From contig CAWFXA010000003.1 in NCBI GenBank assembly GCA_963819655.1, positions 768,001 through 832,000 of the forward strand: a DNA stretch of 64,000 nt, in the 5' to 3' direction. The translations under genes were made by a program, and so were the position numbers. Below the pieces are notes generated by a model. The model did not search any database, was not told the origin of the DNA, and was given only the letters and a program-made list of their open reading frames with translations. Numbering within the stretch: the stretch's first letter is position 1; every line of letters begins with the position of its first letter. Shown in pieces: positions 1 to 64,000 of the stretch. This DNA is from an uncultured Chloroflexia bacterium. Lineage in GTDB: Bacteria > Chloroflexota > Limnocylindria > Limnocylindrales > CSP1-4.

Positions 1-73
1 GGAGAGGACGGTTCCGGTCGCACGCGAGCGGGCAGCGAGCCGTTCGAGGTACGAGCGGGTCACCGGCCGCGGA

Positions 74-1312
74 TCACGGGGAGGGACTGGCGACGGTCGG
101 CGCCGCGGACCCCGCGGACGGCGGCGGCTCGGCGGCCGGCAGCAGCGCCGGTGGGATGTACCAGTCCGGTCGAGAGGCCGCATCCAGACCCGAGACCTCG
201 GTCAGGTTGACGGTCTGGCTCACGGTCCACGCGGGGGCGATGCCATCGAGCGTGGCCAGGCGCAGGTCGACGGTCTGGCCGACCACGTGGAGGAACGCGA
301 TCGCGTCCCCTGCTGGCGACCAGGTCGGCGCCCACGACGCGGCGTCATCGGTGATGCGCAGGAGCTCGTTGCCGTTGCTCCCGTTGAGGATCACGACATC
401 CGTGCCGAGCGTCGTCGTCCGCGTCGCCGCGATGTACCGGCCGTCGGGGGAATACGTCCCCTGCATGTAGCCGGCCCCCGTCATCACACGTGTCTTCTTG
501 GTCTTGGGGTCGTAGCGCATGATCACCGGCGCGCCACGGGCCCCGTCGCGCCCGTTCTCTGTGTACAGCAGCAGCTTCCCATCCGCTCGCCAGTCAGGGT
601 CCTGGTGGCCGAGGACTCCGTTTTCGCGCACGCCCGCGCGCGTCAGCCTCTTGCGCTTGATGTCGTAGAACTGCAGGACGACGTTCGAGTCGTCGGGCGT
701 CGGCGCGTCCGTGACGAGCGCCACGCTGTTGCCGTCGGGCGAGAGGACCGGTTGGCGCATCCATGCGGACCAGCGCAGGGCACCCCGCCTCACCCGGCCG
801 CTCAGCAGGCGCTGCGGCTCGCTGCTGCCGTCGGCGCGGATGCGCATCAGCTCCTGTACCGAGATGTCGTACCACGAGTTGCGACCGCGAACGGGCCATT
901 TCCCGATCTCGTCCTTGGACTGGATGTACATGATCCACACCCCGTCCGACGACCACGAGGGCATCGACGCCCCACCGGTCTTGGTCAGCTGGACCGAGCC
1001 CTCGTCGTTCTGGATCCAGATGTTGCCGCCCTTCGCGTACACGATCGAGCCGAGGAACGCCGCCTCTTCCGGGATCACGATCACGCCCGACGGAGCAGGG
1101 GTCAGGCCCGGTCCCGGCACACCACCGTTGCCGTTGCCGGCGTTGCCACCCGCGTTCGAGAACGGCAGCTCGTAGTTGAAGAGGTTGATGGTGACGACCG
1201 CGATCAACAGGAGCCCGACCACCGAGGCGATCGGCCCGATGGCCGACCCGATCGGTCCGATGCCATAAGGGTCACGCGGACGCGGACCGCGCGACCGGAT
1301 CTGGCGCGTCAC
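74..1312 (-). CDS. Membrane-anchored TolB-like (PD40/WD40-like) beta-propeller protein
   Basis: N-terminal TM helix, Gly/Pro linker, repeated PxWSPDG-type motifs (MPSWSSDG, PVLSPDG, PDWRADG, TYSPDG, PTWSPAG). GTG start overlaps the recJ stop (GTGA). Confidence 0.8.
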   Translation of the reverse strand: MTRQIRSRGPRPRDPYGIGPIGSAIGPIASVVGLLLIAVVTINLFNYELPFSNAGGNAGNGNGGVPGPGLTPAPSGVIVIPEEAAFLGSIVYAKGGNIWIQNDEGSVQLTKTGGASMPSWSSDGVWIMYIQSKDEIGKWPVRGRNSWYDISVQELMRIRADGSSEPQRLLSGRVRRGALRWSAWMRQPVLSPDGNSVALVTDAPTPDDSNVVLQFYDIKRKRLTRAGVRENGVLGHQDPDWRADGKLLLYTENGRDGARGAPVIMRYDPKTKKTRVMTGAGYMQGTYSPDGRYIAATRTTTLGTDVVILNGSNGNELLRITDDAASWAPTWSPAGDAIAFLHVVGQTVDLRLATLDGIAPAWTVSQTVNLTEVSGLDAASRPDWYIPPALLPAAEPPPSAGSAAPTVASPSP

Positions 1313-3069
1313 GACGGCGACCCGACGAGGGCAGACGCGGGGCCGGCAAGGACGGCCGCGGCCTCTGGGTGCGAGCCGCTCGGCGCTGCGTCGCGGATCT
1401 CGAGCTGGAGGGACTCGAACCCGCCGTAGGTGCGGCTGGCCAGCCGGGCGACGACGTCGATGCGGTCGCCCTCATGGACGAGGGCCGCGATGTCGGCCCG
1501 GCCGAACGCGATGCCGTCGAGCACGTCCCGGTCGCGCCGCAGCGTCAGCGACGTATGGTCGTCCGCCGCGAGCCGGACCCGCGTGACAGTCAGGCCGAGC
1601 ACCGCCACCAGCGGCTCCGGGTTGCCCGGACCGTACGGCGTGAGACCGGCGAGCTCGCGCAGGAGCCGGTAGTCGACGTCGAGGGCCGGCAGGGCGAGGT
1701 CGATCCGGAGGACGGTCCGCGGGTCGGGCGGCACCGCCTGCGCGGCGATCGCCTCGAAGCGCTCGACGAACTCGGACCAGCGCTCGGCCTGGATCTCGAA
1801 GCCGGCCGCGCCGGCGTGCCCGCCGTGGCGGGCGAACAGATCGGCGCATGCCGCGAGCGCCGCGCCGAGGTCGACGGAGCCATCGCTGCGACACGATCCC
1901 CGGATCGTGTCGCCGAGCTCTGCACCGACCACCGCCGGACGGGCCCTGTCCTCGGCCAGCCGCGCGGCGACGAGGCCGACGATCCCCACGGGCCACGGAC
2001 CACGGACGATGGACGCCGGACGGTCCGGGTTCGCGGCGACGAGCGCGCGGGCCTCCGCGACGACGGTCACGGTGAGGTCGCGGCGCGTCTTGTTCGCGGC
2101 CTCCAGCGTCTCAGCATGCGCAGCGGCTGTCTCGCTGTCCGGCGCGAGCAGCAGCAGCGCGGCCTCGAGCGCCTCCCCCACCCGACCCGCGGCGTTCAGC
2201 CGGGGAGCGAGCGCGAATGCGATCGTGTCGAGGTCGACGGCCTCCGGCGCGATCCGGGCGAGTGCCAGGAGGGCCGCGAAGCCCGGCCGCGCGTTGGCGC
2301 GCAGTCTCTCCAGGCCGAGCCGTGCGATCGCGCGGTTCTCCCCGACGATCGGCGCCACGTCCGCGACGGTCCCGACAGTGGCGAGGTCGGCGAGGTCGAG
2401 CGCGGCGGCCGGACCGCCAGGGAGATCCGCGAGCAGCAGTTGCGCGACCTTGAACGCGACGCCGCTGCCGGCCAGCCGCGTGTCGGGATACTGCGAGTCG
2501 GCGCGGTGCGGGTTCACGAGCGCGTACGCGGGAGGCATCTCCGGCGGCACCCGATGGTGGTCTGTGACGATCACGTCGATGCCGCGCCCGGCCGCCGCGG
2601 CGATCTCCGGTGCGGAGCTCGTCCCACAGTCGACGGTGACGATCAAGGTCTGTCCCGCGGCCACCGCCGCGTCGATGGCCGCGAGCGACAGCCCGTGCCC
2701 CTCGTCGAGGCGGCTCGGGACGTATGGCTCGACATCGACCCCGAAGCGGCGCAGGGCGATCACCAGGATCGCGAGACCATCGAGCCCGTCGGCGTCGAAG
2801 TCCCCAAAGACCATCACCCGCTCGCCCAGATCGCGGGCGCGCGTGAGCCGTTCGAGCAGGCGGTCCGCGTCGGGCAGGAGCCTGGGATCGTGCAGCCCGG
2901 CGAGGGGCTCGGCGAACCAGGCCGTCAGGCCCGCGACGTCGACGACGCCGCGCCGGGCCAGCAGTCCGGTCATCCGTTCGGCGAGCCCTCGCTCGAGCGC
3001 TGCGGTCAGGAGCTCCGGATCGACGGGACTGGACTCCGGGAAGCTCCAGCGGAAGCGCGGTTCGAGCAC
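1309..3069 (-). CDS. recJ: Single-stranded DNA exonuclease RecJ
   Basis: GDFDADG, TVDCG, TDHH, GTVADV, PRLNAAGR and GGHAGAAG motifs of the DHH/DHHA1 RecJ family. Confidence 0.97.
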   Translation of the reverse strand: MLEPRFRWSFPESSPVDPELLTAALERGLAERMTGLLARRGVVDVAGLTAWFAEPLAGLHDPRLLPDADRLLERLTRARDLGERVMVFGDFDADGLDGLAILVIALRRFGVDVEPYVPSRLDEGHGLSLAAIDAAVAAGQTLIVTVDCGTSSAPEIAAAAGRGIDVIVTDHHRVPPEMPPAYALVNPHRADSQYPDTRLAGSGVAFKVAQLLLADLPGGPAAALDLADLATVGTVADVAPIVGENRAIARLGLERLRANARPGFAALLALARIAPEAVDLDTIAFALAPRLNAAGRVGEALEAALLLLAPDSETAAAHAETLEAANKTRRDLTVTVVAEARALVAANPDRPASIVRGPWPVGIVGLVAARLAEDRARPAVVGAELGDTIRGSCRSDGSVDLGAALAACADLFARHGGHAGAAGFEIQAERWSEFVERFEAIAAQAVPPDPRTVLRIDLALPALDVDYRLLRELAGLTPYGPGNPEPLVAVLGLTVTRVRLAADDHTSLTLRRDRDVLDGIAFGRADIAALVHEGDRIDVVARLASRTYGGFESLQLEIRDAAPSGSHPEAAAVLAGPASALVGSPS

Positions 3070-3132
3070 CTCGTCAGGATGCCATGCGGCGCTTACCCAC
3101 GCCTTTACCGCGCATGGGACGCATCGCAGTCG

Positions 3133-4281
3133 TCAGGACGCGGCCCGTCGCGCGCGGGGGGCGCGTGTCGTGGGCAGCCGGCCGTGACGCCGGTCCTCCC
3201 ACGCCTGCCAGTCCACGAGGAGCGGGCTGGCCACGAAGATCGACGAGTACGTCCCGATGATGATGCCGATCAGCAGGGCAAGGACGAAGTCACTGATCGC
3301 CGACCCGCCGAAGAGGAACAACGAGAGCAGGGTCAGGAACACGGTCAGGCTGGTCATGATCGACCGCGCGAACGTCTGCAGGATCGAATGGTTGACGATC
3401 GCATCGAACGGCTCGCCGAGATGACGCGCCTTGTTCTCCCGGATCCTGTCGAAGACCACGATCGTGTCGTGCACGGAGAAGCCGATGACCGTGAGCATCG
3501 CGGTCACGAACAAGGCATCGATCTCGACATGGAAGAACGTGCCGAGGATCGCGAAGGCGCCGACCACGACGACGACGTCATGCAGCAGCGACACGAGGGC
3601 GGTCACCCCGAACTTCCAGTCGCGGAACCGGTACGTGATCCAGCCGAGGATGCCGAGCGAGCCGACTACGATCAGGATCAGCGCCTGGCGGAGGAGGTCC
3701 GAGCTGACCACGGCACCAATGGTCGTGAGGCTGCGCTGAGCCTCGATCGGCCCGAGCTGCGTCTCGAGCGCGGTCACCATCTCGCCGAGCTTGCCGGTGG
3801 TCGGGAGCTCCGTGTTACCGATCGGGGCGGCGGGTAACGCAGACGCATCGGGGCTGGCCGACGCACCGGGGCTGGCCGAGGCGCCCGGGCTGGCCGAGGC
3901 GGCCGGCGAGCCACTCGGCGCGGGGGAGCCACTCGGCGCCGCTGAGCCCGACGCCCCCGGCGAGGCGGACGGCGCCGGCGTCGGCAGCGGTTCGTCGACC
4001 AGGCCGATCGGTTCGGTCTTGATCTCGATGTACCCGGACTCCGTCCGGATGGCCGTCGCGTCCAGGCCGTTCTCGGCGAAGACCTCCTCGACCTGTGCGG
4101 GCGTGACCGCCGGGTTGGCGAACTTGATCTCCCAGCGGGTCCCGCCGGTGTAGTCGATCGTCAGCTGCAGCCCCGCGTCCGTGAACGGCGACAGCAGGAT
4201 GAAGATCAGGCCGGGGATCGTGAGCAGGGCCGAGAACAGGTAGAACCAGCGGCGCTTGCCGATGACGTCAAACATCGGCAC
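3133..4281 (-). CDS. secF: Protein translocase subunit SecF
   Basis: IDYTGGT, LLHDV, IGFSVHDTIVVFDRIREN and GTYSSIFVA motifs. Contains a Pro/Ser/Ala-rich repetitive insertion (~3850-3985). Confidence 0.97.
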   Translation of the reverse strand: MPMFDVIGKRRWFYLFSALLTIPGLIFILLSPFTDAGLQLTIDYTGGTRWEIKFANPAVTPAQVEEVFAENGLDATAIRTESGYIEIKTEPIGLVDEPLPTPAPSASPGASGSAAPSGSPAPSGSPAASASPGASASPGASASPDASALPAAPIGNTELPTTGKLGEMVTALETQLGPIEAQRSLTTIGAVVSSDLLRQALILIVVGSLGILGWITYRFRDWKFGVTALVSLLHDVVVVVGAFAILGTFFHVEIDALFVTAMLTVIGFSVHDTIVVFDRIRENKARHLGEPFDAIVNHSILQTFARSIMTSLTVFLTLLSLFLFGGSAISDFVLALLIGIIIGTYSSIFVASPLLVDWQAWEDRRHGRLPTTRAPRARRAAS

Positions 4282-5641
4282 GCAGAGCGCGTCGCGTCTG
4301 GCGCGGCGCGGTCACGGCCACGAACTCCTCGTCGCGGAGACCGAACAACCGCGCGTTGCGGGCCCAGTCCTGGCGGACGACCACGCGCATGATCGAACGC
4401 GTCACGACGATCGCGCTGAACATCGATGTCAGGACACCGATGATGAGGACCAACGCGAAGCCGCGGATGACCGACGACCCGAGGGCGTACAGGATCGTGG
4501 CGGTGATCAGGCTCGACACGTTGGAGTCGAGGATCGAGTTCCAGGCCCGGTTGAAGCCTGCCTCGACCGCTGCCGGCAGCGACTTGCCGACCCGCAGCTC
4601 CTCCTTCATCCGCTCGAAGATCAGGATGTTGGCATCGACTGCCATGCCCACCGAGAGCACGAAGCCCGCGATGCCGGCGAGAGTCAACGTCACCGGGATG
4701 AGCCGGAAGATCGCCAGCACCACGATCGTGTAATAGACGAGCGCGAATGACGCGATCAACCCCGGCAGGCGGTAGTACAGCAGCATGAACAGGATGACCA
4801 GTGAGATGCCGATGGCCCCTGCCAGCAGGCTCTGGTTGAGGAACTGCTCACCGAGCGTCGCGGAGATCTGCTCGCTCGAAAGCTCCTTGATCGGGAATGG
4901 CAGAGAGCCGAACTTGAGGATCGTGACCAGCGAGTTGGCCTCTTGGGGCGGGAATCCGGCCGCGCTGCCGGAGCTGATCTCGACCTGGCCATTCGGGATC
5001 GCGTTCCTGATGACGGGTGCCGAGATCACCGCGCCGTCGAGCACGATCGCGAAGTACTCACCGATGTGCCCAGCGGTGTAGTTCGAGAACAGTTGGGCCC
5101 CGGATTCCGGACCATTGTTCTTGAGCACGAAGGTGACGGTCAGGCCGCCGGTCGTCTGGTCCTGACCCACTGCGGCCGATTCGAGCTGATCGCCACCGAA
5201 CAGCGGTGGGAATTCCTCGAGGTTGACGATCTGGCCTTCGGCCATCTGGGTCGCGCCCAGGGGCACGAAGTCGAGCTGGCCGGTCTGCCCGACCAGGCGC
5301 CGGACGTTGTCGACGTCGGTGATGCCTGGCAACTCGATCACCACGCGGTCGCTGCCCTGGACGACGACGACCGGCTCCGACACGCCGGTCGTGTTCACAC
5401 GACGCTCGACGATGTCCTTGATGACGCCCATCGCCTCGGGCGTCGGGTTCACGCCATCCTTGGGCAGCGCCTGGTACTCGACGCGCAGACCGCCCTCGAG
5501 GTCGAGCCCGAGCTTCGTCTCGATCGTGCGCCACGTGCCATCGGGCGCGGCGAGGTCCGGCAGTTTGAGGTTTGGGAAGAAATCGACCAGAAGGGCGAAC
5601 ACGCCGATCAGGACGATGAGAATGGGACCCGCTCTACGCAT
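4268..5641 (-). CDS. secD: Protein translocase subunit SecD
   Basis: LGLDLEGG, GVSEPVV, GMAVDANILIFERMKEEL and ILDSNVSSLI motifs; adjacent to secF. Confidence 0.97.
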   Translation of the reverse strand: MRRAGPILIVLIGVFALLVDFFPNLKLPDLAAPDGTWRTIETKLGLDLEGGLRVEYQALPKDGVNPTPEAMGVIKDIVERRVNTTGVSEPVVVVQGSDRVVIELPGITDVDNVRRLVGQTGQLDFVPLGATQMAEGQIVNLEEFPPLFGGDQLESAAVGQDQTTGGLTVTFVLKNNGPESGAQLFSNYTAGHIGEYFAIVLDGAVISAPVIRNAIPNGQVEISSGSAAGFPPQEANSLVTILKFGSLPFPIKELSSEQISATLGEQFLNQSLLAGAIGISLVILFMLLYYRLPGLIASFALVYYTIVVLAIFRLIPVTLTLAGIAGFVLSVGMAVDANILIFERMKEELRVGKSLPAAVEAGFNRAWNSILDSNVSSLITATILYALGSSVIRGFALVLIIGVLTSMFSAIVVTRSIMRVVVRQDWARNARLFGLRDEEFVAVTAPRQTRRALRADV

Positions 5642-5700
5642 ACCGGCGGGATGCTACACGAAAGGCCCTCCTGACGCCGCAGGGCTGAACTTCGGGCCTC

Positions 5701-7554
5701 TCAGGCTTCCAACGTGGCCTTGATGCGTTCCGCCAGGGCGCGGCTGATGCCGGGCACCGCGGCGATCTGCTCGACCGGTGCCTCGCGCACCCGCTTGATC
5801 GAGCCGAACACCTTTAACAGTTCCCGCTTGCGCTTCGGGCCGACGCCCGGCAGGTCGTCGAACGCCGACCGGACCGTGCGCCGATCGCGCAGCGTGCGGT
5901 GGTACGTGATCGCGAAACGGTGCGCCTCGTCGCGCAGCCGCTGGACGAGGTACAGCGCCGACGATGTCGGCGGCAGCACCACAGGCTCGGAGCGCCCGGG
6001 CAGGAACAGCTCCTCGCGCTCCTTGGCGAGCCCGGCCAGCGGCAGGTCATGCAGTCCCAGCTCGTCGAGGACTTGCTTGGCCGCGTTCACCTGCGGCTTG
6101 CCGCCGTCGACGATCACGAGGTCGGGCATTGCCCAGCGGCGCTCCTCCTCGCTCCCCTCCTCGCCCGACTTGACCGCCCGAAAGCGGCGGCGCAGCACCT
6201 CCTGGTGGCTGGCCACGTCGTTCGGGCCCTCGACCGTCTTGATGCGGAAGCGCCGGTACTCGCCCGATCGCGGCTTGCCGTCCTCGAACACGACCATGCT
6301 CCCGACCGATTCCGAGCCCTGGAAGTTCGAGATGTCGTAGCACTCGATGCGGAACGGGATCCCGGGCACTTCCAGCGCGGCTGCCAGCTCCTCGAGAGCA
6401 GCCAGCGTCTTGCCCTGGTCGGCCAGCCAGCGCGCCTGCTCGCGGGCCAGCGTCTCGGCCGCGTTCCGCGACGCCAGGCCCATGAGGTCGCGCTTCTCGC
6501 CGCGCTGCGGCGTCCGGAGGTGGACGGGCCCGCCGCGCTTCTCGACGAGGAACGTCTGGAGGTCGGCCGTGTCGGTCACGCCGGCCGGCACGTAGATCTC
6601 GCGCGGGATGGAGGTCGCGCGCGCGTAATACTGCTCGAGGAAGCTCGACAGGACCTCGGCATCCGACGCCTCGCGCATGGCGTCCAGCAGGTAAACGTCG
6701 CGCCCGATCATCTTCCCGTCACGGATGATGAACAGCGTCACCGCGGCCTGGTTGTCCTGGCGCGCCATCCCGACGAGATCCAGCTCGGTCCGAGCGAACG
6801 CGGCCATCTTCTGGCTCTCCATCGTCCGTTCGATCGCGCGGATCTTGTCGCGGTGCCCGGCAGCGCGCTCGTACTCCTGGCGATCGGACGCCGCGCTCAT
6901 CTCGCGCCGGAGAGCCTTGACGAGCGTCTCCTGGCGGCCCTCGAGGAAGAGCTCGACCTGTTCGATGTCCGCGCGGTAGTCGGCCTTCGAGATCGCCTCG
7001 ATGCACGGACCCTGGCAGCGTTTGATGTGATACAGCAGGCACGGTCGCTGGAGTGCCCGCTGTCCGTCGCGGATGTCGACGGTGCAGGTCCGGAATGGGA
7101 ACAGCCGCCGGACGAGGTTCATCGATTCGTCGACGCTCGTCGCGGACGCGTACGGCCCGAAGTAGCGGCTCCCGTCGTTGACGAGCTTGCGCGTCCGCTC
7201 GACCCGCGGGAAATCGTCTGCCAGGGTGACCTTGATGTACGGATAACTCTTGTCGTCCTTGAGACGGACGTTGAAGCGCGGCTTGAACCGCTTGATGAGG
7301 TTCGCCTCGAGGAGCAGCGCCTCGCTCACGCTGTCGACCTCGGTCACCTCGACATCGGCGATCCGGTCGACGACGCTGCGGATGCGGTGGCCCTCGCCGA
7401 GCGTCGACGTCTGCTTCTGCCAGTAGCTCCGCACGCGATGGCGCAGGCTCTGGGCCTTGCCGACGTACAGCACGTCGCCCCGCGCGTCCTTCATGAGGTA
7501 GACGCCCGGTCGATCGGGCAAGCGCTTGAGTGTCGCCTCGAGTTCGGGGGTCAC
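5701..7554 (-). CDS. uvrC: Excinuclease ABC subunit C
   Basis: GIY-YIG N-terminus (PGVYLM..YVGKA), ECYDISN, DGGKPQ, RDEAHRFA and C-terminal HhH. Confidence 0.98.
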   Translation of the reverse strand: MTPELEATLKRLPDRPGVYLMKDARGDVLYVGKAQSLRHRVRSYWQKQTSTLGEGHRIRSVVDRIADVEVTEVDSVSEALLLEANLIKRFKPRFNVRLKDDKSYPYIKVTLADDFPRVERTRKLVNDGSRYFGPYASATSVDESMNLVRRLFPFRTCTVDIRDGQRALQRPCLLYHIKRCQGPCIEAISKADYRADIEQVELFLEGRQETLVKALRREMSAASDRQEYERAAGHRDKIRAIERTMESQKMAAFARTELDLVGMARQDNQAAVTLFIIRDGKMIGRDVYLLDAMREASDAEVLSSFLEQYYARATSIPREIYVPAGVTDTADLQTFLVEKRGGPVHLRTPQRGEKRDLMGLASRNAAETLAREQARWLADQGKTLAALEELAAALEVPGIPFRIECYDISNFQGSESVGSMVVFEDGKPRSGEYRRFRIKTVEGPNDVASHQEVLRRRFRAVKSGEEGSEEERRWAMPDLVIVDGGKPQVNAAKQVLDELGLHDLPLAGLAKEREELFLPGRSEPVVLPPTSSALYLVQRLRDEAHRFAITYHRTLRDRRTVRSAFDDLPGVGPKRKRELLKVFGSIKRVREAPVEQIAAVPGISRALAERIKATLEA

Positions 7555-7579
7555 GCCCCCGATGCTAGGGCAAGTCCGC

Positions 7580-8977
7580 TCAGCGCGACGTCTTGGTGAC
7601 CGCGGGCTTCGTGGCCGTCTTCGATCCAGTCTTCGCGGCCTCGGCGCCGCGAAGCTCCAAGCGGAACGCCCCGGCCGTCAGGCCATCGATGGTCGCGCTG
7701 ACGTCGTAGCAGGCGCCGCTCAGCATCGACGTGTCGAGCGAGTGGTTCCAGCGCCCGCCGCTCCAGGCGAGGTCGAGGTGCATCGCCGTCCCGCCGCCAC
7801 ACGGGGTGAGCATCAGCTCGGCGTCGCCGCTCGTCCGCTCGTCGCCGTCGACGAACAGCCGGACCTTGACCGGCAGGGTGCGGCCCCGGTGCGCTTCGAA
7901 CGTCGTGCCACCGCCGGCCACCGGCTCGAGCCAGGTCGCGCTCGCGTCACGCGGCGGGGCAACAAGGTCGACGGTCACGTCGAACGATGCGCTCCTCGGG
8001 TTGCCGCGGTCATCGGTGGCGGTGCAGGTCACGGGTGTGGTGCCGACGGCGAATGTGTCGCCACTCGCATGCGAGCAGCTCACGTCCGGCGAGTCGTCGA
8101 CCACGTCGCTCGCGGATGGATCGTCGAAGGTCACGACGCGGCCGCCCGGGTCGTTCGTCGTGACGCTGATGTCGGCCGGGACGGACAGGATGGGCGGCGT
8201 GGTGTCCTCGACCGTCACGTTGAAGGACTCGCTGACCGTTGCGCCAGCCAAGTCGGTGACCGAGCACGTCACCAGGGTCGTTTCGAGCGGCACGACCTCG
8301 CCGGCGGGCGGCGTGCAGGTCGGCGTCGGGTCCGGGTCGTCCTCCGGATCGGTGGCCGTGACACCGGACCAATCCGCGGTCCAACCACCGGTCGTGTTCC
8401 CCTCCTTCGTCAATGATGCGGGGACGGTCAGCGTCGGCGCGGCATTCGCAAGGACCCGCAACGTGAAGGTGACGGACGTCAGCGATCTGCTGAAGGCGTT
8501 GGTGTCGTTGCTGCCGGACGGTTGCACTGACCGGTCCCAGGCGATCGTGTAGGAGTGCAGCCCGGCGGTCGTGGGCGCACGCAGGGTCACGTGGCTCAGC
8601 GCCCCGCCCTCCTGGGACGGGACGGGATCGGGGCACCCTTGCGCGTCGGGGGCCCACGCGGTGGTCAGCGGTGCCAACGTCACGCCGGTCACGCTCACGA
8701 TCTCGCCACCGAGCGGCGCCGTTCCGGCGCCGGACCAGCCGAGGACGACCGACTGGTCGCCATCGACGTGCTGCAGCCCGGCGCAGACCAGCACGAAGCG
8801 GACGTCGCGCGACACCGTGCCGCCCGGGCTCACGTCACCAAGATGCCGCGTCCCGTCCACGATCGGGGTGACGGCGTCGGCGTCAGCGAACAGAGAATCC
8901 GCCGAAGCCGTGCCGGCGAACGCGAGGAGCGCGCCGAGCGACAGGGCGGCTGCCCGGCGGAATGGTCGGTGATGCAT
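7580..8977 (-). CDS. Secreted HYR-domain protein with PxKF-like C-terminal domain
   Basis: Signal peptide from ATG 8977 (MHHRPFRRAAALSLGALLAFAGTASA). Two HYR-like repeats (TTLVTCSVTD, VEDTTPP, GTTPVTCTATD) and a C-terminal GRTLPVKVRL motif. The longer upstream ORF extension is probably non-coding. Confidence 0.75.
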   Translation of the reverse strand: MHHRPFRRAAALSLGALLAFAGTASADSLFADADAVTPIVDGTRHLGDVSPGGTVSRDVRFVLVCAGLQHVDGDQSVVLGWSGAGTAPLGGEIVSVTGVTLAPLTTAWAPDAQGCPDPVPSQEGGALSHVTLRAPTTAGLHSYTIAWDRSVQPSGSNDTNAFSRSLTSVTFTLRVLANAAPTLTVPASLTKEGNTTGGWTADWSGVTATDPEDDPDPTPTCTPPAGEVVPLETTLVTCSVTDLAGATVSESFNVTVEDTTPPILSVPADISVTTNDPGGRVVTFDDPSASDVVDDSPDVSCSHASGDTFAVGTTPVTCTATDDRGNPRSASFDVTVDLVAPPRDASATWLEPVAGGGTTFEAHRGRTLPVKVRLFVDGDERTSGDAELMLTPCGGGTAMHLDLAWSGGRWNHSLDTSMLSGACYDVSATIDGLTAGAFRLELRGAEAAKTGSKTATKPAVTKTSR

Positions 8978-9195
8978 CCGGACCGTTCTCCAAAGGCGCC
9001 TGGCCCAGTCGACGCGCCGCCGGGCCTGGCGTGGGATGAATCGTCGCGCGCTCACGGCGTGCCGCCATGGCCCTATCGGCCCGTCCGGTGCGTGGTCGCG
9101 CCCCTCTTCGGTACCGGTTCGTTGACTCGGGTCACCGAAAGGCCGCCGGACGGGCAGTTGTGTCGCTATTAAGTGTTCCTTGCGAGACTCGTCCG

Positions 9196-10851
9196 GTGCC
9201 CCACGAGTCCGTCCGCCAACGCCTCGATCGCTTGACGCCCGACCAGCGGGCGGCCGCCACAGCTCCCCCTGGCCCGGTGTTGTGCGTCGCGCCGGCCGGA
9301 TCCGGCAAGACCACGACCCTCGTCGCACGGATCGCGTGGCTGGTCGATGGCGGGGCTGACCCCGCGAGCATCACGGCGATCACCTTCAACAAGCGAGCGG
9401 CGGAGGAACTGGGCGAGCGCGCGAGCGCGGCGCTGACACCGCTGGATGTCGCATTGCCGGTCCGCGTCCGGACGTTCCATGCGCTCGGGCGCGAGATCCT
9501 GCGCGACGCCGGGCGTCGCGTCGAGCCGCTCATCGACCGGTCCGACCTCGTGGCCGAGCTGTGGCCGAGGACCTCGATGGCCGAGCGAGGCCGGCTGGAC
9601 ACCGCGTTCTCCAGGCTCAAACTCGACCTGGCGGTCAGCGCCGCGGAGATCGCCGCCGATCCCGGCGCCGGCCCGATCGCGCGCGCGTTCGTGACGTACG
9701 AGGAGACGCTACGCGAGCGCGGCGCCCTCGACTTCGACGACCTGGTCCGCGACGCTCTCGTCGCTCTCGAGACAGACACGGCGCTGCTCGATCGGTGGCG
9801 CGGCCGTTGCGGCCATCTGCTGGTCGACGAGGTGCAGGACGTCGACCGCTCGCAGCTTCGGCTCGCCCTCCTGCTCGCGGAGCCTGCGAACCGCATCTTC
9901 CTCGTCGGCGACGATGACCAGTCGATCTATGGCTGGCGTCTCGCGGACGTGCGGCGCGTCCTGGTCATCGGCGCGTCGCTCCCGGGACTTCGACGCGTCG
10001 ATCTCGAGGTCAACCATCGCTGCCCGGCGCCCGTGGTCGACCGTGCTGTCCGACTGATCGCTCACAACGTGGAGCGATTCGACAAGGTGATCCGGCCGAG
10101 AGCGGATGCCCCGGGGTCGGTCGTGCTCGCCCCGGATCCGACCGACGAGCCGGAGCGCACCGAGCGGCTGATGCGATCGTGGCCGGACGACGACGGGACG
10201 CGGGCGATCCTGGCCCGCACCAACCGCGAGCTCCGACCGGCGGTCGTCTCCGCCTTGCGGTTGGGCGAACCGTTCCGGGCGCCGTCCGTCGAGCTTTTGG
10301 TGGACGACCCGGCGCTCGATCCGCTTCTCGACCGTATCGAGGTCGAGACCCCGTCCTCTGCCCCGCTGCTCGTCCGCCTCGGACGGTTCCGGGCTGGTCT
10401 TGCCCGAGGGTCGTGGACGGAACGCGAGCTGGCGTCGGCCCTGCTGGCGTGGGCCGTTCCGTTCTCCGACCTGGCGACATTCCGGGCTGGCATCGACGCG
10501 ATGCGAGCCAGGCTGGCAGAGCTTCGTCGCGACGATGCACGCCTGTCGCTGGCCACCGCGCATTCGACCAAGGGCGCTGAGTTCGATCACGTCGCGGTCG
10601 TCGGGCTCGAGGAGGGACGGTTCCCGAGCGGGCGTGCGATCGCGGACGCGGAGGATGCGGGTCGGGCGCTCGAGGAGGAACGGCGGCTCGGCTACGTCGC
10701 CTGGACCCGTGCGCGGCGCACGCTAACGCTGAGCTACGACCCCGCGGTCCCCTCCCCATTCCTGCTGGAGGCGTTCAGTGCTGCCGAGCTCGGGCTGGAG
10801 GGGGACTCGGGCGGCCGCGATCGAAGCGCGGCCGGCTCGCGCGACTCGTGA
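9196..10851 (+). CDS. UvrD/Rep-family ATP-dependent helicase (compact)
   Basis: APAGSGKT, ITFNKRAA, TFHAL, VDEVQD, VGDDDQSIYGWR, ILARTN, TAHSTKGAEF and EERRLGYVAWTRAR motifs. GTG start at 9196 inferred. Confidence 0.9.
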   Translation: MPHESVRQRLDRLTPDQRAAATAPPGPVLCVAPAGSGKTTTLVARIAWLVDGGADPASITAITFNKRAAEELGERASAALTPLDVALPVRVRTFHALGREILRDAGRRVEPLIDRSDLVAELWPRTSMAERGRLDTAFSRLKLDLAVSAAEIAADPGAGPIARAFVTYEETLRERGALDFDDLVRDALVALETDTALLDRWRGRCGHLLVDEVQDVDRSQLRLALLLAEPANRIFLVGDDDQSIYGWRLADVRRVLVIGASLPGLRRVDLEVNHRCPAPVVDRAVRLIAHNVERFDKVIRPRADAPGSVVLAPDPTDEPERTERLMRSWPDDDGTRAILARTNRELRPAVVSALRLGEPFRAPSVELLVDDPALDPLLDRIEVETPSSAPLLVRLGRFRAGLARGSWTERELASALLAWAVPFSDLATFRAGIDAMRARLAELRRDDARLSLATAHSTKGAEFDHVAVVGLEEGRFPSGRAIADAEDAGRALEEERRLGYVAWTRARRTLTLSYDPAVPSPFLLEAFSAAELGLEGDSGGRDRSAAGSRDS

Positions 10852-11035
10852 CCATGCGTAATGCGCACTGTCACGACCTTATGGCGACCTCGCCGACCGG
10901 CACAGTGTCTCGACGTCCCGCGACCATGCGTAATGCGCACGAGGACGCGCGATACGTCCGTCGTCAACGCGAATCGGCTCCGGATCGGTCGGCCCACTGG
11001 CCATAAGGTCGCCCTGATGCGCATCTCTCATGGTC
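10850..11035. repeat. REP/MITE-like imperfect inverted-repeat element with internal direct copy
   Basis: GACCATGCGTAATGCGCAC at 10850 and 10922. 10850-10899 is an imperfect inverted repeat of 10986-11035 (CGACCTTATGGC/GCCATAAGGTCG, GCCGACCG/CGGTCGGC). Confidence 0.75.
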
Positions 11036-11176
11036 GGAGCGTGTGCGCCGCCGCTCGGCCCCGCGCCGCCACTCAGCCCAGGGCCGCCGCTCAGCTCGCG
11101 TGAGCTCGGGACGATGAACCGTCGCTCAGCCCGCGCCGCCGCTCGGACCCCGCCCCGCTCAGCCCAGAGCCGCCCC

Positions 11177-11509
11177 TCAGCCCCGCGCCGCGGCCCGGTT
11201 GATCTCGCGCAGCAGCCGGTCGATCGCGTCGAGGAACGGCTCGGTGACATCGGCCGGGAGGACGTCGCGGACCGAGTCCTTCGGGCCGTACGCGGCCCGC
11301 GCCCGCAGGGCGGTCGATCGAAGCGCCGCCAGATCGTCGTCGCGCAGACGGTCGGGCAATGGCTCGAGAAAGACCAGCCAGCGCTCGGCGCCGCGACCGC
11401 GCGCCGCATCGACCATCCGGTCGCCGTGACGGGCCGCGATCAGGGCCAGCTCGTCGATGGCCGGGAGCTCGTGGCGGGCGGGCCCGCGCGACCGGGTGCG
11501 CTCAGGCAT
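11177..11509 (-). CDS. Hypothetical protein (~110 aa)
   Basis: ATG at 11509 overlaps the stop of the upstream gene (ATGCCTGA); plausible helical protein. Confidence 0.65.
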   Translation of the reverse strand: MPERTRSRGPARHELPAIDELALIAARHGDRMVDAARGRGAERWLVFLEPLPDRLRDDDLAALRSTALRARAAYGPKDSVRDVLPADVTEPFLDAIDRLLREINRAAARG

Positions 11510-11948
11510 CCGCCGGTGCAGTGGCCGGTTCGGTGCCGCTGGCGGATTCCGGCGGCGCGAGAAGCAGCAACGGAAGGCGCTTGCGCTCGGACCCGTTGAC
11601 GAGGATCCGGAACGAGTAGTCACCCGGTGCGGGGAACGTGAGATTCCACAGATCGATGGAGAACGTGAGGGTGGCGTCGCGGCCGTCGCGTTGGCTCCGC
11701 GCGACGAGACTGCCTGTGGCCCCCGCCACCTCGGCGCCATCAGGATCCAGGAGGACGAACCGGATGTCGTGCTCGCGCTCGGTCTCCGGGGCCGTGACCT
11801 GGAGGCCGATCACCAGCGCGAGATGAGGGTGGCGCAGCGGGAAACGCCGCCCACCGATCCGGGCGATCCCGCCTCCGAGGACGTGGAACTTCTGTCCTGG
11901 GATGGTCTCGGCGGCGTCGGCGAGGAATGCGAAGTCGATCTCTGGCAC
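11502..11948 (-). CDS. DUF6941-like small beta-sandwich protein
   Basis: FAFLADAA..GQKFHVLGGG start and LTFPAPGDYSFRILVNG end resemble this family. TAGGAT -10 box 6 nt upstream. Confidence 0.7.
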   Translation of the reverse strand: MPEIDFAFLADAAETIPGQKFHVLGGGIARIGGRRFPLRHPHLALVIGLQVTAPETEREHDIRFVLLDPDGAEVAGATGSLVARSQRDGRDATLTFSIDLWNLTFPAPGDYSFRILVNGSERKRLPLLLLAPPESASGTEPATAPADA

Positions 11949-12013
11949 GTGGCTATCCTAGCCGCTGGGGCTGCCGCGGGGACACGGCCGGGATGGTCGC
12001 GGCCCGACGAAGG

Positions 12014-15094
<3,081 letters not shown>

Positions 15095-15123
15095 GAATGA
15101 AGTCTAGCGGATGACACGCATTT

Positions 15124-15137
15124 GGAACAGGTGTTCG
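15124..15137. promoter_or_regulatory. LexA (SOS) box upstream of uvrA
   Basis: GGAACAGGTGTTCG matches GAAC-N4-GTTC, ~30 bp upstream of the uvrA start and next to the TAGACT -10 box (15101-15106). Confidence 0.8.
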
Positions 15138-15177
15138 TGTATGGGCTCGCGACCCCGCGGCGCCCCCGACCGACTCG

Positions 15178-15489
15178 TTATGGCAGCAGCACCGCCGCGT
15201 TCGAGATCCCGCCGATCAGCCCGGCCGCGATCCCGAGGGCCAGCGGCAGGCCGCCGACCGCGGCCCAGCGACCCTTCCCGCCCCGCACCGCGGCCGCGAC
15301 ACCCAGGGAGATGATGAGCGTCACCAGCGCGACCTTCGCGACGACCACCGCCGGCGTCCCGAAGCTCACGAACAGGCCCTGGACGAGCGGATTGGCCTCG
15401 GCGGCCACGCCCCACGTCCCGACCATCCTGTGAAAGGTCGCGAAATCGAACGCCTGCGCAACGATCAGGGTGACGAATCGGAGCAACAC
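15178..15489 (-). CDS. Small membrane protein (DUF5658-like)
   Basis: Three hydrophobic helices and a D..T...G..EANP..K motif. Confidence 0.7.
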   Translation of the reverse strand: MLLRFVTLIVAQAFDFATFHRMVGTWGVAAEANPLVQGLFVSFGTPAVVVAKVALVTLIISLGVAAAVRGGKGRWAAVGGLPLALGIAAGLIGGISNAAVLLP

Positions 15490-15586
15490 TCCACCAAACT
15501 AAACCGAACTCGTCCTAACGGCATCGCGATTCGCGCCCGAAAACTACGCCACGACAACGAAGCGGTGCACGCGGACACCGGCGGGC

Positions 15587-18001
<2,415 letters not shown>

Positions 18002-18032
18002 CCGTCAAGTCTACACCGGACCGCCTCAGTAC

Positions 18033-18046
18033 CGAACGGACGTTCG
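18033..18046. promoter_or_regulatory. LexA (SOS) box upstream of uvrB
   Basis: CGAACGGACGTTCG matches CGAAC-N4-GTTCG; similar spacing to the TAGACT -10 box (18008-18013) as at uvrA. Confidence 0.8.
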
Positions 18047-18157
18047 CACCGCCGATGCCCCTCTCGGCCGGTGTCTTGGGACGAATGACTCATACCGGGT
18101 CCCATGCCTCGGGCCGGACACTCGCAGCGTCACCACGCTGGAGAGCCACTGTCGCCG

Positions 18158-18676
18158 ATGCCGACCATCCGCCGCCGTTCCGAACGAGGACAGAGCCTGG
18201 TCGAATTCGCCCTGGTCCTGATGCCCCTGTTCGTGATCCTGCTGGCGATCATCCAGTTCGGCTTCATCTTCAACGCGTACGTGACGATCACCAACGCCAC
18301 GCGTGAGGGCGCGCGCAACGGGACCGTCTATGTCTACGACGCGAGCGGTTCGAAAGCCCAGAACGACCTCGCCCGGAACGACTTCATCAAGACCTCGTTG
18401 CTCGCCTCGATGAACCTGCTGTCAAAGACCTCGCCGAACTTCGCGACGGGGTCGACCTGGACCCAGAGCGGCAACACGTTCACGAACGGTGATCTCGTCG
18501 TCGCGTATGTGCTCCCGAGCGGAACACTGGATACCGATGCGCGGGTGGGCCAGCAGATCACCGTCCGCGCCACCTACCACCAGGACCTGGTCATTCCGAT
18601 CATCCCGCAGTTCCTGCCGAAGGACATGAACGGTCGGCTCGGGCTGACCTCCGAAGTGACGATGGTCGCGAACTGA
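18158..18676 (+). CDS. TadE-like pseudopilin
   Basis: RGQSLVEFALV prepilin motif and ATREGAR. Confidence 0.88.
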   Translation: MPTIRRRSERGQSLVEFALVLMPLFVILLAIIQFGFIFNAYVTITNATREGARNGTVYVYDASGSKAQNDLARNDFIKTSLLASMNLLSKTSPNFATGSTWTQSGNTFTNGDLVVAYVLPSGTLDTDARVGQQITVRATYHQDLVIPIIPQFLPKDMNGRLGLTSEVTMVAN

Positions 18677-20619
18677 TGGCGACGGTTCGAACTGGGCGCA
18701 GCAAAGGCCACGCGCGACGTCACGGCCGGCGTCCTGCCCGGGGCCAGATCCTCGTCCTCTTCGCGATGGCGCTCGTCGGCATCATGGCCGCCGCCGGCCT
18801 GGCGTTCGACCTCGGGCGGTTCTACAGCGAGAAGCGCTTCCTCCAGAACGCCGCTGACGCCGGCGCGCTCGCGGTGGCCAATGCATTGATCCGGGGCGAG
18901 TCGACGACCGACTCGGAGGCGGAGGGTCGCGACGTCCTGGCGCGCAACCTCCTGTCCAGCCCGACCGGAACGGTCGCGTCCGTCGCCATCTCGCCGCAGT
19001 ACGAGGCCGGCCACGTCGGCGATCCGTCCTACTTGTCGAGCGGCATCGTCATCTCCGGCGGCGATGTCCGGGTCGCGATCAGGAGCGACGTCACCTATAC
19101 ATTCGGGCGTGTCGTCGGTCTGAACTCGGCAGTCGTGGGCGGCAAGGCCCTGGTCAAGACGAAGGGCGATCTGCTGCCGGTCGCGGTGCGCCATTACATC
19201 AACGCGCCCGGACCATTCGCGGGGGCCGTCGCGCCGTGCGATGGGAACACGAACCAGTTCCAGGACCTCGTCGCGACAGCGAACACCGCGTGTCTCGGGA
19301 GCACGACCGACGCCTCGCTCCGCTCGACCCCGAACCCGGGATCGGCATTCAACGCGGCGACGCCGGACGACGACCCCGTGAATCACGGGCCGATCATCGC
19401 GCTCGTCGGACAGGGCGCATCACCGTCGAACGCGGCGAGCTTCCGCGGCTTCGTCGCGCTCGACATCCGCAACTTCCAGTACCAGTCGCCGCCGTCGAAC
19501 GTGTTCTACAACGGCGTCACTGCCGGGACCAACGCGAACACGCTGAAGGCGATGGAAGCGGGCTGGGTCGCGACCGGCTATCCCGGCCCCGACTTCCCGG
19601 TCGTGGTGGTGCCGCCGGATCCGAACGATCAGGTCGGCATCATCGACGGCAACTCGTCGGGCATCGTCGTCGACGCCATCAACGCGCGCTACGATCCGGG
19701 TGCCGAGATCCTCGCCGCGGTGTATTCCGGGACCGTCTCGAGCATCCCCGACTTCAGCTACGCGGTGCCGAGCACTGCCACGATCAACACCAACCAGACC
19801 CGGAACAACACGATCACGATGAGCGTGACGAAGAACGCCTCCTTCACGGGCGTCGTGTCGACGAGTGCGTTCCCGGACTGGGGTGATGCGGGCCATCCGT
19901 GGGGCACGACGCTCACCCCGATGACGTTCAGCCCGAGCCCGCTGGCGCCCAACGGGACCGTCACCTGGGCCACGTTCGAGACCACCGGTGCGCCGCAAGG
20001 TGTGTACACGGTCTGGGTGCAAGGCCATTCGTCGAGCCCGGTCCTGCTCGACCATTTCTACCCCGTCGGGATCTCGATCGGGAGCATCAACCGCGATTTC
20101 TCCACGAGCGGTGGCGCGGCGGTGCTGATCGCGTCGACCGGCGGAACCGGCACCACCGGGGTCAGCGTGAGCACACCGAACAACAACGGGACCTACTTCG
20201 GCGGCACCGTCTCGCTGAGCGTCGAGGGCGGCGCCGACGCCAATGGCGTGCTGCCGGTCGGGATCGGGACGGTCAGCGTCAGCCCCTCGACCATCACGCT
20301 CAACAAGGGCTCCTCCCAGACGGCGACGGTGTCGGTCAACGGCGGGACCCTCGGCCCGGGCGTCTACTCGCTGACGCTCCGCGTCACCGGGTCGAATTCG
20401 GCTGGCCAGCCGGTCACCCGGCTGGTGCCCATCAGCGTCGCCATCGCAACAGCCAGCACCACCAACGAATACGTCGACATCCTCGGCTTCACCACCTTCC
20501 GGATCACGTCGCTGGACAGCAACGCCGTCTACGGCTACGCGATCTCCGGCGTCTATGCCGACATGAACGATCCCGCGTTGCGCCGCGGTCAGGTGGCGCG
20601 ACTCGTGCCCTGGAACTAG
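18676..20619 (+). CDS. TadG-like pilus assembly protein with large extracellular domain
   Basis: RGQILVLFA, DLGRFY..K..LQNAADAGALA; Ser/Thr-rich Ig-like region; start coupled to the tadE stop. Confidence 0.85.
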   Translation: MATVRTGRSKGHARRHGRRPARGQILVLFAMALVGIMAAAGLAFDLGRFYSEKRFLQNAADAGALAVANALIRGESTTDSEAEGRDVLARNLLSSPTGTVASVAISPQYEAGHVGDPSYLSSGIVISGGDVRVAIRSDVTYTFGRVVGLNSAVVGGKALVKTKGDLLPVAVRHYINAPGPFAGAVAPCDGNTNQFQDLVATANTACLGSTTDASLRSTPNPGSAFNAATPDDDPVNHGPIIALVGQGASPSNAASFRGFVALDIRNFQYQSPPSNVFYNGVTAGTNANTLKAMEAGWVATGYPGPDFPVVVVPPDPNDQVGIIDGNSSGIVVDAINARYDPGAEILAAVYSGTVSSIPDFSYAVPSTATINTNQTRNNTITMSVTKNASFTGVVSTSAFPDWGDAGHPWGTTLTPMTFSPSPLAPNGTVTWATFETTGAPQGVYTVWVQGHSSSPVLLDHFYPVGISIGSINRDFSTSGGAAVLIASTGGTGTTGVSVSTPNNNGTYFGGTVSLSVEGGADANGVLPVGIGTVSVSPSTITLNKGSSQTATVSVNGGTLGPGVYSLTLRVTGSNSAGQPVTRLVPISVAIATASTTNEYVDILGFTTFRITSLDSNAVYGYAISGVYADMNDPALRRGQVARLVPWN

Positions 20620-20658
20620 CCGGGCGGGCACGGCACCAACCCATTCGGAGGCACCCAC

Positions 20659-21561
20659 GTGGAGATGGAATACAAGGACCCCAGTCGTAGGGGTCGGTGG
20701 ATCGTCGTCATCGGCATCGTCCTCGCGGTCGCTGCCGGCGGCGCGGCCTTCTTCTTGATCAACCAGGCACAGCAGCAGGCCGGCCAAGCCGGTCTGCAGC
20801 GGATCGCGGTCGTGGTCGCCGTGCAGACCATCCCCGCACGCAAGATCATCGAGGCGGCCGACGTGACGGTCCGCGAGATCCCCCTCGACGACACCAATGC
20901 GCAGGGCATCGCCTCGACACCCGACAAGGTCATCGGGCGCGTCCCGGCCGTCGCCATCCTTCAGGGTCAGATGGTGTTGACGAACCTGCTCGCCTCGAGC
21001 ACCGAGGGCGGTCAGTTCTCGGTCCTGGGTCCGGCCGACGCGTTCGCGTCGGACTCGCCAGATTGGCGTGCGATCTCGATGACCGTCCCCGACGATCGCG
21101 CGGTCGGTGGTCTGCTCGCCCCGAACCAGACGGTCGACGTGTTCGTGACCGCCAGCGTGAACGTCCTCACGAACTCGGAGTCCGGGCTCGGCGACAACGG
21201 CTATTACACGGACAAGGCGACCAAGCTGTCGTACCAGAACATGTTGCTCCTCGCCAAGTCCGGGACGTATTACGTGCTCAAGGCGCCAGTCGACGTCGCC
21301 GAGGAGATCTCCCATCTCCAGGCCAGCGGTGCCGCTGCGTTCAGCCTGGCGCTCCGACCCGACGTCGACACCCGGCAGGTCGACGCCAGCGCCCTCGGGA
21401 CCACCACGAACCGCGTCATCATCCGCTATGGGCTACCGATCCCGGTGGCGTTCCCACCCGTCTCCGGACCCGTCCCGACGCCGCGACCGACCCCGGTCGC
21501 GACCCCGACGCCGTCCGGCTCGCCGGGCGCGTCGCCGTCGCCCTCCGCAAGCCCGTCGTAG
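20659..21561 (+). CDS. cpaB: Flp pilus assembly protein CpaB/RcpC (SAF domain)
   Basis: TM anchor, SAF domain (VVVAVQTIPA...GRV..VAILQGQ) and RAISMTVPDDRAVGGLL...VDVFVT. Confidence 0.85.
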   Translation: MEMEYKDPSRRGRWIVVIGIVLAVAAGGAAFFLINQAQQQAGQAGLQRIAVVVAVQTIPARKIIEAADVTVREIPLDDTNAQGIASTPDKVIGRVPAVAILQGQMVLTNLLASSTEGGQFSVLGPADAFASDSPDWRAISMTVPDDRAVGGLLAPNQTVDVFVTASVNVLTNSESGLGDNGYYTDKATKLSYQNMLLLAKSGTYYVLKAPVDVAEEISHLQASGAAAFSLALRPDVDTRQVDASALGTTTNRVIIRYGLPIPVAFPPVSGPVPTPRPTPVATPTPSGSPGASPSPSASPS

Positions 21562-21618
21562 GTCGCCCCGGCAGGGTCATCAATTCCATCTCGCGCCGCT
21601 GACCCGGCGCGCCTCCGA

Positions 21619-21653
21619 GCCGCCCGGACCGCCGACGAGGTGGTCCGGGCGGC
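21619..21653 (+). terminator. GC-rich hairpin downstream of cpaB
   Basis: GCCGCCCGGACC / GGTCCGGGCGGC 12-bp stem with a weak T tail. Confidence 0.5.
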
Positions 21654-21709
21654 CACTCCGTTTCAGTTAGGCCCTCGGGAAGGCCGGCGGACGGCCTATC
21701 CCGGGTAGC

Positions 21710-21827
21710 GCATCTGTCAGATGCACCCTGCAGACAGCCTCGCGCGGACCTCAGACCAGATGACATCCCCGCGCATCTTGGGCCCCTCGCCACGTGAGCC
21801 TGTCGCGGATTCGCATCTGACGCTTGC
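21710..21827. repeat. 118-bp dispersed hairpin element, copy A
   Basis: Starts with palindrome GCATCTGTCAGATGC and ends GCATCTGACGCTTGC. Gapless 90/118 identity (hand count) to 31488-31605. Confidence 0.85.
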
Positions 21828-21921
21828 CGTCGCGGCCGGGTCGGTGACAGCCGCAGCCAGATCGGCCACAAGTCGTGGCCAGATAAGCGACAGAGAAGGG
21901 CCGTGTGGTTGATTCCGTCCC

Positions 21922-22689
21922 GTGTCCCAGCTTCTTCGTCGATCCTTCGCGTCGTTGTGTCGCGATACGAGGATCGGCCTGGATGTCACCCAAGAGCAGC
22001 TCGCCGACGCGGCTGGCGTGACACGTGGGTACATCGCGATGGTCGAGGGTGGTCGGGCCAACCCGTCGCTTGCGGTCGTCGAGCGAATCGGTGGCGCGCT
22101 CGGCCTCGAGCTCCGACTCGTCGGCCAGGCCCCGATCATCATGGGCCGTGAGCGGCAGCGCGACCTTGTGCATGCCCGTTGTTCCGGTTACGCCGAGCGT
22201 CGATTGCGGAAAGCGTCACTCGCGGTGGCCCGCGAAGTCGAGCTGGTCGATGGCCGCAGGCACGGCTGGGTCGACCTACTCGCGTTCGATGCGCGGAACG
22301 GGACGCTTATCGTCGTCGAGATCAAGACCCGCCTCGACGACCTCGGCATGATCGAGCGGCAGCTCGGTTGGTACGAGCGGCACGCCTTCCATGTCGCACG
22401 GGAGCTGGGATGGGAGCCACGACGACTGACCGCGTGGCTGGTCCTCCTGGCAAGCGACGAAGTCGATGCCGCGATCCGGGACAATCGGGAAGCGCTCCGC
22501 ATGGCGTTTCCGATGCGCGCGCCGGAGATGCTCGCATCGATCGACGACACTCCGCCTCGGGCCGGACGAGGACTGGCCTTGATCGACCCGACAAGTCGTC
22601 GTCAGATCCGAGCTCGCGTTGACGGCCGCCGCGGCGCCGCTCCGTTCCGCGACTACGCCGATGCCGCCGCCCGGCTCACGTCCCGATGA
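21922..22689 (+). CDS. XRE-family HTH + PD-(D/E)XK (restriction-fold) nuclease fusion
   Basis: HTH: TQEQLADAAGVTRGYIAMVEGGRANPSL. Nuclease: REV...GWVDLLAF...VVEIKT...RQLGWY. Confidence 0.82.
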   Translation: MSQLLRRSFASLCRDTRIGLDVTQEQLADAAGVTRGYIAMVEGGRANPSLAVVERIGGALGLELRLVGQAPIIMGRERQRDLVHARCSGYAERRLRKASLAVAREVELVDGRRHGWVDLLAFDARNGTLIVVEIKTRLDDLGMIERQLGWYERHAFHVARELGWEPRRLTAWLVLLASDEVDAAIRDNREALRMAFPMRAPEMLASIDDTPPRAGRGLALIDPTSRRQIRARVDGRRGAAPFRDYADAAARLTSR

Positions 22690-23281
22690 GCGCCTCGTCG
22701 AGCAGCCGGTCCACCTCGGCGCGGGTCGTCGCCGCGTCACCGCTCGTGTCGACGAAGCGGGTCGCGCGTCCGCGCAGGCGCTCGACGAGGTCGCCCTGCG
22801 CATCGATCCTGGCGGTCGCGTCGTCGCTCCGATCTCCGCGACCGATGAGCCGCTCGAGCTGGACGGCCGGTTCGCAGGCGACCAGCCAGACCTCGTCGCA
22901 CAGCTCCGCGAGCCCGCCCTCGACGAGCTTGATAGCCTCGATCACGACCGCCCGGGCGCCGCCATCCTGCGCGCGCTCGATCGCGGCGAGGATCCTGGGT
23001 CGGACTGCCGGATGGACGATCGCCTCGAGGTCCCTGAGCGCATCCGGGTCGGTGAACACGATCCGCCCGAGGGCCGCCCGATCGAGCTCGCCGTCCGGCC
23101 GCCGCCGCAGCGTCGCGCCGAAGCGCGCGTAGACGGCCTCGACCTCGGCGGTGCCCGGGGCGAGGACCAAGCGGGCCTCGTGATCGGCGTCGACGATGCG
23201 CACCCCGGCCCGCTCGCCCAGCCAGCGGGCGACGGTCGACTTCCCGCAACCGATCGGGCCGGTAACGCCGATCTTCAGCAT
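22676..23281 (-). CDS. coaE: Dephospho-CoA kinase
   Basis: IGVTGPIGCGKST, DAD, LDRAALGRIVF and LEAIVHP motifs; ATG at 23281. Confidence 0.95.
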   Translation of the reverse strand: MLKIGVTGPIGCGKSTVARWLGERAGVRIVDADHEARLVLAPGTAEVEAVYARFGATLRRRPDGELDRAALGRIVFTDPDALRDLEAIVHPAVRPRILAAIERAQDGGARAVVIEAIKLVEGGLAELCDEVWLVACEPAVQLERLIGRGDRSDDATARIDAQGDLVERLRGRATRFVDTSGDAATTRAEVDRLLDEALIGT

Positions 23282-25323
23282 CAGGGCGCTCGATCCTCGA
23301 GCTCGAGCCACGCGTCCTCGGCGACCGCCAGCGCCCGTGCGACGTCGGCGAGCTCGCTGGTGACCCGCCGCAGCTCGACGAAGTTGGCGGCGACGGACGG
23401 GTCACCCATCGCGAGCTCGAGGTGGTTCTTGCGCAACCCGAGGCGCGTCAGCTCGGCGTCGAGTGCCGTCTTCTGGCGCCTGTACGCGTCCTTGGACAGC
23501 TTCGCGAGGCGGGTACGGGTTCGTGCCGCGGTCGGCGTCGCGATCGCGGACGACGGGCTCGCCGGCCGCGCTGGACGTGGGGCGCGCACCGCCCGCTCCG
23601 GGCCCGGCCGCGCCGCGGGCGCGGGCCGACGCATCTGCGCCACGCGCGCAGCGGCCGCGTCCCTCGTGGTCCAGCCATCGGCCACCGCCGCTCGCCACGC
23701 CCGGTAGCCACCGTCGAAGCCGACCGCTTGTCCGTCGTCGACCACCCACAGCCGGTCGCACACCGTCTCGAGCAAGCGACGGTCGTGCGACACGACGAGC
23801 AGCGTGGCCGGCGATTCGCGCATGAAGCTCTCGATCGCCTCGCGAGCCGGGATGTCGAGGTGGTTCGTCGGCTCGTCGAGCAGCAACAGGTTCGAGGGCT
23901 GGATCCCGAGCAGGGCGAGCTCGAGTCGCGAGCGCTCGCCACCGGACAGCGCGCGGACCTCCTTGAACACGTCGTCGCCACGGAACAGGAAGCGCGCCAG
24001 GTATGAGCGCCCCTCGCCGGGCGTGACGGGGATCGTGCCGAGGAGCGCGTCGAGGACGGTCGCCCCCGCGATCGCAGCTCCCCGGAGCTGAGCGAGGTAC
24101 CCGATCTGGACTGCGTTGCCGAAGCTGAGCGTCCCGTCGAGCGGTGGCAGCTCCCCGGCGATCGTGCGCAGCAACGTGGTCTTGCCGGCGCCGTTCGGAC
24201 CGACGATGCCGACGCGGTCGCCGCGTTGGGCCGCCAGGAACGGCGCCGTCGCGACGACACGCGGCTCCGTCGCCGGCGCACCGTCCGCCCGGACCGCCCC
24301 GCGACCAGGCAGATAGCCGACGGCCAGATCCTCGAGACGGACGACGATCTCCCCTGACCGTGCGGGGCCGTCACCCACGAGCGACGCCTGTGGCAATGCG
24401 AGCTTGCGAGTCGACCGTGGCGCCTCGCGTCGTTCGGCCAGGAGCCGCTCGAGCCGCGCCTCGTGCTCGTGCATCTTGCTGAACTTGCGGTGGCTCCGGT
24501 AATTCTGGACGAGCTCGCGTTCTCGTTCGATCTGCTGGGCCTGCGTGCCGGCGTCCTTGGTCGCGCGGGCGTCGCGCTCCTCGCGCTGGCGTCGATACGC
24601 GCTGTAGTCGCCGCGAAACGCCGTCAGGCGTCGATCGCGCAGCTCCCACACCCGCGTGACCGTCGCGTCGAGGAACGCCCGGTCGTGCGACGCGACGAGC
24701 AGCGAGCCCGTCCGCCGGCGAAGGTGCTCCTCCAGCCATTCGAGGGCGTCGAGATCGAGGTGGTTCGTGGGCTCGTCGAGGAGCAACAGGTCAGGGTCGG
24801 CGATGACCAGGCGCGCGAGGGCCGCACGCGTCTGCTCGCCGCCGGACAGCGTGTTCGGCGGCCTGGACCACTCGTCGACGGCGAAGCCGAGGCCGCTCAG
24901 CGCCGTGTCGACACGCTGGTCGAGCGTGTACCCGCCGAGCACGTCGAACTGATGCTGCAGGTCGGCGTAGGCGGGCTCGGTCACGCGCCCGGTCCGCTCG
25001 AGCTCCGCGAGCTCGGCAGCCATCGTCTCGAGGTGGGCCGCACCGGCACGGACGGCCGTCCGCAGGTCGGGCGCCGCCATGAAGACGGCATCGAGATGCG
25101 CCTCCTGCGCGAGCATCCCGAACGACAGCCCGCGTTTCCGCGAGACCGTGCCGCGGTCGGGCTCGTCAGGCCCGACGGCCAAGCGCATGAGCGTCGTCTT
25201 GCCGGCGCCGTTCGGCCCGACCAGGCCGATCCGATCGCCGAGCGCGATCGCCGCATCGACCGCGTCGAGGATCGTGAGCGTCCCGATCTCGCGTGTGACG
25301 CCTACGAGCCGCAGGATCGACAT
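23281..25323 (-). CDS. ABC-F family ATPase (Uup-like)
   Basis: Two ABC domains (GPNGAGKTT, LSGGE, LLLDEPTNHLD) without TM segments, plus a C-terminal coiled coil. ATG 25323 is coupled to the mutM stop. Confidence 0.93.
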   Translation of the reverse strand: MSILRLVGVTREIGTLTILDAVDAAIALGDRIGLVGPNGAGKTTLMRLAVGPDEPDRGTVSRKRGLSFGMLAQEAHLDAVFMAAPDLRTAVRAGAAHLETMAAELAELERTGRVTEPAYADLQHQFDVLGGYTLDQRVDTALSGLGFAVDEWSRPPNTLSGGEQTRAALARLVIADPDLLLLDEPTNHLDLDALEWLEEHLRRRTGSLLVASHDRAFLDATVTRVWELRDRRLTAFRGDYSAYRRQREERDARATKDAGTQAQQIERERELVQNYRSHRKFSKMHEHEARLERLLAERREAPRSTRKLALPQASLVGDGPARSGEIVVRLEDLAVGYLPGRGAVRADGAPATEPRVVATAPFLAAQRGDRVGIVGPNGAGKTTLLRTIAGELPPLDGTLSFGNAVQIGYLAQLRGAAIAGATVLDALLGTIPVTPGEGRSYLARFLFRGDDVFKEVRALSGGERSRLELALLGIQPSNLLLLDEPTNHLDIPAREAIESFMRESPATLLVVSHDRRLLETVCDRLWVVDDGQAVGFDGGYRAWRAAVADGWTTRDAAAARVAQMRRPAPAARPGPERAVRAPRPARPASPSSAIATPTAARTRTRLAKLSKDAYRRQKTALDAELTRLGLRKNHLELAMGDPSVAANFVELRRVTSELADVARALAVAEDAWLELEDRAP

Positions 25324-26423
25324 CAGACCGGACCCTCGCCCATCGACGCGCGCGCCTTGGCGCGCCGGCTCGCGGCCGCGCGCTTCGTGCGTTCGGTCTT
25401 CGCGCGGACCGCGTCGCGGGTCGCGGCATCCCGGGCGGCAGCGTCCGTGGCCTCCCCCGCCGTCAGGCCGGTGCTGCCTTCGCCTGCAGCCAACGCAGTC
25501 CAGCGACGGCCATGCCGGACCTGCCCGCCTGCCATCCCGCGCAGGATCCCGGCGGAGCCTTTGCGATCGGCCGCCGGCAGTCTCTGGCACCACGAGCAGA
25601 AGTGCGTCGAGCGCGCCCCGATGACGATGCGCTTGATCGGTCGGCCGCACCGCGCACACGGCTCATCGGTGCGCTGGTAGACGTCGAGCGTCTCCTGCAT
25701 CGATCCGTCACCGTCGGGCGCCGTGTAGTCGTCGATCGACGAGCCGCGGCGCTCGACAGCCTCCCCCAGAACGGCCCGGATCGCCTCGTAAAGCCGTCGT
25801 TCGTCCGGTGGCCGCAGCGATGAAGCCGAGCGCAGCGGGTGCAGCCGGGCGCGCCACAGCGCCTCGTCGGCGTAGATGTTGCCGACCCCGGCGAGGAACG
25901 ACTGGTCGGTCATGAGCGGTTTGAGGCGGCCCTTCCGGCGCCGCACCAGCTTGCGGAAATCCCGCAGCGTGAAGTCGTCGTCGAGGGGCTCCGGTCCGAC
26001 CCCGGCGAACACGGCCGCGCCACCCACCTCCTCGACGAGATCGCCACTGACGGGGTCGCGTCCATAGAGGCCGATCTTCCCGAACTTGCGGATGTCGCGG
26101 AACCGCAGCTCCCGGCCACCGGTCAGCTCCAGGACGAGCCGCACGTAGGGGTCCTCCGGGACATCGGCGGGCACCACGAAGAGCTGCCCGGTCATCTTGA
26201 GGTGGATCGTCAGAGCGGCGTCGCCCGACAGCTCGACCACGAGCTGCTTGCCACGCCGGCCCACGGCCAGGACCGAGCGACCGGCGACGCCATCGGCGAA
26301 CGCAACGGGATCCTGGGATCGCAACGTGCGGATCCAGTTCGTGCGCGCGCCGAAGATCGTCGCGCCAACCAGCCGCGGACGCAGGTCGCGCGCGACCGTC
26401 TCGACTTCAGGGAGCTCAGGCAC
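25323..26423 (-). CDS. mutM: Formamidopyrimidine-DNA glycosylase
   Basis: PELPEVE, RRGK, HLKMTG, GVGNIYADE and C4 zinc finger, with a C-terminal extension. Confidence 0.97.
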   Translation of the reverse strand: MPELPEVETVARDLRPRLVGATIFGARTNWIRTLRSQDPVAFADGVAGRSVLAVGRRGKQLVVELSGDAALTIHLKMTGQLFVVPADVPEDPYVRLVLELTGGRELRFRDIRKFGKIGLYGRDPVSGDLVEEVGGAAVFAGVGPEPLDDDFTLRDFRKLVRRRKGRLKPLMTDQSFLAGVGNIYADEALWRARLHPLRSASSLRPPDERRLYEAIRAVLGEAVERRGSSIDDYTAPDGDGSMQETLDVYQRTDEPCARCGRPIKRIVIGARSTHFCSWCQRLPAADRKGSAGILRGMAGGQVRHGRRWTALAAGEGSTGLTAGEATDAAARDAATRDAVRAKTERTKRAAASRRAKARASMGEGPV

Positions 26424-26432
26424 CGGACGGAC

Positions 26433-29360
26433 CTAACCGGCGACAGGCGCGATGGGCGCCTCGAGCGGCAGTTCATCGGCCTCGGCGGCGATGGCGTCCG
26501 CGCGCGTGAGCGGCGTCATCGATTCCCAGTCATCGCCGACCTTGACATCGACGATCAGCGGCACCGACAGCGGGAGCGCACTTTCCATCGTCTCGCGCAC
26601 GAGAGCGGCGAGCGGCTCGACCTCATCGCGCGGCGTCTCGAGCAACAGCTCGTCGTGCACCGACAGCAGCAACCGGGCGCGGAGGCCCGCCTCGCGCACC
26701 CGGGCGTCCGCCCGGATCATCGCGATCTTCTGGATGTCGGCCGCGGTGCCCTGGATCGGCATATTGATCGCCATCCGCTCCCCTGCCCCGCGCAGCGCCG
26801 GGTTGGATGCCTTGAGCTCCGGGATCTGCCGCTTCCGACCGAGCAGTGTCTCGACGAAGCCCTGATCCCGCGCCTGGTCCTTGATGGCCATCATGTAGTA
26901 GCTGATCCCGGAATACGCCGTGAAGTAGCTGTTGATGAACGACTGCGCCTCCTGGCGCGAGATGTTGGCGCGCGACGCGAGGCCGAAGTCGCTCATGCCG
27001 TAGGCCAGCCCGAAGTTGACCATCTTCGCCATCGAGCGCTCGCCGTGCGTGATGTCCTCCGGCGCCTTGCCGAGGACGCGCGCCGCGGTCTCGCGATGGA
27101 TGTCGGCGCCGCGGGCGAACGCATCCTTGAGGTGCTCGTCCCCGGACACGTGGGCGAGGATGCGTAGCTCGATCTGGGAGTAGTCGGCGGCGAGCAGGAC
27201 GAGGTCGGGCTGCCCGGCCACGAACGCGCGGCGGATCTTGCGACCGAGCTCGGTCCGGATCGGGATGTTCTGGAGGTTCGGGTCGGAAGACGACAGGCGC
27301 CCGGTCGCGGCCACGGCCTGATGGAACGTCGTGTGCAGCCGACCGTCGGCCGCGATGAGCGACGGGAGCGCCTCGACGTACGTCGAGCGCAACTTCGTGT
27401 ACACGCGCCACTCGAGCAGCTTGTCGATCATGGGGTGCGCCGGGCGTAGCTCCTCGAGCACGGACGCGTCAGTCGAGAAACCGGTCTTCGTTCGCTTCCC
27501 CTTCGGGAGGTTTAGCTCGAAGAACAGCACCTGCTCGAGCTGCTTCGGGCTGCCGAGGTTGAACTCGTGGCCGACGTCTCTGTAGATGCCCTGCTCGAGC
27601 CGCGAGATCTCCGCCCCGAACTCGCGATCGAGGACGGCCAGCGCCTCGAGATCGAGCGCGACACCCACGGCCTCCATCCGGGCCAGCACCGGGATCAACG
27701 GGAGCTCGACTTCGCGGAACAGCCGCCCGAGCCCCTCGATGTCGTCGAGTCGAAGCTGCAACGGCTCCCGGACGGCCATCGCCGACAGCGCCTCGATGCC
27801 CGCCCGCGCAGTCGGGGGCAGCTCCGTGGCGGGTGGCAGGATCTGGTCCAGGTGCTCCGCGACGATGTCCGCGATCGTCTGGCTGCGCAGAGCGGCGTTC
27901 AGGATGTAGGCAGCGATCTGGGTATCGAACGCGACCGGGAGCGGCTCAGCGGCGGGATCCTCGGCCAGGGCCGCCACGAGGACCGGCTTGACCTCGTGGC
28001 CGACCAGAGGGATGCGCAGCCGCTGAAGGAGACGCCGCAGCGCATCGGATGCCGCCTGGCCCTCTGCCGCGACGGTGCGACCGTCGGTCCCGACGACGGC
28101 CAGCGCAAGGGGCACCCCGCGCCGTGGCCGCGGATCGTCGAGCAGGATCGACACTCCGGCGGTCGGTTGCGCTGCCAGCCACGACTCGAGGCCGGCGACC
28201 CCGTCCTCGCCGACCACCTCGATCCTGCCCGGATCGACGATCGCTGCGGCAAGCGCGGCAGGCAGATCATCGGTGGGCTCGAACGGCCGTTGCGCGCCGG
28301 TCGGACCAGTGCCGTCACCCTGGGGGGTGACCGCATCGAAGTCGAGCCGGAGCTGGAGCTCACCGCTCCCCTGGCGACTCGTGGCACGGCCCGCGCCCCA
28401 CCCTTCCGGCCGACCGGCCACCCTGGCCGCCGGCACATAGCCGCTCTGGGCGACGGACCGCAGCGTCTCTGTACGTTGCTCGGCGGTCTCGCCGGCCATC
28501 GGCGGCAAGCGCTCGATGAGCGTCCGGAACTCGTACTCGCGGAACAGACGCACCACGGTGTCGCGGTCGTAGTCTCCGAGGCGAGCCGCCTGGAGGTCGA
28601 TGGAGATCGGCAGGTCCCGGACGATCGTCGAAAGCTCGCGACCCATGTAGATCTGCTCGCGATGGTCGCGCAGCTTGTCGCGCAGCTTCTCGGGCGTGAC
28701 GTCGTCGAGCCGAGCGAACAGCGAGTCGAGGTCGCCGAATTCGCGGATCAGCTTGGCGGCCGTCTTCTCGCCGACACCGGGAACGCCCGGGATGTTGTCC
28801 GTCGGGTCGCCCTTGAGGGCCTTGTAATCGATCATCTGGTCGGGCCGCAGCCCGAAGCGCTCATCGATCCGGTCGACGTCGTAGATGACAGTGTTCTCGA
28901 CGCCCGAGCGCGTGGTCATCAGCCGCACACGCGGCGTCACGAGCTGGAGCATGTCGAGATCGACCGTGACGATCGTCGTCTCCAGGTCGTCTTGCGAGTC
29001 GAGCTGCTGCGTGATCGTGCCGATGACATCGTCGGCCTCGTAGCCCGGCATCTCGTAGACCGGGATGCGCAGCGCCTTGACGACCTCGCGGACCTTCGGG
29101 AACTGGTCCCGCAGGTCGTCCGGCATCTTCACCCGCGTCGCCTTGTAGTCGGCGTACTGCTCGTGCCGGAATGTCGGGCCGGGCAGGTCGAACGACACCG
29201 CGAGGTAATCGGGCTGGAGATCGACGATGCCGCGCAGGACGATGCTGGCGAACCCGAACACGCCGTTGACGAGCTCGCCCTTCGAGGTGGTGAGCGGCGG
29301 CAAAGCGAAGTATCCGCGGTAGACCAGCCCGTAGCCGTCGAGCAGCATCAGGCGTTCCAT
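26433..29360 (-). CDS. polA: DNA polymerase I
   Basis: 5'-3' exonuclease (LLDG, YEADD, GDPTDNIPGVPGVGEKTA) and polymerase motifs (ADYSQIELR, AKMVNFGLAYG, VHDEL). Confidence 0.98.
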   Translation of the reverse strand: MERLMLLDGYGLVYRGYFALPPLTTSKGELVNGVFGFASIVLRGIVDLQPDYLAVSFDLPGPTFRHEQYADYKATRVKMPDDLRDQFPKVREVVKALRIPVYEMPGYEADDVIGTITQQLDSQDDLETTIVTVDLDMLQLVTPRVRLMTTRSGVENTVIYDVDRIDERFGLRPDQMIDYKALKGDPTDNIPGVPGVGEKTAAKLIREFGDLDSLFARLDDVTPEKLRDKLRDHREQIYMGRELSTIVRDLPISIDLQAARLGDYDRDTVVRLFREYEFRTLIERLPPMAGETAEQRTETLRSVAQSGYVPAARVAGRPEGWGAGRATSRQGSGELQLRLDFDAVTPQGDGTGPTGAQRPFEPTDDLPAALAAAIVDPGRIEVVGEDGVAGLESWLAAQPTAGVSILLDDPRPRRGVPLALAVVGTDGRTVAAEGQAASDALRRLLQRLRIPLVGHEVKPVLVAALAEDPAAEPLPVAFDTQIAAYILNAALRSQTIADIVAEHLDQILPPATELPPTARAGIEALSAMAVREPLQLRLDDIEGLGRLFREVELPLIPVLARMEAVGVALDLEALAVLDREFGAEISRLEQGIYRDVGHEFNLGSPKQLEQVLFFELNLPKGKRTKTGFSTDASVLEELRPAHPMIDKLLEWRVYTKLRSTYVEALPSLIAADGRLHTTFHQAVAATGRLSSSDPNLQNIPIRTELGRKIRRAFVAGQPDLVLLAADYSQIELRILAHVSGDEHLKDAFARGADIHRETAARVLGKAPEDITHGERSMAKMVNFGLAYGMSDFGLASRANISRQEAQSFINSYFTAYSGISYYMMAIKDQARDQGFVETLLGRKRQIPELKASNPALRGAGERMAINMPIQGTAADIQKIAMIRADARVREAGLRARLLLSVHDELLLETPRDEVEPLAALVRETMESALPLSVPLIVDVKVGDDWESMTPLTRADAIAAEADELPLEAPIAPVAG

Positions 29361-29423
29361 CGGGTCGCAAGTGTACCCGTCAGGCTGCCTCGACCGACTG
29401 CGGCCGGCGCCTGGATGTCGGCG

Positions 29424-30134
29424 TCAGAGGAGCCTTCGGGCGCTCCACCTGAGGGCGAACAGGCCCAGGCCGGCGATCAACAGCGTGCCGGCCAGCACGA
29501 ACACCGCCGACAGGCCCGACGCATCGTCGCGGAGCGCGAGCAAGCCCCCGTCGCCGGCGATGTCGCGGCCACCCGCGGAGCCCAGCTCATCCGGGTTCCC
29601 GCCCGCGAAGACGCCCTCGTCGGTCAGGGTCGCTCCCGGGTCCGCGCTCACCGAGAGTCGGCTCGACTCGGCGACCTCCGCGGGCGCCGGTGCCGCCTGC
29701 TGGATGGGTGCACCGACGGTCGACAGGATGGATGCCCCGCCACCGGCAGACATCGACGGAAGGGCGGCCACGAGAAGTCCCGCGATCCCGAGCGTCGTGA
29801 ACCCGATGGCGAGCGGACGACTGATGTTGTCCCGGGCCGATCCGAAGAAGCCCAGGAACCGCCGCCAGCCGCCGTTGCGCAGCCGCGCCGCGTCCGCCGA
29901 TGTCAATGAGAAGTCACGCGGACGTGCCGGGGTCGACGTCGTCGGGAGAGCGGTCTGCAACGCCACGAGGTCCGCGAGGAGGTCCGTGCAGTCGCCGCAT
30001 GCGGCCAGCTGCTCTCGCGCTGCGCCCGACTGCCCCTCGGACAGATCCGGTGCGCGCGCGGCCAGCGCCGCGATGATCGTGAGGTCGTGCGCGGCGTGCG
30101 CGGATGCGGATGTGGGCTGAAGCGGCTCGGTCAT
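29424..30134 (-). CDS. Putative zinc-binding membrane anti-sigma factor (paralogue 2)
   Basis: HAAHD...CGDC...PRDFSL, two TM helices; downstream of the ECF sigma. Confidence 0.7.
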   Translation of the reverse strand: MTEPLQPTSASAHAAHDLTIIAALAARAPDLSEGQSGAAREQLAACGDCTDLLADLVALQTALPTTSTPARPRDFSLTSADAARLRNGGWRRFLGFFGSARDNISRPLAIGFTTLGIAGLLVAALPSMSAGGGASILSTVGAPIQQAAPAPAEVAESSRLSVSADPGATLTDEGVFAGGNPDELGSAGGRDIAGDGGLLALRDDASGLSAVFVLAGTLLIAGLGLFALRWSARRLL

Positions 30135-30196
30135 GTCATCCGTCTAGACGGCTTCGTTCTGCGCGCGGTTCCCCGTGCGCTGCGTATGGATCGCCA

Positions 30197-30748
30197 TCAT
30201 CGCACCCCGCCGACGCGCGGGGCGACGCGGCGCAGGAGGAACATGGCGCCGCCCGCGGTGAGAAGCGCCGCCGAGAGGCCCGCGAGCGGGTCGTCATCGG
30301 TCGGTGAGGCCAGGCGTTGCTCGGCCCCCATCGTGGCCATGGGCCCTCCGGCGACGTCCACCTCGGGCGTCACGGATGCGGCTTGGCCACCGGTCGCCCC
30401 ATCGAGCGTTGCGGCCGGGATCGCCGTCAGGAGCAGTCCGGACAGACCGATGCCGGTCAGGCTCAGCGCGAGCGGTCGCGTGAACGCGTCGCGCGACGTC
30501 CCGATCGCGTCCATGACCCGGCGCCAACGGGCGGGTCGGAGTCGGACGGAATCGTCCAGACCGAGTACGAAGTCCCGCGGGCGACCGGGGACCCACGCAT
30601 GACGGATGGCCGCCTGGATGGCGAGAAGGTCGGCGTGCAGGGCGCCGCACGACGGACAGCTGGCGATCGTCGTCGGGATCGTGCCGACGCCGACCGCGTC
30701 GGCGATGGCGAACCGATCGTGCCGCGCGTGCGATGCGCGATCAGCCAC
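30197..30748 (-). CDS. Putative zinc-binding membrane anti-sigma factor (paralogue 1)
   Basis: HARHD...CPSC...PRDFVL, two TM helices; start overlaps the sigma gene end. Confidence 0.7.
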   Translation of the reverse strand: MADRASHARHDRFAIADAVGVGTIPTTIASCPSCGALHADLLAIQAAIRHAWVPGRPRDFVLGLDDSVRLRPARWRRVMDAIGTSRDAFTRPLALSLTGIGLSGLLLTAIPAATLDGATGGQAASVTPEVDVAGGPMATMGAEQRLASPTDDDPLAGLSAALLTAGGAMFLLRRVAPRVGGVR

Positions 30749-31349
30749 GGAACAGCTCCATCCGATCGGACAGCAGGTCGCGGAGCGACAGCCGGCCCCG
30801 ATGGATGCGCGACTTCACCGTCCCGAGCGAGACGCCGGTCATCTCGGCGATCTCGCCGTAGTCATACCCCTCGACGTCGTACAGGACGATCGCGGTCCGC
30901 TGGTCGTCGGTGATGCGTGCCAGGGCCGCGGCGATCGCGCGGCTCCGCTCGGCGTGGACGGCGATCCGCTCGGGATCGACGTCAGGGCCGGCCTTCGGCT
31001 GCCAGCTCTCGTCCTCGAGCTCGGGATAGGGCTGCACCGGTCGACGCTTCTTCGCGCGCTGCGTGTCCATCGCGGCGTTGACACAGATCCGGTTCAGCCA
31101 CGACTTCACGCTTCCGCCACGGAACGAGGCAAGGTTCCGATAGGCCGAGAAGAAGGCCTCCTGGACGGCGTCGGCGGCCTGGTCGCGATCGGGCACCATG
31201 CGAACGACCAGGGCGAACAACGAATCCTGGTACAGGATGACGAGGTCGTTGAACGCGTCGAGGTCCCCTGACCGGGCACGCTCGATGAGGATGAGATCGC
31301 GGCGCTGGACGGGGTCGTCGGGGACCGTCGTCGAGCGAAGGTCCTCCAC
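30741..31349 (-). CDS. ECF RNA polymerase sigma-70 factor
   Basis: GDLDAFNDLV, DAVQEAF, SWLNRI, EIAEMTGVSLGTVKSRIHRGR. GTG 31349 has a GGAGG RBS; TAGACT -10 box at 31400-31405. Confidence 0.93.
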   Translation of the reverse strand: MEDLRSTTVPDDPVQRRDLILIERARSGDLDAFNDLVILYQDSLFALVVRMVPDRDQAADAVQEAFFSAYRNLASFRGGSVKSWLNRICVNAAMDTQRAKKRRPVQPYPELEDESWQPKAGPDVDPERIAVHAERSRAIAAALARITDDQRTAIVLYDVEGYDYGEIAEMTGVSLGTVKSRIHRGRLSLRDLLSDRMELFRG

Positions 31350-31487
31350 GGTCGGGGGGTCCCTCCGGACGGCGATGCTGGCTGACGTGAGGCGGGGGGA
31401 GTCTAGCATCGGTCGCCAGACGCGGGCCCAGAGCGCGCGGTTCCGGCCGCTTGGTGGGGAACGACCAAGACCGTGATCCCAGGGTCC

Positions 31488-31605
31488 GCATCTGTGAGAT
31501 GCACGTTGACGACGGCGCTGCGTGGACCTCGGCCCAGACGACATCCCCGAGCACACTGGGCATGCCGGCAAGGGAGCCTGTCTGAAATTCGCATCTGACG
31601 CTTGC
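31488..31605. repeat. 118-bp dispersed hairpin element, copy B
   Basis: GCATCTGTGAGATGC...GCCCAGACGACATCCCCGAGCACACTGGGC...GCATCTGACGCTTGC; colinear with copy A. Confidence 0.85.
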
Positions 31606-31692
31606 ACTAGCCCGTCATACGCCTGGGCGCTGAACGGCAACGACATCACGGAATGGCCCGCCGGATTCGGTAGGATGTCGGACCGACACCGG

Positions 31693-31778
31693 GCCGAAGT
31701 GGCGGAATGGCAGACGCTGCGGTCTCAAACACCGTTCCACGCAAGTGGGTGAGGGTTCGACTCCCTCCTTCGGCACCA
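31693..31778 (+). tRNA. tRNA-Leu (anticodon CAA)
   Basis: Acceptor GCCGAAG/CTTCGGC+ACCA, D-arm TGGCGGAATGGCAGACGC, anticodon arm GCGGT-CTCAAAC-ACCGT, long variable arm, GGTTCGACTCC. Confidence 0.96.
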
Positions 31779-31806
31779 GATCTGGTCGGACGCCTATGCT
31801 CGTGAG

Positions 31807-32268
31807 ATGAACGAGTCTCGCGGCCGGCGTCCGTCGCGGTTCATCGGGTATCCGACCGACTCGCTTCTCGCGGTCCTGCCCGACGCCGAGATCGCGGCGA
31901 AAGCCGCGGCCGCCCTCAAGGCGGCCGGAGTCCGGGATCGTGACATCACGATCCTGAAGGGCGACGAGGGCGCGTCCAGATTCGACCCGACCGGCGCCGT
32001 GCACGGTTTCGTCGCCCGGTTGCGACGGCTCGTCTCTTTCACCGTGATGGACCAGCTCCCCGACATGGCCTGGTACGACGCCGCGATCCGGGCCGGCCAG
32101 GTCGTCGTCATGGCGCGCATCCGGGGCGACGACCTGAAAGCGGAGGCCGTCCGGATCGTGCGCGAAAATGGGGGCCATTTCATCAACTATTACGGTCGGT
32201 TCGCCACCGAAGAGATCGTCCGCTGGCAGGGCCCCGACCCGGAGGTCCACAGCCTGCTCAAGCGCTGA
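31807..32268 (+). CDS. Hypothetical protein
   Basis: Clean ORF with typical codon use; TATGCT -10 box 6 nt upstream. Confidence 0.75.
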   Translation: MNESRGRRPSRFIGYPTDSLLAVLPDAEIAAKAAAALKAAGVRDRDITILKGDEGASRFDPTGAVHGFVARLRRLVSFTVMDQLPDMAWYDAAIRAGQVVVMARIRGDDLKAEAVRIVRENGGHFINYYGRFATEEIVRWQGPDPEVHSLLKR

Positions 32269-33463
32269 CCGCGCGACCGCCCTGCCACACCGCGACAGGC
32301 CGCGCGAGGGTCGTGAGCTCGGCGAGGGGGTCGCCGTCGACGAGCACCAGGTCGGCGAGCTTTCCCACCTCGACCGTCCCCGTGAGTCCATCGACGCCGA
32401 GCAGCCGCGCCGCCGCCGACGTGGCCGCTTTGAGTGCGGCCATCGCCGACGCCCCGTGGTCGCGCAGAAGGACGATCTCGCGCCAGACCATGTCGGCCGT
32501 CACGCCCACCTCGCCGGTATCCGTGCCGGTCGCTACCGGGATCCCGAGGCGGATCGCGGTCTCGGTCGAGATCCGATGGCGCCGCTCGATGAGGTCCTGG
32601 CGTTCACGCTGGACCGCCGTCAGACCGGGCAGGGTCCGGTTCACATCGGTGACGACGAGCGTCGGGACCAGCCAGCCGCCTGAAGCGCCCAAGGCGTCGA
32701 TCGCCGCCTCATCGGCGAGCCAGGCATGCTCCACGGACGTGACGCGAGCAGCGGCCGAGCGCCGGACCAATTCGCTGTCCTGGGCGTGACACATGACCCG
32801 CAGCCCGAGTTCCGTGGCTGTCGTCACGATGGCCCGCAGGTCCTCAAGCGTCAGCTCGGGCGCACCGTGGACCATGGCCCCCGGGGCGAGGCCCGTCGTG
32901 GTGAGCATCGCCGCTTCCGAGGCCACGACCTTCACGACGTCGGCGCCGCGGCTCACGACCTCCCGCGTGGCGGCGGCCAGGGCATCGGGTCCGTCGGCCT
33001 CGAGCCCGAACGCGGACCCGTGACCGCCGATCGCGCCCACGGCTGTGCCCGCCGCAACGATCCGCGGCCCGGCGACCTGCCCGGCGGCGATCGCGTCGCG
33101 GAGCCGGCACTCGAGGTTCCGGATCGAGCCCGCCCCGCGGGTCGTCGTGATCCCCGCACGCAACGCACGTCCGGCATGCCCGGCCGCCGCCTCGAGGATC
33201 AGGACATCCGGCCGTCGGGCGATCTCCTGGAGCGAGCCCTCGGTCGGGTCGAATGTGTAGTGCGCGTGCGCGTCGATCAGACCGGGGAGCAGCGTCCGAC
33301 CCGCTCCCTCGACGACCACGGTTCTGGCCGGATCCACCACCAGATCCGGATCGTGCGGGCCTATCGACGCGATCCGCTGACCCTCGACCAGGACATCGAT
33401 GTGGTCACGCGCAGCCTCGGCGACCCCGTCGATCAACCGGACACCGCGCACGAGGATGCTCAC
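32258..33463 (-). CDS. Metal-dependent amidohydrolase
   Basis: TLLPGLIDAHAH, GGHG, ADVVK, CHAQ, SVEH, GTD and GKLADLV motifs. Confidence 0.92.
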   Translation of the reverse strand: MSILVRGVRLIDGVAEAARDHIDVLVEGQRIASIGPHDPDLVVDPARTVVVEGAGRTLLPGLIDAHAHYTFDPTEGSLQEIARRPDVLILEAAAGHAGRALRAGITTTRGAGSIRNLECRLRDAIAAGQVAGPRIVAAGTAVGAIGGHGSAFGLEADGPDALAAATREVVSRGADVVKVVASEAAMLTTTGLAPGAMVHGAPELTLEDLRAIVTTATELGLRVMCHAQDSELVRRSAAARVTSVEHAWLADEAAIDALGASGGWLVPTLVVTDVNRTLPGLTAVQRERQDLIERRHRISTETAIRLGIPVATGTDTGEVGVTADMVWREIVLLRDHGASAMAALKAATSAAARLLGVDGLTGTVEVGKLADLVLVDGDPLAELTTLARPVAVWQGGRAVSA

Positions 33464-33524
33464 TTCGACAGCCTATCCGCCCGCGTCCGCTGCACGCTGG
33501 ACGACGGCGTCCTAGACTCCGCTG

Positions 33525-34100
33525 ATGTTCAGTCGCATCTTCGGACCAGGTCGCGAGCACGAGCAGGCAGCCGAGCTCGGGACCGCGGCATTCGATGCCG
33601 CCGCAGCGGCCGGCGACACCGCCACCGTCCGGCGCATCGTGGCGCGCCTCGAGCAGCTTCCCGCCGAGCAGGCCCGCCTCGTGGCTTCGGCTGCCTACAC
33701 CCTGGCGCGAGCTGCCCACGCCGACCTCGAGATCAGCGATGAGGAAACGGCCGTCATCGAGCACGAGCTGCAGGCCCACGAGGCGCTCGACGAGGCGACC
33801 GCTGTGCTCGTCACCGAGATGGCTAAGCTGCAGGCGAAGACAGTCGGTGGGACCGAGGACTACGTCGTGACACGCGAGTTCACGGCCCTGGCCACGGAGC
33901 AGCAGCGGATCGACGTGCTCCGCGCCTGTTTCGCCGTCGGTGCCGCGAGCGGGACGATCTCCGCCGAGGAATCCGCGGAGCTCAATCAGATCGGGAAGGA
34001 GCTCGGGCTCGATCCCGACATCGTGAGCGCCGTCCGGGCCGACTTCCACGAGCGCCTGTCATCCGTCCAGACCGTCCGGCGGATCGCCCAGGGTCGATGA
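33525..34100 (+). CDS. TerB-family (tellurite resistance/DjlA-N-like) protein
   Basis: AHADLEISDEE and ASGTISAEE..LNQIGKELGL repeats. Confidence 0.8.
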   Translation: MFSRIFGPGREHEQAAELGTAAFDAAAAAGDTATVRRIVARLEQLPAEQARLVASAAYTLARAAHADLEISDEETAVIEHELQAHEALDEATAVLVTEMAKLQAKTVGGTEDYVVTREFTALATEQQRIDVLRACFAVGAASGTISAEESAELNQIGKELGLDPDIVSAVRADFHERLSSVQTVRRIAQGR

Positions 34101-34519
34101 CGGTCCGCTCCGGGGGCACGGCCCTTCGCGGTGCCGCGCTCCTCGGGTCGGTGGCGTTCATGCTCGCCGCCTGTGGCGGCGGGAATGGCTCCCCCGATGC
34201 TGGCGCACGCGTGGTCGTCACGTTCGAGGTCATCGACGAGCGCTTCAAGGTGCTCCTGACCGACCCGGCCGACATCCTGAACGCCCGGCGGCTCCTTGCC
34301 GTCGAGGACGTCCCGAGCATCCCGAACGGGCGGGTCCTTCGTGAGACCGGTGTCAACGACGGCTACAGCTGGTCGATCGACCCAAACGACATCGAGTTCG
34401 CGGCCGAGACCATCGAGGTGTGCGACGGCCTCCCGTCCGACGTCGAGTCGGGCGCCATCACCGGCGATCGCTATTGCCCGTGGTCGGCGGTCGTCGTCGC
34501 CGTCGAGCCCGCGGGCTGA
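34097..34519 (+). CDS. Small lipoprotein (BP74-like)
   Basis: Lipobox LAAC; NDGYSWSIDP...TIEVCDG.PS.VE...YCPW. Confidence 0.7.
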   Translation: MTVRSGGTALRGAALLGSVAFMLAACGGGNGSPDAGARVVVTFEVIDERFKVLLTDPADILNARRLLAVEDVPSIPNGRVLRETGVNDGYSWSIDPNDIEFAAETIEVCDGLPSDVESGAITGDRYCPWSAVVVAVEPAG

Positions 34520-34531
34520 GTCGGGCCTGCG

Positions 34532-37500
34532 TCAGGCGCTCGCGAGTCGCAGCTCGACGAGCCCGTCACCCAGCTGCCGGCGGACCTCGGCCAGCAGCTC
34601 CGTGTCGTAGGCCACGCCCAAGCGCAACTCCATCGGCCGGGCCTGCCCGCCGCCGGGCATCGGGACGTGGAGCACGACCTTCGTCCCACCCGGTCGATCG
34701 CGCAGGAGCACTTTCACCGTCTCCATGGCCCGAACCAGGCGATCGGGGCCCGCAGTGCCTTCGAACCGGACGTGCAGGACGGCCTGCGGCCCCGCCGCGA
34801 CCGGCGCATCGGCCGTTGCGTCGCTGACGATGCGCGCCCTGGCCTCGTCCGGGACGGATGGCTCGTCATGGCTGTCGTCGTCGACCACGCCGGCGATCGC
34901 TCCGGGGGCCTCGAGGTAGGTCGGGACGGGCTCTCCGGGCTGGATCCGCGGCATCGCCTCAGGCAGCGTGCCCGACCCGTTGCCCAGCGCGTCACCGCGC
35001 CGGGGTGAGACGAACGCCGCCGCGGGCGCGGCGCCCGCCGACGGCCCCACCTCCGCGGGCGAGGGCGATCGCCCCGCGCCAGGACCGACCGCGACCGGCG
35101 TGCGGCGGAACGAGCCGTTGCGGCCGCCCCGGTCACCAGCGGCCACGTCCCGGGCGAACTCCTCGGGACCGCGCGTGGCGGCATCGTCCCAATCGGCGAC
35201 GAGATCGGCGAGCAGCGAGACCTCCTCGCCCTTGTGGTCGATCCGTCCGGCGATCAGCAGGATCGCCCCGTCGCGCAGCAGAGGCCGCGTCGTCTCGTAC
35301 AGCCTGGGGAACACGACGACTTCGATCGAGCCCTGCATATCCTCGAGGGTGACGATCGCCATCGACTCCTGGCGCTTCGTGATGACCGTGCGCAGCCCGG
35401 TCACGATCCCACCGACGACCACGCGCTGCCCGTCGAGTGTCTCGTCCTTGAGATCGCCGGAGTAGGCGTTCACGAAGCGGCCGACCTGCTCCGCGACCTC
35501 CCCCATCGGGTGCTCCGAGAGGTAGAGCCCGAGCAGCTCCTTCTCCTTTCGGAGACGCTCGCGACGCGGAGCCTCCGGCCGTGCGGGCAGGGCTTCGTCC
35601 GGAGCCTCCGCGAAGAGAAGATCAAAAGCCGAGATCTGCCCGGTGGCCTGTTGCTGCTGGACGGCCTGCGCGGACGGCACGATCGTCCCGAGCGCCTCGA
35701 TGATCTGCACCGGGTGACCGAACTGCGACAGGGCCCCGACCCAGGCGAGCGCCTCGATGACCCGCGAGTTGACCAGCCGCAGGTCGACCCGCTCGCAGAA
35801 GTCGCGGAGCGACCGGAAACGACCCCCGGCTTCGCGCGCCGCGATGATCCGTTCGATCGCGCTCTGGCCGACGTTCTTCACCGCCAGCAACCCGAACCGG
35901 ATCGCGTCGCCCTCGACGGTGAATTCCAGATGGCTCGCGTGGACGTCCGGCGGGCGGACCTCGATGCCCATGCGCCGGCACTCCGCGACCGCCGCGGCGA
36001 CCTTCTCCTCGTTCGCGCGGAAGGCGGTCAGCACAGCCGCCATGTAATCGACCGTGTGGTTCGCCTTCAGGTAGGCGGTCTGATAGGCGATCAGCCCGTA
36101 ACACGTGGCGTGTGCCTTGTTGAACCCGTACCGCTCGAACGGCTCGAACGCGGTGAACACCGCGTCGATGACCCCGGGCTCGACGCCACGCTCCGCCGCC
36201 TGGCTGACGAACTTCTCCTTCTGGGCACGCAGCACGCTCGACTTCTTCTTGCGGATGGCGTAGCCGAGGGTGTCCGCCTCGGGACCAGTGAATCCACCGA
36301 GGGCGATGGCCGCGGCCATGATGTCCTCCTGGTAGACGAAGATCCCGTACGTTTTCTCGAGGTAGGGCTCGAGCAGCGGGTGGAGGTACGTCACCGGCTC
36401 CTGGCCGTGCTTGCGCCGGATATAGGCGGGGATGTTGTCCATCGGCCCGGGCCGGTAGAGAGCAACCATGGCCGCTAGGTCGTAGACCGATGTCGGGCGA
36501 AGCTCCCGGATGTAGCGGCGCATGCCGGCCGACTCCAGCTGGAAGATGCCGGTCGTCTCACCCGAGGCCAGCAGCTCGAACGTGGCGGCGTCGTCGAGCG
36601 GGATCGCGTCGAGGTCGATCGTGATGCCGCGGTTGTCGCGCACCAGGTCGACCGCCTGGCGCAGGATCGTCAGGTTCGACAGGCCGAGGAAATCGAACTT
36701 GAGCAGCCCGAGGGCCTCGATGGCATGCATCTCGTACTGCGTCATGAGCGAGTCCGAGTTCGTCGCCTTCTGGAGCGGCATGAGCTCGGTCAGCGGCTCG
36801 CGCGAGATGACGACCCCGGCGGCGTGGGTCGAGGCGTTGCGGGCGACCCCTTCCAGATGGCGCGCGAAGTCGATGACCCGCTTGATGGCCGGATCGCCGT
36901 CGACCTGCTCGCGCAGGGCCGGGCTGATCTCGAGCGCCTCATCGAGCCTGATGCCGAGCTGGTTCGGGACGGCCTTCGCGACGCGGTCGACCTCGCCGTA
37001 GCTGTGGCCCAGCACGCGCCCGACGTCGCGGATCGCCGCGCGCGCGAGCATCGTGCCGAACGTGATGATCTGGGCCACGTGGTCCTGGCCGTATTTGCGC
37101 CCGACGTAGGCGATGACCTCGTCTCGCCGTCCGTCCTCGAAGTCGACGTCGATGTCGGGCATCGTCACCCGGTCCGGGTTCAGGAACCGCTCGAACGGGA
37201 GCTGGTACAGGATCGGGTCCACCGGCGTGATGCCGAGCGTGTAGGTGACGATGCTGCCCGGCGCCGAGCCCCGGCACGTCGTCTGGATGCCCTGCTCCCG
37301 CGCGAACGCGATGAAGTCGGCCACGATCAGGAAGTAGCCGGCGTAGCCCATCGAGGTGATGACGCCGAGCTCGTAGTCGAGGCGCTGCTGGAGCTCCGGC
37401 GTGACGGTCCCATAGCGCCGTTCGAGACCGGTCTGGCACTCCTTCCGCAGCCACGACTCGACGGTCTCCCCGTCCGGGACCGGGAAATGCGGGATCCGCA

Positions 37501-38353
37501 ACTGGCCGAGCGGCAGCGTGAGGTCGGTCATCTCCGCGATGCGTCGGCTGTTCAGGATCGCATCGTGCTGGTCCGGGAAGAGCGCGCCCATCTGCGCGGC
37601 GGACTTCACGTAGAACTCGTGCGTCTCGAACTTGAGCCGACCCGGCGTGTCGAGGTTGTTGCCCGTGCCGACGCAGAGCAGCACGTCGTGTGCATCGGAC
37701 TGGTCGGCGCGAACGTAGTGCAGGTCGTTCGTCACCACGAGCGGCAGCCCGACCTCGGGTGCGAGGCGCAGCAGCTGGCCGTTGAGCCTGGCCTGCTCGG
37801 GCAGCCCGTGGTCCTGGAGCTCGAGGAAGAACCCGTCGGGCCCGAAGATGTCGCGGTACTCGCCCGCGACATTGCGAGCGAGCTCCAGATCGTCGACCTC
37901 CAGCGCCTTGGCGACCTCGCCACCGAGGCAGGCGGACAGGCCGATCAGGCCCTCGCTGTACCGGGCGAGATGCTCACGGTCGATGCGCGGCCGGTAATAG
38001 TAGCCGTCCACATGGGCGTCGGTGACGAGACGACACAAGTTCTGGTAGCCGGCGTAGTCGCGCGCCAGCAGGATCAGGTGAAAGGGCTGGCTGTCGGCCT
38101 TGCCCTCCTTGGAGGTCATCGACCGCGGTGCGACGTAGGTCTCGACGCCGATGATCGGCTTGATGCCCTTGGTCCGCGCCGCCTGGTAGAAGGCGACTGC
38201 GCCGTAGAGAGCGCCGTGGTCGGTCAGCGCCATCGCGTCCATGCCCTGGGCGGCCGCCGCATCGACCAGCTCCGTGATCCGGCCGAGGCCGTCCAGGAGG
38301 CTGAATTCGGAATGGACGTGGAGGTGGGTGAAGTCGTTCGGCGCGAGGGTCAC
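34532..38353 (-). CDS. dnaE: DNA polymerase III alpha subunit
   Basis: PHP domain (HLHVHSEFSLLDG, TDHG), RGSAPGS, MPDIDVDF, HAAGVV, KFDFLGL, YGFNKAH and OB fold. Confidence 0.98.
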   Translation of the reverse strand: MTLAPNDFTHLHVHSEFSLLDGLGRITELVDAAAAQGMDAMALTDHGALYGAVAFYQAARTKGIKPIIGVETYVAPRSMTSKEGKADSQPFHLILLARDYAGYQNLCRLVTDAHVDGYYYRPRIDREHLARYSEGLIGLSACLGGEVAKALEVDDLELARNVAGEYRDIFGPDGFFLELQDHGLPEQARLNGQLLRLAPEVGLPLVVTNDLHYVRADQSDAHDVLLCVGTGNNLDTPGRLKFETHEFYVKSAAQMGALFPDQHDAILNSRRIAEMTDLTLPLGQLRIPHFPVPDGETVESWLRKECQTGLERRYGTVTPELQQRLDYELGVITSMGYAGYFLIVADFIAFAREQGIQTTCRGSAPGSIVTYTLGITPVDPILYQLPFERFLNPDRVTMPDIDVDFEDGRRDEVIAYVGRKYGQDHVAQIITFGTMLARAAIRDVGRVLGHSYGEVDRVAKAVPNQLGIRLDEALEISPALREQVDGDPAIKRVIDFARHLEGVARNASTHAAGVVISREPLTELMPLQKATNSDSLMTQYEMHAIEALGLLKFDFLGLSNLTILRQAVDLVRDNRGITIDLDAIPLDDAATFELLASGETTGIFQLESAGMRRYIRELRPTSVYDLAAMVALYRPGPMDNIPAYIRRKHGQEPVTYLHPLLEPYLEKTYGIFVYQEDIMAAAIALGGFTGPEADTLGYAIRKKKSSVLRAQKEKFVSQAAERGVEPGVIDAVFTAFEPFERYGFNKAHATCYGLIAYQTAYLKANHTVDYMAAVLTAFRANEEKVAAAVAECRRMGIEVRPPDVHASHLEFTVEGDAIRFGLLAVKNVGQSAIERIIAAREAGGRFRSLRDFCERVDLRLVNSRVIEALAWVGALSQFGHPVQIIEALGTIVPSAQAVQQQQATGQISAFDLLFAEAPDEALPARPEAPRRERLRKEKELLGLYLSEHPMGEVAEQVGRFVNAYSGDLKDETLDGQRVVVGGIVTGLRTVITKRQESMAIVTLEDMQGSIEVVVFPRLYETTRPLLRDGAILLIAGRIDHKGEEVSLLADLVADWDDAATRGPEEFARDVAAGDRGGRNGSFRRTPVAVGPGAGRSPSPAEVGPSAGAAPAAAFVSPRRGDALGNGSGTLPEAMPRIQPGEPVPTYLEAPGAIAGVVDDDSHDEPSVPDEARARIVSDATADAPVAAGPQAVLHVRFEGTAGPDRLVRAMETVKVLLRDRPGGTKVVLHVPMPGGGQARPMELRLGVAYDTELLAEVRRQLGDGLVELRLASA

Positions 38354-38400
38354 GGAGTGCCAAGTCTACCGGGCGTCGGGCCGTCCGGCGGAACCATCGA

Positions 38401-41400
38401 TCAGATGGGACAGACGAACCGAACCCCGAAGGCCGGCCGCCTCAGGCCCGACCAGCTTGCCGCCATCGCGACCGGGTACGACGAACCCGGAGCCGCCGCA
38501 GCGAGGACCGCATCGGTGGCGCTGGCGACCGGCGTGGGCATGCTGCCGCTGCCGATCAGCACGTCGTCGACGGTGAGGTTGACGGCCGTCGCGTTCGTGG
38601 CGCCGAGCCGGAAACGGTCGGCCGAGGTCGTCCACGACCCGGTCGTCATGCGCGCGAACGGGGTCCCGAACGTCGCCCCGTCGGCGACGACCCACGCCTC
38701 GAGCACGGCGTTGCCACCGGTCCCGCGGGTCTGGTGGAGGCCGATGCGGTAGGTCGATCCGACCTGCAGCGTGCTGGACTCGGCGCCGATCGCGGTCGAG
38801 CCGTTCCGGAGGCGCAGTCGACCCGTCGAGCTGAGCGTCAGGTTCCCGCTCGTCACGCCGGCGTTCGAGAGCAAGAAGACGCGCGGCGACCCCGACGGCA
38901 GGGCAACGACGCGGAGTCGGAGCGTCAGGAACGTGTCGGCCGTCGCCGGGAACGCCTCCTGGAGATAGCCGGTCGTGTTGGCGAAGCGGGCCGAGGCGGT
39001 GCCATGGATCGGCAACGAGGTCTCGAGCGTGACGGTGCCGGTCCCACTGTCGACGCCGGTCGTCGGGTCGAGCAGACCGCCCTCGAACGTGATGTCCCGG
39101 AGGTTCGTGGCGCCCGGCGGCGGCGGGGTCGGGGTGGGCGTCGGCGTCGGGGTCGGGGTGGGCGTCGGCGTCGGGGTCGGTGTCGGCGTGGGGGTCGGTG
39201 TCGGGGTCGGCGTCGGGGTCGGCGTCGGACCGGGTCCACCACCGACATCCACGATGAGCTGCGGCGAAGAGGTCGACTCCCCGCTGGCGTAGTACACGCT
39301 GTTGGTATTGCCGGCCACGACGACGAGCGCGAGCGATCCGTCGGCGGCGACCGTGCCCGGCGGCAGCGTCACGTCGACCGCTTGCCCGGCGGTGACGGCG
39401 CCGATCGTCGCAAGGGCCGGACCCACCGGTGCCGGTGCGTTGTTCCAGGTGATCCCGGTCTCGGTCCAGGCGGTGCTCGTCGCGTACACCGCGCCGCCGT
39501 GCGGCCCTGCATCCGTAACGTTGAGCCGCAGCTTCACGCCCGTCACAGAACGGCCTGCCAGGCCCGTGACGTCGAACCGGACATAGCTCGAATACGTGAT
39601 CGTGTTGGACGCGTTCCCGAGCCGGAGTCGGAGGGACGGGTCGTGTCCGTAGTTCTTTGTGGGATTGGCGTTGGCGACATACGCGTCGGCGACCGATGAG
39701 AACGGAAGCGACGCACCGGAGTTGTCCGGCGCGAGGTTGAAGTTGAGCGTCGCGTAGCTGCCGCCGTTGATCAGCGCTGTCCCGCTGCCAGTGAGGTGTC
39801 CGGCCGCAGTCGCGGTCACGCTGTAGCTCCCCGGCGGAAGGTCGATGCGATAGCGACCCTGGGCGTCGGTCGTCGTCGTCTGGCCGGTGTCGACCGAAAC
39901 GGTCGCACCGGCGAGCGCCTCCGTCGTCACCGCGTCGAATACCTCGCCGGCCACCCACGTCGTCGTTGGCACAAGCTGGACATCGAGACTCGTGGTGCCA
40001 CCGTCCACGACCGTGACACTCCGTGTCGTCGTGACGTAGCCGGATGCCGCGAAGGTCAGGTCGTTCGCGCCGGCTGGAAGCCCCGCGACACGGTAATCGC
40101 CGGACGCATCGGTGACTGTGACACCGCCCGGGTAACCGACCGTCACCCCGGCGAGCGCGCTGCCCGTGGTCGTCGACGTCACCCGGCCGGCAACGTCGCC
40201 CGGGCGTGCCATCGCGACGTTGAGCGTCGAGGTCCCGCCGCCGGTGACCGTGACCTGGCGGACCTCGCTGGCATAGCCGGCGGCCTGGAACGTCACCTGG
40301 GCATCGCCGGCCGGGACGCCGGTGAGCGTGTACTGACCGGAGCCGTTCGTCGTCGTCGATCGCGCTGCCGTCGATGCCGAGACGCCGGCGAGCGGGGCAC
40401 CGGTCGCGGCGGCAGTGACGGTGCCCGAGATCGAGCCGGGCTGAAGGCTGGCGGACGTGCCCACCCGGATCCACGACGCCACCGATGGCACGCCAGCGCT
40501 GTTCTTGAGCACGAGCATGTAGTCGCCCGGTGGCGCCAGGCCGCCCGACGCCGGTGCGGTCGCGGTCAATGTGTTGCCCGAACGCGTGAACGCCAGCGGG
40601 ACGTAGCGCTGGTTCATGTCGAGGGCGTGAGTGGCGGCCGTCGGACGCATCAACGTCACGGACGTGATCCCGGCCGCGTCCGGGGTCGTGATCGCGAAGG
40701 TCGTGCCATAGGCGGCTATGCCGGGCGCCGACGCGATCGCGGGCCGCGCGCCCTTGAACAGGTACGGCGGCGAATACACCTGGGCGCGCAGTCGGCCGCT
40801 CGCCTCTCCGCCGCCGACGACGACCCGCCCGTCGGGCAGGAGCACAGCGGAGGAGTGGTACATCCTCGCCTCCCCCATGGAGGCGACCGTGGTCCAGGCC
40901 TCTGTCGTGGGGTCCCAGATCTCGCCCTGGAGGATCGCCGCAGACTCGCTGTCGGCCTGACCCGTCCCGCCGATCGCCATCACGGTGCCATCGGCGAGGA
41001 TCGTGAGGTTCAGCCGCCGTCGGGCGAAGGCCATCGACGCGATCTGGCGCCAGGCCGGGTTAGCCGCCGTCATGTCGACGACCGCGGCGGTCGCCCGGGC
41101 CGGGTCGCCGCCACCGGCCCGCAGGATCCTGCCCGGCAGGTACATCACCGCCGATTCCGAATAGCTGCTCGTCGACCACGGAGCGGTCGGTCCGCTCGCC
41201 CAGCTGCCGAGACCCGCCGTGTTCATCGTGGCGGTCGCCGACCCCGATCCAGCCTCGTACACCCGACCGTTCGGCAGCACGAACATGAACGGATACAGCA
41301 ACTGATCGCGCGTCGCTCCGGTCATCCGGGTCCACGTGTTCGCGACCGGGTCGTACACCTCGGGCACGTTCGATCGCGTGCCGTCCGGAGCATCGCCCGA

Positions 41401-41967
41401 GGCGGCCAGGACACGACCGTCGGCCAGCGTCGTGCTTGTCGCGTACCAGCGGCGATCGGTCATGTCCGCGCCTTCGGTCCAGGTCTGGGTCACCGGATCG
41501 AAGAGTGCCGTGACGTTGATCCCGTTGTGGATCGCGCCATCCTGACCGCCGACGACGATCACCCGACCGTCGGCCAGCGTCGACTGGCCGGCACAATGCA
41601 GATCGCCGAACGTGGCAGGCGCCAGGGTGAACGTCCCGGTCGACGGATCCCACACCCGCGCGTTGTCGCCGGTCGACCAGACGAGCACCTTGCCGGTCGA
41701 CAGGGTCACCATGTGCTTGGCCTGGACACCCCAGTCGAGAACGGGTCCCCACGCACCCGAATCGGATTCGGCCGCAACGGCCGCCGGGGCCGAGGAAGGC
41801 CCGGGTTGCGGAGCCGTCAACGGCGCCGGCGAGGCGTCGGTCGCCGTCGCGGCCGGCGTGGCGGCGCGGACAGGCGTGGTCGCGGAGGGCGTCCAGGCGA
41901 CACCCAACACGACGAGACAGACGGCGACTGCAACCGCGGCGCGCGCGCCGACGCGGCGTCCAGGCAA
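38401..41967 (-). CDS. Secreted galactose/glyoxal-oxidase-like (AA5-type) kelch protein with carboxypeptidase-regulatory-like repeats, DNRLRE/CBM96-like domain, PT linker and C-terminal beta-sandwich
   Basis: Signal peptide; LHCAG, RWYAT, RMYHS, YSPPYL and ATHA motifs; three G.V....G.PLAG repeats; VADAYV..ANPTKNYG; (PT)n. Confidence 0.85.
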   Translation of the reverse strand: MPGRRVGARAAVAVAVCLVVLGVAWTPSATTPVRAATPAATATDASPAPLTAPQPGPSSAPAAVAAESDSGAWGPVLDWGVQAKHMVTLSTGKVLVWSTGDNARVWDPSTGTFTLAPATFGDLHCAGQSTLADGRVIVVGGQDGAIHNGINVTALFDPVTQTWTEGADMTDRRWYATSTTLADGRVLAASGDAPDGTRSNVPEVYDPVANTWTRMTGATRDQLLYPFMFVLPNGRVYEAGSGSATATMNTAGLGSWASGPTAPWSTSSYSESAVMYLPGRILRAGGGDPARATAAVVDMTAANPAWRQIASMAFARRRLNLTILADGTVMAIGGTGQADSESAAILQGEIWDPTTEAWTTVASMGEARMYHSSAVLLPDGRVVVGGGEASGRLRAQVYSPPYLFKGARPAIASAPGIAAYGTTFAITTPDAAGITSVTLMRPTAATHALDMNQRYVPLAFTRSGNTLTATAPASGGLAPPGDYMLVLKNSAGVPSVASWIRVGTSASLQPGSISGTVTAAATGAPLAGVSASTAARSTTTNGSGQYTLTGVPAGDAQVTFQAAGYASEVRQVTVTGGGTSTLNVAMARPGDVAGRVTSTTTGSALAGVTVGYPGGVTVTDASGDYRVAGLPAGANDLTFAASGYVTTTRSVTVVDGGTTSLDVQLVPTTTWVAGEVFDAVTTEALAGATVSVDTGQTTTTDAQGRYRIDLPPGSYSVTATAAGHLTGSGTALINGGSYATLNFNLAPDNSGASLPFSSVADAYVANANPTKNYGHDPSLRLRLGNASNTITYSSYVRFDVTGLAGRSVTGVKLRLNVTDAGPHGGAVYATSTAWTETGITWNNAPAPVGPALATIGAVTAGQAVDVTLPPGTVAADGSLALVVVAGNTNSVYYASGESTSSPQLIVDVGGGPGPTPTPTPTPTPTPTPTPTPTPTPTPTPTPTPTPTPPPPGATNLRDITFEGGLLDPTTGVDSGTGTVTLETSLPIHGTASARFANTTGYLQEAFPATADTFLTLRLRVVALPSGSPRVFLLSNAGVTSGNLTLSSTGRLRLRNGSTAIGAESSTLQVGSTYRIGLHQTRGTGGNAVLEAWVVADGATFGTPFARMTTGSWTTSADRFRLGATNATAVNLTVDDVLIGSGSMPTPVASATDAVLAAAAPGSSYPVAMAASWSGLRRPAFGVRFVCPI
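39122..39232. repeat. Pro-Thr coding tandem repeat
   Basis: Degenerate 6-bp repeat (GGGGTC/GGCGTC) encoding (PT)n. Confidence 0.9.
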
Positions 41968-42183
41968 TGTGACGGATCCCCCCAGTGCACCGGAGTCCCC
42001 TTCTTGGGGCCCCGATGCATCAGAGCCTATCCGGCCGCATCATCGCTGCGTTATCGAAACGGTCATTGATGGTGCTGGGGGACACCGAAATCATCAGATG
42101 ACCAGGCCAGCCGCACGGGCCACCCGCATATCGACCGGGGGCGTCAGACTCTGCATCGACGTCTCGACAAGGAGGGATCACAC

Positions 42184-43152
42184 GTGGAAGCCATCAGTGG
42201 CCTGTTGTTCCTGGCAGCTCTGGCCCTGATCATCGGCGGCGTGGTCGCCGCCGTCGCCAACCGGGTCCGGCCGGCACTGAGCCGCGACAAGGTCGTGCAG
42301 CCGGTCCTGCCGGCCGGGTCGTTGGCGCTCCTGGGGGTCGTCGCCCTGGTGGCGTCGCTTGCCCTGTCGGCCTTCATCCAGGTCCCGGCCGGGTTCGTCG
42401 GTGTCGTCCGCCAGTTCGGCGCGGTGACCGGCACCACCCTTGACCCGGGGCTCCATTTCGTGACGCCCTTCGTCAACTCTGTCGACCAGATCGACACGCG
42501 AGTGAAGGCGATCCACGTCGAGGGCTACACGGCTGCAAGCAAGGAACAGCAGGACCTCTTCCTCAACGCCACGCTCAACTACCACGTCGACCCACGATCG
42601 GCACCGAGGATCGTCCAGGAGCTGGGGCTGAACTTCGAGGAGACCATCATCCGGCCGCGCTTCCTCGACATCCCGAAGTCGGTGACGGACGACTACCCGA
42701 CGGCCATCGTCCTCAACAGCCGCGACGAGATCCGGACGAAGGCGACCGACCTCCTGCGCGCGCAGCTCGAGCCACGCGGGATCATCGTCGACGGCATCAA
42801 CTTCGAGAACTTCAGCTACTCCGAGGCCTACAACGCCGCCATCGAGGAGAAGCAGGCGGCGCAGCAGCAGGTCGAGACCGAGCGGCAGCGGCTCGCCCAG
42901 CAGGAGATCATCGCCCAACAGAAAGTGGCGGCGGCGAGGGGCGATGCCGAGTCGCAGATCGAGCGCGCACGCGGCGAGGCGGAGTCGAACCGGCTCGTCG
43001 GCGCGTCATTGACCGCGGCGATCCTGCAGAACCGCTACATCGAGAAGCTGTCGGACCAGATCCAGGTGATGCTGGTGCCGTCGGACGGCGGTGGCCTGAT
43101 CCTCGATCTCTCGAAGCTCACGCCGACGGCGAGCGCATCTCCGACGCCGTGA
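42184..43152 (+). CDS. Prohibitin/SPFH (band 7) membrane protein
   Basis: VPAGFVGVV..FG, LDPGLHF, AASKEQQ, Y..AIEEKQ.A.Q; AAGGAGG RBS. Confidence 0.9.
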   Translation: MEAISGLLFLAALALIIGGVVAAVANRVRPALSRDKVVQPVLPAGSLALLGVVALVASLALSAFIQVPAGFVGVVRQFGAVTGTTLDPGLHFVTPFVNSVDQIDTRVKAIHVEGYTAASKEQQDLFLNATLNYHVDPRSAPRIVQELGLNFEETIIRPRFLDIPKSVTDDYPTAIVLNSRDEIRTKATDLLRAQLEPRGIIVDGINFENFSYSEAYNAAIEEKQAAQQQVETERQRLAQQEIIAQQKVAAARGDAESQIERARGEAESNRLVGASLTAAILQNRYIEKLSDQIQVMLVPSDGGGLILDLSKLTPTASASPTP

Positions 43153-43514
43153 CCGAGGAGGTCGACTTCGAAGGGCTCGTCATCGACGCGCTCGATCGCC
43201 TGCCCGCGCCGTATCGCGAGCGTCTCGGGTCGGTCGCCATCGTGATCGACGATGAGCCGAGCCCAGCCCAGCTGACCTCGGTCGGTGCGGGCGGGCTGTT
43301 CGGGCTGTACCAGGGCGTGCCACGGACGATCTATGGGGCGGAGGGCGCCCAGCTGCCGAGCAAGATCACGATCTTCCGGCAGCCGCTCCTCCGCGCGTAC
43401 CGGTCGCCGGCCGCGCTCGCGGCCGCCGTCTCGCGGACCGTCTATCACGAGATCGCGCACCACTTCGGGATCAGCGACGCTCGCCTCGAGGAGCTGGCCG
43501 ACCGGACGGGCTGA
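43149..43514 (+). CDS. Zincin-like metallopeptidase
   Basis: LFGLYQGVP, PSKITIFR and TVYHEIAHHFGISD motifs. Confidence 0.9.
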   Translation: MTEEVDFEGLVIDALDRLPAPYRERLGSVAIVIDDEPSPAQLTSVGAGGLFGLYQGVPRTIYGAEGAQLPSKITIFRQPLLRAYRSPAALAAAVSRTVYHEIAHHFGISDARLEELADRTG

Positions 43515-43528
43515 GCGGCCACCCGTCG

Positions 43529-44123
43529 TCAACCCAGCCGGAGCAGGCCCTCGACGACCGGCGCGATCCGCTCGACCCACAGCGCGTACTGGGCGCCGCT
43601 CGGGTGGAGGCCATCGTCCGCGACGAGCGAGCGATCCTCCGCAGCCCGCAAGGACTGGTCGAAGATGTCGACGAAGGCGATCCCACGCTCTCGGCTGAGG
43701 CGGGCCATGACCGCGTTGTCGGCGACGATGGCGTCGTGCTGGTCGTCCGGATCGCCGTAGTCGGCGCCGGCGGGCGTGGCCGTGTAGTCCGGGATGGCGA
43801 TCGCGACGATGCGGGCGGGCGGCAGCCGCGCCTCCAGCGCGTCGAGGATGTGGAGCACGTTCGACTCGTAGGTCGCGGCCGGGATGCCCTGGACGACGTC
43901 GTTGACGCCGATCAGCAGCGTCACGAACTCGGGTGCCAGGGCGTTCAGCGCGGGCAGCTGCGTCCCGGATGAGGTCGATCGTCGTGGAACCGTTGACGCC
44001 GAGGTTGGCGACAAGCTCCAAGCCGAGGTCCGGGCGGGCCCGAACGAGCTGCTCCGGGAACGCGTCAGCGCGCGGGACGGCCGTGCCGATCGTGTACGAG
44101 TCGCCGAGCGCGACGTAGCGCAT
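43529..44123 (-). CDS. SGNH/GDSL hydrolase (apparent frameshift near 43960)
   Basis: MRYVALGDSYT and NLGVNG lie in one frame; LIGVND and DDGLHP lie in another. Confidence 0.8.
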
Positions 44124-44130
44124 CCGCTGC

Positions 44131-45178
44131 CTACGGCAACGCCGCGAAGGCCTCGGTGAGCACCGCCTCGAAGCGCCCGCGATCGACGCGGATCCCGACC
44201 TCGGCGTTGGGCGAGCGGCCGTCGCGTCGCAGGCGGTACGGGAGCCCGTCGCACACGGTCCGGCCGCGCGCGGGACCGGTCGTGGTGTCCACGACCACGT
44301 GATACGGCGCCACGTCGATGAGATCGGCGATGACCAGGTGCGCGACCGCGACCGCGTCGTGGATGGCGGTCGTCGTGCGCCCCGACCATTCCATGTTGCG
44401 TTCGAGCGCGTAGTCCGTGAGCTCCGCGGCGATGCGGCCAGAGGTCGTGCCAAGCGCCCGGAGCGCGTCTGCCGAGGACCGGTCGAGCAACGCCTGGTGG
44501 GTGACGTCGAGGCCCATCATCGTGATCGGGATCCCGGACCGGAACACGATGTCGGCCGCTTCGGGATCGGCATAGATGTTGAACTCCGCCGAGACGGTGC
44601 TGTTCCCCTCCCCGATCGAGCCACCCATGATCGACAGGTGGGCGATGCGCGACGCGAGCTCCGGGTACAGCCGCAGGAGGAGCGCGATGTTCGTCAGCGG
44701 GCCGATCGGAGCGATCGACGACCGGCTCGGGATGCTCACGCAGCACGCGCGCGATGAGCTCGATGGCTCCCTCCGGTCGGGCTGTGGCGGTCGCCGGCGG
44801 AAGCTGCGTGGTCCCGATGCCGCCTTCGCCGTGCACCTCGGTCGCGCGAACGACGCTGCCGACGATCGGTCCCGCAGCGCCTTCGGCGACCGGCACGTCA
44901 TCGCGGCCGTAGGCATGGAGCAGGCGGAGCGCGTTCTCGGTGCAGTGCCGCACGTCGGCATTGCCGCCGACCGTGGTGACCGCCAGGACGTCCAACTCGG
45001 GGCGGGCCAGCGCGAGGCCGATGGCCAGCGCGTCGTCCAGCCCAGGGTCGCTGTCGATGATGAGCGGGAGCGGCCGCTCGACCGTCCCGACCGGTGCGGT
45101 GCGCGGTACCGCCTCCGTACCGAAGAAGGTCGGGACCGCGTGGACCGGTCCCGACCCGTCCGGATAGCCGGCGCTCAC
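44131..45178 (-). CDS. Inosine/uridine-preferring nucleoside hydrolase (apparent frameshift near 44718)
   Basis: IIDSDPGLDDALA and VHGEGG lie in one frame; GPLTNIA, MGG, AEFNIYADPEAA and HDA lie in another. Confidence 0.85.
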
Positions 45179-45182
45179 CCCG

Positions 45183-46517
45183 TCAGCCTTGTTCGTACGG
45201 TTGGCCGGCCGCCGCGGGCCCGCGCACGCGTCCGACCACGCCTGCCACGATGACGATCGTCACGACGTACGGGACGCTGTTCAGCAGCTGCGGCGGCACA
45301 TCGACACCGAGGATCGAGAGCAATGCTTGCACCGCGCCGGCAAACCCGAACACCAGGGCCGCGAAGAACGCGCCAACGGGATGCCAGGCGCCGAAGATCA
45401 TCGCCGCAAGGGCGATGAAGCCCTTCCCCGCCGACATCTCGATCTGGAAGCTGCCGGCGGTGGCCAGCGATAGATACGAGCCAGCAAGTCCGGCGATCAG
45501 CCCCGCAAAGAAGAGGGCGCGGTAGCGGATGGCGATGACGTTGATGCCGACCGTGCCGGCCGCCTGGGGCTTCTCGCCGGATGCCCGGAGCCGGAGGCCC
45601 CAACGCGTCCGGAACAGCAGGTATGTCAACACGACGACCAGGATGTAGCCGACATACACGTAGGGCCTCGCGTTGAACAGGATCGGCCCGATCACGGGGA
45701 TGTCGGCCAGGATGGGCAACCGCATCGGCTCGATCGTCGGCGGGGTATTGAACTGGGGGTTCCGACTCAGGATGCGCAGGAACACGAAGTTGGTGATGCC
45801 GATCGCGCCGATGTTGATGACGGTCCCGGCGATGATCTGGTCGACCTTGTAGCGGATCCCCAGCCAGGCCAGGAGGAGGCCGAGCAGGCCTGCGACGAGC
45901 ATCGCCGCCAGGATGCCGACGAATGCACCCACGGGTCCGTTGCCCGTCGCCAGGAAGGCGACGCTCGCTGCGATCGACGCGACGCATGCCCCGACGAGCA
46001 TCTTGCCTTCGAGCGCGATGTTGAGCATGCCGCTGCGCTCGGACAGGATGCCGGCCAGGGCCCCCATCGCGATCGGCGTCGAGAGCTCGAGGCTCCCGGC
46101 GAACACGCCCGTGAGGTTCGCAGGCTTTCCGGCGAGCAGCGTCGCGACGAGCGCCGCGATCCATGGGACCAACAGGACGATGAGCCACGGACGCCAGCGG
46201 AACCCGGCGCCGCGCCAGAGCTGCAACCCGCCGACGAGCGTGGAGGCGGCGCCCGCGACGAGCCAGAGCACCCCGACGGTCGTCTCGAGCGTGGCAAGCT
46301 CGCCACCCTGCTTATCGATCCAGAACAGGAAGGTGGCCGTGACGTCGAACGAGCCCGTGGCCAGATAGAACGCCACGATGGCCACGCCGAGGAAGCCGAT
46401 CCCGCGGTTCCGAGCGTCGCGCTGGGCTCGCCGTGCCGCGAGGCCCTCCCCCGCTAAGGCGCTTGCGGGAAGGTCGCCGGCCAGGCGCTGGTCGCCCGTG
46501 CCCGTGGCGCCAGTCAT
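45183..46517 (-). CDS. Nucleoside ABC transporter permease
   Basis: SERSGMLNIALEGKML, GLRLRASGE and GKGFIALAAMIFG motifs. Confidence 0.93.
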   Translation of the reverse strand: MTGATGTGDQRLAGDLPASALAGEGLAARRAQRDARNRGIGFLGVAIVAFYLATGSFDVTATFLFWIDKQGGELATLETTVGVLWLVAGAASTLVGGLQLWRGAGFRWRPWLIVLLVPWIAALVATLLAGKPANLTGVFAGSLELSTPIAMGALAGILSERSGMLNIALEGKMLVGACVASIAASVAFLATGNGPVGAFVGILAAMLVAGLLGLLLAWLGIRYKVDQIIAGTVINIGAIGITNFVFLRILSRNPQFNTPPTIEPMRLPILADIPVIGPILFNARPYVYVGYILVVVLTYLLFRTRWGLRLRASGEKPQAAGTVGINVIAIRYRALFFAGLIAGLAGSYLSLATAGSFQIEMSAGKGFIALAAMIFGAWHPVGAFFAALVFGFAGAVQALLSILGVDVPPQLLNSVPYVVTIVIVAGVVGRVRGPAAAGQPYEQG

Positions 46518-47725
46518 ACGGTCCCCGTGGGCTGCGGGGTCGCGGCCACCTCGGGCGCGGGCTCGCTGACGCGCACTCGCCAGATCGACCGGATCAGGCC
46601 GGGGGCTGCGACGAACATGATGACGAGGGCCATGATGAACGACAGGAGGTCAAACGGGATCCCGGACTGGATACCCATGAGTTTGCCGCCCGTCGTCAGC
46701 GCTCCGAACAGGAGTGCCGCGAGGATCACGCCGCTCGGCCGGAGGCTGGCGAGGAGTGCGAGGGCGATGGCGGTGAACCCGATGCCGCCCGACAGGTCGA
46801 GTGACAGCTGACCGACGGTGCCGACGACCATGAAGCTTCCGGCCATCCCGGCGAGGCCGCCCGACAGGACCATCGCCAGGATCATCGAGCCGCCGGCGCT
46901 CATGCCGGCATATCGAGCGGCGGTCAGGTTGAATCCCGCTGCACGGAGCTCGAAGCCCAGCGTCGTGCGGAAGAGGAGCCAGGATACGGCCACGCCCATG
47001 AGCAGCGCGACCACGAATCCGAAATCAAGACGGATCCCGGCCAGGGGGATGATCGTCGGCACGTCCGCGATCGGCGTCAGGTTCTTCGACACCGGTGCGG
47101 TGCTTCCCGGGGCGCGAAGCCACGCCGATCGCAGGGCGAAGAAGACGATCTGCGCCGCGATGTAGTTCAGCATGATCGTCGTGATGACCTCGTGCGCTCC
47201 CGTCCGCGCCTTGAGGAATCCGGGGATGAATCCCCACGCTCCACCCGACAGCGTGCCTATCGCGATCGCCGCGATGAGGATCCCAAACGCCGGCACCTGG
47301 CCGGCAAGGGCGATCGTCGCGATCGTCGCGCCGAGGGCTCCGATCATCAGCTGGCCGTCGACGCCGATGTTGAACATGCCGGCCCGGAACGAGATCGCGA
47401 CGGCGAGGCCCGTGAAGATCAACGGTGTCGCCGCGACGAGGGTCTCGGTGATCGGGCGGATCGCTGTCGCGACGTCGCGCGGATTGCCGCTCCCGATGGC
47501 GGTCAGGACCCTTGTCGGGTCGCCGAACGCACCCGCGAGCATCGCCCCATAGCCCCTGCCGACACCGCCGATGGCGCCGATGATCGCGCCGACCGGGTCG
47601 GTCGGGAGCAGGGCCAGGTTCACGAGATCGGTCAGGATGATCACGATCGCGCCGACCAGGAACGCGGTGACCAATGCGAGCGCGGGGACCAGCGCCTTGC
47701 GAAGGAGCACCCTGAGGCGGGTCAT
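46514..47725 (-). CDS. Nucleoside ABC transporter permease
   Basis: FRAGMFNIGVDGQ, HEVITTIMLNY and GFELRAAG motifs. Confidence 0.93.
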   Translation of the reverse strand: MTRLRVLLRKALVPALALVTAFLVGAIVIILTDLVNLALLPTDPVGAIIGAIGGVGRGYGAMLAGAFGDPTRVLTAIGSGNPRDVATAIRPITETLVAATPLIFTGLAVAISFRAGMFNIGVDGQLMIGALGATIATIALAGQVPAFGILIAAIAIGTLSGGAWGFIPGFLKARTGAHEVITTIMLNYIAAQIVFFALRSAWLRAPGSTAPVSKNLTPIADVPTIIPLAGIRLDFGFVVALLMGVAVSWLLFRTTLGFELRAAGFNLTAARYAGMSAGGSMILAMVLSGGLAGMAGSFMVVGTVGQLSLDLSGGIGFTAIALALLASLRPSGVILAALLFGALTTGGKLMGIQSGIPFDLLSFIMALVIMFVAAPGLIRSIWRVRVSEPAPEVAATPQPTGTV

Positions 47726-49248
47726 GCGGCGACCCCTCCGCCGAACGACGCACCGCCCATCAGGAGGCCGAGGTTCTCGTACGTCGCATCGTCTTCGGAC
47801 AGGATCCCGACGATTCGTCCGTCGAACATCACGGCGATCCGGTCGCCGACAGCCAGGACTTCATCCAGCTCGGTGCTCACGATGAGGATCGCTGCGCCGG
47901 CGTCGCGCTGCTCGACGAGGCGCCGGTGGATGTACTCGATCGAGCCGACGTCAAGACCGCGGGTCGGTTGCGCGGCGATCACGAGTTGCACCGGCACCGA
48001 GAACTCGCGCGCCACGACAACCTTCTGCTGGTTGCCGCCTGACAGTGAGCCGGCGAGCGTCTCGATCGACGGTGTCCGGATGTCGAATTCCTTGACGCCC
48101 TTGGCGGCCCCCTCGTTGACCGCCTTGCGATCCAACACGCCCCGCTTGCTGTATGGCTCGCGGTGGTACGTGTCGAGGATGTAGTTCTCGGCGATCGTCA
48201 TGTAGTTGATGAGGCCGTCCCTCCCGCGGTCCTCCGGGATGTGCGCGACACCGAGGTCGGAGACCTCGCGCGGGCTCGATTGCTCGATATGGCGCGTGCC
48301 GATCGTCATCGAACCGGAGTCGATCGTCCGCAGGCCTACGATCGCTTCGACGAGCTCCGTCTGGCCGTTGCCCTGGACGCCCGCGATGACGACGATCTCG
48401 CCCGCTCGCACGTCGAGGTCCACACCGTCGACCGCCATGTCCAACCGGTCGTCTCGCACTTGGAGGTCACGCAGGCTCAGGACGACCTCGCCCGGCTTGG
48501 CGGGTCCCTTGGCGACGATCAGTTCGACATCGCGCCCGACCATCAGGTTCGCCAGCTCCTGGCGAGTCGTCGCCTTCGGGTCGGCGGTTCCGGCGACGCG
48601 GCCGCGCCGGAGGACCACGATCTGGTCGGCGACTTCGAGCACCTCGTTGAGTTTGTGGGTGATGAAGATGACCGTCGTGCCGGTCGCAGTCAGCGACCGG
48701 ATGATGGTGAACAGCTCCTCGGTCTCGAGGGGCGTGAGGACCGCGCTCGGCTCGTCGAGGACGAGGATGTCGCTCTTGCGGTAGAGCGCCTTGAGGATCT
48801 CGACGCGTTGGCGGACGCCCACCGGCAGGCTCTCGATCTTCGCGTCGGGGTTCACGTTGAGGCTGTACTGCGCCGAGAGCTCGACGATCCGCTTCCGCGC
48901 CGCTGCACGATCGAACGTCCCGAGCGGACCGGTGACGGTCTCGGCACCCAGTGCGACGGCCTCGACGACGTCGAAGACCGGGACCAGCATGAAGTGCTGA
49001 TGGACCATCCCGACGCCGGCGCCGATCGCTGCGGCGGGATCGCCGAAGACCTGCTCCTTGCCATCGATGAAGATCTGGCCCGAGTCCGGCTTGTAGAGCC
49101 CGGACAGGATGTTCATGAGCGTCGTCTTGCCCGCGCCGTTCTCGCCCAGCAGACCGAGCACCTTGCCCCGGTCGGCCGAGATCGAGATCTTGTCGTTCGC
49201 CAGGACACCCGGGAAGCGCTTCGTGATGTCGCGCAGTTCGAGCTGCAT
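47722..49248 (-). CDS. Nucleoside ABC transporter ATP-binding protein
   Basis: GENGAGKTT, MVHQHFML, LSGGNQQK and QPTRGLDVG motifs. Confidence 0.95.
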   Translation of the reverse strand: MQLELRDITKRFPGVLANDKISISADRGKVLGLLGENGAGKTTLMNILSGLYKPDSGQIFIDGKEQVFGDPAAAIGAGVGMVHQHFMLVPVFDVVEAVALGAETVTGPLGTFDRAAARKRIVELSAQYSLNVNPDAKIESLPVGVRQRVEILKALYRKSDILVLDEPSAVLTPLETEELFTIIRSLTATGTTVIFITHKLNEVLEVADQIVVLRRGRVAGTADPKATTRQELANLMVGRDVELIVAKGPAKPGEVVLSLRDLQVRDDRLDMAVDGVDLDVRAGEIVVIAGVQGNGQTELVEAIVGLRTIDSGSMTIGTRHIEQSSPREVSDLGVAHIPEDRGRDGLINYMTIAENYILDTYHREPYSKRGVLDRKAVNEGAAKGVKEFDIRTPSIETLAGSLSGGNQQKVVVAREFSVPVQLVIAAQPTRGLDVGSIEYIHRRLVEQRDAGAAILIVSTELDEVLAVGDRIAVMFDGRIVGILSEDDATYENLGLLMGGASFGGGVAA

Positions 49249-49271
49249 CGTTGGCCTCGACTGGTATGCAG

Positions 49272-49305
49272 ACCGCCCCCGGTCCGCGTTCGGGCCGGGG
49301 GCGGT
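49272..49305. terminator. Intercistronic hairpin after the BMP gene (mRNA stabiliser/attenuator)
   Basis: ACCGCCCCCGG / CCGGGGGCGGT stem. Confidence 0.5.
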
Positions 49306-49334
49306 GCTGGTTTACGGTCGAATCGTCGACTGCG

Positions 49335-50537
49335 CTAGCAGCCGCGCCCGAGGAAGCTGCAGACCGTGACGCTGCCGTCGCCGATGGCGGCCCGCAACGT
49401 CTCGATCTCTGCCTTGAGCTCGGCCGAGAGCTGGCTGTCGAAGTCGTGGTATGGCGCCAGGAGCACGCCGTTGTTGGCGATCGTGCCCGAATAGTCCTCG
49501 CCGCCGAGGTCGCCACCAGCGTTCTTCGTGATCACGTCCATGACGGAGACATCGATGGCTTTCTGGGCAGATGTGAGGATGGCCTTGTGGTATTCGGTGT
49601 CGCCGAGGCTGATCCACTGGTCAGCATCGACGCCGATGGCCCACTTGCCGGCCGCGTGCATGGCCTTGATGGTCCCGTTGCCCGTCGACCCGGCGACTGG
49701 ATGGACGACGTCGACGCCCTGGTCCAGGAAGGTCGTGGCGAACTGCTCACCCTTCCCCGGATCGTTCCAGGTGTCGTTTCCGCCGCTGCCGCCGACGAAG
49801 GTGCCCGTGGTCGTGGGATCAGGCAGGGAGCCGTCCCATCCGATGACCGAGACGGTCGTGCCCTTCTGCTGGTTGTAGTACTGCACCCCGGCGTACAGGC
49901 CGTCCATGAACCGGGTCACGCCCGGGAAGGCCAGGCCGCCGTAGGTGCCGATCTTGCCGGTCTTGCTCCAGCCCGCGGCCAGGTAGCCGGCGAGCATGGA
50001 CGCTTGGTCGATCTGGTAGTCGAGGCCGGTGAAGTTGGCCGGGCGCGGGGTGTCGTCAGGGGTGCCCATCACGAAGTCGGGGCCCGCCTCGTTCCAGGCC
50101 GTGTCGACCTGGGAGAACCCGATCTCCGGGTTCGCGGCCGCGGCGTCGGCCGTCGCCTGCGACTGCAGGAAGCCGACGGTGACGATCGACTGGCAACCCT
50201 GGTCGACCAGTCGTGTGATGTTGGCCGCGTAGTCGGTCGAGCCTTGTGCCTCGCTGAAGAACGTCTTGTAGCCGGCCGCTGCCGCGTCGTCGAGGCCCTT
50301 CTTCGCGAGGTCGTTGAAGTTCTTGTCACCGAGGCCGCCGGTGTCGAAGGCGACGCACGCGGTCCAGTCGATGGCGGCCGCGCTCGGGACGACGGACGGC
50401 GCCTCGCTCGGCGCCTCGCTTCCGCCAGCCGACGGCGCCACGCTGGGAGCGGTCGTCGCCGTGCCCGTGCTCGAGCATGCGGAGATGATGAAGGCCGCAG
50501 TCGCGAAGAGCGACAGCAGCCGCATAGAGCTGCGCAA
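49335..50537 (-). CDS. BMP-family nucleoside-binding lipoprotein
   Basis: Lipobox ISAC, GGLGDKNFN and AIGVDADQ; TTG start after a GAGGAGG RBS. Confidence 0.93.
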   Translation of the reverse strand: MRSSMRLLSLFATAAFIISACSSTGTATTAPSVAPSAGGSEAPSEAPSVVPSAAAIDWTACVAFDTGGLGDKNFNDLAKKGLDDAAAAGYKTFFSEAQGSTDYAANITRLVDQGCQSIVTVGFLQSQATADAAAANPEIGFSQVDTAWNEAGPDFVMGTPDDTPRPANFTGLDYQIDQASMLAGYLAAGWSKTGKIGTYGGLAFPGVTRFMDGLYAGVQYYNQQKGTTVSVIGWDGSLPDPTTTGTFVGGSGGNDTWNDPGKGEQFATTFLDQGVDVVHPVAGSTGNGTIKAMHAAGKWAIGVDADQWISLGDTEYHKAILTSAQKAIDVSVMDVITKNAGGDLGGEDYSGTIANNGVLLAPYHDFDSQLSAELKAEIETLRAAIGDGSVTVCSFLGRGC

Positions 50538-50657
50538 GGTGAACTCCTCCTCATGTGGCCGCGACACGATCACGGATCGCGACCTTCGGTGAGCGAGGAT
50601 ACGCTATCGACGGGGCGGCGTCGATTGATTTGGCGTCGACCGATTTCGGGAGGGACG

Positions 50658-51164
50658 ATGACTCCGGAGGACCGCAGGCGGACCATCGCGTACCTCGATC
50701 TCCACGAGCGTCGCGGACCCGTCGACACGCTCGACGATGAGGGCGTCCGCGAGCTCCTCACGGAGGCCCGGCGGATCGCCGTGATCGGCGCCTCCGACGA
50801 CCCGGGGCGGCCCTCGTACGACGTGTTCCAGCACATGCTCGCGAGCGGGTTCGACGCCGTACCGGTGAACCCGAACCACCGCTCGGTGGCGGGTGTGCCG
50901 GCCTATGCGACGCTTTCCGAAGCCGTGGAGGCGACCGGGCCGTTCGACATCATCGATGTCTTCCGCAGACCCGAGTTCTGCCCCGAGCACGCGCGCGAGG
51001 CCGTCGCCGCCGGGGCGCGCTGTCTGTGGCTCCAGCTCGGGATCGTCGACTGGGATGCTGCCCGGATCGCGCACGACGGCGGCCTCACTGTCGTCATGGA
51101 TCGATGCCTGTCGGTGGAGTGGCGTCGCCTCGGCCGGGCCCGCACCAGCACGGAGGGGGCATGA
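50658..51164 (+). CDS. CoA-binding protein (YccU-like)
   Basis: IAVIGAS..P.RPS, PVNP, DIIDVFR, LWLQLGI and VMDRC motifs. Confidence 0.9.
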   Translation: MTPEDRRRTIAYLDLHERRGPVDTLDDEGVRELLTEARRIAVIGASDDPGRPSYDVFQHMLASGFDAVPVNPNHRSVAGVPAYATLSEAVEATGPFDIIDVFRRPEFCPEHAREAVAAGARCLWLQLGIVDWDAARIAHDGGLTVVMDRCLSVEWRRLGRARTSTEGA

Positions 51165-51940
51165 CCCAGATCCATCTCCACGCCGAACCCGGCGACTACG
51201 CGCCGGTCGTGCTGCTGCCAGGCGACCCGAACCGCGCGACGCGCATGGCCGAGCGGTTCGATGGCGGCGTGGCCGCGTCCCGCCTGGTGAACGCCAACCG
51301 CGGACTGCTCGGCTACACCGGGACCGTTGAGGGCGTGCCCGTATCGGTACAGACGACGATGATGGGCGCCCCGACGACCTCCATCGTGATGGAGGAGCTG
51401 ATCAACCTCGGCGTCACGACCTACATCCGGGTGGGGACGTGCGGAGGGTTCGGAGGGCTCGACGTCGGCGACGTCGTGGTGGCGCTCGCCGCCGCATCAG
51501 CGAGCGGCATCGGACCGGTCCTCGGCGCCGGCGAGGCGACGGCGCCCACCGCCGACTTCGAGGTCGTCGCGGCGCTGCTGGCGGCGAGCCGGGCGCAGGG
51601 ACTCACGACGCACGTCGGACCGATCGTGACGACCGATGTGTTCTACGACCCACATCCCGGCGGCGCCATCCGCTGGGGACGGCGCGGCTACCTCGCGGCC
51701 GAGATGGAGACGGCAGCGGTGTACCTGCTCGCGATGCGTGAGCGCGCCAGGGGCCGGGATGTCCGTGCCGGGACCATCCTCACTGTGTCGGACGTCATCC
51801 GCGATCCGGGCGACGTCGACGGGACCCGCAAGCTCGGCGCCGACGATTGGTTCCGCCCGCCGGAGGAGGAGGTCGTGCGCAGGGTCGATCTCACCATCGG
51901 CGCGGCGCTCGCTGCCGCGGCGGCACTCGGGCGGGCCTAA
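51161..51940 (+). CDS. deoD: Purine nucleoside phosphorylase (DeoD-type)
   Basis: HAEPGD, LLPGDPNR, NRGLLGYTG, IRVGTCG and AEME motifs. Confidence 0.85.
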   Translation: MTQIHLHAEPGDYAPVVLLPGDPNRATRMAERFDGGVAASRLVNANRGLLGYTGTVEGVPVSVQTTMMGAPTTSIVMEELINLGVTTYIRVGTCGGFGGLDVGDVVVALAAASASGIGPVLGAGEATAPTADFEVVAALLAASRAQGLTTHVGPIVTTDVFYDPHPGGAIRWGRRGYLAAEMETAAVYLLAMRERARGRDVRAGTILTVSDVIRDPGDVDGTRKLGADDWFRPPEEEVVRRVDLTIGAALAAAAALGRA

Positions 51941-51967
51941 GCGCGGGGTCATGCGCCGCGGGGCCAC

Positions 51968-53125
51968 CTACGCCACGAACGACAGCCCCAGTTCGAAGTC
52001 CTCGAGCAGGTCCTCCACGTCCTCGCAGCCGATCGACAATCGGATGATCCCGCCGTCCTTGGGTCGCGGGTAGACCAGCGTGTGGAGGTCGCCCAGGCTC
52101 ACGCCGATGTCACACAGGCGCAGATGGTCGGTGAAGGCGGCCATCGCCTCGAGGCCGCCGACCGGCTTGAACGTGACCATCGCGCCGCCCAGGTCGCCGA
52201 GCAGCCGGCCCGCGACGGCGTGGTCCGGGTGGGAGGCGAGGCCCGGATAGCGCACCCAGTCGACCTTGGCGTGGCCCTCGAGGAAGGCGGCGATCCGGGC
52301 GGCATTGGCAGAGGCCGCCCGCGACCGCAACGGCAGCGTCCGGACGCCACGCTGGACCAGGAAGCTCGAGAACGGGCTGGCGGCCTGGCCGAGCGTATCG
52401 GTCTGCTTGCGGATCGGGTCCGTCAGGGCCTTGCGACCCGCCACGACCCCTGACACGGCATCTCCGTGACCGGACAGGTATTTCGTGGCAGCGTGCAGCA
52501 CCAGGTCGGCGCCATGCTCGAGGGGCCGCAGCAGGACCGGGCCGAGGAACGTGTTGTCGGCGATGAACAGCAGCTCGTGGCGGTGTGCGATGGCCGCCAG
52601 CGCATCAAGGTCGGGGATTCGCAGCCGCGGGTTCGTCGAGGTCTCCACGAACAGCGCGCGGGTGCTCGCCGTGATCGCCGCCTCGACCGCAGGCGCGTCG
52701 GTCGGGTCCACCCGGGTGACATCGATGCCGCGCCGTGGGAAGTCCTCGTCCAGGAGCACGTTGGTGATCGCGAAGAGCTCGTCCCCGGCGACGAGGTGGT
52801 CGCCTGACGTGAGATGCGCGAGCAGGGTCGCGGCGACGGCGGCCATCCCCGACGACGAGACGACCGCGTCCTCGGCCCCCTCGAGCGAGGCAAGCTTCTC
52901 CTCGAGCGCACGATTTGTCGGGTTGCCGGTTCGCGAGTAGAAGTACGCGCCGGGCTCCCAGGCGAGCGAGCGGTCGACCGCCTCCTCCTTCTCGGCCGCC
53001 GAGTCGAAAGTGAACGTGGCCGTGGCATAGATCGGCGTGCGGTGAGCGTGGGTCGCCGGGTCGGGCCGCTCCCCGGCGTGGATCGCCCGCGTCGCGAGGC
53101 CGCGTCCCTCCGTGCGTTCGCGCAT
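51968..53125 (-). CDS. PLP-dependent trans-sulfuration enzyme (cystathionine gamma-synthase / methionine gamma-lyase family)
   Basis: YSRTGNPT, SSGMAA, DNTF, ATKYLSGHGD and SLG motifs; ATG 53125 has an RBS. Confidence 0.92.
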   Translation of the reverse strand: MRERTEGRGLATRAIHAGERPDPATHAHRTPIYATATFTFDSAAEKEEAVDRSLAWEPGAYFYSRTGNPTNRALEEKLASLEGAEDAVVSSSGMAAVAATLLAHLTSGDHLVAGDELFAITNVLLDEDFPRRGIDVTRVDPTDAPAVEAAITASTRALFVETSTNPRLRIPDLDALAAIAHRHELLFIADNTFLGPVLLRPLEHGADLVLHAATKYLSGHGDAVSGVVAGRKALTDPIRKQTDTLGQAASPFSSFLVQRGVRTLPLRSRAASANAARIAAFLEGHAKVDWVRYPGLASHPDHAVAGRLLGDLGGAMVTFKPVGGLEAMAAFTDHLRLCDIGVSLGDLHTLVYPRPKDGGIIRLSIGCEDVEDLLEDFELGLSFVA

Positions 53126-53192
53126 ATGGTCCCTCTCCTGCCGGCGCACGCTGCCCGTGTGGCGCAAGTCTATGGGCGGCTAAGCTGCCCCG

Positions 53193-53942
53193 ATGGACCG
53201 GAACGACTGGTGGCGCCACCTCGATCCCGTCCTCACGGCACCCCTGCGCGAGACCTGGATCCCGGTCGGGTCACCCGGGTTCGCCGGGCCCGACAAGGCA
53301 CGCTGGCGTCGACTGCTCGATGAGCGATTCGCCTCGGACGGCTGGCGATTCGGTCACGTCGTCCGTGGGGCCGTCGTGCCGGTCTCCGTCGCGATCCGGG
53401 AGTACGAAGCGAGCTACCGCCGATACCTTCGCGACCGGTCTGCCCTCGTCCGCTTCCTCGCGACGGCGTGCGGCAACGTCTACGACTTCGATGTCGCCAA
53501 CGTCCACGACGACGACTACGAGCAGCCGCTTACTGAGATGAACCACTACCAGGACATCTCGGTCCGGCGGGTCATGTCCGAGCTCGTCGACGACCCGGAG
53601 TGGCCGGACATCACGGACACGCCGGTCGAAGTCGTCCCGATGCGCGACCTGGGCACCGGCGCGACCCACGAGATGCCGCGGGCCCGCGGGTTCCGCGGCG
53701 GTCATCTGCTGCAGATCCGCGACCCGCTGTCGCCCGGCTACGTACTCAACCCGGCGGTCGTGCCGGTCCACGACCCGGCCCTGATCACGAGCCTGCCGGC
53801 GCGCACCGACTGGTATCACGCCGAAGGCTGCGGCCACCTGTCGGTCGAGGCGTTCTGGCAGATGAGCAAGGTGGTGGAGGTCCGACTCGACCGTTTCCTC
53901 GAGCTGGGTGATGCGCGGGTCGAGCCATTGGCCGGCCTGTGA
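53193..53942 (+). CDS. Hypothetical protein
   Basis: Clean 249-aa ORF; TAAGCT -10 box 6 nt upstream; coupled to the downstream kinase. Confidence 0.8.
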   Translation: MDRNDWWRHLDPVLTAPLRETWIPVGSPGFAGPDKARWRRLLDERFASDGWRFGHVVRGAVVPVSVAIREYEASYRRYLRDRSALVRFLATACGNVYDFDVANVHDDDYEQPLTEMNHYQDISVRRVMSELVDDPEWPDITDTPVEVVPMRDLGTGATHEMPRARGFRGGHLLQIRDPLSPGYVLNPAVVPVHDPALITSLPARTDWYHAEGCGHLSVEAFWQMSKVVEVRLDRFLELGDARVEPLAGL

Positions 53943-54865
53943 CGTCGGAGGACCCCGCGGCGTCGGAGACGCTGCTGCTCGGCGCCCTGAGCCTCGATCG
54001 TTATCTGCCCGACGGCCCGGTGCTGCCCGGCGGCGGCGCGCTCAACGTCGCGTGGCACTGGCGGTCGTTGGGGCTGCCGTTCACGTTGATCACTCGCGTC
54101 GGCGACCGCGAGGCCGCGCTCTTCCTCGACATGCTCGAGCGGCACGGAGTCGACCACGTGCCAGGGTCGATCGTGGCGGCCGGCCCGTCGGCATCGATCG
54201 ACATCGAGTTCCTGCCTGATCGCCAGCCGTGGATGGACAACTACGTCCAAGGCGTCTGCGGCGACCTGCGGTTCACACCCGACGAGGATGGACTCCTCGC
54301 GGGAGCGCGGCGGCTCCACGCGATCCTCGTCGAGGGCGTCATCGCTGAGCTGGAGCGGCAGGGCGGCGCGGGTCGGCTGGCGCACCTCGAGGTCGTGGCG
54401 GACTTCCTCGGGTTCCGGCATTACACCGTCGATCGGTTCGCGGACACGATGCGCTGGGTCGATCTCGCCATCGTCGGCTGGCCGGGCGACCCCGGCGACG
54501 CGACGGTGGCCGCGTTGCGGGACGTCGTCCGCGATCTCGGGAAGCGGCTCGTCGTGACGTTCGGTTCTCAAGGTGTGCTGGTCGTCGACGGGGCGGCGGG
54601 GTCCGAGCGGTCAGTGGCCGTGACGCCGTCACCCGTCGCGGGCACGACCATCGGGTGCGGCGACGCGTTCATCGCCTATCTCCTGGCGGACTGGTGGCGG
54701 AACGGCGACCTCATCGCGGCCGTGGAACAGGGCAAGGTCGGCGGGGCGCTGCCGACGGCGTGGGACAGGCCCCTGCCCGACGCCGCGTATGGCGGTCTTG
54801 AGCTGGAGGCACCCACCGGTCCGGACGTTCGCGGCGGTCGGGCAGCACGCGGCGGCTCTCGCTGA
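53939..54865 (+). CDS. PfkB-family carbohydrate kinase
   Basis: GGGALNVA, VVTFGSQG and TIGCGDAF motifs. Confidence 0.88.
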   Translation: MTSEDPAASETLLLGALSLDRYLPDGPVLPGGGALNVAWHWRSLGLPFTLITRVGDREAALFLDMLERHGVDHVPGSIVAAGPSASIDIEFLPDRQPWMDNYVQGVCGDLRFTPDEDGLLAGARRLHAILVEGVIAELERQGGAGRLAHLEVVADFLGFRHYTVDRFADTMRWVDLAIVGWPGDPGDATVAALRDVVRDLGKRLVVTFGSQGVLVVDGAAGSERSVAVTPSPVAGTTIGCGDAFIAYLLADWWRNGDLIAAVEQGKVGGALPTAWDRPLPDAAYGGLELEAPTGPDVRGGRAARGGSR

Positions 54866-55245
54866 CCATCGGTCAACGAATCCCGCCGATTGGGAAGGCA
54901 GCGCCCTAGGTCTGTCAACCCGCTGACCGTCGGTCACCGCGTGGACGGATCAGATCCGCGAAGTCGCGAGATGCTGTCCGTCGGTCAGCGCCACGGTGCT
55001 CCGGGGTGGTCCGCCGCGAGAAACGTTGACCGTCGGTCAGCGCCACGGTGCTCCGGGGTGGTCCGCCGCGAGAAACGTTGACCGTCGGTCAGCGCCACGG
55101 TGCTCCGGGGTGGTCCGCCGCGAGAAACGTTGACCGTCGGTCAGCGCCACGGTGCTCCGGGGTGGTCCGCCGCGAGAAACGTTGACCGTCGGTCAGCGCC
55201 ACGGTGCTCCGGGGTGGTCCGCCGCGAGAAACGTTGACGGTCGGC
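54861..55245. repeat. Array of REP-like palindromes including five near-identical 52-bp tandem units
   Basis: Unit ACCGTCGGTCAGCGCCACGGTGCTCCGGGGTGGTCCGCCGCGAGAAACGTTG at 54977 (one mismatch), 55029, 55081, 55133 and 55185. Degenerate palindrome copies at ~54861 and ~54922. Confidence 0.92.
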
Positions 55246-55247
55246 AA

Positions 55248-55526
55248 TCAGCGGAGCCAGAAGCCGATGAAGATCAGCACGAACCCGACGATCGCGATGA
55301 TGCCGGCGATCTGGGTCTGACGGCGGAGTTCGGACATCGCGACGGATGCCCCGGTCGGGCCGGTGTCCTCGGTGCGGAGTCCGCCGCGCCAAGCCTCGTA
55401 CCGATCGACATTGGCTTGCTGCTCCCGCAGCGCCCGATAGCGCGACCACGGGCCCCTGGCCCGCGTGTAGCCGATCGCCACGAGCGCCACCCCGAGCGCC
55501 CAGAAGATGATGTTCGTGAGGGTCAT
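55248..55526 (-). CDS. Small membrane protein
   Basis: Two TM helices; start overlaps the gatB stop. Confidence 0.75.
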   Translation of the reverse strand: MTLTNIIFWALGVALVAIGYTRARGPWSRYRALREQQANVDRYEAWRGGLRTEDTGPTGASVAMSELRRQTQIAGIIAIVGFVLIFIGFWLR

Positions 55527-57016
55527 CCCTCCAGCCTCTCGCGGATCAGCGCCTGGACCACGGCGGCATCGGCCTGGCCGCGGGTCGCCTTCATGACCTG
55601 GCCGACCAGGAAGCCGACGGCCTGGGTCTTGCCCGCGCGGTAGTCGGCGACCGCGCCCTCGTTCGCCGCGAGCACCTCGTCGACCGCGGCGCCGACGACG
55701 TCCGTATCCGAGATCTGCCGATAGCCGCGTTTGGCGACGATGTCCGCGATCGTGGCTCCCGTCGCGGCGTGCGCCGCGAGCGCGTCCTTGGCGTTCGAGC
55801 GAGAGATCGCCCCGTCGTCGACGAGGCTGACGAGAGCGGCCAACTCGTTGGGCACGACATTGACGGGCGCCTCCGCCGAGGCCGCGTTGCGGAGCCGCAG
55901 GTACTCGCCGGTCACCCAGTTCGCGACGGACTTGGCGGCGATCGAGGGATCGGCCGCGAGACCGGCCTCGAACAGCGTCGCCGCGTCACGGTCGGCGACG
56001 AGCACGGCCGCGTCGTAGGCGCTCAGTCCGAACGTCGTCGTGAACCGGTGCCGTCGGGCCGCGGGAAGCTCGGGCAGGGCCGCTGCGATCTGCGCGAGCC
56101 ATGCCGGTTCGACGTGGAGTGGCGGCAGGTCGGGCTCGGGGAAGTAGCGGTAGTCGTCCGACGTCTCCTTCGATCGCATGTGGTAGGTCGCCCCGCGATC
56201 GTCCGACCAGCCACGCGTCTCCTGGGTGAGCGGCTCGCCGGCGTCGAGGGCCGCTGCCTGTCGCTCGATCTCGAAGGCGATGGCCCTCTCGACGGAACGG
56301 AACGAGTTCATGTTCTTGACCTCGGCCCGCGTCCCGAACTCGACTGCCCCACGCGGCCGCAGCGACACATTCGCCTCGACCCGCATCTGACCGCGCTCCA
56401 TGTCGGCGTCGGATGCGCCGATGGTCCGCAGCAGCAGCTGCAGCTCCTCGGCGTAGCGACGGCCTTGCTCGGCCGTTCGGAGGTCAGGATCTGTGACGAT
56501 CTCCATCAACGGTGCGCCCGAGCGGTTGAAGTCGACCAGGCTGACCTTCCGTCCGTCGGCGGTCGTCGCGTGCACGAGCTTGGCCGTGTCTTCCTCGAGG
56601 TGGGCGCGCGTGATCCCGATCGTGAACGGCCCGTCCGACGTCTCGATCGTCAGCCGCCCCGCCGAGGCGAGCGGGAGGTCGTACTGACTGATCTGGTAAC
56701 CCTTGGGCAGGTCCGGGTAGAAGTAGTTCTTGCGATCCCACCTGGTCGCCTCGGGCGTGGTCGCCTCGATCGCGATGCCGGTCGCGAGGACGAGCTCGAC
56801 GGCACGTCGATTGATGACCGGGAGGGCGCCGGGCAGGCCCAGGCAGACGGGGCACACGTGCGTGTTCGGGGGGGCACCGTCGTATGCCGTCGCGCACGAG
56901 CAGAACATCTTCGACTCGGTGCGCAGCTGGCAGTGCACCTCGATGCCGATGACCGCCTCGTAGCGGTCGAGGGCCGGGGTACCGATCGTGTCGCCGTGGG
57001 TGGTCTCGATGGCCAT
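55523..57016 (-). CDS. gatB: Asp/Glu-tRNA amidotransferase subunit B
   Basis: IGIEVH, CPVCLGLPGALP, RKNYFYPDLPKGYQISQ and DYRYFPEPDLPP motifs. Confidence 0.98.
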   Translation of the reverse strand: MAIETTHGDTIGTPALDRYEAVIGIEVHCQLRTESKMFCSCATAYDGAPPNTHVCPVCLGLPGALPVINRRAVELVLATGIAIEATTPEATRWDRKNYFYPDLPKGYQISQYDLPLASAGRLTIETSDGPFTIGITRAHLEEDTAKLVHATTADGRKVSLVDFNRSGAPLMEIVTDPDLRTAEQGRRYAEELQLLLRTIGASDADMERGQMRVEANVSLRPRGAVEFGTRAEVKNMNSFRSVERAIAFEIERQAAALDAGEPLTQETRGWSDDRGATYHMRSKETSDDYRYFPEPDLPPLHVEPAWLAQIAAALPELPAARRHRFTTTFGLSAYDAAVLVADRDAATLFEAGLAADPSIAAKSVANWVTGEYLRLRNAASAEAPVNVVPNELAALVSLVDDGAISRSNAKDALAAHAATGATIADIVAKRGYRQISDTDVVGAAVDEVLAANEGAVADYRAGKTQAVGFLVGQVMKATRGQADAAVVQALIRERLEG

Positions 57017-57068
57017 TCGGAAGAGTCTCGCATACCGGGTCGGAGCGGCCCGTCCGGGGGCGCACCGA

Positions 57069-57495
57069 CGGCGGGTGCTCATTCATCGCCAGAGCGTCAC
57101 TGTGAGCGACATTGTCACTGTGAGTGACACGATCGGCACAGCCGTGCACGATCGATCGCCCAGACGACGTCCAACTGCATCCTGGGCGATCGGCGCGTGC
57201 TCGTTCATCGCCGGAGCGTCACTGGGAGTGACGTTGTCACTGTGAGTGACACGATCGGCACAGCCGTGCACGATCGATCGCCCAGACGACGTCCAGCTGC
57301 ATCCTGGGCGATCGGCGCGTGCTCGTTCATCGCCGGAGCGTCACTGGGAGTGACGTTGTCACTGTGAGCGACACGATCGGCACAGCCGTGCACGATCGAT
57401 CGCCCAGACGACGGTCGACTGCATCCTGGGCGATCGGCGGGTGCTCATTCATCGCCAGAGCGTCGCTGAGGGCGACATTGTCCCTGTGAGTGACG
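57069..57495. repeat. 122-bp tandem repeat (~3.5 copies), related to the 118-bp dispersed element
   Basis: Units start at 57069, 57191, 57313 and 57435 (partial). Each has paired GTCACTG(T/G)GAG(T/C)GAC palindromes and a GCCCAGACGAC...CTGGGC core. Confidence 0.92.
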
Positions 57496-57545
57496 CGACG
57501 AGCAGCGTCGCGACGACCCGCGAGGGCCGGCGCCACGACCGGGGG

Positions 57546-57773
57546 CTAGCGCCCGAACACGACCCCGGCCGCGGCGAGGAACAAGCCGTAGAGCGCGACA
57601 GCCAGCCACGCCACGCGGACGACGTCGGGACGTTCCTGGAAGGGGACAGGCTGCGTGCCACCCCTGTCGTTGGCGACGACCCCGCGACCGACGCGGCTCA
57701 CCACGGCGCGACCGGAGCCGACGATGGTCAGGATGATCCCGGACATGAAAAGGACAGCGACAGCCGGCTCCAT
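57546..57773 (-). CDS. Small two-TM hypothetical protein
   Basis: MEPAVAVLFMSGIILTIVG...VALYGLFLAAAGVVFGR with an AAGGGGG RBS. Confidence 0.55.
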   Translation of the reverse strand: MEPAVAVLFMSGIILTIVGSGRAVVSRVGRGVVANDRGGTQPVPFQERPDVVRVAWLAVALYGLFLAAAGVVFGR

Positions 57774-57879
57774 GGAACCCCCTTGATGTGACGGATGTGG
57801 CGGCATGTGACGGTGCCGCGGATGAGGACAAGGACATCCTAGCGCGACCCCGAGCGGGATCCGCAGGGACCCGATGGGA

Positions 57880-59475
57880 CTACCTGTCGACCACCGCCAT
57901 GGCTCCCATCCGCTCGGCCGGCGTCGGGGTCGCGGGGTCATCGAGAGCCGCCAGGTCGGCAGGCTCGAGGCTCCGCCAGGCAGCCCCGGCGGTGATCGCC
58001 TCGTAGCCGCGAGCCAGCTCGAACAACCTGGGCTCCGACCACGGCGCGCCGATGAACTGCAACCCGACGGGCAGGCCTTCGGACAGACCGGCCGGGATCG
58101 AGATGCCCGGCAGCCCGGCCATATTCACTGGCAGCGTGCACGCGTCGGACAGGTACATCGCCACGGGATCCTCGAGTCTGGCTCCGAACCGGAAGGCGAC
58201 CGTCGGTGAGGTCGGCGCCACGAGCGCGTCGAAGCCCTGCGCCCACAGGGCATCGAAGTCGCCCTTGATCAGCGTGCGCACCTTCTGGGCCTTGAGGTAG
58301 TAGGCGTCGTAGTAGCCGGCCGACAGCGCATACGTCCCGAGCATGATCCGGCGCTTCACCTCCGGCCCGAAGCCACCGCCTCGCGTCGCCAGATAGTCAG
58401 CGAGCACGTCGCGGCCCTCGCCCAGCCGCCGCCCGTAGCGGATGCCGTCGTAGCGCGCGAGGTTCGCCGACGCTTCGGCCGGTGCCACGATGTAGTAGGT
58501 CGCGAGCCCGTACTCCGTGTGCGGCAGCGACACGTCCTCGATGATCGCGCCGGCCGCCTCGAGCGCCGCCACCGCTTCGCGGACGCGCGCCTCGACCCCG
58601 GGCTCCATGCCCGCCACGAAATACTCGCGCGGCAGACCGAGCCGCTTGCCGCGCAGGGTCGAGGCAGCCTCGTCGTCGCTCGGCCGGCAGCGCCAGCAGG
58701 GCATCCGGGACGGGCTCCGGCGATGAGGTCGAGTCGCGCTCGTCGCGGCCCGCGACCGCGTGCAACAGCGCCGCCGCGTCCCGGGCGTCGCGGGCGAACG
58801 GCCCGATCTGATCGAGGGAGCTCGCGAACGCGACGATGCCGTAGCGGCTCACGCGGCCGTAGGTCGGCTTCATCCCGACGATCCCGGTCAGCGCGGCCGG
58901 CTGCCGGATCGAGCCGCCCGTGTCGGTGCCGATCGAGAGCGGGGGCATGGAAGGCGGCAACGGCGGACGCCGAGCCACCGCTCGAGCCGCCGGGGACACG
59001 GTCGAGCGCCCACGGATTGGCGGTCGGCCCGAACGCCGAGTGCTCCGTCGACGAACCCATCGCGAATTCGTCCATGTTCGTCTTCCCGAGGATCACCGCG
59101 CCGACGGCGCGCAGCCGCTCGGTGATATGGGCGTCGTAGGGGGACCGGTACCCCTCGAGGATCCGTGAACCTGCAGTGCACTGGCCGCCCTCGACCGAGA
59201 CGAGGTCCTTCAATGCCACCGGGATGCCGAGCAACGGGTGGAGCGCGCCCAACGTGGCGCTCCCCTCGCCGCGTGCCACTGCGATGCGGCGGTCGGCCGC
59301 ATCGGCCGCCGCGAGCGCCCGGTCGCGATCCAGCGACAGCCAGGCGTGCAGGCCGCCGGTCCTGGCGCTCGGCCAGGTCCAGGTGGGCGGCCGCGAGGTC
59401 GCGCGCGGAGAAGTCGCCCGACCGCAGGCCGGCCGCCATCTGGTGGGCGCGGAGTCGCGTGAGCTCTGCCGTCAT
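57880..59475 (-). CDS. gatA: Asp/Glu-tRNA amidotransferase subunit A (three apparent frameshifts)
   Basis: [42 protein letters not shown] and [11 protein letters not shown] are spread over successive frames, with shifts near 59357, 58943 and 58681. Confidence 0.92.
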
Positions 59476-59488
59476 CGCGGGGGCGGGC

Positions 59489-59785
59489 TCAGTCGCCGCC
59501 GAGGATCGCCGGGACGACGATCGACTCCCCGTCGTGCTCGGGGGCGTTGGCAAGGACCGCCTCGCGCGGCAGCGACGGTCGCACGACATCGTCGCGCAGG
59601 ATGTTCTCCAGCTCGATCGTCTGGGCGGTCGGGGCGATGTGGTCGGTGGGGACGGTGGCGAGGATCGCGTACTGATCGAGGATGTGGTTGAGCTGCCCCT
59701 CCAGACGCTCGAGTTCCTCGTCGGTCAGGCCGAGCCTGGCGAGATACGCGACGTGTTCGACGTCGGCGCGCGACAGGGTGGCCAT
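59489..59785 (-). CDS. gatC: Asp/Glu-tRNA amidotransferase subunit C
   Basis: LSRADVEHVAYLARL...LRDD...LANAP...VPAIL. Confidence 0.95.
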   Translation of the reverse strand: MATLSRADVEHVAYLARLGLTDEELERLEGQLNHILDQYAILATVPTDHIAPTAQTIELENILRDDVVRPSLPREAVLANAPEHDGESIVVPAILGGD

Positions 59786-59919
59786 GGACCCGATGATAGC
59801 CGAGCGACTTGGACCGACCGTTCCCCAGGCGGGCAAGTGTCGCCGTGCCGACAGCCAGCTGGCGCACCAAGCGAGATCGAGGGACGTCTCCCAGTCAAAC
59901 ACTCTCCCGGAGGCGACCT

Positions 59920-61158
59920 GTGCGCATCTCATCCTCGGCGCTCGCTACGACCATCACGACCAGCCTTGTCGTGGGCCTCCTCCTGGTGGCGTGCACGTCG
60001 TCCCCATCCGCGTCGCGAGCGCCGTCCACGGCAGCGACACCGGCACCGACCGGAGCGACGAGTCCGTCCGCCCCAGCGGAGTCGAGCACACCAACCGACG
60101 TCAGTCGGCCACCGACCTGGACCCCGACCCGAGCCATGAACACGTCTCGCGGTTTCCACACCGCGACGCTCCTGTCCGACGGAACGGTTCTTGTCGCCGG
60201 CGGTTCCACCGGCAGCGAGCTGGTGACGCTCGCCGAACTCTACGACCCCGACATCCGGACGTGGACGGCGACCGGACCGATGGTCCACGCACGCTACGGT
60301 CATACCGCGACCCTCCTCCAGGACGGCACGGTGCTCGTAGCTGGTGGCATCGGCGCTGGCGATGTCGATGCGTCGGAACGATCCGCGGAGCTCTACGACC
60401 CCAGGACCCGTGTCTGGACGGCGACCGGGCCGATGACGGTCAGCCGTACGCTCCATACGGCCACGCTCCTTCCAGATGGCACGGTGCTGGTGACTGGTGG
60501 CAGCGGCCGGACGACGAATGGCGCCGAGTTGGCGTCAACCGAACTGTTCGACCCGCGGACCGGTCGCTGGCAAGCCGCCAGCGATATGCTCGAAGCCCGG
60601 TACGGCCATACCGCCACACTCTTGGCGGGTGGCGTGGTGCTCGTGGCCGGCGGCGTTCCGCTCGGCGCAGAACACGTCGCCCCGGTCGGATCCAACCTCG
60701 CGACGGCCGAGCTGTACGACCCAACCAGCCGATCGTGGGCGACCACAGGGGCAATGAGTGACGGTCGTGCCAAGCACACTGCCACGCTCCTTGACGATGG
60801 CACAGTCCTTGTCACCCGGTTCGGGCCACTTGGGTCCACGCAGCGCTACGACCCGGAGACTGGATCCTGGACAGTCACGCAGGACCCGGACGTCGTCCGA
60901 TACGGGCCGACCGCGACGCTCCTGGCTGATGGACAGGTGCTGGTCGTCGGTGGCTACGGCGACGACGCCGGCAGCGGACGGGCAGCCGAGCTGTTCGATC
61001 CCGTCAGCGGGCGATGGATCGCGACCACCGACCTCGGCGTGGCCCGCGACGGGCACACGTCGACCCTGCTTACCGACGGCACCGCGCTCGTGGTCGGCGG
61101 CACGACCGGAAACGTGAAGGACTCCGCAGAGGTGTTCGATCCGGGCGAAGGCTTCTGA
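59920..61158 (+). CDS. Kelch-repeat lipoprotein
   Basis: Lipobox LVAC, S/T/P linker, repeated HTATLL.DG.VLV.GG...AELYDP units. Confidence 0.88.
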   Translation: MRISSSALATTITTSLVVGLLLVACTSSPSASRAPSTAATPAPTGATSPSAPAESSTPTDVSRPPTWTPTRAMNTSRGFHTATLLSDGTVLVAGGSTGSELVTLAELYDPDIRTWTATGPMVHARYGHTATLLQDGTVLVAGGIGAGDVDASERSAELYDPRTRVWTATGPMTVSRTLHTATLLPDGTVLVTGGSGRTTNGAELASTELFDPRTGRWQAASDMLEARYGHTATLLAGGVVLVAGGVPLGAEHVAPVGSNLATAELYDPTSRSWATTGAMSDGRAKHTATLLDDGTVLVTRFGPLGSTQRYDPETGSWTVTQDPDVVRYGPTATLLADGQVLVVGGYGDDAGSGRAAELFDPVSGRWIATTDLGVARDGHTSTLLTDGTALVVGGTTGNVKDSAEVFDPGEGF

Positions 61159-61207
61159 GATGGGGATCGTGGCCGCGGCCTTCCACACGTCATCCGGAGA
61201 GCATCCA

Positions 61208-62500
61208 ATGCGCGTTTCGTACTCGGCGATCGCGGCGTCGATCATGGCCTCGCTTCTCGTCGCGTGCACGTCGAGTCCGAACTCGAGCTCGAGCACGAAC
61301 CCGAGTCCGAGCCAGGTGGTCATCTCGACGTCGGCACCGCCCGGGCAGCTGGCGTCCCCAGCCACGTCGGCGGCGCGTTCCGCTCCTGCCGTGGAGTCCC
61401 CGGTCGCGACGCCGTCGGTGACTCCCATGCCGACCCCGGAGGTCCGGCGGGCACCGCGGTGGCTCCCTGCCGGGCATATGGCCCAGCCCCGCGGATTCGG
61501 CTCCATCGCCACGCTTTTACGCGACGGCACGGTGCTGCTAGCGGGAGGCGACCGCTCCCAGGCCCGCGACGAGATCTACGATCCGGGCGCCGGGACATGG
61601 ACGCCGACTCGAAGCATGGCCGATTGGCGCTTCGACTTCAGCGCGACACTGCTCAGGGACGGCAGGGTGCTCGTGGCAGGCGGCAGGACCGCCGCCGGCG
61701 TCGAAGAACGATTGGCCACTGCCGAGCTGTACGACCCGGTGACCGGTCGATGGACGGCCACAGGGAGCATGACCGGGGAACGCGGCGGCCACACGGCCAC
61801 GCTCCTTCCGGATGGCAGGGTGCTGGTGACCGGCGGTCATGTCTATACGAGCGACCCCGGCGGCAGACGCCCCCTGACCTCGTCCGAGCTGTACGATCCG
61901 GCGACCGGACGGTGGACCGCCACCGGGAGTCTCGTCACGGCCCGCGGCGGGCACGTCGGGACGCTATTGCCGAGCGGCAAGGTCCTCGTCGCGGGTGGCG
62001 CGTCCCTCGCTGCGAGCACGCTGGCTTCCGCCGAGCTATACGACCCAGCGAACGGGCGGTGGACGGCGACAGGAATCATGATCCATGAACGCTATGGACC
62101 GGCCATCGTTGGGTTGCCCGACGGCACCGTCCTCGTGATCGGCGGTCAGGATAGCGACACCACCGCCAAGACGGCCGAGCGGTACGACCCGGATAGCGGC
62201 CGATGGACGGCGACCGGGAGCCTGGACGAGGGTCGGCACAGCTTCTCGGCGTCCCTCATGGCTGACGGTCGAGTCCTGGTAGCGGGCGGTCGTAGCGCCG
62301 ACCGGTTCGGGATCGCGTTGGCCTCGGCCGAGCTCTACGATCCGCAGCGTGGTCGGTGGACCCCCACGGCGGGCATGGATGCCGGCCGGATCTATGCTGC
62401 GGCCACGGTGCTCGACGATGGCACGGTCCTCGTCGCCGGTGGGGCCGGCGATGGGTGGTTGACCTCAGCCGAGCGCTACGACCAGAACGGAGGGGCGTAG
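61208..62500 (+). CDS. Kelch-repeat lipoprotein (tandem paralogue)
   Basis: Lipobox LVAC and the same kelch repeat architecture. Confidence 0.88.
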   Translation: MRVSYSAIAASIMASLLVACTSSPNSSSSTNPSPSQVVISTSAPPGQLASPATSAARSAPAVESPVATPSVTPMPTPEVRRAPRWLPAGHMAQPRGFGSIATLLRDGTVLLAGGDRSQARDEIYDPGAGTWTPTRSMADWRFDFSATLLRDGRVLVAGGRTAAGVEERLATAELYDPVTGRWTATGSMTGERGGHTATLLPDGRVLVTGGHVYTSDPGGRRPLTSSELYDPATGRWTATGSLVTARGGHVGTLLPSGKVLVAGGASLAASTLASAELYDPANGRWTATGIMIHERYGPAIVGLPDGTVLVIGGQDSDTTAKTAERYDPDSGRWTATGSLDEGRHSFSASLMADGRVLVAGGRSADRFGIALASAELYDPQRGRWTPTAGMDAGRIYAAATVLDDGTVLVAGGAGDGWLTSAERYDQNGGA

Positions 62501-62586
62501 GCGCAGCCGGCCAAGCCGACGCGTCGTGGGCCGTGATCCTACGATGCGGCCGTGCACGTGCATCGGCCACCCACGGAGTGGAACCT

Positions 62587-63435
62587 GTGACCTTGCCGCG
62601 TGTGCGCCCGATGCTGGCCGCCGACCTCGACCCGGCCGTGCGAGCGGTCCTTGCCGACGACTGGGGCGACCGCCGCGCGTGGTTCGAGTTCGCGCTCGCG
62701 TCGTCGAGCTGCCGGATCTTCGTCGCCGAGGACGGAGGTGGCGCGATCGTCGGGACCGGGGTCGCCACGATCAATGGGCCCGTGACGTGGGTCGGGACCA
62801 TCTGGGTCGCGCCCGAACAGCGCGGCCATGGCCTCGGCCGGGCGCTGACCCAGGCAACGATCGATGCGGGCGAGACCGCCGGCTCCCGAACTTTCGTGCT
62901 TGTAGCGACCGACCGCGGCCGGATCTTGTACGAGCGGATGGGGTTCGAGGTCCAGACCTGGTACAGGACGATGGAGGCGCCTGGTCTCCCCGGCTCGGCC
63001 GAAGCGGCCCCGATCGATCCGGGCATCCGCGCATTCCGGATCGCTGACCTCGACGCGATCGCGGCGCTCGACCGCGCGGCGACCGGCGAGGACCGACGAA
63101 GCGTCATCGCCGACCTGGCGACCCCGGACGGGACCCGCGTCCTCGAGCTCGATGGGGCCATCGGCGCGTTCGTCATCCGCGCCCCGTGGGGCGGCGGGGC
63201 CACGGTCGCGCCGCGCGTCGAGGATGCGCTTGCCGTCCTGCACGCGCGACGGGTGGCAGCCGGTCCTGGCAAGCGCGTCCGCTGCGGGATCCTCGCCGAG
63301 AACAGCGCCGGCGCCGACGCCCGCGTGTCGGACGGCTGGACGGAGGCCTGGCGGGCGCCCCGACTCATCCGCGGCGAGCCTCTGGACTGGCAGCCCGACC
63401 ACATCTGGGGCCAGTTCAATCACGCGATGGGCTAG
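62587..63435 (+). CDS. GNAT N-acetyltransferase
   Basis: IWVAPEQRGHGLGRAL and LVAT..GR.LYERMGF motifs, plus a second GNAT-like domain. Confidence 0.88.
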   Translation: MTLPRVRPMLAADLDPAVRAVLADDWGDRRAWFEFALASSSCRIFVAEDGGGAIVGTGVATINGPVTWVGTIWVAPEQRGHGLGRALTQATIDAGETAGSRTFVLVATDRGRILYERMGFEVQTWYRTMEAPGLPGSAEAAPIDPGIRAFRIADLDAIAALDRAATGEDRRSVIADLATPDGTRVLELDGAIGAFVIRAPWGGGATVAPRVEDALAVLHARRVAAGPGKRVRCGILAENSAGADARVSDGWTEAWRAPRLIRGEPLDWQPDHIWGQFNHAMG

Positions 63436-63527
63436 CGCCCGCCCTCAGCGCTGACCCAAGGGTCCCGGTGGGACCGTCCGAAGGTGGGATGGTCGGCGGG
63501 GTATTTCGGCGGCGACCCTATGCGTCG

Positions 63528-64000
63528 ATGATCTCGACTGTCTGCCTGCAATGCGGGACCCCGGCCGCCCGCGAAGATGCCACTTTCTGTCGCCGCTGCG
63601 GGCTGCCGTACGGCGATGCGCCGCGCGCCCACGCCGAGCTTCCGAGCTGCACGATCTGCTACCGCACGGTGGACGACGATGGGCGTCTGGACAGCCTCGA
63701 CCTGCCGGGCCTGCGCGTCGACCTCCGTCGCCATATGGCGGAGCACGATCGGCATCCTGTCGGTGACGACGACTGGCTCGACACACTGCGAGAGGGCGAC
63801 CGCCTCCGGTGGGGTCGCTGGACGGCGCCGTTCGAGACGGTCCGGCGCTACCTGGTCACCGGTCAGATCGATGCAGGCCGCAACCGCCAGCTCGCACATG
63901 ACCTCATCGTGACCGCCATGACCCAGCTGCGCCGGTGGGGCCCCGATGGGGTGATCATGGGCGACCAGCCCGAATGGCAGGCCGCACGGACCGCGGTGAG
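63528..64000 (+). CDS. Zinc-ribbon hypothetical protein (runs off window end)
   Basis: Hand translation: MISTVCLQCGTPAAREDATFCRRCGLPYGD...PSCTICYR...RRHMAEHDRHP; no stop before 64000. Confidence 0.7.
   Translation, partial: MISTVCLQCGTPAAREDATFCRRCGLPYGDAPRAHAELPSCTICYRTVDDDGRLDSLDLPGLRVDLRRHMAEHDRHPVGDDDWLDTLREGDRLRWGRWTAPFETVRRYLVTGQIDAGRNRQLAHDLIVTAMTQLRRWGPDGVIMGDQPEWQAARTAV

Follow-up and report, generated by a model that had tools for sequence, protein, structure and literature searches.

Tandem 119-nt hairpin repeats upstream of gatB in a Chloroflexota genome: a probable REPIN/MITE-like non-autonomous element family

The stretch of Chloroflexota DNA analyzed here (64,000 nt, hereafter the window) carries a tandem array just upstream of gatB that would represent the head-to-tail amplification of a 119-nt rod-like hairpin repeat. 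We consider it probable, at about 0.6, that the array element is a REPIN/MITE-like non-autonomous hairpin element which became tandem by slippage between its doubled palindromic ends. Instead of a gene or a regulator, the repeat is most likely an uncatalogued kind of small, parasitic mobile element, and its family would consist of non-autonomous selfish elements that reside between the genes of a single family of Limnocylindrales-like Chloroflexota. Repeat families of this type have been studied in depth in Proteobacteria and in a few further groups. In the literature searched we found no description of such repeats for Limnocylindria, and for intergenic palindromes or hairpins in Chloroflexi it gave only GTAG repeats, mentioned in passing.

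The anatomy of the array is well defined. TRF reports positions 57069-57498 as a tandem array of period 122 with 3.5 copies, 92% matches and 0% indels (score 713), and an independent repeat search agrees in register, returning three 186-nt copies from 57069, 57191 and 57313, the latter two being 96% and 89% identical to the first. The period is the sum of a 119-nt element and a 3-nt joint. A preliminary description of this DNA had divided each unit into 15 + 29 + 30 + 30 + 15 nt plus a 3-nt joint, and this layout matches the sequence of 57114-57232. The left-hand 15-mers were likewise as given there, namely GTCACTGTGAGTGAC in the array unit and GCATCTGTGAGATGC in a diverged copy elsewhere in the window (copy B), each followed by ACG, and a recount by eye of the 30-nt core again gave 23 of 30 matches between unit and copy B.

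Taking the orientation of an element from the strand that bears ATGAAYGAGCRYG in the 5' arm, all three complete 119-nt units lie on the minus strand: unit 1 at 57114-57232 (131.4 bits with the covariance model, CM), unit 2 at 57236-57354 (130.8 bits) and unit 3 at 57358-57476 (124.3 bits), the most diverged of the three at about 90% identity to unit 1. Facing gatB, the array begins with a truncated unit (57069-57095, minus strand) of which only the arm with the conserved box remains (a partial nhmmer match to profile positions 74-111), followed by an outer 15-nt palindrome, GTCACTGTGAGCGAC (57096-57110), that is joined to unit 1 by ATT. The opposite end, towards a small ORF, is an outer 15-nt near-palindrome, GTCCCTGTGAGTGAC (57480-57494). 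The arm box, exemplified by ATGAACGAGCACG on the minus strand at 57196-57208, is the best-conserved internal sequence of the element family according to both motif search and alignments. The bare heptamer CTGTGAG shows no enrichment in the window (6 found against 6.9 expected). A unit folds as one long hairpin of -63.2 kcal/mol (z = -4.3), and none of 200 shuffles was equally stable.

It also should be considered that the array, or its copy number, could be an artefact of a mis-assembled dispersed repeat. Public short contigs (Logan, from related soil organisms, with a word share of at most 0.22) yielded no piece spanning the array, and the adjoining gatA carries two frameshifts, so that per-base quality is imperfect. 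However, the units differ from one another to the extent given above, the flanks are unique, the period-122 architecture recurs at four further sites of a genome assembled into only three contigs, and in run X6, which comes from another study, one contig connects unit sequence with the flank on the small-ORF side. We regard an artefact as extremely unlikely. Two other read-outs were discarded as evidence: a joint 57043>57416 in X2, the shorter side of which is only 25 nt, and a skip of 125 with CGG between in X6, which equals one period and is explained most simply by alignment to the adjacent unit.

Two diverged 118-nt members lie elsewhere in the window, both on the minus strand: copy A (21710-21827), with the ends GCAAGCGTCAGATGC and GCATCTGACAGATGC, and copy B (31488-31605), which has a weak fold and sits 88 nt upstream of the tRNA gene at 31693-31775. 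The palindromic layout once ascribed to them fails at the right end, where the 15-mers (GCATCTGACGCTTGC) are no palindromes; their end type is non-palindromic, with GCAAGC-nnn-AGATGC on the left and GCATCT-nnn-GCTTGC on the right. That these copies and the array units form one family is supported by profiles, whereas the direct pairwise similarity is borderline. In global alignments unit 1 reaches z = 2.7 against A and z = 2.3 against B, with 53 and 93 of 2000 dinucleotide shuffles, respectively, doing as well. A profile of the 33 other members gives A 19.5 bits (the jackknife value) and B 14.0 bits, and neither score is reached by any of 1000 dinucleotide shuffles, the best of which attain 8.6 bits for A and 5.1 bits for B. 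Copy A scores 77.4 bits with the CM, of which it is a part, and copy B was recruited by iterative nhmmer at E = 3e-4 with a profile that at the time did not include it. The link between the array and A and B runs through intermediate family members and needs profiles to be seen. A and B are 75% alike, and in blastn searches against the genome at E <= 1e-3 each finds only the other. Copy A has a stable fold (z = -4.05 and -3.58). The fold of copy B does not surpass that of shuffles (z = 0.36 and -0.17), and this copy hence looks decayed.

Beyond the window, which is C3:768001-832000, the genome (3.49 Mb in three contigs, C1 to C3, 69% G+C, 91% complete) holds many further copies. Blastn places sequences 96-98% identical to the units at C3:393829, C3:840141 and C3:974345, and others 79-88% identical at C2:45420, C1:444414 and C3:45825. 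Iterating nhmmer to convergence brought the family to 38 loci, 35 full and 3 partial copies, at 25 sites; being quasi-palindromic, the element matches on both strands at every locus. After orientation by the arm box and trimming to the terminal 15-mers, every one of the 35 full copies measures 118-120 nt. Common to the element are two 15-nt inverted-repeat ends (G-N13-C), the arm box, a GC-rich apical stem (CCCAG...CTGGG in the commonest subfamily) and the near-fixed length. Subfamilies differ in end sequence, while both ends of one copy match each other; the ends are self-palindromic in the GTCAC, GTCGC, GTTCC, GTTAC, GGAAC and GCGCC subfamilies and not in others, and chimeric ends exist. Arrays of period 122 are found at five sites, all belonging to the doubled-palindrome subfamily and with degenerate or truncated edges; non-palindromic or single-end subfamilies are solitary. 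The idea that N4-CT-N3-AG-N4' palindromes form a special class was rejected, there being 114 in the genome, 78 of them outside the family, with CT only ninth of 16 central dinucleotides.

Genes around the 25 sites were called with a crude ORF and GC3 filter, which makes the site tallies approximate. On this basis 23 sites are free of any overlapping gene and thus intergenic, and the neighbouring genes are co-directional at 15 sites, convergent at 8 and divergent at 2. Where they are co-directional, the box strand is the gene strand in 8 cases and the opposite strand in 7, which fits insertion in either direction. Ordinary Pfam domains were present in 40 of the 47 flanking ORFs scanned, with unrelated housekeeping functions (argininosuccinate synthase, SecA, PRPP synthetase, citrate synthase, CorA, GroEL, BipA and sensor kinases, for example), and these 47 ORFs revealed neither a transposase nor a shared functional theme. 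GC skew is very weak in this genome and bears no relation to element orientation.

Three individual loci deserve mention. At C2:1272810-1272929 the ORF of an IclR-type regulator has a 3' extension that contains a family member; IclR_C ends at residue 271 of 384, so that the insertion may have replaced the original stop and lengthened the protein. At C2:226033-226213 an element of the GCAAC/GCATC type abuts the right half of a GTCGC-type element, with core scraps on both sides, which from the sequence looks like one element inserted into or beside another. The GTTAC-type elements at C2:189070-189353 and 191869-191987, 2.6 kb apart, also share about 25 nt of flank on each side; they stem from a segmental duplication, not from two insertions.

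In the RNAalifold structure of the 35 copies the left end is paired with the right, and 12 of 20 pairs show compensatory changes. The terminal palindromes had been proposed to co-vary; the ends do co-vary at fixed spacing, but pairing of left with right is stronger than pairing within each local palindrome. End to end, 90.5% of cells are paired in the 35 copies with a covariation of 0.496, and 88.6% with a covariation of 0.637 in a set of 74 sequences, values as high being found in none of 500 shuffles in either case. The corresponding figures for local 15-mer hairpins are 82.1% and 0.339 for the 35 copies and 78.2% and 0.441 for the 74 sequences. Both models outperform all 500 shuffles as well as slid controls (at most 44% paired; at most 43.8% for end-to-end pairing with slid partners in the 35 sequences). 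The larger set combines 24 of the 35 copies of this genome with 40 of the 43 elements fetched from other genomes and 10 of a further 19 elements, leaving out near-duplicates and two short outliers. The general rule of the ends is thus a terminal inverted repeat, and in the alignment each 15-mer is invariant only at its first G and its last C. Individual folds agree with this picture, the minimum-energy structure pairing both ends in 76 of 78 elements from this and other genomes (mean z = -3.5) and forming a single unbranched hairpin in 46 of 78. Such conservation of pairing could reflect selection on structure. Co-varying inverted ends are, however, also expected for the ends of transposons.

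These same palindromes invite a regulatory interpretation, in which the 15-bp sequences (6-3-6) would be operators of a dimeric DNA-binding protein and the array a docking platform controlling gatB. The 6-nt half-sites and their doubling at 18-nt spacing would suit such a protein. The half-sites within one genome are nonetheless so varied (GTCAC, GCATC, GTTCC, GGAAC, GTTAC and GTGTC) that no single protein could recognize all of them, the two ends complement each other better than they form local palindromes, divergently transcribed genes flank only 2 of the 25 sites, and the neighbouring genes lack a common function. We consider operator arrays very unlikely.

A function at the RNA level has more in its favour. 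Here the 119-nt rod would be transcribed and would work as a small structured RNA or a cis-acting hairpin family; it might serve as a processing or stabilising signal, as a bidirectional terminator-like insulator or as a free small RNA, with its multiplication in the genome being secondary. Functional RNAs, too, are marked by a conserved internal loop together with co-varying stems and a fixed length, and in the present family the length is fixed across genera and the stems co-vary around conserved unpaired or wobble-paired boxes. In addition, many copies lie 25-45 nt past a stop codon, 8 of 25 sites are convergent, and in 28 of 35 copies, many of them near-duplicates, the strand with the box has the better fold (by a mean of 3.1 kcal/mol). 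This difference is suggestive; the excess of G-T (116) over A-C (19) was dropped as a strand test since it is biased, the structure having been predicted on the oriented strand. Against an RNA, the searches returned no Rfam family: over the window at gathering thresholds the only match was the tRNA at 31693-31775, and over 56950-57600 at E <= 10 the best rows had 14-16.5 bits and E = 0.8-3.7, which is chance level. Neither a sigma-70-like promoter nor an intrinsic terminator consensus was found in 54800-58100, and the flanks differ between copies, so that no shared external promoter is visible. The nearly even split of orientations relative to neighbouring genes also speaks against it, as do the instability of sites between closest species and the spread of copy numbers among congeners that are described below. 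Taken together, we judge an RNA function to be rather unlikely.

The gatB locus itself was compared with that of relatives. On the minus strand the gene order is gatA, a small ORF, the array and gatB. The gatB gene (55523-57016, minus strand; Pfam GatB_N 8.6e-113, GatB_Yqey 8.5e-40) starts at an ATG at 57016, 52 nt from the array, and the nearest relatives of its product are in records of Candidatus Limnocylindrales or of uncultured Chloroflexia or Chloroflexota MAGs, at no more than 80% identity. The preliminary description had placed the array inside the gatCAB region just upstream of gatB, and it is indeed just upstream of gatB; a small conserved ORF separates it from gatA, which puts its position between the small ORF and gatB. 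This ORF (57546-57771, or to 57941, minus strand; the probable start is the ATG at 57771) is without a Pfam family over 57546-57941, and its product, with a C-terminal half that is hydrophobic by eye, may be a small membrane protein. A homologue occupies the same position in one congener, G006 (56% identity over residues 43-131), and is absent from another, G043, in which gatA directly adjoins gatB; in most congeners gatA is farther than 1.5 kb from gatB. In the assembly gatA, the amidase gene (57880-59279, minus strand), is spread over three frames by two frameshifts, as seen from Pfam Amidase matches on two ORFs and from three-frame translation. The frame changes fall near residues 113 and 205, places at which the frame of relatives is intact, with the amidase core in the middle frame, and they represent either two sequencing errors or a broken gene.

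Comparison with relatives shows the array to be lineage-specific, the element being present at none of the 34 other gatB loci of the genus (29 + 5). The family profile, applied to 80 relatives in the species collection, likewise had no match in their gatB loci. G006 provides an empty site, having gatA, the small ORF and gatB in the same order with a spacer of about 50-60 nt in place of the 529 nt seen here. The present lineage alone would have seen the element land, or expand, in the interval from the small ORF to gatB. A long target duplication of the spacer flanking the array was considered and rejected (U vs D, p = 0.21; G006 vs D, p = 0.13; G006 vs U, p = 0.81).

Another reading is a MIRU-like intercistronic repeat acting as a translation relay, whereby ribosomes leaving the small ORF would be handed on towards gatB. 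Every unit does contain a 41-codon frame on the gatB strand, running from the ATG of the box to the TGA within the ATGA of the next unit, and such ATGA overlaps chain the units (126 - 4 = 122 nt). The ends of minus-strand ORFs, at 57327, 57205 and 57083, are spaced by exactly 122 nt, and the first frame starts 10 nt past the stop of the small ORF. In the original description of MIRUs the small ORFs reportedly overlap the flanking genes. Here the last frame stops 66 nt short of the gatB ATG and neither flanking gene is overlapped; moreover, from reading the sequences, the peptide is not conserved between subfamilies and only the nucleotide box is. The 8 to 7 split of orientations and the 8 convergent sites do not suit a relay either, and a single stop per 122 nt is unremarkable at 69% GC, where we estimate about 2.4 to be expected. 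We find a relay most improbable. MIRUs themselves are tandem repeats of ~40-100 bp dispersed in mycobacterial genomes, with one site within an operon (PMC3184786). The array resembles them in consisting of tandem repeats between genes of a high-GC genome with small frames through the units, but differs in that its units are longer (122 bp) and palindromic, its frames miss the flanking genes and its orientation is not tied to transcription.

The distribution of the family suits an element that would be mobile. With the covariance model it was detected in 16 of 24 other species of the genus; 16 small genomes of the sister family gave no match. Order-wide, matches were obtained in 21 of 151 genomes, this genome included, and in 4 of 28 genera (14/21, 2/10, 3/6 and 1/1 genomes), all within one family, the sister family giving 0 of 42. 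The copy number among congeners ranges from none found to dozens. Length is kept throughout, with 31 of the 43 elements fetched from other genomes being exactly 119 nt and 41 being 117-121 nt. Positions, by contrast, are not. The argG site and the groEL site are each without an element in all five congeners compared, among them G163, the proteins of which are 98-99% identical and yet whose argG and groEL sites are empty. At the citrate-synthase site one of five congeners has an element, of another end type. Even between the closest species, occupied sites are not conserved.

We also looked for machinery that could move the element. No target-site duplication was apparent among the 74 elements, of which 10 have flanks that agree over 2 nt and 6 have flanks that agree over 3 nt. 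The bases next to the ends are biased (position -1: T 41, C 21, G 12, A 0; position +1: A 34, G 30, C 7, T 3), and as position -1 complements +1, the stem runs on outward. A Y1/RAYT transposase (Y1_Tnp, PF01797) was found neither in this genome nor in any of 31 genomes of the genus at E <= 0.001; the searched genomes are 59-95% complete, and a control search with PF01797 was positive in 6 of 14 reference genomes. This genome also gave no match to DDE_Tnp_1 (PF01609), rve (PF00665), TnpB-type (PF07282) or IS110 (PF01548) domains. The lack of a duplication in the 74 elements and of a match to the five transposase families searched counts against a mobile element.

Among known systems, REPINs and their tandem clusters are the closest analogues. 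REPINs are described as hairpins in which the length and the pairing of the spacer are critical and compensatory changes common, and which form ordered tandem arrays (PMC3116915). Like REPINs and the BIMEs of enterobacteria, the repeats described here lie between genes in tens of copies per genome, have inverted ends closing into a long hairpin, a constrained length and compensatory changes across the hairpin, and form ordered tandem clusters of near-identical units; the hairpin by which REPINs are recognized is present, with ends that pair in nearly all elements (76/78), most cells paired (88.6%) and constrained lengths. Unlike REPINs, they have no RAYT/Y1 transposase in the 31 genus genomes and, as read from the alignment, no unpaired GTAG or CGTC tag at the ends, and they occur in a different phylum. 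The pattern of conservation is also reversed: here the conserved part is an internal box and the ends vary, whereas REPINs combine conserved REP ends with a variable spacer. With RAYT and tag absent and the anatomy REPIN-like, we have filed the family as a variant of the non-autonomous hairpin-repeat kind.

There is precedent for such an orphan state. Families of CGTC-tagged or untagged palindromic repeats persist without an identifiable cognate transposase, according to Di Nocera et al. 2013 (PMC3733652), and the present family is like the CGTC REPs in being palindromic with no transposase found, but is a 119-nt composite rod with 15-nt ends rather than a stem of 8-9 bp with a loop of 4-5 nt and a terminal CGTC. 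MITEs offer the other comparison. Target duplications and a flanking TA are known for Correia elements. ERIC-type sequences have both features as well, and Correia (~104-157 bp) and ERIC (~127 bp) have terminal inverted repeats, lie between genes, are co-transcribed and fold as a whole-element hairpin (PMC3184786). Our repeats agree with these MITEs in size, terminal inverted repeats, intergenic location, whole-element hairpin and, putatively, co-transcription with adjacent genes; they depart from them in lacking a target-site duplication, in having no parent IS or transposase found with the five Pfam families, and in the diversity of ends within one genome.

A more radical proposal is that we are dealing with a new class of self-propagating hairpin that needs neither RAYT nor any of the four other transposase families searched, or with a new functional RNA of Limnocylindrales. 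The 6-3-6 ends (G-N13-C), the 119-nt length, the wobble-paired box and the better-folding strand would then be read as single-stranded DNA or RNA, the reader being an enzyme of a kind not yet known. We hold this to be possible but unlikely.

Returning to the REPIN/MITE-like element that we favour, its tandem growth can be rationalized from the ends. In the GTCAC/GTCGC subfamily the palindromic 15-mer is doubled, giving 15 + 3 + 15 nt at each boundary, and this is also the case in single copies and in other species. Each 15-mer being its own reverse complement, the 33-nt modules around an 89-nt body are both direct and inverted repeats. Replication slippage or unequal recombination between the 33-nt modules would add or remove blocks of 89 + 33 nt, which accounts for the period of 122. 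Degenerate or truncated edges are what would be expected if arrays grow from within.

These genomes appear almost free of ordinary insertion sequences and have no RAYT, the element still keeps a strict length and co-varying ends, and it changes position between species with housekeeping proteins 98-99% identical. With few insertion sequences, no RAYT and so strict an element, the family is a useful test of how REP-like DNA can spread without a known transposase. For annotation, the covariance model flags stretches between genes that ought not to be annotated as genes, riboswitches or CRISPR-like arrays, and the period-122 arrays may be of use as strain markers. If the array is co-transcribed, it would place three hairpins of about -60 kcal/mol each in the gatB leader. 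Any consequence for gatB is likely to be modest, in the form of a structured leader or an operon break.

The window contains two further sets of repeats close to this locus. Beyond gatB, between the 3' ends of gatB and of a PfkB-family kinase gene, lies a second tandem array (54978-55244) with a 52-bp unit in 5.1 copies, 99% identical and confined to the locus. Every unit of it holds GTTGACCGTCGGTCAGCG, a TGACC-N3-GGTCA palindrome, and a stretch of 21-25 nt across this sequence also occurs at C3:223264-223285, C1:523459 and C2:1529793. On the other side, at 59809-62444, repeats of ~150 nt in 12-13 copies that are 60-80% alike fall within a Kelch-repeat (beta-propeller) gene and are ordinary coding repeats.
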